DNA of 32,000 nt from Candidatus Minimicrobia sp. QA0096 (lineage in GTDB: Bacteria; Patescibacteriota; Saccharimonadia; Saccharimonadales; Saccharimonadaceae): contig NZ_OZ017288.1 in the NCBI RefSeq assembly GCF_963967315.1, forward strand, positions 1 through 32,000, in the 5' to 3' direction. The notes below the pieces were generated by a model. That model was not told the DNA's origin. It made no database searches and worked only from the letters and a program-made list of their open reading frames with translations. Shown here piece after piece: positions 1 through 32,000 of the stretch; the first letter of the stretch is position 1, and each line of letters starts with the position of its first letter. The translations under genes were made by a program, and so were the position numbers.

Positions 1-1
1 T

Positions 2-202
2 AATAAGCCAGAAATTAACGTGCGCCGCGATGGCGATAAAATTGTGCTGTCCGTTTCTAAAAAGTGTAACGCAATATTCTTTGACGGTTGCTTGAATTTT
101 TATAAGCCGATAACTGGCTTGAAAATTTATACTCCTGCGGGCGTGAATGTTAGCGGTTTGTTCTATCACAACTCAATTGAAATGGGAGATCCCGAATCTT
201 AG
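2..202 (+). CDS. 3' end of an unidentified CDS entering from the left edge, or alternatively a 60-aa ORF from GTG 20
   Basis: Frame 2 is open from position 2 to TAG 200-202. No recognisable motif and no SD before GTG 20. Frame 1 shows TAA TAA at positions 1-6, which could be the end of a different upstream gene. Confidence 0.3.
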   Translation, partial: NKPEINVRRDGDKIVLSVSKKCNAIFFDGCLNFYKPITGLKIYTPAGVNVSGLFYHNSIEMGDPES

Positions 203-212
203 GCTCACGCAT

Positions 213-241
213 TTGAATGATTTTACCGCTAATGCTACACT
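213..241 (+). promoter_or_regulatory. Sigma70-like promoter for uppP: TTGAAT, 17 nt, TGcTACACT
   Basis: TTGAAT at 213-218, a 17-nt spacer, then an extended -10 TGcTACACT at 233-241. A leader of about 26 nt with an AAGG SD-like element precedes GTG 268. Confidence 0.4.
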
Positions 242-267
242 TAAAAGATGAAAGGTAATTTTTAGAC

Positions 268-1107
268 GTGGCTTGGTGGCAAGCGATTATTCTCGGCGTA
301 ATTGAGGGAATTACGGAATTCTTACCAATTTCTTCGACTGGGCATTTGACGATTGCTGAGAAGTTGTTGGGAATGCGAATTGACGATCCGAGTGTCGTGG
401 CTTTTACGGCGATAATTCAGATCGGAGCAATTTTGGCGGCGGTGATTTATTTCTGGAGCGACATCTGGCGAATTCTGCAGGCTTGGTGGCGTGGTTTATG
501 GTGGAAGCGGGCGCGTCGAAAGTTTGATTATAAATACGGCTGGGCAATTATTATCGGCTCAATTCCTATTGCGATTGTCGGATTATTATTTAAGCACGAA
601 GTTGAAACGGTTCTTCGTAGTTTGTGGTTTGTGGCGTTTGGGTTGATTGGCTGGAGTGTTGTTATGTGGCTGGCTGACAATCGTGCGGCAAATAACAAGC
701 GTGGCGAAACTGAGACGAGCTGGAAAGACACTTTGGCGATTGGCGCGGGGCAATGCTTGTCGCTCATTCCTGGAGTTAGTCGCTCTGGCGCAACGATTTC
801 AGTCGGTCTGTTTCGTGGATTTGATCGCGTGTCGGTTACGAAATTAAGTTTCTTCTTGGGTATTCCAGCACTAGTCGCAGCAGGACTATTGGAAGTTGCT
901 ACCAAATATAAACACATTTCTGGCGGCGTTGGCTGGACTCCAACTATAGTTGCCACGGTAATTTCATTCGGTGTTGGCTATTTGGCTGTGTCGTGGTTAT
1001 TGAAGTTTATTCAGAGTAATAATTTCCGACCGTTTATAATTTATCGATTCGCATTAGGTTTGGTGTTATTGGCTATGCTTGGTGTGGGAATGATTTCTCA
1101 CGTTTAA
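268..1107 (+). CDS. uppP: Undecaprenyl-diphosphate phosphatase (BacA/UppP)
   Basis: N-terminal 'ILGVIEGITEFLPISSTGHL' and the 'PGVSRSGATI' motif are hallmark UppP signatures. Polytopic membrane protein, 279 aa, GTG start. Confidence 0.9.
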   Translation: MAWWQAIILGVIEGITEFLPISSTGHLTIAEKLLGMRIDDPSVVAFTAIIQIGAILAAVIYFWSDIWRILQAWWRGLWWKRARRKFDYKYGWAIIIGSIPIAIVGLLFKHEVETVLRSLWFVAFGLIGWSVVMWLADNRAANNKRGETETSWKDTLAIGAGQCLSLIPGVSRSGATISVGLFRGFDRVSVTKLSFFLGIPALVAAGLLEVATKYKHISGGVGWTPTIVATVISFGVGYLAVSWLLKFIQSNNFRPFIIYRFALGLVLLAMLGVGMISHV

Positions 1108-1167
1108 AAGAGATAAATTTAGCAGTATTTCAACTGCTCTTGAGGCTATTTTTATTCAGAATTGTTA

Positions 1168-1173
1168 TATAAT
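1168..1173 (+). promoter_or_regulatory. -10 box TATAAT, 6 nt upstream of serS ATG 1180 (leaderless-type)
   Basis: TATAAT at 1168-1173, with ATG at 1180. Confidence 0.5.
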
Positions 1174-1179
1174 GAAAGT

Positions 1180-2421
1180 ATGTTAGATATCAAATTCATC
1201 CGAGAAAATGTCGATTTGGTGCAAAAGTCGGCAAACGATAAAGGCTATAAAGTTGATATTGCGGCATTGTTGCAATTAGACGATGAGCGTCGCGATTTGC
1301 AGAAGCAGGTTGAAGCGCTACGCGAACAGCGCAATGTTATTTCAGCGAAAATGAAAGGCGGCCGACCAGATCAAGAACTGATTGATCAGGGCAAGCAATT
1401 GAAAGTTGAGCTGGCAGAGCGTGAGAGTTATTTGAAGTCGACCGAGGAAAAAGTTGCGGCAATTCTTAAAAACGTCCCGAATATCACTTTTGACGACGTA
1501 CCTCTGGGTGGCGAAGAAGATTCCGTTGAGGTAAAAGTTTATGGCGATTGTAAAACTGGTGCAAAAGACCATTTGGATTATGCCGTAAGCCGCGGTTGGG
1601 TGGACTTTGAGCGCGGCGCTAAGGTGGCTGGTGCGAAGTTTTATTATTTGAAGGGCGATTTGGCTTTATTGGAAAATGCCGTAACTCAATTTGCCTTGGA
1701 TTACGTAACAAAGCAGGGCTTCACATTTATGACCGTGCCACATATGGTTAATTTACGAACAGCTGAGGGCGCAGGTTTTACTCCAAAGGGTGAGGGCAGT
1801 AACGAATATGTAGTTGACGGCGAAGATTTGACGCTAATTGGTACGGCGGAAATGCCATTAACCGGCTATCACGCGGATGAGATTTTGGACGAAAAAGATT
1901 TGCCATTGTTATACGCTGGGTATAGTCCTTGCTATCGAAAAGAGGCGGGAACATACGGCAAGCACACGCGTGGTCTGTTCCGAGTTCACCAATTTAATAA
2001 ACTGGAAATGTATGCGTTTTGTTTGCCTGAGCAGTCTAAAGAAATTCATGAGAAAATTCTTAGCGTTGAAGAGGCGCTTTGGCAGCAAATTGGGACTTCT
2101 TATCACGTGGTTAATATTGCGGCGGGCGATTTGGGTGCGCCGGCTGCGAAGAAGTACGACATTGAATATTGGTCGCCAGTTGATCAAACTTATCGTGAAC
2201 TGACGAGTTGTTCGAACTGTACTGATTATCAAGCTCGTGGTTTAAATATTCGAGTCCGCCGAGAAAACGGTACAATTGAATCTGTTCATACATTGAACGG
2301 AACTGCGGTGTCGCTGGCTCGTTCTCTGGTAGTGATTTTGGAGAATTTCCAGAATCCAGATGGAACTTTGACTGTTCCTGAGGTACTTCGTCCATATATG
2401 AATGGCCGTGACGTGATATAA
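1180..2421 (+). CDS. serS: Seryl-tRNA synthetase
   Basis: 'MLDIKFIRENVDLV' N-terminus, a coiled-coil arm, and a class II core ('GTAEMPL', 'CYRKEAG', 'RVHQFNKLEMY', 'NGTAVSLARSLVVILEN'). I chose ATG 1180 over the track's TTG 1162 because of the -10 box position and the typical SerRS N-terminus. Confidence 0.93.
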   Translation: MLDIKFIRENVDLVQKSANDKGYKVDIAALLQLDDERRDLQKQVEALREQRNVISAKMKGGRPDQELIDQGKQLKVELAERESYLKSTEEKVAAILKNVPNITFDDVPLGGEEDSVEVKVYGDCKTGAKDHLDYAVSRGWVDFERGAKVAGAKFYYLKGDLALLENAVTQFALDYVTKQGFTFMTVPHMVNLRTAEGAGFTPKGEGSNEYVVDGEDLTLIGTAEMPLTGYHADEILDEKDLPLLYAGYSPCYRKEAGTYGKHTRGLFRVHQFNKLEMYAFCLPEQSKEIHEKILSVEEALWQQIGTSYHVVNIAAGDLGAPAAKKYDIEYWSPVDQTYRELTSCSNCTDYQARGLNIRVRRENGTIESVHTLNGTAVSLARSLVVILENFQNPDGTLTVPEVLRPYMNGRDVI

Positions 2422-2450
2422 TAAGAGCGTATTAGTTAGTAGGAGGAAAA

Positions 2451-2822
2451 ATGATTAAGGATATTACAATTACTGGCGTTAAATATGAGCTGAACGCCAC
2501 AACAAAAAAATACGTTGAAAGGAAAATTGGTTCGTTGGGAAAATACTTGCCGCGCCACGCACGAAAAAGTGCATCTGCAGACGTTAAGATTAGGCAGATT
2601 GACAATCCTGGCGGCAACAAGTACGAGGTTGAAGTTATCATCAATGTGCCAGATAAGAAAATTGTAGCTAAGGATTCAACCATGAACGTTTTGGCTGCGG
2701 TGGATATTGTTGAAGCTAGGTTGAACGGTCAAGTTCGTAAGTATAAAGACGATGTGTTGGCTCACGTTGGCGGAAGTCGCGGAATTTTGGCAAAGCTGAA
2801 GCAAACTTTCGGTCGAAAATAA
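2451..2822 (+). CDS. hpf: Ribosome hibernation/modulation factor, short HPF/RaiA family
   Basis: 'ITITGVKYELNATTKKYVERKI...KYEVEVIINVPDKKIVAKDSTMNVLAAVDIVEARLNGQVRKYKD' fits the sigma54-modulation/S30AE fold pattern. A strong AGGAGG SD lies at about 2441-2446. Confidence 0.8.
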   Translation: MIKDITITGVKYELNATTKKYVERKIGSLGKYLPRHARKSASADVKIRQIDNPGGNKYEVEVIINVPDKKIVAKDSTMNVLAAVDIVEARLNGQVRKYKDDVLAHVGGSRGILAKLKQTFGRK

Positions 2823-2842
2823 TTGATAGATGAAATTAACAG

Positions 2843-2875
2843 AAAAGCGTTCAGATTCTGGGCGCTTTTTCTTTT
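2843..2875 (+). terminator. Rho-independent terminator after hpf
   Basis: AAAAGCGTTCAG-att-CTGGGCGCTTTT stem (includes two G.U pairs) followed by TTTCTTTT. Confidence 0.6.
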
Positions 2876-2894
2876 CAAATTGCCCGAAAAAAGT

Positions 2895-2900
2895 TATAAT
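2895..2900 (+). promoter_or_regulatory. -10 box TATAAT for secA, with a leader
   Basis: TATAAT at 2895-2900. SD GAGGGAG at about 2930-2936 precedes ATG 2948. Confidence 0.4.
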
Positions 2901-2947
2901 AAAAGAAGTTTTTGAAAATGCCTGAAAGTGAGGGAGTTTTAAGGTTT

Positions 2948-5578
2948 ATGGCAATTACACAACAAAAAGCGCTGAGTAAGATTTTTGGCGATCCACAGAA
3001 GAAGATTTTGAAACGATTGCGTAAGCAAGTTGACGTTATTAACGGTCTGAATGACAAATATGAAAAAATGTCCGATAAGGAGCTTCGTGCGCAGACTGAT
3101 GAGCTGAAAAAGCGCTTGTCGAAGAAGAATGTAACGCTTGATACGATTTTGCCAGATGCGTTTGCTGTGGCAAGGGAAGCTGCTAAGCGTGTGATTGGCG
3201 AGCGTCCATATGATGTGCAGTTGATTGGTGGTATGGTTCTTCATGAGGGCAACGTTGCCGAGATGAAAACTGGTGAAGGTAAGACTCTTGTGGCGACGCT
3301 GCCGACTTACTTGAATGCTTTGGAGGGCAAGGGCGTTCACGTGGTGACAGTTAACGACTATTTGGCGCAGCGCGACGCTGGTTGGATGGGCCAAGTATAT
3401 GATTTCCTAGGCCTGACTACTGGTGTGATTATCAATGAAGCGTCATTTGTTTATGATAAAGATTACGACAATGATCATCACGACGATCCTCGAATGCGCA
3501 AGCTTCGCCCAGTTTCACGTAAAGAAGCTTATGCTGCAGACATCACGTACGGCACGAATAATGAGTTTGGTTTTGACTATTTGCGCGACAACATGGTTAA
3601 TGATGTTGATTTGCTCAGGCAGCGTGAATTGAACTTCGCAATCGTTGACGAGGTTGACTCAATTTTGATTGACGAAGCTCGTACGCCACTTATTATCTCT
3701 GCTCCAGCGGCTGAAAATCCTGACAATTATTACACATTTGCTAAAATCGCCGCCAAGTTGGTTCCGGAAGATTACGTTTTGGATGAGAAGCGCCGAAGTG
3801 TTGCCTTGACTGATGAAGGTGTTGAAAAGGTTCAGAAATTGTTGGGAATAAAAAACTTGTACACACCAGATCACGTGCGCAGTGTTTATCACATGGACCA
3901 GGCTTTGCGAGCGCAGACATTGTTCAAGCGCGACAAGGATTACGTCGTAACCAATGATGGCGAAGTGATTATTGTTGACGAACATACTGGTCGTTTGATG
4001 CAGGGTCGCCGTTACAACGAAGGCTTACATCAGGCAATTGAGGCTAAAGAAGGCGTTCCTGTGCTGGAAGAGAGCATGACTCTAGCGACAATTTCCTTCC
4101 AGAATTACTTCCGTTTGTATAATAAATTGAGCGGTATGACAGGTACGGCATTTACCGAAGCTGAAGAGTTTCAGCAAATTTATTCACTTGATGTTATTCA
4201 AATTCCACCGAACAAACCAGTTATTCGCGAAGATAAAGAGGACTTAATTTTCAAGACTGAAAAGGCCAAACTGAAAGCCGTCGCTGAGGCGATTAAGGAT
4301 TACCACAAGCAAGGTCGTCCTGTTTTGGTTGGCTCTGGGTCTATTGAAAAGAATGAGCAAATTGCCAAATATTTGGAAAAAGAAGGCATTAAGTTTGAGA
4401 TTCTGAACGCCAAGAACAATGAGCGTGAGGCTGCGATTGTGGCGAAAGCCGGCGAAAAAGGTGCGATTACTTTGGCTACGAATATTGCTGGTCGTGGTAC
4501 CGACATTAAGCTTGGCGAGGGTGTTAAGGAACTTGGTGGCTTGGTTGTTGTCGGTTCAGAGCGACATGAATCACGCCGAATTGACAATCAGTTGCGTGGT
4601 CGTGGCGGACGCCAGGGCGATCCAGGTGAGACTCAGTTTTATGTTTCAACCGAAGATGATTTGATGCGAATTTTCCAGGGCGAGCGAATTGCGTCGTTGA
4701 TGGATAGGCTGGGCGTTGATGATGACACGCCAATCAGAACTCGCGCCGTATCGAAAACATTGGAAGCGGCACAGAAGCGAGTTGAAGGCTATAACTTTGA
4801 TACGCGCAAAAATGTTGTTCAATACGACAATGTGATCAACCGTCATCGTCGCGTCGTTTATGTTATGCGACGTAGGATTTTGGAAGGCGATAATATTAAG
4901 CCGGAAATTGAGCGATTATTGCGAGCTAAAGTTCACGAATTGACAACTCTTCCATCAAAGAATAATCCAAAGTTTGTCGAGGATTTCTCGGTTATTTTCC
5001 CGGTTGATAAGGAAAAAATTGAAAAGGTTGGCAAGGAAAAGAAAGATCGTCTGCGCTATGAGAAGGCGCTGGAGCTGGCTGAAGAAGCTTACGCAGAGAA
5101 AGAGCGTGAGATTGGCGCTGATGATTTGCGTGGAGTTGAGCGCGAAGTTTACATGGCGGTGTTGGATACATTGTGGATGCAACATTTGGAAAATATGCAA
5201 CATTTGCGCGAGGGAATTCACTGGCGAAGTGTTGGACAGCGTGATCCTTTGGTGGAATATCGATCAGAATCCCAGAAGTTGTTTGAGAGTTTGCAGGCTA
5301 ATCTTCGCGATGAAGTTTTGACGACGATATTTAATATTCATAAAGCCGACGCTACATTTCGTCAATCTCAAGACGACGAATATGACACTGAACTAACTCG
5401 TCTGGCGGAAAATGCTGTTGAGCGTGGCGTTAATGAAATTGGTTCAGGTGAAGAAAATCGTGACGATGACTTCTCTGTGAAAAAGGGCAAGACCAGCGCG
5501 GAATCAAATCGTGTGAAAAATCAAGCTCGAAAGAAGAAGAAGGCTCAGCGACAGAATCGTAAGAAAAATCGTAAATAA
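2948..5578 (+). CDS. secA: Preprotein translocase ATPase SecA
   Basis: 'LSKIFGDPQKKILKRL', Walker A 'MKTGEGKTLVATLP', 'DEVDSILIDEARTPLIIS', 'TNIAGRGTDIKLG' and 'RIDNQLRGRGGRQGDPG'. ATG 2948 is preferred because it has an SD and gives a canonical N-terminus. The track start 2912 is TTG, and an in-frame ATG at 2918 is also possible. Confidence 0.95.
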   Translation: MAITQQKALSKIFGDPQKKILKRLRKQVDVINGLNDKYEKMSDKELRAQTDELKKRLSKKNVTLDTILPDAFAVAREAAKRVIGERPYDVQLIGGMVLHEGNVAEMKTGEGKTLVATLPTYLNALEGKGVHVVTVNDYLAQRDAGWMGQVYDFLGLTTGVIINEASFVYDKDYDNDHHDDPRMRKLRPVSRKEAYAADITYGTNNEFGFDYLRDNMVNDVDLLRQRELNFAIVDEVDSILIDEARTPLIISAPAAENPDNYYTFAKIAAKLVPEDYVLDEKRRSVALTDEGVEKVQKLLGIKNLYTPDHVRSVYHMDQALRAQTLFKRDKDYVVTNDGEVIIVDEHTGRLMQGRRYNEGLHQAIEAKEGVPVLEESMTLATISFQNYFRLYNKLSGMTGTAFTEAEEFQQIYSLDVIQIPPNKPVIREDKEDLIFKTEKAKLKAVAEAIKDYHKQGRPVLVGSGSIEKNEQIAKYLEKEGIKFEILNAKNNEREAAIVAKAGEKGAITLATNIAGRGTDIKLGEGVKELGGLVVVGSERHESRRIDNQLRGRGGRQGDPGETQFYVSTEDDLMRIFQGERIASLMDRLGVDDDTPIRTRAVSKTLEAAQKRVEGYNFDTRKNVVQYDNVINRHRRVVYVMRRRILEGDNIKPEIERLLRAKVHELTTLPSKNNPKFVEDFSVIFPVDKEKIEKVGKEKKDRLRYEKALELAEEAYAEKEREIGADDLRGVEREVYMAVLDTLWMQHLENMQHLREGIHWRSVGQRDPLVEYRSESQKLFESLQANLRDEVLTTIFNIHKADATFRQSQDDEYDTELTRLAENAVERGVNEIGSGEENRDDDFSVKKGKTSAESNRVKNQARKKKKAQRQNRKKNRK

Positions 5579-5593
5579 TCAGAGAATTAGGCA

Positions 5594-6871
5594 ATGAAAC
5601 ATACAGTTGAGGAAATTAGACTGAAGAATGGTGCGCGCGGCTTGTTGATTGACGTTCCAGACGCTACGGTAATGAGTTTTCAGGTGCAATTCAGGGCAGG
5701 AAATCGCTACGTTCTGAATAAAGACATTTACGAAACGGCTCACATTATGGAGCATATGGCGTTCGGCGCGAACGAAAAGTTCCGTTCGGAGCATAATTAT
5801 GAGCAGGAATTTACCAAGAATGGCGCTTATCACAACGCCTACACTTCTGACTATTCAATGGTTTATGAAGCGATTTGTGCGGATTTTGAGTGGGACAGGA
5901 TTTTGGAGCTTCAGAGGCTGGCTATTACAACGCCGCGATTCAACGCCGATGAGCTTGAGGCGGAAAAGGGCAATGTTCGCTCTGAACTAACTGGTTATCT
6001 CAACAATCACAACCGCGTGATGTGGCCGCGCATTCAGCAAGCGCTGGGTGAAGATATTTTGACGTATAATCAGCGCCTAAAAACAATTGCTAATATTGAA
6101 TTGAAGGATATTAAAAATCATCACAAGCGAACGCATACTTTGAAGAATATGCGGTTTGTGGTGGCTGGAAAAATGGCTGGACGAAAAGCGGCAATTAAAG
6201 AACACCTTGAAGGCTGGCAATTAGAAACGGGTGAGCGATTTGTGATTCCGCGTGATGAACCGCGCAGAGCTAACCCTGTTTTAGTCAGACGAAAAGAGGC
6301 GACGAATTTGACGTTTGGCTGGTCGATGATGATTCCACGTGAACTAAGCGATGAAGAAGTTACTGCCATGAATGCATTGAATCATATTTTAACTGGCACG
6401 ATGAGCTCAAGGATTTTTGGTTCGGCTCGTAAAAAAGGCTTGGCGTATAGTATTTTTAGCGATACATCGATTGGTTTTTATGATTCGGCTTGGGATTTTG
6501 GCGGACAAGTAAATGTCGAAACTGCAGAAAAACTCTTTGATATTATCGTGAGAGAGTTGAAGAAAGTTTTGGCTGGATCTATTTCTGAAGAAGATTTGGA
6601 AAGCGTGAAGTCGTATTCGTTGGGTCGTTATCAAATGGGCGCTCAAACTGTCGGACAAGTCAGCAATTTTTACGTAGGACGATATTTTGCTGATGATTTT
6701 GTGAGAGATTATGCCGCCGTTCCAGACTCTATTTTGGCGGTAACTCCTGATCAGTTGATTGAAACGGCTCGTCAATTTTTTGCATCCAACACGTGGACGT
6801 TGGCGGCAGTTACTTCGGAAGAAAAAGAGCTATTAACAAAGCTGTACGATAAGCTCGACAAGCTGTTTTAG
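5594..6871 (+). CDS. M16-family (pitrilysin/insulinase-like) zinc peptidase
   Basis: Inverted zinc motif HxxEH in 'TAHIMEHMAFGAN'. 425 aa with the two-lobed M16 length. Only 15 nt after secA, so probably co-transcribed. Confidence 0.8.
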   Translation: MKHTVEEIRLKNGARGLLIDVPDATVMSFQVQFRAGNRYVLNKDIYETAHIMEHMAFGANEKFRSEHNYEQEFTKNGAYHNAYTSDYSMVYEAICADFEWDRILELQRLAITTPRFNADELEAEKGNVRSELTGYLNNHNRVMWPRIQQALGEDILTYNQRLKTIANIELKDIKNHHKRTHTLKNMRFVVAGKMAGRKAAIKEHLEGWQLETGERFVIPRDEPRRANPVLVRRKEATNLTFGWSMMIPRELSDEEVTAMNALNHILTGTMSSRIFGSARKKGLAYSIFSDTSIGFYDSAWDFGGQVNVETAEKLFDIIVRELKKVLAGSISEEDLESVKSYSLGRYQMGAQTVGQVSNFYVGRYFADDFVRDYAAVPDSILAVTPDQLIETARQFFASNTWTLAAVTSEEKELLTKLYDKLDKLF

Positions 6872-6892
6872 GGTGTAATCGTAAATTGCCCG

Positions 6893-6901
6893 TGATATAA
6901 T
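6893..6901 (+). promoter_or_regulatory. Extended -10 TGaTATAAT, 6 nt upstream of murD ATG (leaderless-type)
   Basis: TGaTATAAT at 6893-6901, with ATG at 6908. Confidence 0.55.
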
Positions 6902-6907
6902 CAGGTT

Positions 6908-8152
6908 ATGAAAATTGTCATTGCTGGTTTTGGTGTTGAAGGTCAATCTAATTTGCGGTATTTTCGAGAGAAATTTCCGGAAGCTGATTTTTTGGTGGCG
7001 GACGAGCGTGAAAAAGTAGATAATTTGTCGGAAAATGTAGCTTATCAGACGGGATTTTCGGGGCTGGAGAACGCGGATTTAATCGTTAGGTCGCCAAGTC
7101 TTCCGCCAAAAAAGATAAAGACTAGCGGTCGAATTTGGTCGGCGACAAATGAGTTTTTTGCCAATTGCCCAGCGACTATAATTGGCGTGACTGGCACAAA
7201 AGGCAAGGGGACGACGTGTAGCTTTATCTCGTCGATTTTGCGCGCGACAGGTAAAACCGTGCATTTGGTGGGGAATATTGGCGTGCCAGCTTTGGATATT
7301 TTGCCAAAAATTGAGAAAAATGACATTGTCGTTTACGAATTGTCCAGTTTTCAATTGTGGGATTTGCAGAAATCTCCGCACGTTGCCGTGGTGCTGATGA
7401 TTGAACCTGATCACTTGAATGTTCACGCTGATTTTAATGATTATTTGGCGGCAAAAGCAAATATTGCCAAGTTTCAAACCGCTGACGATTATGTTGTCTA
7501 TAATTCTCAAAATGAGTTTAGTTCGTCGATTGCAGATGCGAGTTCGGCGCAGAAAAAGGAATATCCATTTGTTCTCTCGGACGATATAACTTCTGCGATT
7601 CGCCTGCCGGGGAGGCATAATGTCGACAATGCGTGCGCGGCGATAGCGGCGGTGAAATCGATTTTGCCAAACGTGTCGGATGATGAGATAAAGAAGGGGC
7701 TTAGTGAGTTTACGGGGCTACCGCATCGATTGAAGTTTGTTGCTGAAAAATACGGCGTGAAATATTACGATGACAGCATTTCGACAACTCCGGGCAGTGC
7801 GATTGCGGCATTAAAAGCTTTTGCGGAGCCGAAAATTTTGATTTTGGGCGGCTCGGATAAAGGCGCGGATTATTCTGAATTAGCGAAAGAAATTGCCAGA
7901 CAAAACGTGCGATCGATAATTATCAATGGCGCTAACGCTGATGAAATTAGGGAAGTTTTAAGGGAAGAAAAAATTGATTGCGAAATTGTCCAATTAGATA
8001 TGGCGACAATGAAAGAAGTTGCCAAATCAGCCAAAAATAAAGCGCAATCTGGCGACGTGGTGATTCTTAGTCCGGCGGCCGCCAGCTTTGATATGTTTAA
8101 GAGCTATTCTGATCGTGGTGAGCAATTTGTCGCCGCCGTAGAAGAGCTTTAA
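6908..8152 (+). CDS. murD: UDP-N-acetylmuramoyl-L-alanine--D-glutamate ligase
   Basis: Mur ligase P-loop '[11 protein letters not shown]', then 'HNVDNACAA', 'LPHRLKFV', '[10 protein letters not shown]' and 'ILGGSDKG'. The N-terminal Rossmann segment '[11 protein letters not shown]' is typical of MurD. Confidence 0.9.
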
Positions 8153-8688
8153 TCTTGATAGACTTCTGGTTTTAAGACGCCGATGTATGGCAAGTTGCGA
8201 TATTGTTGGCGAAAATCCAGACCGTAGCCAACGACAAATTCATTCGGTGTATCGATGCCGACGTAATCGGCTTTTGCGTCAACTTCGCGCCGTGCTGGTT
8301 TGTCTAATAGCGAGCATATTTTTACCGACGCAGCATTTTTTGCGGCAAATAACTCTCTTAGCGCCTGGGCGGTTCGACCGCTGTCAATTATGTCCTCAAC
8401 TATCAACACATGCCTATCCGTTACGTCGGTATCCAAATCTTTGATAATTTTTACAGATCCAGAAGATTTTGTGTCGTCGCCGTAACTGGAAACCGCCATG
8501 AAATCAATTTCCATATAGCAATCCATCGCCTGTATCAAGTCGATCATAAACGGCGCCGCGCCGCGTAAAATACCCACGACAACAGGATTTTCATCGTGAT
8601 AATCCTCGGTCAATTTTTTCCCAAGTTTTTGAACTGCCGTTTTTATTTCTTCGTTCGTAAATAGAATTTTCTCAATGTCTTTATCCAT
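8149..8688 (-). CDS. hpt: Hypoxanthine-guanine phosphoribosyltransferase
   Basis: PRPP-binding motif '[13 protein letters not shown]', plus '[15 protein letters not shown]' and '[20 protein letters not shown]'. 179 aa. Confidence 0.9.
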
Positions 8689-8694
8689 CTTTTT

Positions 8695-8700
8695 ATTTTA
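8695..8700 (-). promoter_or_regulatory. -10 box TAAAAT (minus strand), 6 nt upstream of hpt ATG
   Basis: The + strand ATTTTA at 8695-8700 is the complement of TAAAAT. The hpt start codon is complementary to 8686-8688. Confidence 0.4.
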
Positions 8701-8723
8701 ACAGAGAATTGAGCGTTGAAAAA

Positions 8724-8732
8724 TGGTACAAT
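8724..8732 (+). promoter_or_regulatory. Extended -10 TGgTACAAT, 7 nt upstream of prfB ATG 8740
   Basis: TGgTACAAT at 8724-8732. It lies back-to-back with the hpt -10 box inside a 51-nt divergent spacer. Confidence 0.5.
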
Positions 8733-8739
8733 AAAATAT

Positions 8740-9831
8740 ATGCAACCGCTAAAAAAGAAAATTGGTGAATTAGAAAAAGAAATTGAACAGGCTAAAAAAG
8801 CGCTGAAGTTTTCTGATTTAGAGCAGAAATTGGCGGAGCTGGACGATCAATTAAACCAGCCAGAAATTTGGAATAATCCTGATTACGCCCAAGAATTAAC
8901 GAAACAAGCGTCGAGCCTTCGTCAGACAGTTGAGCCTTGGCAGACTCTGACGGTGCAGGTTGGTGATATGGTGGAGCTGATGGAGCTTGGTGATGACGAT
9001 TTGTTGCCGGAATTCCAAGCGCAGGTTGCGGCGATTGAAAAGAGTTTTGATAGGCATAAAACCGATTTGCTATTCTCTGGCGAATATGACAATCGTTCGG
9101 CAATTATGCGCATTTCCGCTGGCGTGGGTGGGCTGGATGCGCAGGATTTTGCGGCGATGTTGGAGCGAATGTATTTGCGCTGGGCGGAAAAATCTGGAAT
9201 GAAAGTTGATACGCTGGAATGCTCGACAAATGACGACGCTGGAATTAAAACGGTCGTTTTGGAGATTTCTGGATCTTTTGCTTATGGGAAATTGCGGTCG
9301 GAAAATGGCGTGCATCGTTTGGTGCGATTAAGTCCGTTTAATGCGGACAATTTGCGCCAGACTAGTTTTGCGCTTGTCGAGGTTTTGCCGAAAATTGACG
9401 CGCCCGATGAAATATCAATTGACCCGAATGATTTAAGAATTGATGTCTATCGTTCGGGCGGCAAAGGTGGTCAAGGTGTGAATACGACAGATTCGGCGGT
9501 TCGAGTGACGCATGAGCCGACAGGGATTACGGTGGCTATTCAGAATGAGCGCTCGCAGATTCAGAACAAAGAAACGGCGTTGAAGATTCTGCGGTCAAAA
9601 TTGCTAGCGATGAAATTAGAGCAACACGCCGAAACTCTGTCTGATCTTAGGGCTGGCGAATCGGCAAACTGGGGTAGCCAAATTAGAAATTACGTTTTGC
9701 ATCCATATACGCTAGTTAAAGATACGCGCACAAAGCACGAAAACCGCAATGCTCAAGGCGTTTTGGACGGCGATATTGACGAATTTATTACGGCGTATTT
9801 AGAACAAAACACTAATTCTAAAAATATTTAG
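8740..9831 (+). CDS. prfB: Peptide chain release factor 2, single uninterrupted frame
   Basis: GGQ loop 'SGGKGGQGVNTTDSAVRVTHEPTGI' and the RF2-specific SPF tripeptide in 'RLSPFNA'. There is no in-frame TGA or +1 shift site near codon 25. I chose ATG 8740 over the track's TTG 8716. Confidence 0.92.
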   Translation: MQPLKKKIGELEKEIEQAKKALKFSDLEQKLAELDDQLNQPEIWNNPDYAQELTKQASSLRQTVEPWQTLTVQVGDMVELMELGDDDLLPEFQAQVAAIEKSFDRHKTDLLFSGEYDNRSAIMRISAGVGGLDAQDFAAMLERMYLRWAEKSGMKVDTLECSTNDDAGIKTVVLEISGSFAYGKLRSENGVHRLVRLSPFNADNLRQTSFALVEVLPKIDAPDEISIDPNDLRIDVYRSGGKGGQGVNTTDSAVRVTHEPTGITVAIQNERSQIQNKETALKILRSKLLAMKLEQHAETLSDLRAGESANWGSQIRNYVLHPYTLVKDTRTKHENRNAQGVLDGDIDEFITAYLEQNTNSKNI

Positions 9832-9835
9832 CTTA

Positions 9836-9844
9836 TGGTATAAT
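9836..9844 (+). promoter_or_regulatory. Extended -10 TGgTATAAT, 7 nt upstream of ftsE ATG
   Basis: TGgTATAAT at 9836-9844, with ATG at 9852. Confidence 0.55.
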
Positions 9845-9851
9845 ACTATCA

Positions 9852-10535
9852 ATGATTCTGTTAGATAGGGTAACGAAGAACTACGGAAAAAGTAACAAGC
9901 CGGCGCTGAATCGAGCAAGCATTCATGTTGGCGCTGGTGAGTTTGTGATTATTGTCGGCACGTCGGGTGCTGGCAAATCGACACTTTTGAAGCTTTTGAC
10001 TCGCGAAGAAAAGCCAAGCTCTGGAAAAATTGTGGTTGGCGGAATTGATTATGACAATTTGAAGGACAAGCATATTCCGCTGTTGCGTCGGAAAATTGGC
10101 GTGGTTTTTCAGGATTTTAAGTTGCTTCCGAATCGAACGGTGTTTGAAAATGTGGCATTTGCGCTGGAAATTGCTGGAATGACAAATCGAGAAATTAAGG
10201 CAACTGTGCCGAAGGTGATCGAATTGGTTGGTCTTAAGGGGAAGGAAAAGCATTTTCCTCATCAGCTTTCTGGTGGTGAGCGTCAGCGTGTAGCGATTGC
10301 TAGAGCAGTGGTGCGTCAACCGAAGATTCTGATTGCAGATGAGCCGACTGGAAACTTGGACCCGAAGCATAGCTGGGATATTGTTCGCTTGCTGGAAAAG
10401 ATTAACAAGTATGGCACGACGGTTATTTTGACGACTCACAACGTGGAGATTGTTAATAAATTGAAGCGGCGCGTTATTACAATTGATCATGGTAAAATCA
10501 CCTCTGATCAGGCGAGAGGGAGTTATAAACAGTAA
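9852..10535 (+). CDS. ftsE: Cell-division ABC transporter ATP-binding protein FtsE
   Basis: Walker A 'GTSGAGKST', ABC signature 'LSGGERQRVAIARA' and Walker B 'ILIADEPTGNLD'. Its stop overlaps the ftsX start (TAATG). Confidence 0.9.
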   Translation: MILLDRVTKNYGKSNKPALNRASIHVGAGEFVIIVGTSGAGKSTLLKLLTREEKPSSGKIVVGGIDYDNLKDKHIPLLRRKIGVVFQDFKLLPNRTVFENVAFALEIAGMTNREIKATVPKVIELVGLKGKEKHFPHQLSGGERQRVAIARAVVRQPKILIADEPTGNLDPKHSWDIVRLLEKINKYGTTVILTTHNVEIVNKLKRRVITIDHGKITSDQARGSYKQ

Positions 10536-11521
10536 TGAAATCAGTTAATAAATCCAACAAGAACAAAGAAACTATCCGTATACGTCAGCGTCGACGAGGT
10601 TGGTTGACGTTTGTCAGAATGTGCCGATATGGTATCAATAACTTCAGTCGTAATGCCTGGCTGACAATTGCTGCAACTGCAGTGATGAGCGTCACATTGA
10701 TTATCGTGTTTATAACATTATCAGCGCGTCAGGTTTTGGTTGATACCGTTTCAAATGTCTCCAAGCGTGCCGATATGTCAATTTACTTAAAGGGCGACAC
10801 GCCAGAAAAAACGATTAAAACGATTAAATCTCGAATTGAAAAATTAGATAATATCGATAGCGTTAAGTATATTTCCGCAGAAGAAGCGCGCGAAAAGCAA
10901 GCTGAACAATATAAGGACAATCCAGACACGCTTGAGGCGATTCGTGAGTCTAGCAATGAAATGTCGGCAACGCTTCGTGTTTCCGTGAAAGAATTGAACA
11001 GCCAGCAATCATTAAATAATTTCGTTAAAACAGATGATCTGTATAAAAAGTACAAAGATCCTAACAGGGAGCCGTCATTCTCAGGTGAGCGCCAGCAAGC
11101 TATTAAAACAGTTGGTAGTTGGGTGAGATTGGCGAGTATTGGCGGCTCGATTGCTACGGTCGTTTTCGTGGTGATTTCATCGCTTGTGGTCTTTAACACT
11201 ATTCGTATGGCAATTTTCAACCGCAAGGACGAGATTGAGATGATGAAGTTGATCGGCGCAGAACGCAGTTTCATCAGAGGTCCGTTTATTGTTGAGGCTA
11301 TAATGTATGGATTTATTGCGGCAATTATCGCAACAGTGGTTGGGTATGGGCTGCTAATTCTTGCACATGATCCGATGGTAAAATACGGAATTCCTATCGA
11401 TAATCTTTTGAATCATCTAAAAATGTACGGTGTGCTGGTTTTCTTTAGTATGATTCTGGTTGGAGCGGCAATTGGTGTGGCGTCATCTTGGGTGGCAACT
11501 CGCAAATATCTTAAGCTGTAA
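10535..11521 (+). CDS. ftsX: Cell-division permease-like protein FtsX
   Basis: Follows ftsE with a 1-nt overlap. Topology is an N-terminal TM segment, a large extracytoplasmic loop, then three C-terminal TM segments ('FNRKDEIEMMKLIGAERSFIRGPF' is a typical FtsX segment). Confidence 0.85.
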   Translation: MKSVNKSNKNKETIRIRQRRRGWLTFVRMCRYGINNFSRNAWLTIAATAVMSVTLIIVFITLSARQVLVDTVSNVSKRADMSIYLKGDTPEKTIKTIKSRIEKLDNIDSVKYISAEEAREKQAEQYKDNPDTLEAIRESSNEMSATLRVSVKELNSQQSLNNFVKTDDLYKKYKDPNREPSFSGERQQAIKTVGSWVRLASIGGSIATVVFVVISSLVVFNTIRMAIFNRKDEIEMMKLIGAERSFIRGPFIVEAIMYGFIAAIIATVVGYGLLILAHDPMVKYGIPIDNLLNHLKMYGVLVFFSMILVGAAIGVASSWVATRKYLKL

Positions 11522-11527
11522 AAGTCC

Positions 11528-11557
11528 TTGACATGCTGATTACGCTTATGCTAACAT
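11528..11557 (+). promoter_or_regulatory. Promoter: TTGACA, 15 nt, TGcTAACAT (18 nt from -35 to the -10 hexamer), 6 nt upstream of ATG 11564
   Basis: TTGACA at 11528-11533 and an extended -10 TGcTAACAT at 11549-11557. Confidence 0.55.
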
Positions 11558-11563
11558 AGACGT

Positions 11564-12703
11564 ATGAAACTACGGTCCACCACACCAGTTTCGGCATCAT
11601 TAGTCAGCAGAGCGTCTCTGGTGGCGATGTCTGCATTGCTCGCTGGATCGGGCATTTTTGGCTTGGCATCACACGTATTAGCTCGCGACTATAACGCCGA
11701 AATTCAGGCAAAACAACAAGAAGCAGACAACTATAATTCTGAGGCTTCGCGCTTGGGTGAGATGGCTGATAGTTTACAGGCGGAACTTGATAAGATAAAC
11801 GGACAGATATCAGCTATTCAAGCGCAGATTTCTGATAGCCAAAAGAAGATTAATAGCCTTAATGATCAGATAAAAAAGAACGAAGAGCTAATTAAGCACA
11901 ATCGTAAAGCGATGGGGCGAATTTTGGCGGATTTGTATGTTGATGATCAGATTTCGCCGCTGGAGATGCTTGCTAGTTCAAAAAATATTAGCGATTACAT
12001 CGATAAGCAAGAACAGCGTAATTCTTTGAAAACTTCATTGAATGATAAGATCAAAGAAATTAAGTCTTTGCAGAAAAAGCTGGAAGAGAATAAGAAGTCT
12101 GTCGAGAATACACTTCGCGACCAAGAATTGCAACGTAATGCAATGGCAGCCAAACAGTCTGAGAAGGCAAAACTGATTACTGACACGAAGAATGACCAGA
12201 ATAATTATGCTGCATTGGCGCAAAAGCGCAATTCCGAGGTAGCGAAGTTGCGAGAAGAGCAGGCTGCAGCCAACCGACGAGCTCTTGGCGGTAGTAATGT
12301 TTCGATTCCGGGCGGTGTACCTGGCGGCGGCGGTTATCCTGGTGCTTGGGCAAGTGCGCCCCTTGATGCTTATGTTGATCCATGGGGATTGTACACGCGT
12401 GAATGTGTGAGCTACGTGGCTTGGAAAATTCATAGCACTGGACGATATGTTCCGCATTTTGGTGGCGCAGGCAACGCGAATCAATGGCCGTCAACTGCAG
12501 CGCGCTATGGTATTTCTAGCGGCTCAACGCCAAAAGCTGGTGCGGCTGCTGTGATGAATATTGGATATTATGGACACGTTATGTATGTTGAGTCCGTCAA
12601 TGGCGACGGAACTATTACCGTTAGCGATTATAACTTTGCCTGGGATGGTTTATATAGGTATTACACACGCTCAGCTTCAGGATTGACCTACGTTTACTTC
12701 TAA
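11564..12703 (+). CDS. Secreted coiled-coil plus CHAP-domain peptidoglycan hydrolase (PcsB-like)
   Basis: N-terminal signal peptide or anchor, a heptad-rich region of about 200 aa, and a 'GGVPGGGGYPG' linker. The C-terminal CHAP domain has the catalytic Cys in 'RECVSYVAWK' and His in 'YGHVMYVESV'. It lies immediately downstream of ftsEX. Confidence 0.75.
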   Translation: MKLRSTTPVSASLVSRASLVAMSALLAGSGIFGLASHVLARDYNAEIQAKQQEADNYNSEASRLGEMADSLQAELDKINGQISAIQAQISDSQKKINSLNDQIKKNEELIKHNRKAMGRILADLYVDDQISPLEMLASSKNISDYIDKQEQRNSLKTSLNDKIKEIKSLQKKLEENKKSVENTLRDQELQRNAMAAKQSEKAKLITDTKNDQNNYAALAQKRNSEVAKLREEQAAANRRALGGSNVSIPGGVPGGGGYPGAWASAPLDAYVDPWGLYTRECVSYVAWKIHSTGRYVPHFGGAGNANQWPSTAARYGISSGSTPKAGAAAVMNIGYYGHVMYVESVNGDGTITVSDYNFAWDGLYRYYTRSASGLTYVYF

Positions 12704-12725
12704 TCGGCATAAAAAGTGATACGCA

Positions 12726-12754
12726 AAAACGCTCGTGTTAAACGGGCGTTTTGT
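12726..12754 (+). terminator. Rho-independent terminator after the CHAP hydrolase gene
   Basis: AAAACGCTCG-tgttaaa-CGGGCGTTTT forms a 10-bp stem with one G.U pair. The T-tract is short. Confidence 0.5.
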
Positions 12755-12756
12755 AG

Positions 12757-12762
12757 TATAAT
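12757..12762 (+). promoter_or_regulatory. -10 box TATAAT, 6 nt upstream of ATG 12769
   Basis: TATAAT at 12757-12762, directly after the terminator. Confidence 0.5.
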
Positions 12763-12768
12763 AAGCGT

Positions 12769-13944
12769 ATGGTTACGGGAGAAAAAAGACAGCAATTAAG
12801 TTGGTTTTTGACGCTTGTTATTGTGGCTATTGTTAGTTTTGTGGCGGGAGCTCGATCTGATGCACTGTTTGCTAACGTAGCGTCGGTATTTGGCGTTAGA
12901 ACTTCAAATAAGACAATCGACTTATCTAGCGTTCAAAAAACATATCAAGAACTGATTGCTAATTATGACGGAAAATTGGATACTCAAAAGTTAATTTATG
13001 GCGCTAATCGCGGACTAGTTGAAGCGGCTGGCGATCCGCATACGGCGTATATGGATCCTGACGAGACGAAGGAGTTTGACAAGTCGCTGAGTGGGCAAAT
13101 TGGTGGTGGGATCGGTGCGGAGATTGGTCTTAGGAGTAATAAACCAACTATCATAAAACCTCTGGAAAACAGTCCAGCTCAGAAAGCGGGAATTAAGGCT
13201 GGTGAGGCGATTGTTAAGGTGAATGACGAGGCTTCTTCTGACTGGTCAGTGGAAAAAGTTGTGAGTAAAATTCGTGGAGAAGTTGGTACGTCCGTTAAAT
13301 TGACGTTATTAAGCGGTAGCCAAACGCGTGAGGTGTCGGTTGTGCGTCAGAATATAGTTTCTCCGGCAGTAGAGTCGGAAATTGATGGAGAAATTGGTAT
13401 TTTGAAAGTTAACCGATTTGGCGATGATACAATAAGCTTGTCCAGAAAATACGCTTCGGAGTTTGTTGAGAAAGGTGTTAAAAAGGTGATTTTGGACTTA
13501 CGGAATAATCCTGGCGGAACGGTTGGAGCTGCTCAAGGGCTATTGGGTATTTGGCTAGACAATCAAATAGCTATGACCGAGCGTAGAGGTTCTGAAATTG
13601 TTAAAACGCTACGTACAACTGGAACGCCAATTCTGGGCAACATGAAGACGGTGGTGCTTATTAACGGCAATAGCGCCAGTGCTAGCGAAATTACGGCTGG
13701 GGCGCTTCGTGAATACGGAAAAGCCACGCTGGTTGGGCAGAAGAGTTACGGTAAGGGAAGCGTGCAGATCGTGCTTGGACTGCCTGGCGGGTCGCAAATG
13801 AAGGTTACGGAAGCCAGATGGTACACGCCAAAGGGCAAAAATATAGATAAAACTGGTATAGAACCTGATGTAAAAGTTGATCTTTCGTCGGACGATGTCA
13901 ATAATAACGTAGATCCGCAGATGGATAAGGCGAAGTCGTTATAA
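12769..13944 (+). CDS. ctpA: S41-family C-terminal processing (tail-specific) protease with a PDZ domain
   Basis: N-terminal TM anchor and PDZ 'GIGAEIGL...IIKPLENSPAQKAGIKAGEAIVKVND'. Catalytic Ser in 'LINGNSASASEI' and Lys in 'SYGKGSVQ'. Confidence 0.85.
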   Translation: MVTGEKRQQLSWFLTLVIVAIVSFVAGARSDALFANVASVFGVRTSNKTIDLSSVQKTYQELIANYDGKLDTQKLIYGANRGLVEAAGDPHTAYMDPDETKEFDKSLSGQIGGGIGAEIGLRSNKPTIIKPLENSPAQKAGIKAGEAIVKVNDEASSDWSVEKVVSKIRGEVGTSVKLTLLSGSQTREVSVVRQNIVSPAVESEIDGEIGILKVNRFGDDTISLSRKYASEFVEKGVKKVILDLRNNPGGTVGAAQGLLGIWLDNQIAMTERRGSEIVKTLRTTGTPILGNMKTVVLINGNSASASEITAGALREYGKATLVGQKSYGKGSVQIVLGLPGGSQMKVTEARWYTPKGKNIDKTGIEPDVKVDLSSDDVNNNVDPQMDKAKSL

Positions 13945-13985
13945 AGCTTGTGTTTTTGGGCTGGACAACATAAAATGGAGATAGT

Positions 13986-14369
13986 ATGAACGGACAAAAA
14001 AAGAAGATTTTACTAGTTGAGGATGACATGGCTCTGTCTGCGGTTTATAGATCGCGGCTGGAGATTGAAGGGTTTGACGTTAGAGAGGCAAATAATGGTG
14101 AAGACGCCTTGTCTGCCACTGTTGAATATCGTCCAGATTTGATTCTTTTGGATGTGATGATGCCGAAAATCAGCGGTTTTGATGTTTTGGATATTCTTCG
14201 CAATACGCCAGAAACTGCTAACGTGAGGATTATTATGCTAACAGCGCTTAGCCAGCCAAAGGACAAGGAACGTGCTGAGAGCTTGGGTGTTGATGATTAT
14301 TTGGTGAAATCTCAGGTTGTAATTGGCGACGTTGTGGCGCGCGTAAAGCATCATTTGGGTATTCAATAG
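13986..14369 (+). CDS. Single-domain (receiver-only) response regulator, no adjacent kinase
   Basis: 'KILLVEDD', phospho-acceptor 'LILLDVMMPKISG', 'IIMLTA' and 'DYLVKS'. At 127 aa it has no output domain. A GGAG SD lies 7 nt upstream. Confidence 0.85.
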   Translation: MNGQKKKILLVEDDMALSAVYRSRLEIEGFDVREANNGEDALSATVEYRPDLILLDVMMPKISGFDVLDILRNTPETANVRIIMLTALSQPKDKERAESLGVDDYLVKSQVVIGDVVARVKHHLGIQ

Positions 14370-14405
14370 AAGAGTAAATCGAGCGGAAGGTCAGCTTTTT
14401 AGGGG

Positions 14406-14434
14406 TTGACTTTTTGCTTGTTTTTTGGTATAAA
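14406..14434 (+). promoter_or_regulatory. Near-consensus promoter: TTGACT, 14 nt, TGgTATAAA (17 nt from -35 to the -10 hexamer)
   Basis: TTGACT at 14406-14411 and TGgTATAAA at 14426-14434. ATG 14445 lies 10 nt downstream. Confidence 0.6.
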
Positions 14435-14444
14435 GTAGTTATAT

Positions 14445-15605
14445 ATGGAAAAACCAAAACCAACACAGAGCCACGAACAAGAACGACCAAAAACACTGGA
14501 AGACTATGTAGTTGCAACTTTTCATGCCGATGCTGACCCAGATATTACAACATCTCCGCTAACTGTTATTCGCAGTGGTCAAGACGGAAAAGGTGTCAGG
14601 CATGATGGGGGCTGGATTGCTGGCGATATGCTAAGTGTGTGTGATACTGATTCTGAGGAGGGTATTGGTTCGCTTGAGTTGTTTGTGAAAGTACATAAAC
14701 CGATTAAAGTTTATGGAGGGCATGTTTATGAAGAGCATGTTATTGCAACTAAGATTGTGTCATTGAAGAAACTCCAAAGTCGAGAAGCAAATAAAGGTTT
14801 TGACGAATCTTATATTCAGGATCTTTATGGAAAAACTACTGAGGAAATGCTTAAAGAAGGATCGGAGGCTGCTGAGCAAGTTTGGCGGCAGAAACATACG
14901 GCTAGTGATTGGAATAGTCTGTCGACTGCGGAAACGGGGCTAGATGAAAGTGATAGCCCAGAGCTAAATCGTTTTGATAAGAGAGTACTAGAACTGATGA
15001 AGCCTCTAGAGACTGACGTGGACGGAATGTCTTTTAGGGACGATTACACATCTGTGAAGTTGAAATTTGAGCATCTGCTTGATCCGAATTATGTGCCGTC
15101 AAATAATGTAGAGGACGCTGCCGTTAGAAACCCAAAAGGAGTTCCTGTATCTGAGAATAGCTTTAATGCTGCGAAAGAGGCTATTGATAATCTAGCTACG
15201 AATTCGTCGTTAATGCAAATAATTAATCCCGAGAGAGCGCTTGATTCTGAAGTGATCATAAATGGTATTAGAGCTAGTCACCTGACGCGTTGCCGCTTGT
15301 TTGAATATTTAACCTCCAGTCTTGACAGGCTGGCAGCCGTTAATCCAGGCGCTTTGGCAGACAGAGTTCTTCGTAACTCAGAGGATAATCTAAAAGCTCC
15401 TAATTATCTCGGGGGTGATTATTATGCGGGTAAAATGCGCAGTCGTGAATATACTGTAGTGCTGGCAATTGCTATGATGGATGGCTCATTTAATGTAGAC
15501 AGACAAGACAAAACGGTTACTCATTACAGGGGTGACAAGGAGAGAAGTGGTATGCATAGGGATTCTGCAAGGGCACTTCTCGAATATGTAAGAAATAATT
15601 ATTAA
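14445..15605 (+). CDS. Hypothetical soluble acidic protein, 386 aa, no recognisable domain
   Basis: Long ORF with its own promoter and terminator. No TM segment, signal peptide or known motif. A 100-nt hand count gave about 35% G+C, against about 47% in the neighbouring response regulator gene. Confidence 0.6.
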   Translation: MEKPKPTQSHEQERPKTLEDYVVATFHADADPDITTSPLTVIRSGQDGKGVRHDGGWIAGDMLSVCDTDSEEGIGSLELFVKVHKPIKVYGGHVYEEHVIATKIVSLKKLQSREANKGFDESYIQDLYGKTTEEMLKEGSEAAEQVWRQKHTASDWNSLSTAETGLDESDSPELNRFDKRVLELMKPLETDVDGMSFRDDYTSVKLKFEHLLDPNYVPSNNVEDAAVRNPKGVPVSENSFNAAKEAIDNLATNSSLMQIINPERALDSEVIINGIRASHLTRCRLFEYLTSSLDRLAAVNPGALADRVLRNSEDNLKAPNYLGGDYYAGKMRSREYTVVLAIAMMDGSFNVDRQDKTVTHYRGDKERSGMHRDSARALLEYVRNNY

Positions 15606-15609
15606 TATT

Positions 15610-15640
15610 AAAATAACTCCGTATTTACCGGAGCTATTTT
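15610..15640. terminator. Bidirectional hairpin terminator between convergent genes
   Basis: AAAATAACTCCG-tatttac-CGGAGCTATTTT has an A/C mismatch and A/T-rich arms that give U-tracts on both strands. It sits between the stop at 15605 (+) and the stop at 15660 (-). Confidence 0.6.
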
Positions 15641-15659
15641 AATAAAAAGTTTTTACCGA

Positions 15660-15932
15660 TTAAAGAACAACAACTTGTGTTCGGCGTTCTGATTTGCCGG
15701 TAAACTTAGTTTTCTTAACTGACTTAAAGCCAACTACGCCATCTTTTGCAGCGTGGATGGTGAAATTGCGGCTAACGTATGTGCCGTCACCAGCGATCTT
15801 TGTGGCACCAGTTTGGCGAACTAGAACTTCTCCAGCGGAAACTTTTTGACCGCCAAATCGCTTAACGCCAAGACGTTGACCAGCATTGTTGTGGATGTTC
15901 TTACTAGAACCACCAGCTTTAACCTTTGACAT
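15660..15932 (-). CDS. rpmA: 50S ribosomal protein L27
   Basis: 'KAGGSSKNIHNNAGQRLGVKRFGGQKVSAGEVLVRQTG' is the canonical L27 N-terminus. 90 aa, with an AAGGAG SD 7 nt upstream. Confidence 0.93.
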   Translation of the reverse strand: MSKVKAGGSSKNIHNNAGQRLGVKRFGGQKVSAGEVLVRQTGATKIAGDGTYVSRNFTIHAAKDGVVGFKSVKKTKFTGKSERRTQVVVL

Positions 15933-15995
15933 TCTTTACTCCTTATAGTTTCTATAAAACAATCTGTTCTAGTTTATCGAAAATGAAGCCAGTTG

Positions 15996-17189
15996 TCAAG
16001 CGGTTTTGGCTATATCTGCCGGTTTTAATACCAATATTTCTCTGGCAACAACTTGATCTTCACGGTAATATAAGAGGTTTTTATCGATAATTTGTTGATA
16101 TCCAAGTTTTTTAAGATTTTTTATCAGAGGCGAGTGAGTAAATTTACCTTCGTGATTTTGCCACGCTGGAACGGCTATGCAAAGCGTCGTGTATGGGCGG
16201 ATTTGCGAATGGATATTTTGCAGAAAATCGCTAATTATGTGATTACAATTTCCGACTACTTCGTGAAGTTTTTCTGGGCTAGGTGGTGCGGAAAACGGCT
16301 GACCTAAATATGTTTCGCAAACAATTCGAGAAATCCGTTTCTTCTGTTCATCTGTTAATTTTACAGAGGTGGCATCGGCCTGATGTGCTTGCCAGAAAGT
16401 GTTTGTCGAAAAAGTTTTTTCTACCCAGTTCATATTTTCGGTCGTGTAAGATATCATCTTATCACTCAAATCACTGCCGTAAGCATTCACGCCGATAAGC
16501 GCAGCTTCTTGTAATACCGTTCCTGTGCCACAAAACGGATCCCAGAGGTAATCGTTAGGTTTTGCGCCAGAAAGGTTAATCATAATTTGTGCAAGCTTGG
16601 GTGGAAGCATTCCCACGAAGGCATCGCGTTTTGGTCGCCCGCGGTCGCGCTGAGTATACGAATTGATATTTTGAGTGCCACGACTTTCAGCGATTATCAG
16701 ATCTCCGTACACGTTCTTAGCTATGATAATTTCAATTTTCGCCTCAGACCTGCCAAGTTTATTATTGTGAGAGGTCGCAGTGGACAGCGCGGCGGTTTTA
16801 TTAGGAATTAGACGCAAACTAACGCCAGATTTTTTCAGGTTGTTTTTTAAGATAATTCCGATTTTTTGGACGTTTCTCGGATCTGTTTTATTGCCATAAA
16901 AACTTATTCCAAGCGTTATTTTTTTCTGACTATTTGAAAGGCTTTTCGTGTATTTTTCAACAATAATTTTTGACGCCTGGAGTAGGGTATTGTGGTCCGA
17001 TTTTTGCGACTTTATCTTCGTTATGACTTGTCCGCACTTAATCGTTCCGCCGAGATTGTCAATTGAAAAATTGTCGCAATTAACCGTGGCGGCTTGGCTG
17101 GAGATTTTTTGGACATTTTTAGCACCGTAAACTGCCTCTAATTCAGCGATAGAGATTTCCGGTTGACGGCCAAGAATAGCTATAAACAT
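15996..17189 (-). CDS. Putative SAM-dependent RNA methyltransferase (UPF0020/Trm11-RlmL-like catalytic domain with a novel N-terminal region)
   Basis: 'RPKRDAFVGMLPPKLAQIMINLSG' followed by SAM motif I 'LWDPFCGTGTVLQEAALIG' and motif II 'AYGSDLS'. The expected (D/N)PP(Y/F) motif is replaced by 'IVCETYLGQPFS'. Confidence 0.5.
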   Translation of the reverse strand: MFIAILGRQPEISIAELEAVYGAKNVQKISSQAATVNCDNFSIDNLGGTIKCGQVITKIKSQKSDHNTLLQASKIIVEKYTKSLSNSQKKITLGISFYGNKTDPRNVQKIGIILKNNLKKSGVSLRLIPNKTAALSTATSHNNKLGRSEAKIEIIIAKNVYGDLIIAESRGTQNINSYTQRDRGRPKRDAFVGMLPPKLAQIMINLSGAKPNDYLWDPFCGTGTVLQEAALIGVNAYGSDLSDKMISYTTENMNWVEKTFSTNTFWQAHQADATSVKLTDEQKKRISRIVCETYLGQPFSAPPSPEKLHEVVGNCNHIISDFLQNIHSQIRPYTTLCIAVPAWQNHEGKFTHSPLIKNLKKLGYQQIIDKNLLYYREDQVVAREILVLKPADIAKTA

Positions 17190-17195
17190 GTCGTA

Positions 17196-17204
17196 ATTAT
17201 AACA
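17196..17204 (-). promoter_or_regulatory. Extended -10 TGtTATAAT (minus strand), 6 nt upstream of the methyltransferase ATG
   Basis: The + strand ATTATAACA at 17196-17204 is the complement of TGTTATAAT. The start codon is complementary to 17187-17189. Confidence 0.5.
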
Positions 17205-17211
17205 TTTATCG

Positions 17212-17220
17212 TGGTATAAT
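17212..17220 (+). promoter_or_regulatory. Extended -10 TGgTATAAT, 7 nt upstream of ATG 17228
   Basis: TGgTATAAT at 17212-17220. The track's ATG 17219 lies inside this -10 box. Confidence 0.5.
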
Positions 17221-17227
17221 GAAGGTT

Positions 17228-18295
17228 ATGTTACCGAAGGTGTTGCAATTGTTGAAATCGCCACGAGCCATTATGAGTGTTTTGACGTTGGCGGTTTTGG
17301 CGATAATAATTTTTCTATCTCGGCATGAGCTCGTGAAGGCGTGGAATCTGTTTTTGCACGCGGATTTATGGCTATTATTCTTGCTATTGCCGTTTCAGAT
17401 TATTGTGTACTTCGCTGGTGGCGAGATGATTTTTTCGTATCTGAGAGAGAAGAATCTGATTTATCATATTTCCAGGCTGGAGCAGACGAGGATTGCGCTG
17501 GAGCTTAATTTGGTCAATCACATTTTTCCGTCGGGCGGAGTTAGTGGAATTTCGTATACGACGTGGCGAATGCACAAGCTCGGCGTGAGTTCGGCGCGTT
17601 CGACATTTGCACAGGTGATTCGTTACGTTACGGGATTTTTGTCGCTTTTGGTTTTGTTGGTGATTGCTGTGTTGGCGCTGGCTATTGACGGCAAGGTTAA
17701 TCGTTATATCGTTGCCGCTAGTTTCTTACTAATTATCGTGGTTTTGGCGCTGACGTTTGGTCTGATTTTCGTGTTTTCGTCAAAGCGACGTATGCAGATG
17801 ACTGCGGCTAAATTGTCTAAGTTCATCAATACATTGGTAAAAATTGCAACCTTGGGCAAGAAGCGACGAGTGATGAAGTCGAAGAAAGTCGAAGAGTTTT
17901 TTGTTGATATGCAGGACGATTTTCAAGATTTGTCCAATCATCCGAAACTTCTGATAAAACCGATGATTTGGGGAGCTGTTTATACTGTTTTTGACGTGGC
18001 GATGTTTGCTGTGGCGTTTCTGTCGCTGGGTGTTTTTGTTAATCCGGCGATTTTGATGGTTGGATACGGTGTGGCGGGATTGGCAGCGATTGTCGTGTTT
18101 ACGCCTGGAGGGACGGGAGTTTATGAAACCATTATGATTATTTTCTTAAGTATGGCAGGCACTCCGCCAGATTTGGCGATTGCTGGAATAATTCTGACGC
18201 GAGCAATTTTACTTACTGGCACGATTATCTTTGGCTATATTTTCTATCAACACGCATTGATTAAATACGGCAAGCCAGATGATTCCCAGATTTAG
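17228..18295 (+). CDS. Polytopic membrane protein, UPF0104 / lysyl-phosphatidylglycerol-synthase-TM-like family
   Basis: About 8 predicted TM helices. 'FPSGGVSGISY' and 'VFTPGGTGVYETIMIIFL' resemble the paired PGG(L/T)G-E motifs of that family. Start moved from 17219 to 17228 (see the -10 box). Confidence 0.5.
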   Translation: MLPKVLQLLKSPRAIMSVLTLAVLAIIIFLSRHELVKAWNLFLHADLWLLFLLLPFQIIVYFAGGEMIFSYLREKNLIYHISRLEQTRIALELNLVNHIFPSGGVSGISYTTWRMHKLGVSSARSTFAQVIRYVTGFLSLLVLLVIAVLALAIDGKVNRYIVAASFLLIIVVLALTFGLIFVFSSKRRMQMTAAKLSKFINTLVKIATLGKKRRVMKSKKVEEFFVDMQDDFQDLSNHPKLLIKPMIWGAVYTVFDVAMFAVAFLSLGVFVNPAILMVGYGVAGLAAIVVFTPGGTGVYETIMIIFLSMAGTPPDLAIAGIILTRAILLTGTIIFGYIFYQHALIKYGKPDDSQI

Positions 18296-19379
18296 CGTTA
18301 GCAATTTCATAGCAGTTGTCAATCAAACTTTTGACGTGGCTTTTGCTGGAATGGTTGAAGTTGAGGGCGAGGTTTCTAGTTTCAAGTCTTATCCTCCGAA
18401 ATACGCTTTTTTCGACCTAAAAGATGACGACGGGCTGGTTCGATGTTTTGTTGGTTTTAGCAATTTACGCACGCCAATTGAAGACGGGATGAAAGTTGTC
18501 GTTCGGACAATGCCGGCGCTTAGAGATAATGGCGCCTTTAGTCTGAACGTTCAAGAGATTCGCCCATTAGGCAAGGGAAGTTTGAAGCGAAGTTTTGAGC
18601 TTTTGAAACAAAAATTGACAGTTGAGGGTCTGTTTAATTCTGAAAGAAAGCGTCCATTACCGCAATATCCCCAGCGAGTGGCTGTTATTTCCAGTACAAA
18701 AGCGGCGGGATATGCTGACTTTATGAAGATTTCCGGTGAGCGTTGGGGTGGTGTGAAATTCGTAGTCGCCGATGTTAATGTACAAGGCGTGAATGCTGCA
18801 GATCAAGCTGTTCGAGCGATATCATATTTTAATCAAATGTCAGAATCTCCAGATGTGATTGTTTTGATTCGTGGCGGTGGCAGTGCGGAAGATTTGGCGA
18901 GTTTTAACGATGAAAAACTAGTACGGACGGTGGCGAGTAGTCGCATTCCAACAATGACTGGAATTGGTCATGAAATTGATGAGAGTTTATGCGATTTGGC
19001 GGCGGACGTTCGCGCAGCCACGCCGAGCAACGCCGCGCAATTGCTGTTTCCTGATAAGCGAGAAGTGGTTAGGCATTTGCATTACAGGCTAATTGACGCG
19101 AAAGATTCAATTTGTAGGGCTATCGAAGAACGGTCGCTTAATGCAACAATGTTGCAAAAAGAAGCGCTAAAACAGTGGTCAAGTCGCGTGGACGCGGCTG
19201 TAAATGCGACATTGTCGCAACAAAAAGTTATCGCTGAGTATGATCCGGAAATGGCGCTGCGTCGTGGCTATGCAATGATCAAGGGTGATTTACAGATTGG
19301 TAATATTGTAGAGATTACAACAAAAGATATAATTATGAAAGCGAGGATTGAGAATAGTGAACAACGATATGACAATTGA
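18279..19379 (+). CDS. xseA: Exodeoxyribonuclease VII large subunit
   Basis: OB-fold N-terminus 'SVSNFIAVVNQTFDVAFAGMVEVEGEVSSFK', then 'VAVISSTKAAGYADF', 'VIVLIRGGGSAEDL' and 'SRIPTMTGIGHEID'. It overlaps the upstream gene by 17 nt. Confidence 0.88.
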   Translation: MIPRFSVSNFIAVVNQTFDVAFAGMVEVEGEVSSFKSYPPKYAFFDLKDDDGLVRCFVGFSNLRTPIEDGMKVVVRTMPALRDNGAFSLNVQEIRPLGKGSLKRSFELLKQKLTVEGLFNSERKRPLPQYPQRVAVISSTKAAGYADFMKISGERWGGVKFVVADVNVQGVNAADQAVRAISYFNQMSESPDVIVLIRGGGSAEDLASFNDEKLVRTVASSRIPTMTGIGHEIDESLCDLAADVRAATPSNAAQLLFPDKREVVRHLHYRLIDAKDSICRAIEERSLNATMLQKEALKQWSSRVDAAVNATLSQQKVIAEYDPEMALRRGYAMIKGDLQIGNIVEITTKDIIMKARIENSEQRYDN

Positions 19380-19557
19380 GCAAATGATAGCTGAATTGAA
19401 CGAGCGAATCGCGTGGTTTCAAGGCGATGATTTTAATCTGGACGAGGCAAAACAGAGGTTTATTGAGGCGAGAGAGTTATCAAAAAAAATTACTGCCACG
19501 CTGGAAGATATGCGACATGATATCGAGGTTCTTAGCGAGGATTTTAACGCTGAGTAG
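19369..19557 (+). CDS. xseB: Exodeoxyribonuclease VII small subunit
   Basis: 'IEQMIAELNERIAWFQGDDFNLDEAKQRFIEARELSKKITATLEDM' is a typical XseB helical hairpin. It overlaps the end of xseA. The upstream ATG at 19348 is an alternative start. Confidence 0.8.
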   Translation: MTIEQMIAELNERIAWFQGDDFNLDEAKQRFIEARELSKKITATLEDMRHDIEVLSEDFNAE

Positions 19558-19584
19558 GATCTTTACACCAATTAAAGCATAAGC

Positions 19585-19590
19585 TATACT
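19585..19590 (+). promoter_or_regulatory. -10 box TATACT, 6 nt upstream of ATG 19597
   Basis: TATACT at 19585-19590. Confidence 0.4.
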
Positions 19591-19596
19591 CTAATT

Positions 19597-20256
19597 ATGA
19601 TTACGAGAAATAGAAGTGAACGTGGCTCAGTTAATGGCTGGATGGTCGGCACAATCGGCTGTCTGATATTGTTTTTGATTGCTGGATCTTTGGCGATTTG
19701 GGCGTACATGCAATATTCCCGAGAAAAGAGCAGTGTTGATAGTAAAGTTGCGATTAAAGTTGCTGAGGGTAAGCGCGAGCAGGCTGAGTCTGATTGGAGG
19801 AAGTATTCAGACGCAGCTAAGAATCCACGTATTGAATTTGTTGGTCCTGCTGAATACGGTCGAGTGTCGTTTATGTATCCAAAAGATTGGAGTGTATATG
19901 TAGCGAATGACGGCAGCGACAGGGGTGATTATAAAGCTTATCTTCACCCTGTTTCAGTTCCTTCGACAACTAATAAAAATAGTCGATTTGCATTAAGGCT
20001 GGAGATTATCAACAAGAATATGGATACGGTGCTGAATGAGTATCAATCACGACTAAAGAAGGGTGAATTGACCTCAAGTAGTACTGAGTTTAATGGAATT
20101 TCAGCAACTCGGATTGACGGTACGTTTGAGAAAGAATTGCGCGGCTCTGTGGTTTTGATGAAAGTTCGCGATAAAACTATTCGTTTTTCAACCGACGCGG
20201 ATACGTTTAAGCCAGATTTCCAGACTATATTAAGCACTGTAAAAATCTCTGAATAG
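19597..20256 (+). CDS. Membrane-anchored hypothetical protein with an extracytoplasmic domain (possibly PsbP/DcrB-like)
   Basis: A single N-terminal TM segment 'WMVGTIGCLILFLIAGSLAIWAY'. The 'YPKDWSVY...' beta-rich ectodomain is only loosely reminiscent of PsbP/DUF1795 folds. Confidence 0.5.
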   Translation: MITRNRSERGSVNGWMVGTIGCLILFLIAGSLAIWAYMQYSREKSSVDSKVAIKVAEGKREQAESDWRKYSDAAKNPRIEFVGPAEYGRVSFMYPKDWSVYVANDGSDRGDYKAYLHPVSVPSTTNKNSRFALRLEIINKNMDTVLNEYQSRLKKGELTSSSTEFNGISATRIDGTFEKELRGSVVLMKVRDKTIRFSTDADTFKPDFQTILSTVKISE

Positions 20257-20274
20257 AAAAACCCAGTACATATT

Positions 20275-20283
20275 TGCTATACT
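20275..20283 (+). promoter_or_regulatory. Extended -10 TGcTATACT, 8 nt upstream of ATG 20292
   Basis: TGcTATACT at 20275-20283. The track's TTG 20274 start abuts and overlaps this element. Confidence 0.45.
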
Positions 20284-20291
20284 ATAATTGT

Positions 20292-21008
20292 ATGGCAGGT
20301 AAAGAGTGGAGTGATGCTGATTTTGAGGGATTGCCGAGCGTTTTGGTGGCGGCACACGAGCTGAAAACGCCGCTGGCTTTGATTAGGCAATTGGCGCTAC
20401 TGTTGGACGATGACTTAACCAGTTCTGCCGATAAAACTCAGATCCAGCAACGAATTATTCGGACTTCTGAGCAGGCGTTACAGCTTACGATTGATTTGGC
20501 AAATTCAGCTAATTTAACGTCGTCGTTATTTCCGCTTGAACCGGTCAATCCGTTGGCTTTATGTCAGCAAGTAGCGATGGAAACAAAGTTCAACGCAATA
20601 CTTTATGGGCGAAAAGTTAGCTGGCCTAAGAGTAGTCGAAATGGTCAATTGATATTAGCGAACCGAACACTTTTGGGGCGAATTTTAGCGAACTTTCTAA
20701 ATAACGCGTTGGCGTATACGGAGGACGGATCGGAGATTAAGGTTTCGGTTAAGGCGACAAAAGATGCCGTAAGGATGAGCGTGCGAGATTTTGGGCCGAT
20801 GATGAGTTTGAAGGAATATCGACGCTTATTGGATGAGATGGAAACACGAAAAACCGTGCGAACAAGGCCGAAAAGTAGTGGATTGGGGATTTACGTGGCG
20901 AATCAATTTGCGCGGGCGATGAACGGGCGGATTGGTCTGATTCGTCACCGTGATGGATTAACTTTTTATGTAGAAATGCCAATTAGTCGGCAGTTGAGCT
21001 TGATATGA
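20292..21008 (+). CDS. Minimal cytoplasmic histidine kinase (DHp + CA only, no sensor or TM region)
   Basis: The H-box 'AAHELKTPLALIRQ' starts about 20 aa from the N-terminus. N-box 'LANFLNNALAYT', G1-like 'VRDFGPMM' and G2 'SSGLGIYVANQFA' are present. No hydrophobic segments. Confidence 0.8.
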   Translation: MAGKEWSDADFEGLPSVLVAAHELKTPLALIRQLALLLDDDLTSSADKTQIQQRIIRTSEQALQLTIDLANSANLTSSLFPLEPVNPLALCQQVAMETKFNAILYGRKVSWPKSSRNGQLILANRTLLGRILANFLNNALAYTEDGSEIKVSVKATKDAVRMSVRDFGPMMSLKEYRRLLDEMETRKTVRTRPKSSGLGIYVANQFARAMNGRIGLIRHRDGLTFYVEMPISRQLSLI

Positions 21009-21376
21009 AAAAACTGTTAATCGTTGAGGATGATAAGAATTGGGCGGATATTCTGGGCAAGTTTGCCGCGGATATTGGGGCGGAACATCGAGTGGCGGTT
21101 TCTGGCGGTCAGGCGATTGAAATTATTGATAATTGGCAACCTGACGCTTTAATTTTGGATATGTTGTTAGCTGGCGAAACGGCGATTGCGCTACTTAACG
21201 AACTGCGATCGTACGCGGATTTGGCGAGTTTGCCGATTGTGGTTTGTACGAATATCGACGTTAAAATGGACGATTTGCGTCCGCTTGGTGTGAAGGCGAT
21301 TTTGAATAAAACATCGATGCGTCCGAATGAGGCGCGGGCGATTTTTCGCGAGGTTCTAAATGACGGGGCAGAGTGA
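21005..21376 (+). CDS. Receiver-only response regulator, coupled to the kinase by an ATGA overlap
   Basis: 'KLLIVEDD', the acceptor Asp in 'ALILDMLLAGE', 'IVVCTN' and 'AILNK'. 123 aa with no output domain. Confidence 0.8.
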   Translation: MKKLLIVEDDKNWADILGKFAADIGAEHRVAVSGGQAIEIIDNWQPDALILDMLLAGETAIALLNELRSYADLASLPIVVCTNIDVKMDDLRPLGVKAILNKTSMRPNEARAIFREVLNDGAE

Positions 21377-22040
21377 GCGAGTAAAAGCAATTGTTTTGAG
21401 GCGAACGAATTACGCCGAAGCTGACCGAGTTTTGCAATTATTAACGCCGAAAGGTCGACGCAGCGTAATCGCAAAAGGTGTGCGACGCGAGCGCAGTAAA
21501 TTGGCGGGCGGAATCGAATTATTCGCGATTTGCGACGTGGTTATTCGTTCTGGTCGGGGCGATTTGGGGCTATTAACTTCCGCTCGATTATCGGCTTTTT
21601 ATCGGCATATTTTGGAAGATTACGATCGGATGCAGTTTGCTTATTCGGTAATGAAATTGGTTTCTGCGGCGAGTGAAAATATTGACGAACCAGAATGGTA
21701 TTATGTGCTGAGTCAAGTTTTGGAGCAATTGAATAATCCTGCAATAAACCAAAAATTGATTGAAACGTGGTTTTATTTGCAATACGCGAGTTTGCTGGGT
21801 GATGAATTGAATCTTCGCACAGATGTGACGACAGCACCGTTGCTCCCTGATAAAAAATATATGTATGACAATGCAGAGAAAGGCTTGAGATTGGCGGAGC
21901 AGGGCGATTTGGGTGCGGACGCCATCAAATTGTTAAGGTTAATCCAGGCCAAGCCTCTGGCAAACGTGGCGCAAATCGGCGGAATAACTGAGGTTATAAA
22001 CGATTGTTGGTTGACCGCCAGACAACACGCGGCAGTGTAA
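21360..22040 (+). CDS. recO: DNA repair protein RecO
   Basis: 'VKAIVLRRTNYAEADRVLQLLTPKGRRSVIAKGVRRERSKLAGGIELF' is the typical RecO OB-fold N-terminus. 226 aa. It overlaps the response regulator gene by 17 nt. Confidence 0.85.
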   Translation: MTGQSERVKAIVLRRTNYAEADRVLQLLTPKGRRSVIAKGVRRERSKLAGGIELFAICDVVIRSGRGDLGLLTSARLSAFYRHILEDYDRMQFAYSVMKLVSAASENIDEPEWYYVLSQVLEQLNNPAINQKLIETWFYLQYASLLGDELNLRTDVTTAPLLPDKKYMYDNAEKGLRLAEQGDLGADAIKLLRLIQAKPLANVAQIGGITEVINDCWLTARQHAAV

Positions 22041-22054
22041 AATTGTCAGTAAAA

Positions 22055-22063
22055 TGGTATAAT
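22055..22063 (+). promoter_or_regulatory. Extended -10 TGgTATAAT for glyQS, with a leader of about 45 nt
   Basis: TGgTATAAT at 22055-22063. Unlike most genes here, the start codon lies about 50 nt downstream and has a GGAG SD. Confidence 0.5.
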
Positions 22064-22083
22064 TTGGGTAATAATGTGAATCG

Positions 22084-22100
22084 CCATGTTGCCAACATGG
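22084..22100 (+). promoter_or_regulatory. Perfect 7-bp hairpin in the glyQS leader, abutting the SD
   Basis: CCATGTT-gcc-AACATGG. The last two G residues of the 3' arm are the first two bases of the GGAG SD (22099-22102). Confidence 0.3.
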
Positions 22101-22113
22101 AGAAAGGTTTTTG

Positions 22114-23457
22114 ATGAGTCAAGCAAAAATGGAAGATATTATTAGCCTATGTAAGCGTCGCGGTTTTATTTATCAGGGTTCGGATGTTTATGGCGGTTTG
22201 TCTGGAACGTGGGATTACGGTCCGCTGGGCGTTCAATTGAAGCGCAACATTATGAATTTATGGTGGCGAATGTTTGTTGACGAGCGCGACGATATATATG
22301 GCGTCGATGCGGCAATTTTGATGAATCCGAAAGTCTGGAAGGCGAGTGGGCATGTTGATACATTCGTTGACCCATTGTGCGAAGATATGGTTAATCATCG
22401 GCGTTATCGTACCGACCACATTCTTAAGGATAATGGCATTGACGCTGACGGCTTGACGATAGAGCAAATGGATGAAGTGATTGCGGAACGGGGAATTAAA
22501 AGTCCAGACGGAAATCCGCTAAGCAAATCTCGCACGTTTAATATGATGTTTAAGACGAGCGTTGGCGCCACTGAAAGTGAAGACAGCGTTGCATATCTTC
22601 GTCCAGAAACTGCTCAGGGAATTTTTACCAATTTTAAGAACGTTGTTGATAGTTTTTATCCAGACTTGCCGTTTGGAATTGCTCAGCAGGGCAAGGCGTT
22701 TCGCAATGAAATTGCGCCGCGAGATTTTGTTTTCCGTAGCCGTGAGTTTGAGCAAATGGAGATTGAGTATTTTGTCAATCCAGAAAATTGGCAGGAAGCG
22801 TTTGATGAATTGTTGAAGTCGACGCACGAGTTTTTGGAGGCGTTGGGATTAGACCCTAAGAATATTCACGAGCTGGATGTTCCGGCTGAAGACAGGGCGC
22901 ATTACAGTAAGAAGACGATCGACATTGAATACGATTTTCCAATTGGCAAGGAAGAGCTGATGGGAATTGCGTATCGGACTGATTTTGACTTGATGAATAT
23001 TCAGCGCGTCAGCGGGAAAAGTATGGAATATACAATCAAGGGGACGAATGAAAAGTTTGTGCCGCACGTGATTGAGCCGAGTTTTGGCGTCGAGCGGGCG
23101 CTGATGGCGGTCTTGTCGAGTGCGTATCGCGAGGACGAGCAGAACGGCAGTAAGCGTGTTTATTTGGCACTTCCAGAGCATTTGGCGCCGGTTAAATTTG
23201 CCGTTTCACCGCTACTTAAGAATAAGCCAGAATTGGTGAAGAAGGCGCGTGAAATCTACACTAACCTATCTAAGAAAAATCCTGGACGCGTTATGTGGGA
23301 TGACAATGGAAACATCGGTAAGCGTTATCGCCGTCAGGATGAAATTGGTACGCCACACTGCGTAGTTGTCGATTTTCAGACGCTGGAAGATGACACCGTT
23401 ACTGTTCGTGAGCGGGATACGACGGAGCAGAGGCGAGTGAAGGTTGAGGAGTTGTAG
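22114..23457 (+). CDS. glyQS: Glycyl-tRNA synthetase, homodimeric alpha2 (GlyQS) type
   Basis: 'CKRRGFIYQGSDVYGGLSGTWDYGPLGVQLKRNI', 'YLRPETAQGIF', 'FRNEIAPRDFVFRSREFEQMEIEYF', 'EPSFGVERA' and the anticodon-binding 'GKRYRRQDEIGTPHCVVVD'. TTG 22111 is an alternative start. Confidence 0.93.
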   Translation: MSQAKMEDIISLCKRRGFIYQGSDVYGGLSGTWDYGPLGVQLKRNIMNLWWRMFVDERDDIYGVDAAILMNPKVWKASGHVDTFVDPLCEDMVNHRRYRTDHILKDNGIDADGLTIEQMDEVIAERGIKSPDGNPLSKSRTFNMMFKTSVGATESEDSVAYLRPETAQGIFTNFKNVVDSFYPDLPFGIAQQGKAFRNEIAPRDFVFRSREFEQMEIEYFVNPENWQEAFDELLKSTHEFLEALGLDPKNIHELDVPAEDRAHYSKKTIDIEYDFPIGKEELMGIAYRTDFDLMNIQRVSGKSMEYTIKGTNEKFVPHVIEPSFGVERALMAVLSSAYREDEQNGSKRVYLALPEHLAPVKFAVSPLLKNKPELVKKAREIYTNLSKKNPGRVMWDDNGNIGKRYRRQDEIGTPHCVVVDFQTLEDDTVTVRERDTTEQRRVKVEEL

Positions 23458-23465
23458 ATATTGGA
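23457..23465. repeat. Left copy of the 9-mer GATATTGGA, overlapping the glyQS stop codon
   Basis: The identical 9-mer recurs twice at 24173-24181 and 24186-24194, on the other side of the AT-rich gene. Confidence 0.6.
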
Positions 23466-23502
23466 CGTGAAAAAAGCAAATTGGTTTTGAGGAGATAAAA
23501 GA

Positions 23503-24120
23503 TTGACAAAAAGTAGACCTGAGTTTGATAAAATCACATCGTTTGATGAGTTTAATCAATACTATTGGTATCGTGAAGAACTTTCACAGATATGCAGGTC
23601 GCTAGCATTAGAACATAGAGGTACAAAACAAGAACTTAATTATATTATTGAGCAGTACTTTAAGGGTAATTTAATTAAAAAATCATCAATAAAAAACGAA
23701 ACAAAGCAAGTTGAAAATATTACTCTATATATGCCATTACTTGAATGTGGGTTTTCCTTTAATACAAAATTTAGAGAATATTTCTCTGCCGTAACAGGTA
23801 TTGCACCTTTTAAATTTACTGCTGATATGGCTACTGCTTGGAGAAAAGTAAAAAGTGAAAATGATTTGAGTTTTACGATTCAAGATATGCTGAAAGTTTA
23901 TTATGGAAAATCGGATTATGCTAAATATGATAATTCGGTTTGTCAATGGAATCAATTTTTAAAGGATTTCTGTGCAGACGAAAATAGTCGCAACTATTCG
24001 AATAAGTTAAAAGTAGCTGCTATTCTTTGGAAAGAAGTTAGAGATTCAAGAAATGAAAAAATTTATTCAAAGAATCTTTTGACTGAATATGCAGGAAAAA
24101 TAAAAGAGTATCACAATTAG
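23503..24120 (+). CDS. Hypothetical protein with an N-terminal SAP/HeH-like motif, in an AT-rich gene
   Basis: 'YYWYREELSQICRSLALEHRGTKQELNYIIEQYF' looks like a SAP (helix-extended-helix) DNA-binding motif. TTG start with a GAGGAG SD 8 nt upstream. Two 100-nt hand counts gave about 25-30% G+C, against about 53% in a glyQS sample. Confidence 0.5.
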   Translation: MTKSRPEFDKITSFDEFNQYYWYREELSQICRSLALEHRGTKQELNYIIEQYFKGNLIKKSSIKNETKQVENITLYMPLLECGFSFNTKFREYFSAVTGIAPFKFTADMATAWRKVKSENDLSFTIQDMLKVYYGKSDYAKYDNSVCQWNQFLKDFCADENSRNYSNKLKVAAILWKEVRDSRNEKIYSKNLLTEYAGKIKEYHN

Positions 24121-24134
24121 GTAATTTAGGTAAT
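24117..24134. repeat. Perfect tandem 9-mer (TTAGGTAAT x2) spanning the stop codon of the SAP-like gene
   Basis: Copies at 24117-24125 and 24126-24134 are identical. Confidence 0.7.
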
Positions 24135-24172
24135 TCCTAACTTATTAACACCCAATGAGTAGTTAGTAAATG

Positions 24173-24198
24173 GATATTGGAAAGAGATATTGGAAAGA
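24173..24198. repeat. Perfect tandem 13-mer (GATATTGGAAAGA x2)
   Basis: Copies at 24173-24185 and 24186-24198 are identical. Each contains the 9-mer also found at 23457-23465. Confidence 0.7.
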
Positions 24199-24249
24199 CA
24201 GGGTATACTGTAGGTGAAATGGTATTAGCTATCTAGCGCTCGGGTGTAG

Positions 24250-24255
24250 TATAAT
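24250..24255 (+). promoter_or_regulatory. -10 box TATAAT, 7 nt upstream of ATG 24263
   Basis: TATAAT at 24250-24255. The track's ATG 24254 lies inside the box. Confidence 0.5.
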
Positions 24256-24262
24256 GACTTTC

Positions 24263-24754
24263 ATGACAAAAATCACCAACGGACGTATCATTACACAGAA
24301 TTTAGATGGAACGGACCATCTGGATTGTCTGTATCGCATTTCCATAAAGGCTCTGATTTATAATGATGCTGGGCAAATTTTGGTTGTTAAAGAGGATGGG
24401 CGGCAGCTTTGGGATCTTCCTGGTGGCGGAATGGATTATGGTGAAACTTTTGAGTCGGCTTTGAAGCGGGAATTGTATGAGGAGGTTGGCTATAAGGGTA
24501 ATCTTCGCTATCAGCTTTTTGATGCGTCGGACGAGATTTATGTTGAGCGAATTGATGCTAACCAAATTTGTTTTTCTTGTCGTGTGTGGACGGAAAACTT
24601 TGATTTTTCAGCGGGTGTTGATGCGGACGAAGTGATGTTTATGGATCCTGAAGAGTTGCGACTCCAAGAGAGCGAGTCGGGTGCACCGCTTCGATATAAA
24701 GTGCATTTGAAGTGGCAGAAATTGTGTGGCGCAAATAGTTTGCCGACAGAATAG
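24263..24754 (+). CDS. Nudix hydrolase
   Basis: Nudix box 'GGGMDYGETFESALKRELYEEVG' (Gx5Ex7REUxEExGU). Start moved from 24254 to 24263. Confidence 0.8.
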   Translation: MTKITNGRIITQNLDGTDHLDCLYRISIKALIYNDAGQILVVKEDGRQLWDLPGGGMDYGETFESALKRELYEEVGYKGNLRYQLFDASDEIYVERIDANQICFSCRVWTENFDFSAGVDADEVMFMDPEELRLQESESGAPLRYKVHLKWQKLCGANSLPTE

Positions 24755-24756
24755 TA

Positions 24757-24785
24757 TTGACTTTTTCCATAAAATAGTATAGAAT
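24757..24785 (+). promoter_or_regulatory. Near-consensus promoter: TTGACT, 17 nt, TAGAAT, 7 nt upstream of ATG 24793
   Basis: TTGACT at 24757-24762 and TAGAAT at 24780-24785. This is among the best -35/-10 combinations in the window. Confidence 0.6.
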
Positions 24786-24792
24786 ATCAGGC

Positions 24793-25410
24793 ATGGAAAA
24801 AAGTACAGGCGGCGTATCTTTTGGTATTAGATTTATTGACTCTGGTGATGGCTCGGAGAAGTATTCCTCTGTCGAAAGTCGGCGCTTGATTGGAATCTAT
24901 GATGGCGATTGGTCTTTGGAAGAAGATGGGACGGTGAATGCGTCCATGGTGTTTGCCAGAAGAGTGGGTGATATTCGTAGTCATGATAATTTAATAGAGA
25001 AGGTCCGCGGAATCGGTGAGAATATGGCGCGAGTGTCTATTTCAGAGTGTCTGGCGGTTGAAGATGAGGTGAAGGTAAGTGGTTGGCTATTAGCTGATCC
25101 TATGTCGCATAGTGGAATTTCTTTCTTGCGCAAAGTAATACCAACCGAGCTTGTTGTTCCTGATTCCATTGAAAATAACCCTGACGACGATCAGAAGCTA
25201 GAGATCGTCAGACTTGCCTTGCGTGTTGGAGCTGTGGCTTTGCATTGTGCAGGATTGTCATTAGAAGAGCTTAAGGAATCGCCTACTGAGAGTTTCTATC
25301 CGGATAAAGTGGATGAGCTTGTTTCTCGTTTCCATGGCAATGTGGATTTTGGTAGCAAGTGGAGAGAGTATAAGAAAATGGCTAAGGATTTAACGTATGA
25401 AGAAGGCTGA
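24793..25410 (+). CDS. Hypothetical soluble protein, 205 aa
   Basis: ORF behind a strong promoter with no recognisable motif. Its 3' end overlaps the next ORF by 14 nt. Confidence 0.55.
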   Translation: MEKSTGGVSFGIRFIDSGDGSEKYSSVESRRLIGIYDGDWSLEEDGTVNASMVFARRVGDIRSHDNLIEKVRGIGENMARVSISECLAVEDEVKVSGWLLADPMSHSGISFLRKVIPTELVVPDSIENNPDDDQKLEIVRLALRVGAVALHCAGLSLEELKESPTESFYPDKVDELVSRFHGNVDFGSKWREYKKMAKDLTYEEG

Positions 25411-25882
25411 TAATTACGGCGCCAGAGTTAAAATCGAGAATATTATGGAGGGTGAAGTCGACGAGGATTTGTTATTTGCTTTATTGACTAGATTAGTTGT
25501 TAAGGACGAGGTTCTCGATATGGATGTAATGTTGGCTAGTCGCTGTCGTGAGTATTCGGGACATATCATGTTAGCAGAGAAGCGCCTTCCTGGTCGGTCT
25601 ACGTTCATACAATCGCCATTTCAGTTTCCGTATGGTAAAACTGAGCTGCGAAGCTGGCGGGATGGGCGGGGTGTACATTCTGTTGGAGGGATAAGAGGAG
25701 GATTCAGGAAGAATGCTTATTTTTCTTCAGATAATGCGGAATATCTCATAAAGCGAGTGGCTGCCGTGGCTGTTGGGCTTTGCTTGGAAACGCCTTTACA
25801 AGAGATGGATTCTGTCAAGGAATTTTCAGCCGAGGAGCTGGCAGAAGCGTGGCCGAGGCTTAGATACGGAATTTACATTTAA
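25397..25882 (+). CDS. Hypothetical soluble protein, 161 aa
   Basis: Overlaps the upstream ORF (ATGAAGAAGGCTGA). Contains a Gly/Arg-rich patch 'GRGVHSVGGIRGGFRKN'. No recognisable family. Confidence 0.5.
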   Translation: MKKADNYGARVKIENIMEGEVDEDLLFALLTRLVVKDEVLDMDVMLASRCREYSGHIMLAEKRLPGRSTFIQSPFQFPYGKTELRSWRDGRGVHSVGGIRGGFRKNAYFSSDNAEYLIKRVAAVAVGLCLETPLQEMDSVKEFSAEELAEAWPRLRYGIYI

Positions 25883-25891
25883 TATCGCCAT

Positions 25892-25900
25892 TGCTATAAT
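25892..25900 (+). promoter_or_regulatory. Extended -10 TGcTATAAT, 6 nt upstream of ATG 25907
   Basis: TGcTATAAT at 25892-25900. Confidence 0.55.
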
Positions 25901-25906
25901 AACCAT

Positions 25907-26575
25907 ATGCATATTATTCTTGGTGGGACGAGTGGGCTTGGATTAGAAATGGCGAAGCAACTGCGAGAACGTGGCGAGCGTGTGCTGGTTCTGGGCAAGA
26001 CTCATAATCCGCAGAAACACGGAGAAGGTTTTCCACTGGATGTGTATTATTCAGATCAAGTGGAGGCGGCGTCGGCGCGAATTGAGCAGATTTTAAACGG
26101 CGATGATATTGATCAATTTGTGTGGGCGGCTGGATATGGCTGGCGCGGCAATTTTGAAGATCAGCCGAGTGTTCGCAGTATGGCGGAAGTTAATTTTTCA
26201 GGCGCGTTGCCGCTGGTCCAATGGGCTTGGCGTAAGATGTCAACGCAGAATCGTAAGTCTGTACTGACGATTATTGGGTCGACAAGTAGCGTTAAAGCGC
26301 GCTCGGATGAAGCTGTGTACGTTGCCACGAAGCACGCTCAAGCGGGTTTGGCGCGAAGTTTGGGGATGCAGGCAGATGAGCAAAAACTTCCAGTTAGAGT
26401 TGCACTATTTCTGCCCGGCGCTATGAAAACTCCGTTTTGGAATGGGCGCGATCTTCCAGCTGACTATATGTTTTTTAATGATCCAGCAAAAATTGCTACT
26501 CATATTATCAATGCGATTGATTGTCAGCAGCAGCCCTTTTTGGAATGGGCGTTGCCAAAAGGTACGTTGGTTTAG
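25907..26575 (+). CDS. Short-chain dehydrogenase/reductase (SDR) family oxidoreductase
   Basis: Cofactor motif 'ILGGTSGLGLEMA', the catalytic 'S...YVATKHA' (YxxxK) and 'PGAMKTPF'. 222 aa. Confidence 0.8.
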   Translation: MHIILGGTSGLGLEMAKQLRERGERVLVLGKTHNPQKHGEGFPLDVYYSDQVEAASARIEQILNGDDIDQFVWAAGYGWRGNFEDQPSVRSMAEVNFSGALPLVQWAWRKMSTQNRKSVLTIIGSTSSVKARSDEAVYVATKHAQAGLARSLGMQADEQKLPVRVALFLPGAMKTPFWNGRDLPADYMFFNDPAKIATHIINAIDCQQQPFLEWALPKGTLV

Positions 26576-26586
26576 GCTTTCCAAGG

Positions 26587-26595
26587 TGCTATAAT
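26587..26595 (+). promoter_or_regulatory. Extended -10 TGcTATAAT, 6 nt upstream of ATG 26602
   Basis: TGcTATAAT at 26587-26595. It lies just downstream of the SDR stop codon (26573-26575). Confidence 0.55.
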
Positions 26596-26601
26596 TCAAG
26601 C

Positions 26602-27618
26602 ATGACAGATAGTTCGAATAATGATCATTTTGGGGTAAAAGTTGTAGTTATTGGTGGCGGAACGGGAAGTTTCACGCTGCTTTCTGGATTGAAAAAATAT
26701 ACACACAGCATTACAGCGTTGGTCAATATGGTCGACGATGGCGGCTCAACTGGCGTGTTGCGCGATGAATTGGGCGTGTTGCCGGCGGGCGACGTCAGGC
26801 AATGTCTGGTGGCGCTAAGTACTTCGCCGAAAGTTCGCGATTTGTTCAATTACCGGTTCGGCGAGGGCAGTATGAAAGGTCACGCGTTTGGCAATTTGTT
26901 TATGGCAGCACTGGAAAAGATGACAGGAAGTTTTGCTGATGCGGTGGAATTGGCTAGCGAAGTTTTGGGTGTCAATGGCCGAGTTTATCCGATTACTCTG
27001 GACGATACAACGATGTCGATTAAGCTGAAAGACGGCACGGTTGTTGATGGTCAACACGCGGCTGAGTCGCTAAAGATTCCGCGCGGCGAGCGTCCGTGGC
27101 TAGAGCTTAAACCGCCAGCTACGATTAACCCGCGAGCCCGTCAAGCGATTTTGGATGCCGATTTGGTGGTGATTGCGCCGGGGCTTTTATATGGTAGTTT
27201 GGCGCCAGCGTTGTTGGTTCGAGGCGTTACTCGGGCGCTTGCTGAAACGAAGGCGAAGAAAGTCTATGTTTGCAATTTGGTTACCAAGCCGACGCAGACT
27301 GATGGATTTACCGTGGCGGATTTTGCGGATGAAATTGAGCGATTTTCAGGGGTGAATATGGATTATGTGCTTTACAATAATCATCGCCCGCCAGAGGAAT
27401 TGATAAAGAAATATGCTCACGACGGCGAATATTTGGTCGAGTGGGATAAGGAATTGCTGAAGAAAAAGCATTATTATGCGTCGGGCAAGCGTTTGATTGC
27501 TGATGACGTGTGGGTCAATACGAACTCCAACAGCGATCCGTTAGCGGCTCAGCGCAGCTTGATTCGTCACGATGCCGACAGAGTAGCGCGCGAATTGATG
27601 CGGATTTATTTTGCGTAG
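26602..27618 (+). CDS. yvcK: YvcK/CofD-like protein (UPF0052, gluconeogenesis factor family)
   Basis: 'VVVIGGGTGSFTLLSGLKKY...ITALVNMVDDGGSTGVLRDELGVLPAGDVRQCLVAL' and 'GHAFGNLFMAAL' are family hallmarks. ATG 26602 replaces the track start 26521, which would overlap the SDR gene. Confidence 0.85.
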   Translation: MTDSSNNDHFGVKVVVIGGGTGSFTLLSGLKKYTHSITALVNMVDDGGSTGVLRDELGVLPAGDVRQCLVALSTSPKVRDLFNYRFGEGSMKGHAFGNLFMAALEKMTGSFADAVELASEVLGVNGRVYPITLDDTTMSIKLKDGTVVDGQHAAESLKIPRGERPWLELKPPATINPRARQAILDADLVVIAPGLLYGSLAPALLVRGVTRALAETKAKKVYVCNLVTKPTQTDGFTVADFADEIERFSGVNMDYVLYNNHRPPEELIKKYAHDGEYLVEWDKELLKKKHYYASGKRLIADDVWVNTNSNSDPLAAQRSLIRHDADRVARELMRIYFA

Positions 27619-27639
27619 ATAACCGCTATCGTCTAGCTA

Positions 27640-27668
27640 TTGCAAAAATTTATAGTTTGTGATATAAT
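27640..27668 (+). promoter_or_regulatory. Promoter: TTGCAA, 14 nt, TGaTATAAT (17 nt from -35 to the -10 hexamer)
   Basis: TTGCAA at 27640-27645 and TGaTATAAT at 27660-27668. ATG 27683 is 14 nt downstream, and the short leader has no SD. Confidence 0.55.
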
Positions 27669-27682
27669 TTACAAGCTATATT

Positions 27683-29356
27683 ATGGAAAGTAAAGAATTA
27701 TTAGACAATAACACCAATCTTCAAAATCAAGGCGAAGTTGATTTTTCTCTTGAAAGGAGAGAATTGGCCATGGGATTGGTGGAGACATTTAGCGGAGATC
27801 ACTTAACTCCGTCGCGTAAACTGGCTGCAGAGATTATTATCGGGATGCCGGAAGGTTTAAGTGATAGACGACGCATTGATTATATTACAAGGTCGCTAGA
27901 TGGCGTATCTGAAGAGATTAACAAGGATACTGTTATAGGTATAGTTGAGGACTATAAGGTCTTACAAGAGGCTTTTTCGTCGTACATGGAAGATATTGAT
28001 GAGGGCTCGCTAGCAGGAAAAGCGCTAAAGCTTAAGGACAATCAAACAATTCCTGACGATTTAGACATGGATGGTGATGATTATGGTAAGAGCCCGTGGG
28101 CTGAAAATCCGTCAATTCCAGCACCGCATCTTGATAACTTGATAAAGGTATTCTCAACAAAAGGCGAAGGAGCTGAAGGTGTAGGTCTAGAGACTGCGAT
28201 GATTGCTGGAGCTATAACCTTATCTAACTTAAAAATCGCCCCTTATCATAGCGCGTTCGCGTATAAATGTGCAGTGTTTGCTGAAAATTTCTTAATTCCA
28301 GTATGTAGTATTATTGGGCTAGACAACTTGGAATCTGAGCTAAAAGATGAAATTGGTGTTATGACGGGGCGTAATATTGGCGATGCTTTATATCGCAAAG
28401 ATGCCTTGAGCAGTGATATCGATTCGATCATGAATGAGGTGGACAGGGTTGTGTCGTTGCATTTTGGTAGCAGGTATTCGACTGATCCTACACGATTTGA
28501 TTTTGCTATGGGTAACTTTAATGGTGTGTTCTCTGAGCTGCTAGGGGAGTCAGATCTGAAACCTGCCGTAAATACCAATTCCTCGCATAGTACATTTTTT
28601 GGATCTGGTACTGTAAAAACCCCGAATGGGGCAGAATTGGAAGTAAGGGCTCGAGGTAAGGGCCGCGGCTCGTATTGTAAAAAATTACTACAGACTATAG
28701 GTTATTATGATAAACGTTCTCAGCCTCTGAAAGATTCGGGAGAATTCCATCCGATCGACTTATATGGTATGACGGTAATTTGTCAAGACAACGAGCAGCT
28801 AGCCGATGCCTATGCTGGTGCCGTGATTAAGGCTATTAACGGCGGTAAGATTACTCCATATCCAGCTCCAGGACGGAAAAGCGAATGTTTTGTTGTTAAG
28901 GGTTCTTCGGATTTTCAGGAGAAGATCCGCCAGAAAATTATCGATAAGATACCAGGCGTTGACATGAAAATGTTCAGTTTTAAGGATAGTAGTAGCGGAT
29001 TTACAGATGCGAAGATTACGGGATTCTATGCAACTGACGATGGAAGAATTCCGTATGCTCCGTTTGAGATGCAATTTTCTACGCCAGATGCTCGTCTGGT
29101 GGCTCGTACTGGTAAAAAGGCGGCACACTTTTTCTTTAAGCTGCAGAAAATTTACGGTGATTTGGTCAATATGAGTGATGAAACAGCAGAGAAGATAACT
29201 GATATTTGGCAGCGTAAGCAAGACTTCTTTACAAACTGTGCTGATGGAGAGAAGGAATCTCATTTAACAAAACAAAGTCGTGAGCGCGTTCGTAAATTTA
29301 AGAGAATGAACAGCACGTATCGCAAGATAGCCAGGCGAGCTATGATTAGTGTATAA
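27683..29356 (+). CDS. Divergent RelA/SpoT-homologue (RSH): degenerate HD-like region plus RelA_SpoT-type nucleotidyl/pyrophosphotransferase core, no TGS/ACT half
   Basis: By-eye alignment to the Rel N-terminal domain: 'VRARGKGRGSYCKKL' (RxKxxxSxxxK), 'IDLYGMTVIC' (DxxxxRxx), 'FKDSSSGFTDAKI' (FKDY..GYxSxH) and 'FEMQFSTPDARLVARTGKKAAHFFFK' (EIQIRT..MH..AE.G.AAHWxYK). Upstream, 'VFAENFLIPVCSIIGLDNLESELKDE' corresponds to 'ETxEIYAPLAHRLG..KWELEDL'. The HD dyad position reads 'VIGIVEDY'. Confidence 0.55.
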   Translation: MESKELLDNNTNLQNQGEVDFSLERRELAMGLVETFSGDHLTPSRKLAAEIIIGMPEGLSDRRRIDYITRSLDGVSEEINKDTVIGIVEDYKVLQEAFSSYMEDIDEGSLAGKALKLKDNQTIPDDLDMDGDDYGKSPWAENPSIPAPHLDNLIKVFSTKGEGAEGVGLETAMIAGAITLSNLKIAPYHSAFAYKCAVFAENFLIPVCSIIGLDNLESELKDEIGVMTGRNIGDALYRKDALSSDIDSIMNEVDRVVSLHFGSRYSTDPTRFDFAMGNFNGVFSELLGESDLKPAVNTNSSHSTFFGSGTVKTPNGAELEVRARGKGRGSYCKKLLQTIGYYDKRSQPLKDSGEFHPIDLYGMTVICQDNEQLADAYAGAVIKAINGGKITPYPAPGRKSECFVVKGSSDFQEKIRQKIIDKIPGVDMKMFSFKDSSSGFTDAKITGFYATDDGRIPYAPFEMQFSTPDARLVARTGKKAAHFFFKLQKIYGDLVNMSDETAEKITDIWQRKQDFFTNCADGEKESHLTKQSRERVRKFKRMNSTYRKIARRAMISV

Positions 29357-29357
29357 T
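29352..29357 (+). promoter_or_regulatory. -10 box TATAAT, 7 nt upstream of rnhA ATG, overlapping the upstream stop codon
   Basis: TATAAT at 29352-29357 contains the TAA stop (29354-29356) of the RSH-like gene. ATG at 29365. Confidence 0.5.
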
Positions 29358-29364
29358 CATATTA

Positions 29365-29790
29365 ATGACAACTTACTATACTGACGGCTCTGCTTCGCCG
29401 AATCCCGGTCCAGGTGGGTTTGCAGTTATTCGTGATCTTCAACCTTATATTTTGGGGTCGGAAGATGGCGATACTACTAATATTCGCATGGAGGGCAAAG
29501 CTCTAATTGCAGCATTGAAAGATGCTAATGGTGCGCCGTGCGTGATTTATTCTGATAGTGAATTTTGGATTAATGTGGTTACCAAGTGGGCGCCGGGCTG
29601 GGAAAAGCGCGGTTGGACGAAGAAGGGTGGCGAGATTAAAAATCTGGACATCGTGCGTGAACTGTACGAACTATATTCGAATTCTCAGGCGGATTTGCGT
29701 TGGGTGCGTGGTCATGAAGGCGATGAAGGGAATGAGCTGGCGGACGAATGGGCTAATCGAGCGCGTGAAGGTGAAAGATTGACAAAATAA
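29365..29790 (+). CDS. rnhA: Ribonuclease HI
   Basis: 'YTDGSASPNPGPGGFAVI', 'MEGKALIAALK', 'IYSDSEFWINVVTKWAPGWEKRGWTKKGGEIKNLDI' and 'WVRGHEGDEGNELADEWA' cover the DEDD catalytic positions. Confidence 0.88.
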   Translation: MTTYYTDGSASPNPGPGGFAVIRDLQPYILGSEDGDTTNIRMEGKALIAALKDANGAPCVIYSDSEFWINVVTKWAPGWEKRGWTKKGGEIKNLDIVRELYELYSNSQADLRWVRGHEGDEGNELADEWANRAREGERLTK

Positions 29791-29814
29791 CAGCTAGCGA
29801 CATCTGATAAAAAT

Positions 29815-29823
29815 TGCTATACT
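29815..29823 (+). promoter_or_regulatory. Extended -10 TGcTATACT, 6 nt upstream of ATG 29830
   Basis: TGcTATACT at 29815-29823. Confidence 0.5.
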
Positions 29824-29829
29824 AGAAAA

Positions 29830-30807
29830 ATGGAAGAAGTGAGGGAAACGACTGATATTTTTTTGTGGGCAAATCAAAACGACGCAAAGAAGAATGATTT
29901 ACAGATAGAGCTGTTCTTATTTAGCAAAAATTACACGCCGTATTTTATGCCGATAAAAGGAGATGTTGAGCAGCAACTCAGACCGCTGTTCTTGTTTGAT
30001 TATATCAATCAGGTCAATTTGGGTGCGGGTACTGGATTGAGCGTTCGCGATTATGAATTGAGCGAATCGGAAGATAATGTTCTGTTGCGGACTGACTTGG
30101 AAAAGGTTGGGCGAGCTGAAACGCTGATTCATTTGATTGAACATGAGCGTCATGACATCGTGGAGTTTTCGGAGACTGAGCACGAATTCAAGCGTATGAA
30201 GGGAATTGTGGCGCGATTTACCGATCCGAACAACCCTGACACGACATTCTACACGGTTAAGTTGATTCAGCAAGGTCAGACGCTAAAGAGTGCGTTGGCT
30301 TGGGAATTTTCTGATGGCAAATTTGGTTCATTTAATGCGGAAGTTGGTTTTAAGGTTCCAGATGATAATCAAGTTTTGATTGTTGGTAAAGATATTTTTG
30401 CGTTTAATCCTGGAAAATTTGAGCGAATGTTTGGCTATGAGTATAAAAAGCAGGTGATTGCTGATAAAAAAGTAGCGGAAATTGAGAAGGAATATAAGCT
30501 AAGTTTTCCGGAGGGAATGGATCTTAACGCGTTGGTGAAGGAGCGCAAAAAGACGATTAATAAATTGCAGAAATTGGAAATCGGCGCGGTTAAGCAGGAA
30601 GATGTTTTGGATTATGCTGATGAGATGCAATTGGAATTGATGAGCGATGATAATGGCGCGATTATTATCATGGACGGCAATGATTTGGATATGTTCGTAA
30701 ATCTCATTAACGAGGATTATATCGAGAGTAAAATCACGGGCAAGCGTTACGAAATTAAGTCGAAGAAGCTGCTCGGTGAGCCAGAGGGCGAACCGCCACG
30801 AGGCTAA
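29830..30807 (+). CDS. Hypothetical soluble protein, tentatively DUF4868 / KwaB-like
   Basis: 325 aa, acidic, no TM segment. 'IELFLFSKNYTPYFMPIKGDVEQQLRPLF', 'IFAFNPGKFERMFGYEYKK' and the C-terminal 'DLDMFVNLINEDYIESKITGKRYEIKSKK' resemble my recollection of DUF4868-family patterns. No search was run. The CDS itself is well supported; the family call is tentative. Confidence 0.4.
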   Translation: MEEVRETTDIFLWANQNDAKKNDLQIELFLFSKNYTPYFMPIKGDVEQQLRPLFLFDYINQVNLGAGTGLSVRDYELSESEDNVLLRTDLEKVGRAETLIHLIEHERHDIVEFSETEHEFKRMKGIVARFTDPNNPDTTFYTVKLIQQGQTLKSALAWEFSDGKFGSFNAEVGFKVPDDNQVLIVGKDIFAFNPGKFERMFGYEYKKQVIADKKVAEIEKEYKLSFPEGMDLNALVKERKKTINKLQKLEIGAVKQEDVLDYADEMQLELMSDDNGAIIIMDGNDLDMFVNLINEDYIESKITGKRYEIKSKKLLGEPEGEPPRG

Positions 30808-30808
30808 A

Positions 30809-32000
30809 ATGGATCAAGAATTAGCGTTGGCTATTCTGCTGAGCGGTCGGTCGGCGTTGCTGACTGGTGCGGCTGGAACGGGCAAAACTTACCTGTTGAA
30901 TACTTTTATTGCGCAGGCGCGAAAACGGGGTAAAAAGGTGTCGGTAACAGCGACAACTGGTCTGGCGGCGACACATCTTGGTGGCAATACGATTCACAGC
31001 TGGAGTGGCATTGGTGTGAATGATCGTTTGCCGAACAATTTTTTTGAACGATTGTCAAAAACGCGGCGTGATGTGATTTCTAAAACCGACGTGTTGATCA
31101 TTGACGAGATTTCAATGCTTCACGATTTTCGGCTGGATATGATTGATAAGGTTTTAAGAACCGTCAGGGAAAATGATCAGCCGTTTGGCGGTATTCAGTT
31201 GGTGATGAGTGGCGATTTTTTCCAATTGCCGCCAGTGAATCGTCCGAACGAGCAGGGCGGCGGATTTGTGGTTTATTCTGATGCTTGGCAAGAACTTCAG
31301 CCGGCGGTTTTATATTTGGAGCGACAATATCGTCAGAATGATGAACAGCTTTTGGAGATTTTAACAGCCTTAAGGACTGGCGATGTTAGGCGACGCCACG
31401 TCGAAGCGTTGCTAGCACGCACGGAAATTGAGCCGCCAGATGAAGATATTACGGAGTTGCATACCGTAAACGTCGACGTTGATGATATCAATATTCAAAA
31501 ATTGGCGGAATTGCCAGGAGAAGAGCGTTCGTATCAGCAGACGACGACAGGCTCGAAAATTTATGTAGAGAATCTGCAAAGGTCAGTTTTGGCTCCAGAA
31601 AATCTGGTAATTAAGCTGGGTGCGTTGGTGATGGCGGTTAAAAATTCGCCGCAAAAATTATATGCCAATGGTAGTATTGGAACGGTCGTGGATTTCGAGC
31701 CGTTGACGGAATATCCTGTTGTTGAGTTTCGAGATGGTCGTCGAGTGACGATGGTACCGGATGTTTGGGAATTGCGGGACGGAGAGCGTAAACGAGCGAG
31801 TATTTCTCAGGTTCCGCTGCGTTTGGCGTGGGCGATAACGGTTCACAAAAGTCAGGGAATGACGCTTGATGCGGCTAAGATTGACCTGAGAAAGGCGTTT
31901 GTTGAAGGTATGGGTTATGTAGCTTTGAGTCGCGTGCGAGATCTGGACAATTTATATCTATACGGAATTAACCGTAGGGCGCTGGAAGTTTCTCCTGACG
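30809..32000 (+). CDS. Pif1/RecD-like SF1 DNA helicase, 3' end beyond the window
   Basis: Absent from the ORF track because there is no stop codon within the window. My translation gives Walker A 'LLTGAAGTGKTYL', 'ATTGLAATHLGG.TIHS', Walker B 'VLIIDEISML', 'GIQLVMSGDFFQLPPV', 'LERQYRQ', 'AWAITVHKSQGMTLD' and 'GYVALSRV'. ATG 30809 is 1 nt after the upstream TAA, and a GAGG lies 5 nt before it. Confidence 0.85.
   Translation, partial: MDQELALAILLSGRSALLTGAAGTGKTYLLNTFIAQARKRGKKVSVTATTGLAATHLGGNTIHSWSGIGVNDRLPNNFFERLSKTRRDVISKTDVLIIDEISMLHDFRLDMIDKVLRTVRENDQPFGGIQLVMSGDFFQLPPVNRPNEQGGGFVVYSDAWQELQPAVLYLERQYRQNDEQLLEILTALRTGDVRRRHVEALLARTEIEPPDEDITELHTVNVDVDDINIQKLAELPGEERSYQQTTTGSKIYVENLQRSVLAPENLVIKLGALVMAVKNSPQKLYANGSIGTVVDFEPLTEYPVVEFRDGRRVTMVPDVWELRDGERKRASISQVPLRLAWAITVHKSQGMTLDAAKIDLRKAFVEGMGYVALSRVRDLDNLYLYGINRRALEVSPD

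Follow-up and report, generated by a model that had tools for sequence, protein, structure and literature searches.

What does the open reading frame at positions 27683 to 29356 encode, and is its product likely to be an enzyme? The frame lies in the window, a stretch of 32,000 nucleotides from Candidatus Minimicrobia sp. QA0096. The source is an ultra-small mouth bacterium belonging to the Saccharibacteria (TM7), obligate epibionts that have a genome of about 0.7 Mb and rely on a host bacterium for nucleotides and amino acids. The first-pass annotation of the window proposed that the frame specifies a divergent RelA/SpoT homologue (RSH) with a crippled hydrolase, and suggested several possible activities for it.

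The frame is real. ORF calling returned the coordinates already assigned to it (557 aa, + strand), it is intact across 14 orthologues, and dN/dS values of 0.11-0.27 indicate purifying selection, which is seen in all domains of the product. A “hypothetical protein” of Ca. Minimicrobia sp. QA0096 matches the product at 100% identity; in oral Saccharibacteria genomes the gene carries the label “hypothetical”, and Pfam misses its product. A G+C content of about 39%, below that of the housekeeping genes, had been estimated from a hand count. The measured value is 41.9% compared to 43.7% for the window, so the gene is not atypical in composition and a foreign origin argued from low G+C was rejected.

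Assignment to the RelA/SpoT family

Taken by itself, the window protein gave no significant match in Pfam, NCBIfam, PADLOC or the PDB, and neither RelA_SpoT nor HD was found in Pfam even at E ≤ 1. Its matches to DksA_N and NamZ_C (E about 0.15) were dismissed as noise. A locus search with the single protein recovered close Nanosynbacter relatives only, and Foldseek confirmed no fold for it.

A different picture emerged at the level of the family, some 80 clusters of Saccharibacterial proteins. With the protein’s own clade left out, the family profile matched residues 22-551 of the window protein with 242 bits (E = 1.4e-66). All conservation counts given below refer to 79 members, which share ~20-25% identity. 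Pfam RelA_SpoT (PF04607) matches 49 of these 79 (best E = 7.9e-9), two of them above the gathering cut-off with the profile matched end to end, and positions 2-111 of its 113 are covered by family members. The Pfam HD profile matches five of the 79. The profile checks were therefore negative for the window protein alone and positive for its family.

Searched against the PDB, the family profile matched solely Rel, RelA, FaRel2 and RelP (best E = 9e-8), in three colinear segments. Profile-profile alignment with hhalign agreed: the family aligned to residues 129-348 of E. coli SpoT with 96.1% probability (E = 3.5e-9) and to RelA 145-387 with 93.4% probability, and both alignments run from the last HD helices through the entire synthetase domain. 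With the whole-protein profile Rel and RelA were the top scores, whereas a profile of the synthetase (SYNTH) domain only gave FaRel2 at 1.6e-7, Rel(Seq) at 1.8e-4 and RelP weakly at E about 0.1. Because the window protein alone gives no RelA_SpoT match, the RSH assignment holds at the level of the family profile only. At that level, these alignments support the proposal that it is a very divergent RelA/SpoT homologue and a full-length member of its family.

Hydrolase-derived domain, synthetase domain and tail

The features of the gene and its product are as follows.

27683 to 29356, + strand: coding sequence of the 557-aa RSH homologue lacking the C-terminal regulatory region (pseudo-HD, SYNTH and helical tail; from the ORF, orthologues and family profile)
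27743 to 28537, + strand: all-helical N-terminal domain, a degenerate RSH HD (pseudo-HD), aa 21-285 (AF2 model, alignments, selection)
27830 to 27856, + strand: true counterpart of “LLHDxxED”, aa 50-58, EIIIGMPEG, with H replaced by I52 and D by G54 (family columns, hmmsearch, subset alignment)
28019 to 28162, + strand: clade-specific acidic loop, aa 113-160 (pLDDT 63-77)
28184 to 28315, + strand: helices equivalent to RSH “LIKLADRLHNMRT” and “ETLEIYAPLAHRLG”, aa 168-211 (HMMER and hhalign alignments, column counts)
28538 to 29167, + strand: RelA_SpoT-type SYNTH domain, aa 286-495 (PF04607, SYNTH-only profile, selection)
28652 to 28684, + strand: Syn1, RxKxxxSxxxK, with R324, K326, S330 and K334 (conservation; roles after SaRelP)
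28757 to 28780, + strand: Syn2, DxxGxTxI, with D359 as predicted Mg ligand (conservation; roles after SaRelP)
28862 to 28876, + strand: “PAPGR”, aa 394-398, counterpart of “PxPGRxKDYI” (hhalign to “PRPGRVKDYI” of SpoT)
28889 to 28990, + strand: beta-alpha-beta insertion peculiar to the family, aa 403-436, immediately ahead of the acceptor-binding G-loop (gapped against SpoT/RelA in hhalign)
28997 to 29032, + strand: G-loop and next strand, with G439, F440, K444 and T446 (aligns to “NGYQSxHT”)
29066 to 29140, + strand: Syn4, ExQxxT...AAHxxxK, with E462, Q464, T467, R471, R475, H482 and K486 (conservation)
29168 to 29353, + strand: C-terminal helical basic tail, aa 496-557, in place of the TGS-ACT region (model helices)

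The N-terminal domain is modelled by AF2 as 11 helices with high pLDDT, and its omega is about 0.11. Its last helices align to SpoT 129-185 and RelA 145-201, and the domain as a whole gives a weak colinear match to SpoT 40-185. The acidic loop is restricted to the clade formed by the window protein and two relatives (P0121 and P0122) and is probably flexible.

It had been noted that the HD dyad of the hydrolase is missing, and this part of the earlier description stands, with I52 and G54 in its place; the site named for it, “GIVEDY” (86-91), does not. We rejected GIVEDY as the counterpart of “LHDVVEDT” because the “AALLHD” of relatives aligns to residues 50-58 of the window protein. In 28 of the 79 members “AALLHD(L/I)x(D/Q)R” occupies these columns, the hmmsearch alignment agrees, and hhalign places GIVEDY opposite “VAELVEGVSKL” of SpoT. 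The same 28 relatives retain H, HD and E, their ED dyad being (D/Q)R, and the metal-ligand stretch of this HD-retaining subset aligns to SpoT 43-79 (P about 1e-4). In the window protein the four metal-ligand positions read R25, I52, G54 and I178, all substituted; alignments to 7oiw, 1vj7, SpoT and RelA put I178 at the position of D144 and N182 at that of N148. Judged from these residues, the hydrolase site is clearly dead, with all four metal ligands lost, and on this basis the protein can be likened to RelA, itself a pseudo-hydrolase.

The SYNTH domain presents the opposite situation. Constraint is strongest in the synthetase half (omega about 0.08), and R324, K326, D359, E462 and H482 are invariant across all 79 diverged homologues. 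Syn1 reads RGKGRGSYCKK (aa 324-334), with S330 in 71 and K334 in 78 of the 79, and by analogy would stack on the adenine and bind the ATP phosphates; these roles are taken from R78, K80, S84 and K88 in the SaRelP-AMPCPP structure (PMC5794853). Syn2 reads DLYGMTVI (aa 359-366). Its roles derive from D107 and R112 of SaRelP, the latter being the second adenine-stacking Arg (PMC5794853); the corresponding residue is T364, in a column that is Thr in 72/79 members and never Arg. Syn4, whose roles follow SaRelP E174 and H190 (PMC5794853), is the top-scoring aligned stretch to Rel and RelA. It comprises EMQFST (462-467) and AAH (480-482), with Q464 and K486 each in 74/79, while the Arg of “EIQIRT” is never present in the family. 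Both this Arg and that of Syn2 are kept in the characterised synthetases with which the family was compared. The motifs recognised by eye in the first-pass annotation (RxKxxxSxxxK, D-x4-(R/T)-x-I, EMQFST and AAH) were thus all located, and its view that the Mg-binding Asp and catalytic Glu are kept was confirmed by D359 and E462.

The region between Syn2 and Syn4 needed more revision. An insertion of about 45 aa between the second and third motifs had been described, and between Syn2 and the G-loop we counted ~35 residues more than in SpoT and RelA. The insertion is modelled as strand 403-407, helix 409-422 and strand 431-435; its G407 is near-invariant (78/79) and its omega is about 0.06. Of the motif described as “FKD...G(Y->F)”, the second part holds, as F440 lies in the G-loop, in a column with F in 30 and Y in 30 of the 79 members. 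The FKD (433-435) is a non-conserved part of the insertion and was rejected as the RxKD motif, the true counterpart being “PAPGR” (P396 in 59/79; R or K at 398 in 74/79). F440 is the retained G-loop aromatic that would be expected to stack on the acceptor base. K444 stands in place of the G-loop His in 78/79 members, and T446 is found in all 79. Together, the conserved residues support a synthetase active site that is predicted to be intact. Because of T364, K444, the lost EIQIRT Arg and the insertion, its donor or acceptor specificity may differ from that of (p)ppGpp synthesis.

Only 62 helical residues follow the SYNTH domain (model helices 499-517, 521-525 and 530-556; R511 near-invariant), and this tail gives insignificant DksA_N matches only. 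Pfam matches to TGS, helical, ZFD or ACT/RRM domains were found neither in the window protein nor in any of the 79 members, in agreement with the earlier statement that the ribosome-sensing C-terminal half is absent.

Among known systems, the long RSH enzymes Rel, RelA and SpoT (1VJ7, Rel(Seq); 7OIW; 5IQR, RelA) share with the window protein the order of an HD-type helical domain followed by a synthetase domain, and the colinear match covers the “LIKLADRLHNM” and “IYAPLA” helices and then Syn1, Syn2, the G-loop and Syn4. Both have the catalytic Asp and Glu as well as the residues that bind ATP, and the hydrolase site is inactive in RelA too. In contrast to the long RSH enzymes, the window protein has a 60-residue helical tail instead of TGS, helical, zinc-finger and ACT domains, a ~35-residue insertion before the G-loop, and three altered positions (Syn2 Arg to Thr, EIQIRT Arg lost, G-loop His to Lys). 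RelP and RelQ (6FGK, 6FGX) likewise lack C-terminal regulatory domains, are ribosome-independent and have the active-site residue set in common with it. Small alarmone synthetases are, however, single-domain proteins of ~200-240 residues (chains of 206-237) and about 25-29 kDa (PMC7591505), compared to 557 aa here, and the window protein has in addition a 265-residue HD-derived domain that is under selection.

Promoter and neighbouring genes

Three further features lie around the gene.

26521 to 27618, + strand: upstream neighbour, a CofD/YvcK-family gene (Pfam CofD, 8.5e-84)
27640 to 27668, + strand: sigma-70-type promoter, TTGCAA-17-TATAAT plus extended -10 TG (closest fit to the consensus in the region)
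29365 to 29790, + strand: RNase HI gene (rnhA), 8 nt downstream of the RSH homologue gene (Pfam RNase_H, 5.8e-32)

The promoter had been proposed in the first reading of the window and is borne out by footprinting. Nanosynbacter orthologues share the block at 100% identity, even one (L012) at dS about 1, where synonymous sites are saturated, and TGATATAAT of the block is retained in a 47%-identical relative (L018). Only 14 nt separate the end of the -10 element from the ATG, which leaves a very short leader.

Directly 3′ of the gene are the RNase HI, KwaB-like and Pif1-type helicase genes, as originally described. The window also contains a NUDIX gene (24254-24754). No terminator-like site was found between the RSH homologue gene and rnhA, and the junction is conserved, with a gap of 4 nt in L018; the two genes are probably co-transcribed. 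The CofD/YvcK-family neighbour is also present in L018, and the order yvcK, RSH, rnhA, KwaB-like, Pif1 is conserved in this clade of only 47% identity. This block borders the dcw cluster of the core chromosome, and the RSH homologue gene is single-copy and chromosomal.

In distant Saccharimonadales members the gene lies between rpsJ and rplC, or between tmk and rplJ (next to rplJ-rplL). The neighbours are thus lineage-dependent and housekeeping in kind: yvcK and rnhA, tmk and rplJ, or rpsJ and rplC. In these environmental relatives, a position between rpsJ and rplC, or one beside rplJ-rplL, suggests a direct link between expression of the gene and ribosome synthesis. A 522-aa ORF beside rpsJ in one locus (L024) was considered as a paralogue and rejected, as it gave no match to the family profile. 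No conserved small neighbour, antitoxin or small alarmone hydrolase was found in the five context types examined, and no relatives were found in phage, plasmid and viral collections.

Likely function and alternatives

We consider it fairly likely, on the evidence of sequence, that the gene encodes a housekeeping alarmone synthetase that is derived from a long RSH, lacks the ribosome-sensing half and has a dead hydrolase in the oral lineage. Since the synthetase site appears intact, the hydrolase site dead and the ribosome-sensing tail absent, this protein is probably the means by which these reduced parasites make a starvation signal. It would catalyze the Mg2+-dependent transfer of the beta,gamma-pyrophosphate of ATP to the 3′-OH of a purine nucleotide. 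If the residues act as in SaRelP, D359 and E462 would hold Mg2+, K326, S330 and K334 the ATP phosphates, R324 the adenine and H482 the ribose. The acceptor would most likely be GDP, GTP or GMP, giving (p)ppGpp or pGpp.

Without TGS and ACT domains, the enzyme could not be activated through deacylated tRNA on the ribosome, as RelA and Rel are. Control would instead be transcriptional, exerted here through a conserved promoter of the gene's own and, in other Saccharibacteria, through the ribosomal-protein operons that contain it, and possibly also through the pseudo-HD domain, the insertion or the tail. As the hydrolase is predicted to be dead, clearing the product would fall to another enzyme or to dilution. 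An alarmone synthetase at this locus would offer a concrete handle on starvation sensing and growth control in Saccharibacteria, and it would be a natural long RSH that works with a dead hydrolase and without ribosome-sensing domains, which raises the questions of what switches such an enzyme on and what removes its product.

One alternative is that the protein is an RSH-type pyrophosphokinase with a non-guanine acceptor, serving as a chromosomal regulator and not as the toxin of a toxin-antitoxin pair. We regard this as rather unlikely. It could account for the preference of the SYNTH-only profile for the tRNA-modifying FaRel2 over Rel(Seq), for the family-specific pocket changes and the conserved insertion beside the G-loop, and for the basic tail, and a ribosomal-protein operon location would suit a translation-directed activity. 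However, only ~50 residues near Syn1 and Syn2 give FaRel2 its advantage, the whole-protein profile ranks Rel and RelA first, the HD remnants are those of long RSH architecture and not of a small alarmone synthetase, and the G-loop aromatic residue is kept. A toxSAS-like or tRNA-pyrophosphorylating enzyme had also been suggested. Of the toxSAS enzymes (FaRel2, 8PU3; CapRel; PhRel), FaRel2 ranks first in the PDB for the SYNTH-only profile, but the window gene has no bicistronic antitoxin, no association with mobile elements or phage and no PADLOC match. The lack of an antitoxin and of phage or plasmid relatives argues against a toxSAS, and the suggestion is disfavoured for a conserved single-copy core gene that has no partner and that distant members carry within ribosomal-protein operons. 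It is slightly less probable again, and on balance improbable, that the family is the only alarmone enzyme of Saccharibacteria, a lineage-specific RSH without a ribosome sensor that is wired into ribosomal-protein operons, with a remodelled pocket whose product is non-canonical, for example pGpp or (pp)pApp, or which acts on RNA 3′ ends. If this were true, growth control in these epibionts would be mechanistically different from the classical stringent response.

The neighbouring genes raise another possibility, namely a defence or stress module with the RNase HI, KwaB-like and Pif1 genes, for example an R-loop- or phage-triggered alarmone burst. The 8-nt gap to rnhA without a terminator and the gene order kept at 47% identity fit such a module, and there is a precedent for coupling RNase H to (p)ppGpp synthesis in RelZ (MS_RHII-RSD) of Mycobacterium smegmatis, in which RNase HII and a small alarmone synthetase are fused in one polypeptide (PMC7591505). 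RelZ and the window locus both couple an alarmone synthetase with RNase H, here in an apparent operon; unlike RelZ, the locus has two genes, the enzyme is RNase HI and not RNase HII, and the linkage occurs in the oral clade only. In distant members, beside tmk and rplJ or rpsJ and rplC, RNase H, KwaB and Pif1 are all missing from the vicinity of the gene, the block itself borders the dcw cluster of the core chromosome, and the KwaB-like protein scores 48.7 bits against an NCBIfam cut-off of 200 and has no KwaA partner. We therefore hold a defence module to be quite improbable. Slimmer still are the chances of a catalytically silent pseudo-enzyme, in which the RSH scaffold is kept for binding or regulation (nucleotide sensing, RNA or ribosome binding). 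The clearly dead hydrolase half, the missing adenine-stacking Arg and EIQIRT Arg, and the lack of any single-sequence profile match would fit this explanation, but R324, K326, K334, D359, E462 and H482 are invariant or nearly so in 79 sequences, and the synthetase half is the most constrained. Active-site residues that stay invariant at ~20-25% identity are typical of retained catalysis.

Saccharibacteria, TM7 and CPR are not mentioned in the main texts of the studies that define the RSH subfamilies (Atkinson 2011; Jimmy 2020). For Saccharibacteria, Patescibacteria or TM7x together with ppGpp, alarmones or the stringent response, our literature search returned one sentence only, which speaks for the synthetase reading: Starr et al. 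2018 (PMC6031116) reported that most Saccharibacteria have a gene annotated for (p)ppGpp synthesis.

Family membership and relation to RelA/SpoT

The ORF at 27683..29356 (+ strand, 557 aa), placed exactly by the first-pass annotation, encodes a protein annotated as “hypothetical protein” in Candidatus Minimicrobia sp. QA0096 (100% identity); its counterpart in Ca. Nanosynbacter sp. TM7-087 is about 95% identical. The two organisms belong to the oral Saccharibacteria (phylum Saccharimonadota). Searches with the protein alone against Pfam, NCBIfam, PADLOC and PDB sequences gave no match, even with the threshold relaxed to E <= 1. The lack of a significant RelA_SpoT profile hit, named earlier as evidence against a RelA/SpoT homologue (RSH), is true of the single protein if read literally, but not of the family profile.

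An exhaustive phmmer search with the window protein over 1.84 billion cluster representatives matched 87 clusters, mostly 500-580 aa and 20-30% identical to the query, and 79 of these were aligned (alignment A1). Against a 76-member profile that leaves out its own clade, the window protein scored 242 bits (E = 1.4e-66, search space 1.8e9) over residues 22-551; judged from these sequence comparisons, its family membership is full-length and secure. Pfam RelA_SpoT was matched individually by 49/79 members (best 7.9e-9; profile positions 2-111 of 113), with P0135 and P0162 above the gathering cut-off, while Pfam HD was matched by 5/79 and TGS and ACT by 0/79.

Nearly all matches of the A1 profile to PDB sequences were RSH proteins, including Rel N-terminal domains (7oiw, 9.4e-8; 1vj7, 1.8e-6), ribosome-bound RelA (1.4e-5) and FaRel2 (4.5e-5). 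The match comprised three colinear segments (last HD helices, Syn1-Syn2 and Syn4), and matches of a synthetase-half-only profile were again restricted to RSH enzymes. Using hhalign, A1 was aligned to single E. coli SpoT (96.1% probability, E = 3.5e-9, SpoT 129-348) and RelA (93.4% probability, RelA 145-387) sequences. These Pfam, PDB and hhalign results at the family level support the proposed homology: the window protein represents a known kind of enzyme in a lineage-specific form that is as yet uncharacterised.

An AlphaFold2 model made with the family alignment (pLDDT 89.6, pTM 0.91) was divided as follows.

Residues 1-20, disordered N-terminus
Residues 21-285, eleven helices
Residues 286-495, mixed alpha/beta domain
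Residues 496-557, three to four C-terminal helices

The alpha/beta elements run beta (RxK), alpha (SxxxK), beta (DxxG), alpha, inserted beta-alpha-beta, beta after the G-loop, beta (ExQ), alpha, and this predicted order fits an RSH synthetase. Foldseek returned no RSH structure from the PDB for two AF2 models (pLDDT ~89), even though the sequence profiles found Rel, RelA and FaRel2 at E values as low as 1e-7; such a miss should not be taken as a missing fold.

Synthetase site and hydrolase half

The motif strings quoted in the first-pass annotation were found at residues 324-334 (RGKGRGSYCKK), 359-366 (DLYGMTVI), 462-467 (EMQFST) and 480-482 (AAH), with FKD at 433-435 and GIVEDY at 86-91. Column counts were as follows.

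Conservation of synthetase-site residues over the 79 family sequences
R324, Syn1, 79/79
K326, Syn1, 79/79
S330, Syn1, 71/79
K334, Syn1, 78/79
D359, Syn2, 79/79
Residue 440, G-loop aromatic, F 30/79 and Y 30/79
E462, Syn4, 79/79
Q464, Syn4, 74/79
H482, Syn4, 79/79
K486, Syn4, 74/79

In the structure of the small alarmone synthetase SaRelP with AMPCPP, adenine is stacked by R78 and R112, the phosphates are bound by K80, S84 and K88, Mg2+ is held by D107 and E174, and the ribose is contacted by H190 (PMC5794853). All of these except R112 have conserved counterparts in the family; the R112 position is Thr (T364) in 72/79 members and Arg in none. The Arg of “EIQIRT” is likewise Arg in 0/79, the G-loop His position is K444 in 78/79, and T446, R471 and R475 are invariant or near-invariant. 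Between “PAPGR” (394-398; the hhalign counterpart of SpoT “PRPGRVKDYI”) and the G-loop lies a beta-alpha-beta insertion (403-436) with G407 in 78/79. The first-pass annotation was roughly right about this insertion, although its length is ~35 rather than ~45 residues; “FKD”, which it took for a motif, falls inside the insertion and is not conserved.

In the N-terminal half, helices GLETAMIAGAITLSNL and AENFLIPVCSIIG, spanning residues 168-211, correspond in the alignments to canonical ILIKLADRLHNMRTL and ETLEIYAPLAHRLG; small alarmone synthetases, in contrast, are without these long-RSH helices. The metal-ligand set is kept in 28/79 members (“EHPxRV” and “AALLHD”, followed by E at the D144 position and N at the N148 position), and this stretch aligns to SpoT 43-79 “THPVAVACILA...AALLHDVIEDT” (hhalign, P 8e-5 to 3e-4), but even in these 28 the catalytic ED dyad is (D/Q)R. 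In the window protein the four ligand positions are R25, I52, G54 and I178, and it is therefore a pseudo-hydrolase. This much of the earlier claim stood, while its position did not: the site corresponds to residues 50-58 “EIIIGMPEG”. “GIVEDY”, the proposed place of the HD dyad, falls opposite SpoT “VAELVEGVSKL” and was rejected.

The gene is intact in fourteen orthologues, whose dN/dS compared to the window gene ranges from 0.11 to 0.27. Per-region omega was taken from the comparisons with substantial divergence (L012 and L010).

Pseudo-HD, ~0.11
Synthetase domain, ~0.08
Insertion 403-436, ~0.06
C-terminal tail, 0.08-0.19

The pseudo-HD is thus constrained and must do something; by analogy with RelA, its role would be structural or allosteric.

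Promoter and genomic context

The proposed promoter TTGCAA-17-TATAAT (27640-27668, with an extended -10 TG) was recovered as the top consensus match of the region. The block is fully identical among Nanosynbacter orthologues, L012 included, and its TGATATAAT element is kept even in the 47%-identical clade. Because the block persists in L012, where synonymous sites are saturated (dS of the gene ~1.0), footprinting argues for a real promoter. Within 27640-27685, only 14 nt separate the conserved -10 element from the ATG, so the mRNA leader would be <=8 nt, or nearly leaderless; no Shine-Dalgarno sequence is visible there. The claim of low G+C failed (gene 41.9% vs window 43.7%).

The window is ordinary core chromosome, with uppP, serS, hpf, secA, a Mur ligase gene, hpt, prfB, ftsEX, xseA, two-component genes and aminoacyl-tRNA synthetase genes. 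The local order is yvcK/CofD, RSH gene, rnhA (RNase HI), KwaB-like gene and Pif1-type helicase, the downstream part as described earlier, with an 8-nt gap and no terminator between the RSH gene and rnhA. The same order, KwaB-like/Pif1 pair included, occurs in a 47%-identical Saccharibacterium beside mraZ and the dcw cluster. Members from environmental Saccharimonadales have the gene embedded among those for ribosomal proteins.

L016:8001-9542 and L023:4686-6338, order tmk, family gene, rplJ, rplL
L019:8001-9482, adjoining rplJ-rplL
L022:6001-7557 and L024:6001-7590, inside the S10 operon between rpsJ (S10) and rplC (L3)

The last placement is unusual, since S10-L3 adjacency is normally tightly conserved. 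EF-Tu of the L022 contig is nearest to Ca. Saccharimonadales and Microsaccharimonas, and the family therefore appears to span Saccharibacteria. All 22 family-bearing loci examined (window counted) carry one copy and no paralogue, and no relatives were found in phage, plasmid or viral collections.

Proposed function and other features of the window

We consider it reasonably probable that the protein makes alarmones as a housekeeping enzyme and derives from a long RSH, having lost the TGS-ACT sensor and, in members of the oral clade, the hydrolase site as well. The overall interpretation of the first-pass annotation is supported and its observation partly confirmed. Residue conservation would suit a Mg-dependent reaction in which pyrophosphate passes from ATP to a purine nucleotide, at its 3'-OH, with guanine nucleotides as the default acceptor. 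The remodelled pocket might take an acceptor other than guanine nucleotides, which we regard as less likely. A toxSAS-type toxin, the alternative raised earlier, is unlikely because the gene lies in core and ribosomal-operon settings and has no conserved partner in the contexts examined.

The close association with rnhA brings to mind RelZ of mycobacteria, in which RNase HII and a small alarmone synthetase form one fused protein (PMC7591505); here the linkage is confined to one clade. According to Starr et al. 2018 (PMC6031116), most Saccharibacteria have an annotated gene for (p)ppGpp synthesis; beyond this we found no alarmone literature for Saccharibacteria, and these phyla go unmentioned in the main texts of the papers that classify RSHs. 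The main interest is that growth control of ultra-small epibionts becomes testable; the unusual ribosomal-operon placement and the remodelled active site add to it.

Elsewhere in the window are genes for an S30AE/HPF ribosome hibernation factor (2451-2822, +) and a purine phosphoribosyltransferase (Pribosyltran; 8149-8688, -); proteins of both types are tied to (p)ppGpp in other bacteria. The KwaB-like protein (29830-30807) scored 48.7 bits in NCBIfam against a cut-off of 200 (PADLOC KwaB 5.9e-13) and is directly followed, in place of KwaA, by the Pif1-type helicase (30809-32000, Walker A GAAGTGKT).

A stretch of low G+C (23503-26575; 33.6% over 23501-24500), flanked by an aminoacyl-tRNA synthetase gene on one side and yvcK/CofD on the other, encodes a SAP_new25-domain protein, a NUDIX hydrolase, a short-chain dehydrogenase (SDR) and two overlapping ORFs (24793-25410 and 25397-25882) without a family match. 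In L018, the 47%-identical relative, EcoRI-like methylases and a GmrSD/HNH gene occupy the equivalent slot, which therefore looks like a variable-cargo hotspot. As listed, the CofD/YvcK ORF (start region 26521-26620) has a TTG start and a 55-nt overlap with the preceding SDR gene, and residue 41 is the first one covered by its CofD Pfam match; translation probably begins at an internal Met (MTDSSNN...) ~27 codons downstream. The + strand ORFs at 14445-15605 (386 aa) and 19597-20256 (219 aa) had no Pfam match at E <= 0.001.

Genes are nearly all on the + strand, and over most of its length the window has a strongly positive GC skew, between +0.13 and +0.34. The skew dips to ~0.04-0.08 around 8-9 kb and again within 15-17 kb, coinciding with the two minus-strand genes found, 8149-8688 and a methyltransferase gene at 15996-17189.

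What the first reader, a model, noticed from the sequence alone, without database searches (positions are those of the whole stretch)
29830..32000. KwaB-like (DUF4868-type) ORF translationally coupled to a Pif1-family helicase, with no KwaA
The 325-aa ORF resembles the DUF4868 family from memory. The best-known member of that family is KwaB of the Kiwa anti-phage system. Canonical Kiwa pairs KwaB with the multi-TM protein KwaA, but no membrane protein is adjacent here. Instead, the stop codon (30805-30807) is followed 1 nt later by the ATG of a Pif1/RecD-like SF1 helicase. A GAGG inside the upstream coding end precedes that ATG, a classic translational-coupling layout. I do not know a described defence or repair system with a DUF4868-like plus Pif1 architecture. 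The pair is therefore a candidate two-gene nucleic-acid surveillance module. There are three caveats. The family call is unverified. Short hand counts suggest different base composition (about 38% G+C for the first gene, about 55% for the helicase). The helicase is truncated by the window edge.
Basis: partly seen in the sequence, partly recalled or inferred. Interest (0 to 1): 0.7.

Follow-up and report, generated by a model that had tools for sequence, protein, structure and literature searches.

The report
Orphan KwaB homologue beside Pif1 helicase
A real but KwaA-less relative of the anti-phage protein KwaB sits next to a Pif1 helicase in a Saccharibacteria chromosome, where it behaves like an inherited housekeeping gene in a conserved gene block rather than like a mobile two-gene defence system.

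Summary
The sequence observation holds. ORF 29830-30807 (325 aa) passes Pfam KwaB/DUF4868. Its AlphaFold model matches only KwaB crystal and cryo-EM structures. One base after its stop codon begins a Pif1-family helicase, cut by the window end at 397 of 424 codons. No KwaA is present. The claimed G+C contrast is wrong: 41.5% versus 47.4%, with equal GC3.

The organism is a Nanosynbacter-type Saccharibacterium. The gene is vertically inherited: relatives occur in at least 506 species genomes, dN/dS is about 0.01, and divergence tracks neighbouring housekeeping genes. It lies in a syntenic block recO-aaRS-rnhA-kwaB-like-pif1-mraZ/dcw.

The 1-2 nt junction is confined to the Nanosynbacter clade (62 of 64 loci). 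In deeper lineages zero to several genes separate the pair. One lineage and eight phage contigs carry the gene without Pif1. RNase HI is linked about as tightly as Pif1. The phage copies lie within recombination and replication modules. Both genes are dispensable in Southlakia Tn-seq.

I read it as a KwaA-independent, KwaB-fold DNA-binding protein co-expressed with RNase HI and Pif1, probably acting in DNA maintenance. An obligate KwaB-Pif1 defence module is not supported. It is a new variant of a known kind, of moderate interest.

The parts
29365..29790 (+). rnhA (RNase HI, 141 aa). It is the upstream member of the co-directional rnhA / kwaB-like / pif1 cluster.
   Evidence: Pfam PF00075, E=5.8e-32. 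It lies within 2 kb of the KwaB-like gene in 54 of 56 Nanosynbacter-type loci and 25 of 38 environmental loci. It is sometimes directly downstream instead of upstream. A promoter-like site at 29328-29357 precedes it.
29791..29829 (+). 39-nt spacer between rnhA and the KwaB-like ORF. It contains TGcTATACT (29815-29823), an extended -10-like element ending 6 nt before the ATG. There is no Shine-Dalgarno sequence.
   Evidence: Read directly from the sequence. The promoter scan did not call it because no -35 element is present. Its function is inferred only. No terminator-like hairpin lies in this spacer.
29830..30807 (+). KwaB-like (DUF4868) ORF, 325 aa. It has a two-domain KwaB fold plus a short disordered acidic C-terminal tail (GEPEGEPPRG).
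   Evidence: Pfam KwaB scores 35.8 bits against GA 26.3. PADLOC KwaB gives E=5.9e-13. The AF2 model has pLDDT 86.8. Foldseek against the PDB finds only KwaB entries 9mtn/9nyu/9mrx, with E from 5e-14 to 4e-12 over the full length. dN/dS is 0.011.
30800..30803 (+). GAGG, 5 nt upstream of the helicase ATG. It is a possible Shine-Dalgarno sequence embedded in the last Arg-Gly codons of the KwaB-like ORF.
   Evidence: The purine-rich motif follows from the conserved P-R-G C-terminus. It is also present where pif1 is not adjacent.
30809..32000 (+). Pif1-family SF1B helicase, first 397 of 424 codons. It carries Walker A GAAGTGKT (residues 20-27), Walker B DEISM and motif III GDFFQLPPV.
   Evidence: Pfam PIF1 E=4e-39 and AAA_30 E=1.6e-19. 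PHROG 325 Dda-like helicase E=1e-62. The full length comes from L011 10980-12254. A terminator-like 13-bp hairpin follows the gene in L011 at 12495-12524, before mraZ.

Best explanation
The ORF encodes an orphan (KwaA-less) member of the KwaB/DUF4868 fold family, belonging to a clade confined essentially to Saccharibacteria and their phages. In this Nanosynbacter-type genome it is a vertically inherited, strongly constrained chromosomal gene. It is probably transcribed as part of a co-directional rnhA / kwaB-like / pif1 unit, with the helicase ATG one base after its stop codon, which would favour co-expression.

By homology with E. coli KwaB, it most likely forms dimers that bind ssDNA, dsDNA and their junctions without sequence specificity. 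E. coli KwaB is a dimeric clamp that binds ss/dsDNA through DUF4868 and stalls forks. Because there is no KwaA to tether or gate the protein, I infer that it works as a soluble DNA-binding factor in replication-fork, recombination or repair transactions, or in handling incoming DNA. It would act alongside RNase HI and the 5'-3' Pif1 helicase, not as a Kiwa-type membrane-triggered immune sensor.

The tight junction with pif1 is a lineage-specific outcome of conserved synteny plus genome compaction. The functional link to Pif1, if any, is facultative.

Shown: family and fold, absence of KwaA nearby, synteny, selection, the distribution of adjacency, the phage contexts, and non-essentiality in a relative. 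Inferred: DNA binding, co-transcription and coupling, and the cellular role.
For: Family and fold.

Vertical inheritance and constraint:
- More than 120 clusters of at least 73% identity, the named ones all Saccharibacteria.
- At least 506 species genomes carry a relative.
- Identity to distant lineages matches the neighbouring housekeeping genes. Against L006: KwaB-like 74%, aaRS 69%, RNase H 75%, RecO 60%, Pif1 68%.
- dN/dS against L018: KwaB-like 0.011, Pif1 0.028, CofD 0.045.
- Native base composition.

Synteny: the block recO-aaRS-rnhA-kwaB-like-pif1-mraZ-rsmH recurs across lineages.

Adjacency statistics:
- Set A (Nanosynbacter-type): Pif1 lies downstream in 64 of 64 loci, and the gap is 15 nt or less in 62.
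- Set B (environmental): Pif1 lies within 5 kb in 26 of 34 loci. None has a gap of 15 nt or less, 8 have 16-200 nt, and 12 have more than 1 kb.
- Among set-B loci with at least 7 kb on both sides, 14 of 15 syntenic loci have Pif1 and 0 of 5 non-syntenic loci do.

Operon-like layout: no terminator-like site lies between the three genes, and a strong hairpin follows pif1.

Phage members of the clade (38-49% identity) lie inside recombination and replication modules:
- L098: RecT, PDDEXK-FtsK, KwaB-like, VRR-NUC, SNF2.
- L094: PDDEXK, AAA_24, exonuclease, SSB, KwaB-like.
- L100: RecT, KwaB-like, ResIII helicase.

KwaB biochemistry (DNA binding through DUF4868, a preference for ssDNA, fork stalling): PMC11785009. 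Basic residues align with KwaB R142 and R167, and invariant lysines lie next to the positions of N134, K187 and R233.

Tn-seq in Southlakia: the DUF4868 gene SEML1_0265 and the Pif1 gene SEML1_0264 are both non-essential (PMC10633639 Table S1).
Against: - No experiment addresses this clade. DNA binding is inferred from about 15% identical structures, and the alignment to the KwaB contact residues is weak (E=0.04-0.26).
- Non-essentiality fits a defence role as well as an accessory repair role.
- Every characterised member of the fold family is a defence protein.
- Phage-borne copies could equally be superinfection-exclusion genes.
- Co-transcription and translational coupling are not demonstrated. 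An extended -10-like element directly before the KwaB-like ATG could give it its own transcript.
- The swapped but still adjacent gene order in Southlakia hints at a stronger Pif1 link than passive synteny alone would give.
- I could not search whole genomes for a distant KwaA.
Confidence: 0.5

Rival explanations
1. One reading: KwaB-like plus Pif1 form a dedicated two-gene nucleic-acid surveillance or defence module. KwaB-like would bind invading DNA and the helicase would act as effector or processor, with translational coupling fixing the stoichiometry.
For: - A 1-2 nt junction is conserved in about 62 species-level genomes.
- Pif1 lies on the same strand, downstream, within 5 kb in 26 of 34 divergent loci.
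- The order is swapped but adjacency is kept in Southlakia.
- KwaB is a defence protein.
- The helicase shows moderate similarity to helicases of candidate defence systems: PDC-S68 and type IV RecD, E about 1e-19 to 1e-20.
- Both genes are dispensable in co-culture.
Against: - The genes do not travel together. Pif1 is absent from 0 of 5 non-syntenic chromosomal loci, from L090 and from eight phage contigs.
- Variable genes, up to 4.5 kb, separate the pair in many lineages, and L165 keeps the block without Pif1.
- RNase HI is linked about as tightly as Pif1.
- Inheritance is vertical, with dN/dS about 0.01 and native composition. This contrasts with the HGT-dominated, MGE-associated pattern of Kiwa.
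- The surroundings are housekeeping genes, not a defence island.
- The PADLOC helicase hits cover only the generic SF1 ATPase core.
Confidence: 0.12
2. A stand-alone, KwaA-independent KwaB-type immunity protein. It would be a constitutive DNA-binding block to incoming phage or plasmid DNA. Its neighbourhood with rnhA and pif1 would be incidental synteny, and the phage copies would be superinfection-exclusion genes.
For: - The only characterised function of the fold is anti-phage and anti-plasmid defence.
- The gene persists without any constant partner in several contexts.
- It is non-essential in Tn-seq.
- Orphan KwaB hits are reported on oral phage vOTUs (PMC13532340).
- The slot just upstream is a hypervariable, prophage-prone site.
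Against: - Phylum-wide vertical retention in genomes of about 0.7 Mb, with housekeeping-like constraint, is atypical for defence genes.
- In Kiwa, KwaA supplies both the trigger and the spatial restriction that prevents self-targeting. An ungated, non-specific DNA clamp would need another safeguard.
- The phage copies sit inside recombination and replication modules rather than at moron or lysogeny positions.
Confidence: 0.22
3. A domesticated or decaying prophage gene with no current host function. Its adjacency to pif1 would be meaningless.
For: - Phage-encoded relatives exist.
- A prophage integrase lies immediately upstream of rnhA in strain L092, and a 97% identical fragment is filed under a 'Siphoviridae sp.' record.
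- In a rough NJ tree the phage copies branch between the chromosomal clades.
Against: - The ORF is intact in all 80 species genomes examined in set A.
- dN/dS is 0.011, the lowest of the block.
- The position is syntenic across deep lineages.
- In L092 the gene is host flank, not prophage interior.
Confidence: 0.04

Closest known systems
KwaB of the Kiwa defence system (E. coli O55:H7; PDB 9mtn, 9nyu, 9mrx; Pfam PF16162/DUF4868)
   Same: It has the same two-domain fold over the full length: an N-terminal Rossmann-like domain plus the C-terminal DUF4868 domain (Foldseek E=5e-14). It passes the Pfam gathering score. The length is similar, about 315-325 aa. Basic residues lie at or next to several DNA-contact positions.
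   Different: - Identity is only 14-15%, and it lies outside all PADLOC KwaB sub-models (best 46.7 bits).
- No KwaA is present.
- It is inherited vertically under strong constraint, rather than spread by HGT on mobile elements.
- It has a clade-specific acidic disordered C-terminal tail.
- Its neighbours are RNase HI and Pif1, or phage recombination genes.
Kiwa system (KwaA tetramer plus KwaB dimers, a membrane supercomplex)
   Same: It shares the KwaB component, and by inference the DNA-binding activity.
   Different: The defining membrane sensor KwaA is absent from the locus and from the 32-kb window. The trigger and localisation logic of Kiwa therefore cannot apply as described.
Bacterial Pif1-family / RecD2 / Dda-like SF1B helicases
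   Same: The downstream gene has the PIF1 core with Walker A and B motifs, and weak matches to the 2B/SH3 domain. It matches PHROG Dda-like helicase.
   Different: It is a short form: 424 aa in Nanosynbacter against 505-528 aa in other Saccharibacteria, so a C-terminal extension is missing. I know of no described partnership of a Pif1 helicase with a KwaB-fold protein, and literature searches found none.
Phage recombination modules (RecT / exonuclease / SSB / Sak4-like AAA_24 with accessory DNA-binding proteins)
   Same: Phage members of this KwaB-like clade are embedded in such modules.
   Different: No KwaB-fold protein is an established component of these modules. No PHROG family matches it, and GenBank phages hold no homologue.

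Membership tests
KwaB / DUF4868 protein family (PF16162) | Profile match above the curated threshold | tested here: met
   Pfam scores 35.8 bits against GA 26.3, covering profile positions 4-186 of 186. Seven PADLOC KwaB models hit, the best at E=5.9e-13 over positions 15-312 of 320.
KwaB / DUF4868 protein family (PF16162) | Two-domain KwaB fold (Rossmann-like N-terminal domain plus DUF4868 C-terminal domain) | tested here: met
   The AF2 model has pLDDT 86.8. The only significant PDB matches are KwaB chains, E=4.7e-14 to 4.3e-12, about 328 aligned columns, TM 0.45-0.50.
KwaB / DUF4868 protein family (PF16162) | DNA-contact residues of E. coli KwaB (N134, R142, R167, D169, K187, R233) | tested here: inconclusive
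   A profile-to-PDB alignment with E=0.04-0.26 places conserved Lys at the positions of R142 and R167, and invariant Lys adjacent to those of N134, K187 and R233. D169 is not conserved. The alignment is too weak to be decisive.
Kiwa defence system (KwaA + KwaB) | A four-TM KwaA gene in the same operon as kwaB | tested here: not met
   The neighbours are RNase HI and Pif1, with no TM segments. There are no PADLOC KwaA hits among the 24 window proteins scanned. Small upstream ORFs in related loci are not membrane proteins. Whole genomes could not be scanned.
Kiwa defence system (KwaA + KwaB) | Patchy, HGT-driven distribution with frequent association with mobile elements and defence islands | tested here: not met
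   The position is syntenic and divergence tracks the housekeeping neighbours. dN/dS is 0.011 and composition is native. The neighbourhood is housekeeping. A minority of clade members are phage-borne.
Kiwa defence system (KwaA + KwaB) | Anti-phage or anti-conjugation activity | not testable with these tools
   This needs experiments. The only functional data are that the Southlakia orthologue is non-essential in Tn-seq.
Pif1-family SF1B helicase | PIF1 helicase core with Walker A and B motifs, and a 2B/SH3 domain | tested here: met
   PF05970 E=4e-39. The motifs GAAGTGKT, DEISM and GDFFQLPPV are present. Pif1_2B scores below threshold in this short form (18.9 against 23.9 bits) but passes in the L006 orthologue (25.1 bits). 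The Pif1 signature motif was not examined.
Self-contained two-gene module (defence-system criterion) | The genes co-occur and move together across lineages and contexts | tested here: not met
   Adjacency tracks synteny only. Pif1 is present in 14 of 15 syntenic loci and 0 of 5 non-syntenic loci, and is absent from L090 and from eight phage contigs. The intervening gene content is variable.

The most novel reading that the evidence does not exclude
KwaB-fold proteins have a non-immune role that has gone unrecognised. In Saccharibacteria and their phages, an orphan KwaB clade would act as a DNA fork- or junction-binding hub. Its conserved acidic C-terminal tail, reminiscent of the SSB C-terminus, would recruit RNase HI, Pif1 or recombination proteins. 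The Kiwa effector KwaB would then be an exaptation of such a DNA-maintenance factor. Alternatively, the rnhA / kwaB-like / pif1 trio could be a compact end- or R-loop-processing machine in genomes that lack RecBCD-type enzymes.
Probability: 0.2. Interest if true: 0.75.

Novelty: new variant of a known kind. Interest (0 to 1): 0.48.

Why it matters
KwaB is known only as the effector of the membrane-gated Kiwa defence system. Here a whole phylum with reduced genomes (about 0.7-1 Mb) retains a KwaA-less homologue under very strong purifying selection. It lies in a replication and repair neighbourhood, and the phages of these bacteria carry it within recombination modules.

If the clade acts in DNA maintenance, that would show where a defence effector came from, or what else the fold does. 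It would also assign a function to a conserved 'dark matter' gene in Patescibacteria. Naturally transformable species (Southlakia, TM7x) now make such genes genetically testable.

There is also a practical caution. DefenseFinder or PADLOC KwaB hits in CPR genomes and oral viromes should not be read as Kiwa systems.

Tried and rejected
- Exact-sequence look-up of the window protein: not on record. I used 98-100% identical relatives instead.
- Single-sequence phmmer against the PDB found no KwaB. A family profile ranks KwaB first, but only at E=0.04. The family link therefore rests on Pfam, PADLOC and Foldseek.
- The first genome scan, with a 24-sequence alignment, failed for lack of conserved stretches. 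I repeated it with closer sequences. That returned only the closest 80 loci, all Nanosynbacter-type. Deeper diversity had to come from the metagenome scan and four context look-ups.
- Foreign origin by base composition: rejected.
- KwaA candidates: the multi-TM proteins of the window and the small ORFs upstream of the KwaB-like gene in other lineages were all rejected.
- Defence-island context: rejected. PADLOC hits elsewhere in the window are generic ABC-ATPase, SMC or methyltransferase similarities.
- PHROGs and GenBank phages hold no homologue of the KwaB-like protein.
- A P0137-based scan of viral contigs found nothing.
- TM7x transcriptome supplements gave no usable entry for this gene.
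- The NJ tree is rough and was used only qualitatively.
Full report
**1. What is in the sequence**

The + strand carries an ATG-to-TAA ORF at 29830-30807, encoding 325 aa. Its stop codon (30805-30807) is followed by a single A and then by ATG at 30809. This ATG opens an ORF that runs off the window end, with 397 codons inside the window. GAGG lies at 30800-30803, 5 nt before that ATG.

The first ORF passes Pfam PF16162 (KwaB/DUF4868) at 35.8 bits against a gathering score of 26.3. It also hits seven PADLOC KwaB models, the best at E=5.9e-13 over nearly the full length. The second ORF is a PIF1-family helicase (PF05970, E=4e-39). It carries Walker A GAAGTGKT, Walker B DEISM and motif III GDFFQLPPV.

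The upstream gene is RNase HI (29365-29790; PF00075, E=5.8e-32). None of the neighbours has a transmembrane segment. None of the 24 window proteins scanned matches a PADLOC KwaA model.

The two genes have 41.5% and 47.4% G+C, GC3 of 47.2% and 46.1%, and the window as a whole is 43.7%.

**2. Is it really KwaB-like?**

At the sequence level the relationship to characterised KwaB is remote. A single-sequence search of the PDB finds nothing. A 30-sequence family profile ranks KwaB chains 9o0i and 9mrx first, but only at E=0.04 and 0.26.

The fold settles the question. An AlphaFold2 model built on that alignment has mean pLDDT 86.8. Its only significant PDB matches are KwaB structures 9mtn, 9nyu and 9mrx. 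These give E from 4.7e-14 to 4.3e-12, about 328 aligned columns covering both domains, and 14-15% identity.

According to the Kiwa paper (PMC11785009):
- KwaB has an N-terminal Rossmann-like domain and a C-terminal DUF4868 domain that binds ssDNA and dsDNA non-specifically, with a preference for ssDNA.
- KwaB dimers stall phage replication forks.
- KwaA tethers and activates KwaB at the membrane.

In the weak profile alignment, conserved lysines of the present family fall at KwaB R142 and R167. Invariant lysines lie next to the positions of N134, K187 and R233. D169 is not conserved. This is suggestive but not decisive.

**3. Organism and inheritance**

The named homologues are from Candidatus Saccharibacteria. 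More than 120 clusters (90% identity level) are at least 73% identical to the window protein. The closest 80 are Nanosynbacter-type genomes at 76-100% identity. They include the complete chromosomes OX335598.1 and Ca. Minimicrobia vallesae NZ_CP076459.1.

An exhaustive HMMER search of 1.84 billion representatives found only 190 clusters with E<1e-3. The clade is therefore narrow.

Divergence of the protein tracks that of its housekeeping neighbours:

| Protein | Identity to L006 | Identity to four deep syntenic loci (L109, L142, L131, L122) |
|---|---|---|
| KwaB-like | 74% | 39-46% |
| aaRS | 69% | 63-68% |
| RNase HI | 75% | 67-72% |
| RecO | 60% | 36-40% |
| Pif1 | 68% | 48-63% |

Against Ca. 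M. vallesae (L018), dN/dS is 0.011 for the KwaB-like gene, 0.028 for pif1, 0.009 for rnhA and 0.045 for cofD. This is the signature of a vertically inherited gene under strong purifying selection. It contrasts with the HGT-dominated, MGE-associated pattern reported for Kiwa.

**4. The neighbourhood and the adjacency test**

Gene calls around close and distant homologues show one syntenic block. It runs: two-component system, recO, a class II aaRS, variable genes, rnhA, kwaB-like, pif1, variable genes, then mraZ-rsmH and the dcw cluster. The rest of the window is housekeeping: SerRS, SecA, a Mur ligase, a release factor, XseA and others.

I measured the distance from the KwaB-like gene to pif1 by tblastn in two sets of loci.

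*Set A* is 80 Nanosynbacter-type species genomes. All 64 loci with at least 2 kb of downstream sequence have pif1 downstream. The gap is 15 nt or less in 62 of them. The junction reads ...P-R-G TAA, 1-2 nt, ATG GAT CAA.

*Set B* is 80 environmental metagenome loci, about 40-46% identical to the window protein. Among the 34 loci with at least 5 kb of downstream sequence:
- 26 have pif1 on the same strand within 5 kb.
- None has a gap of 15 nt or less.
- 8 have gaps of 16-200 nt, 6 have 201-1000 nt, and 12 have more than 1 kb of intervening, variable genes.

Among the 20 set-B loci with at least 7 kb on both sides, 15 retain synteny markers, and 14 of those have pif1. The other 5 are non-syntenic, and none of them has pif1. 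The neighbours in the non-syntenic loci examined (three of these five plus L119) are a histidine kinase and AlaRS, SDR and CorA proteins, or patatin and ThiF. In a rough NJ tree the non-syntenic copies form one subclade, which suggests one or a few relocation events.

Further cases:
- L004 has 4.2 kb and seven genes between the pair.
- L088 has two opposite-strand genes between them.
- L089 has five genes between them.
- L090 has no pif1 within 8 kb.
- L165 keeps the block but lacks pif1.

RNase HI is linked about as tightly as pif1. It lies within 2 kb in 54 of 56 set-A loci and 25 of 38 set-B loci. In four loci (L115, L117, L132, L149) it lies directly downstream of the KwaB-like gene; in the three where pif1 is also on the contig, that puts it between the KwaB-like gene and pif1.

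In the cultivated Southlakia epibionticum ML1 the order is rnhA (SEML1_0262), a hypothetical gene, pif1 (SEML1_0264), the DUF4868 gene (SEML1_0265), then a GH1 gene and yvcK. The pair is swapped but still adjacent, about 100 nt apart (PMC10633639 Tables S1 and S2).

The pattern is what conserved synteny plus genome compaction would produce. The swapped order and the rnhA shuffles hint weakly that the three genes tend to stay together.

**5. Expression layout**

No terminator-like hairpin lies between rnhA, the KwaB-like gene and pif1. In the 100%-identical genome L011, a 13-bp hairpin with a T tract follows pif1 and precedes mraZ. Promoter-like sites precede the 557-aa gene and rnhA.

The 39-nt spacer before the KwaB-like ATG has no Shine-Dalgarno sequence. 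It does contain TGcTATACT ending 6 nt before the ATG. That could be an extended -10 element for a leaderless start, but this is inference only.

The GAGG before the pif1 ATG is produced by the conserved C-terminal Arg-Gly codons. It is also present where pif1 is not adjacent. It can serve as a ribosome-binding site, but it does not prove selected coupling.

Gene callers chose GTG 30776 as the helicase start. Orthologues with separate intergenic regions start exactly at the residue equivalent to ATG 30809.

**6. Phage-borne members**

IMG/VR contigs carry homologues at 38-49% identity. None of them has pif1. In each contig annotated here (L094, L098, L100) the gene lies inside the early recombination and replication region:
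- L098 and L099: integrase, lysozyme-like, RecT, PDDEXK-FtsK fusion, KwaB-like, VRR-NUC, SNF2 helicase, PAPS-reductase/DUF3440, ParB, and small terminase gp3.
- L094: PDDEXK (DUF3799), AAA_24, exonuclease-like, SSB, KwaB-like, then later the portal gene.
- L100: Gp157-like, RecT, a 240-aa protein, KwaB-like, a 146-aa protein, and a ResIII helicase.

L091 (the contig carrying P0137) has the same PDDEXK-FtsK gene upstream.

L092 (98% identity) and the BFVD entry A0A8S5QWK1 (97% identity) are host flank next to a prophage, not phage interior. PHROGs and GenBank phages hold no homologue.

A 2026 oral virome paper lists orphan KwaB hits on vOTUs (PMC13532340).

**7. Functional data**

In Southlakia Tn-seq, both SEML1_0265 (DUF4868) and SEML1_0264 (Pif1) are called non-essential at all three passages, with flat read counts. 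rnhA shows a late growth defect.

**8. Interpretation**

The evidence supports an orphan, KwaA-independent KwaB-fold protein that is a stable chromosomal gene of Saccharibacteria. In Nanosynbacter it is packed against pif1, and probably co-expressed with rnhA and pif1.

I think a soluble DNA-binding role in fork, recombination, repair or incoming-DNA transactions is most likely (confidence about 0.5). The reasons are:
- housekeeping-like selection and inheritance;
- the recurrent DNA-metabolism neighbourhood, in both chromosomes and phages;
- the known affinity of KwaB for ss/dsDNA junctions;
- the absence of the component that gives Kiwa its trigger and its protection against self-targeting.

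The module idea fails the co-transfer test, which is the usual criterion for a multi-gene system.

**9. A clade-specific feature**

All members end in a disordered acidic tail (pLDDT about 45). Examples are EPEGEPPRG, PPSDDDLLKEIS and KPDSDEDNPLSQIPEGA. The E. coli KwaB chains in the PDB lack such a tail.

From general knowledge, this recalls the acidic C-terminus of SSB, which recruits RNase HI, RecO and helicases. This parallel is speculation and is the basis of the 'novel case'.

**10. Novelty**

I found no paper describing KwaA-less KwaB homologues as conserved Saccharibacteria genes, or a KwaB-Pif1 or KwaB-RNase HI association. Wang et al. 2023 only list the DUF4868 annotation in a supplementary table.

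I rate it a new variant of a known kind, of moderate interest. It is not a new defence system on present evidence. It is a well-defined, genetically testable case of a defence-effector fold in a housekeeping-like setting.

Noticed in passing
window 27683-29356 (+): The 557-aa gene just upstream of rnhA is hypervariable between strains whose flanking genes are 98-100% identical. The L011 allele (547 aa) is only 22% identical to it. The L011 allele weakly matches the RelA/SpoT nucleotidyltransferase domain (PF04607, E=0.005, below threshold). Both alleles share an E-x-Q-F-x-T...ARTG...H motif. In several genomes tblastn finds no counterpart, and dN is 0.28 where one is found. It may be a diversifying RSH-like (toxSAS-like?) gene.
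   Followed up: partly
L092 about 270 nt upstream of rnhA (equivalent to the window slot at about 27.6-29.3 kb): In one 98%-identical strain the same slot holds a tyrosine integrase that is 41% identical to the integrase of the L098 phage. The contig is classed as viral in IMG/VR. The site between cofD and rnhA therefore looks like a prophage integration or variable hotspot.
   Followed up: partly
window 23503-24120 (+): This gene has 29% G+C and GC3 of 21%, in a 44% G+C window. It carries a SAP_new25 domain (PF18953, E=2.6e-20). In L001 and L003 the slot instead holds an acetyltransferase and an AstE/AspA-like gene, so it is a variable islet.
   Followed up: no
window 14445-15605 (+) and 15996-17189 (-): One of only two long minus-strand genes (the other is the phosphoribosyltransferase at 8149-8688) is a DNA methyltransferase (UPF0020 and N6_N4_Mtase; it also hits PADLOC type II MTase and mad2 models). 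Next to it lies a 386-aa protein with no family match and a low GC3 of 33%. This may be a restriction-modification pair or a remnant of one.
   Followed up: no
window 30809-32000 and L011 10980-12254, compared with L004, L006 and L088: Pif1 is 424 aa in Nanosynbacter-type genomes but 505-528 aa in other Saccharibacteria. Wang et al. assign a 'tri-helical' ECOD domain to residues 436-505 of the Southlakia protein. The short form has therefore lost a C-terminal domain.
   Followed up: no
C-termini of KwaB-like proteins in the window (residues about 316-325) and in loci L088-L180: Every clade member ends in a low-confidence acidic tail. Two or three conserved tip types recur...EPPRG...DDLLKE(I/V)x, and ...(A/S)QIPxGA. 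The phage copies have other tails (...SQMNMNV). E. coli KwaB has no such tail.
   Followed up: partly
whole window: GC skew is strongly positive (about +0.13 to +0.34 in most 1-kb windows; lower only at about 8.0-9.0 kb and 15.0-17.5 kb, around the two long minus-strand genes) and 30 of 32 long ORFs lie on the + strand. This fits a leading-strand replichore of a streamlined genome. No tRNA genes occur in the 32 kb.
   Followed up: no
window 24793-25410 and 25397-25882 (+): Two overlapping ORFs of 205 and 161 aa have no Pfam or PADLOC match. They are conserved in the same position in L001-L003.
   Followed up: no
L089 (GCA_035459365.1 contig DATHYB010000026.1): This contig is labelled 'Candidatus Limnocylindrales' but carries the Saccharibacteria-type arrangement DUF218, KwaB-like, then Pif1. 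It is probably a mis-binned contig.
   Followed up: no
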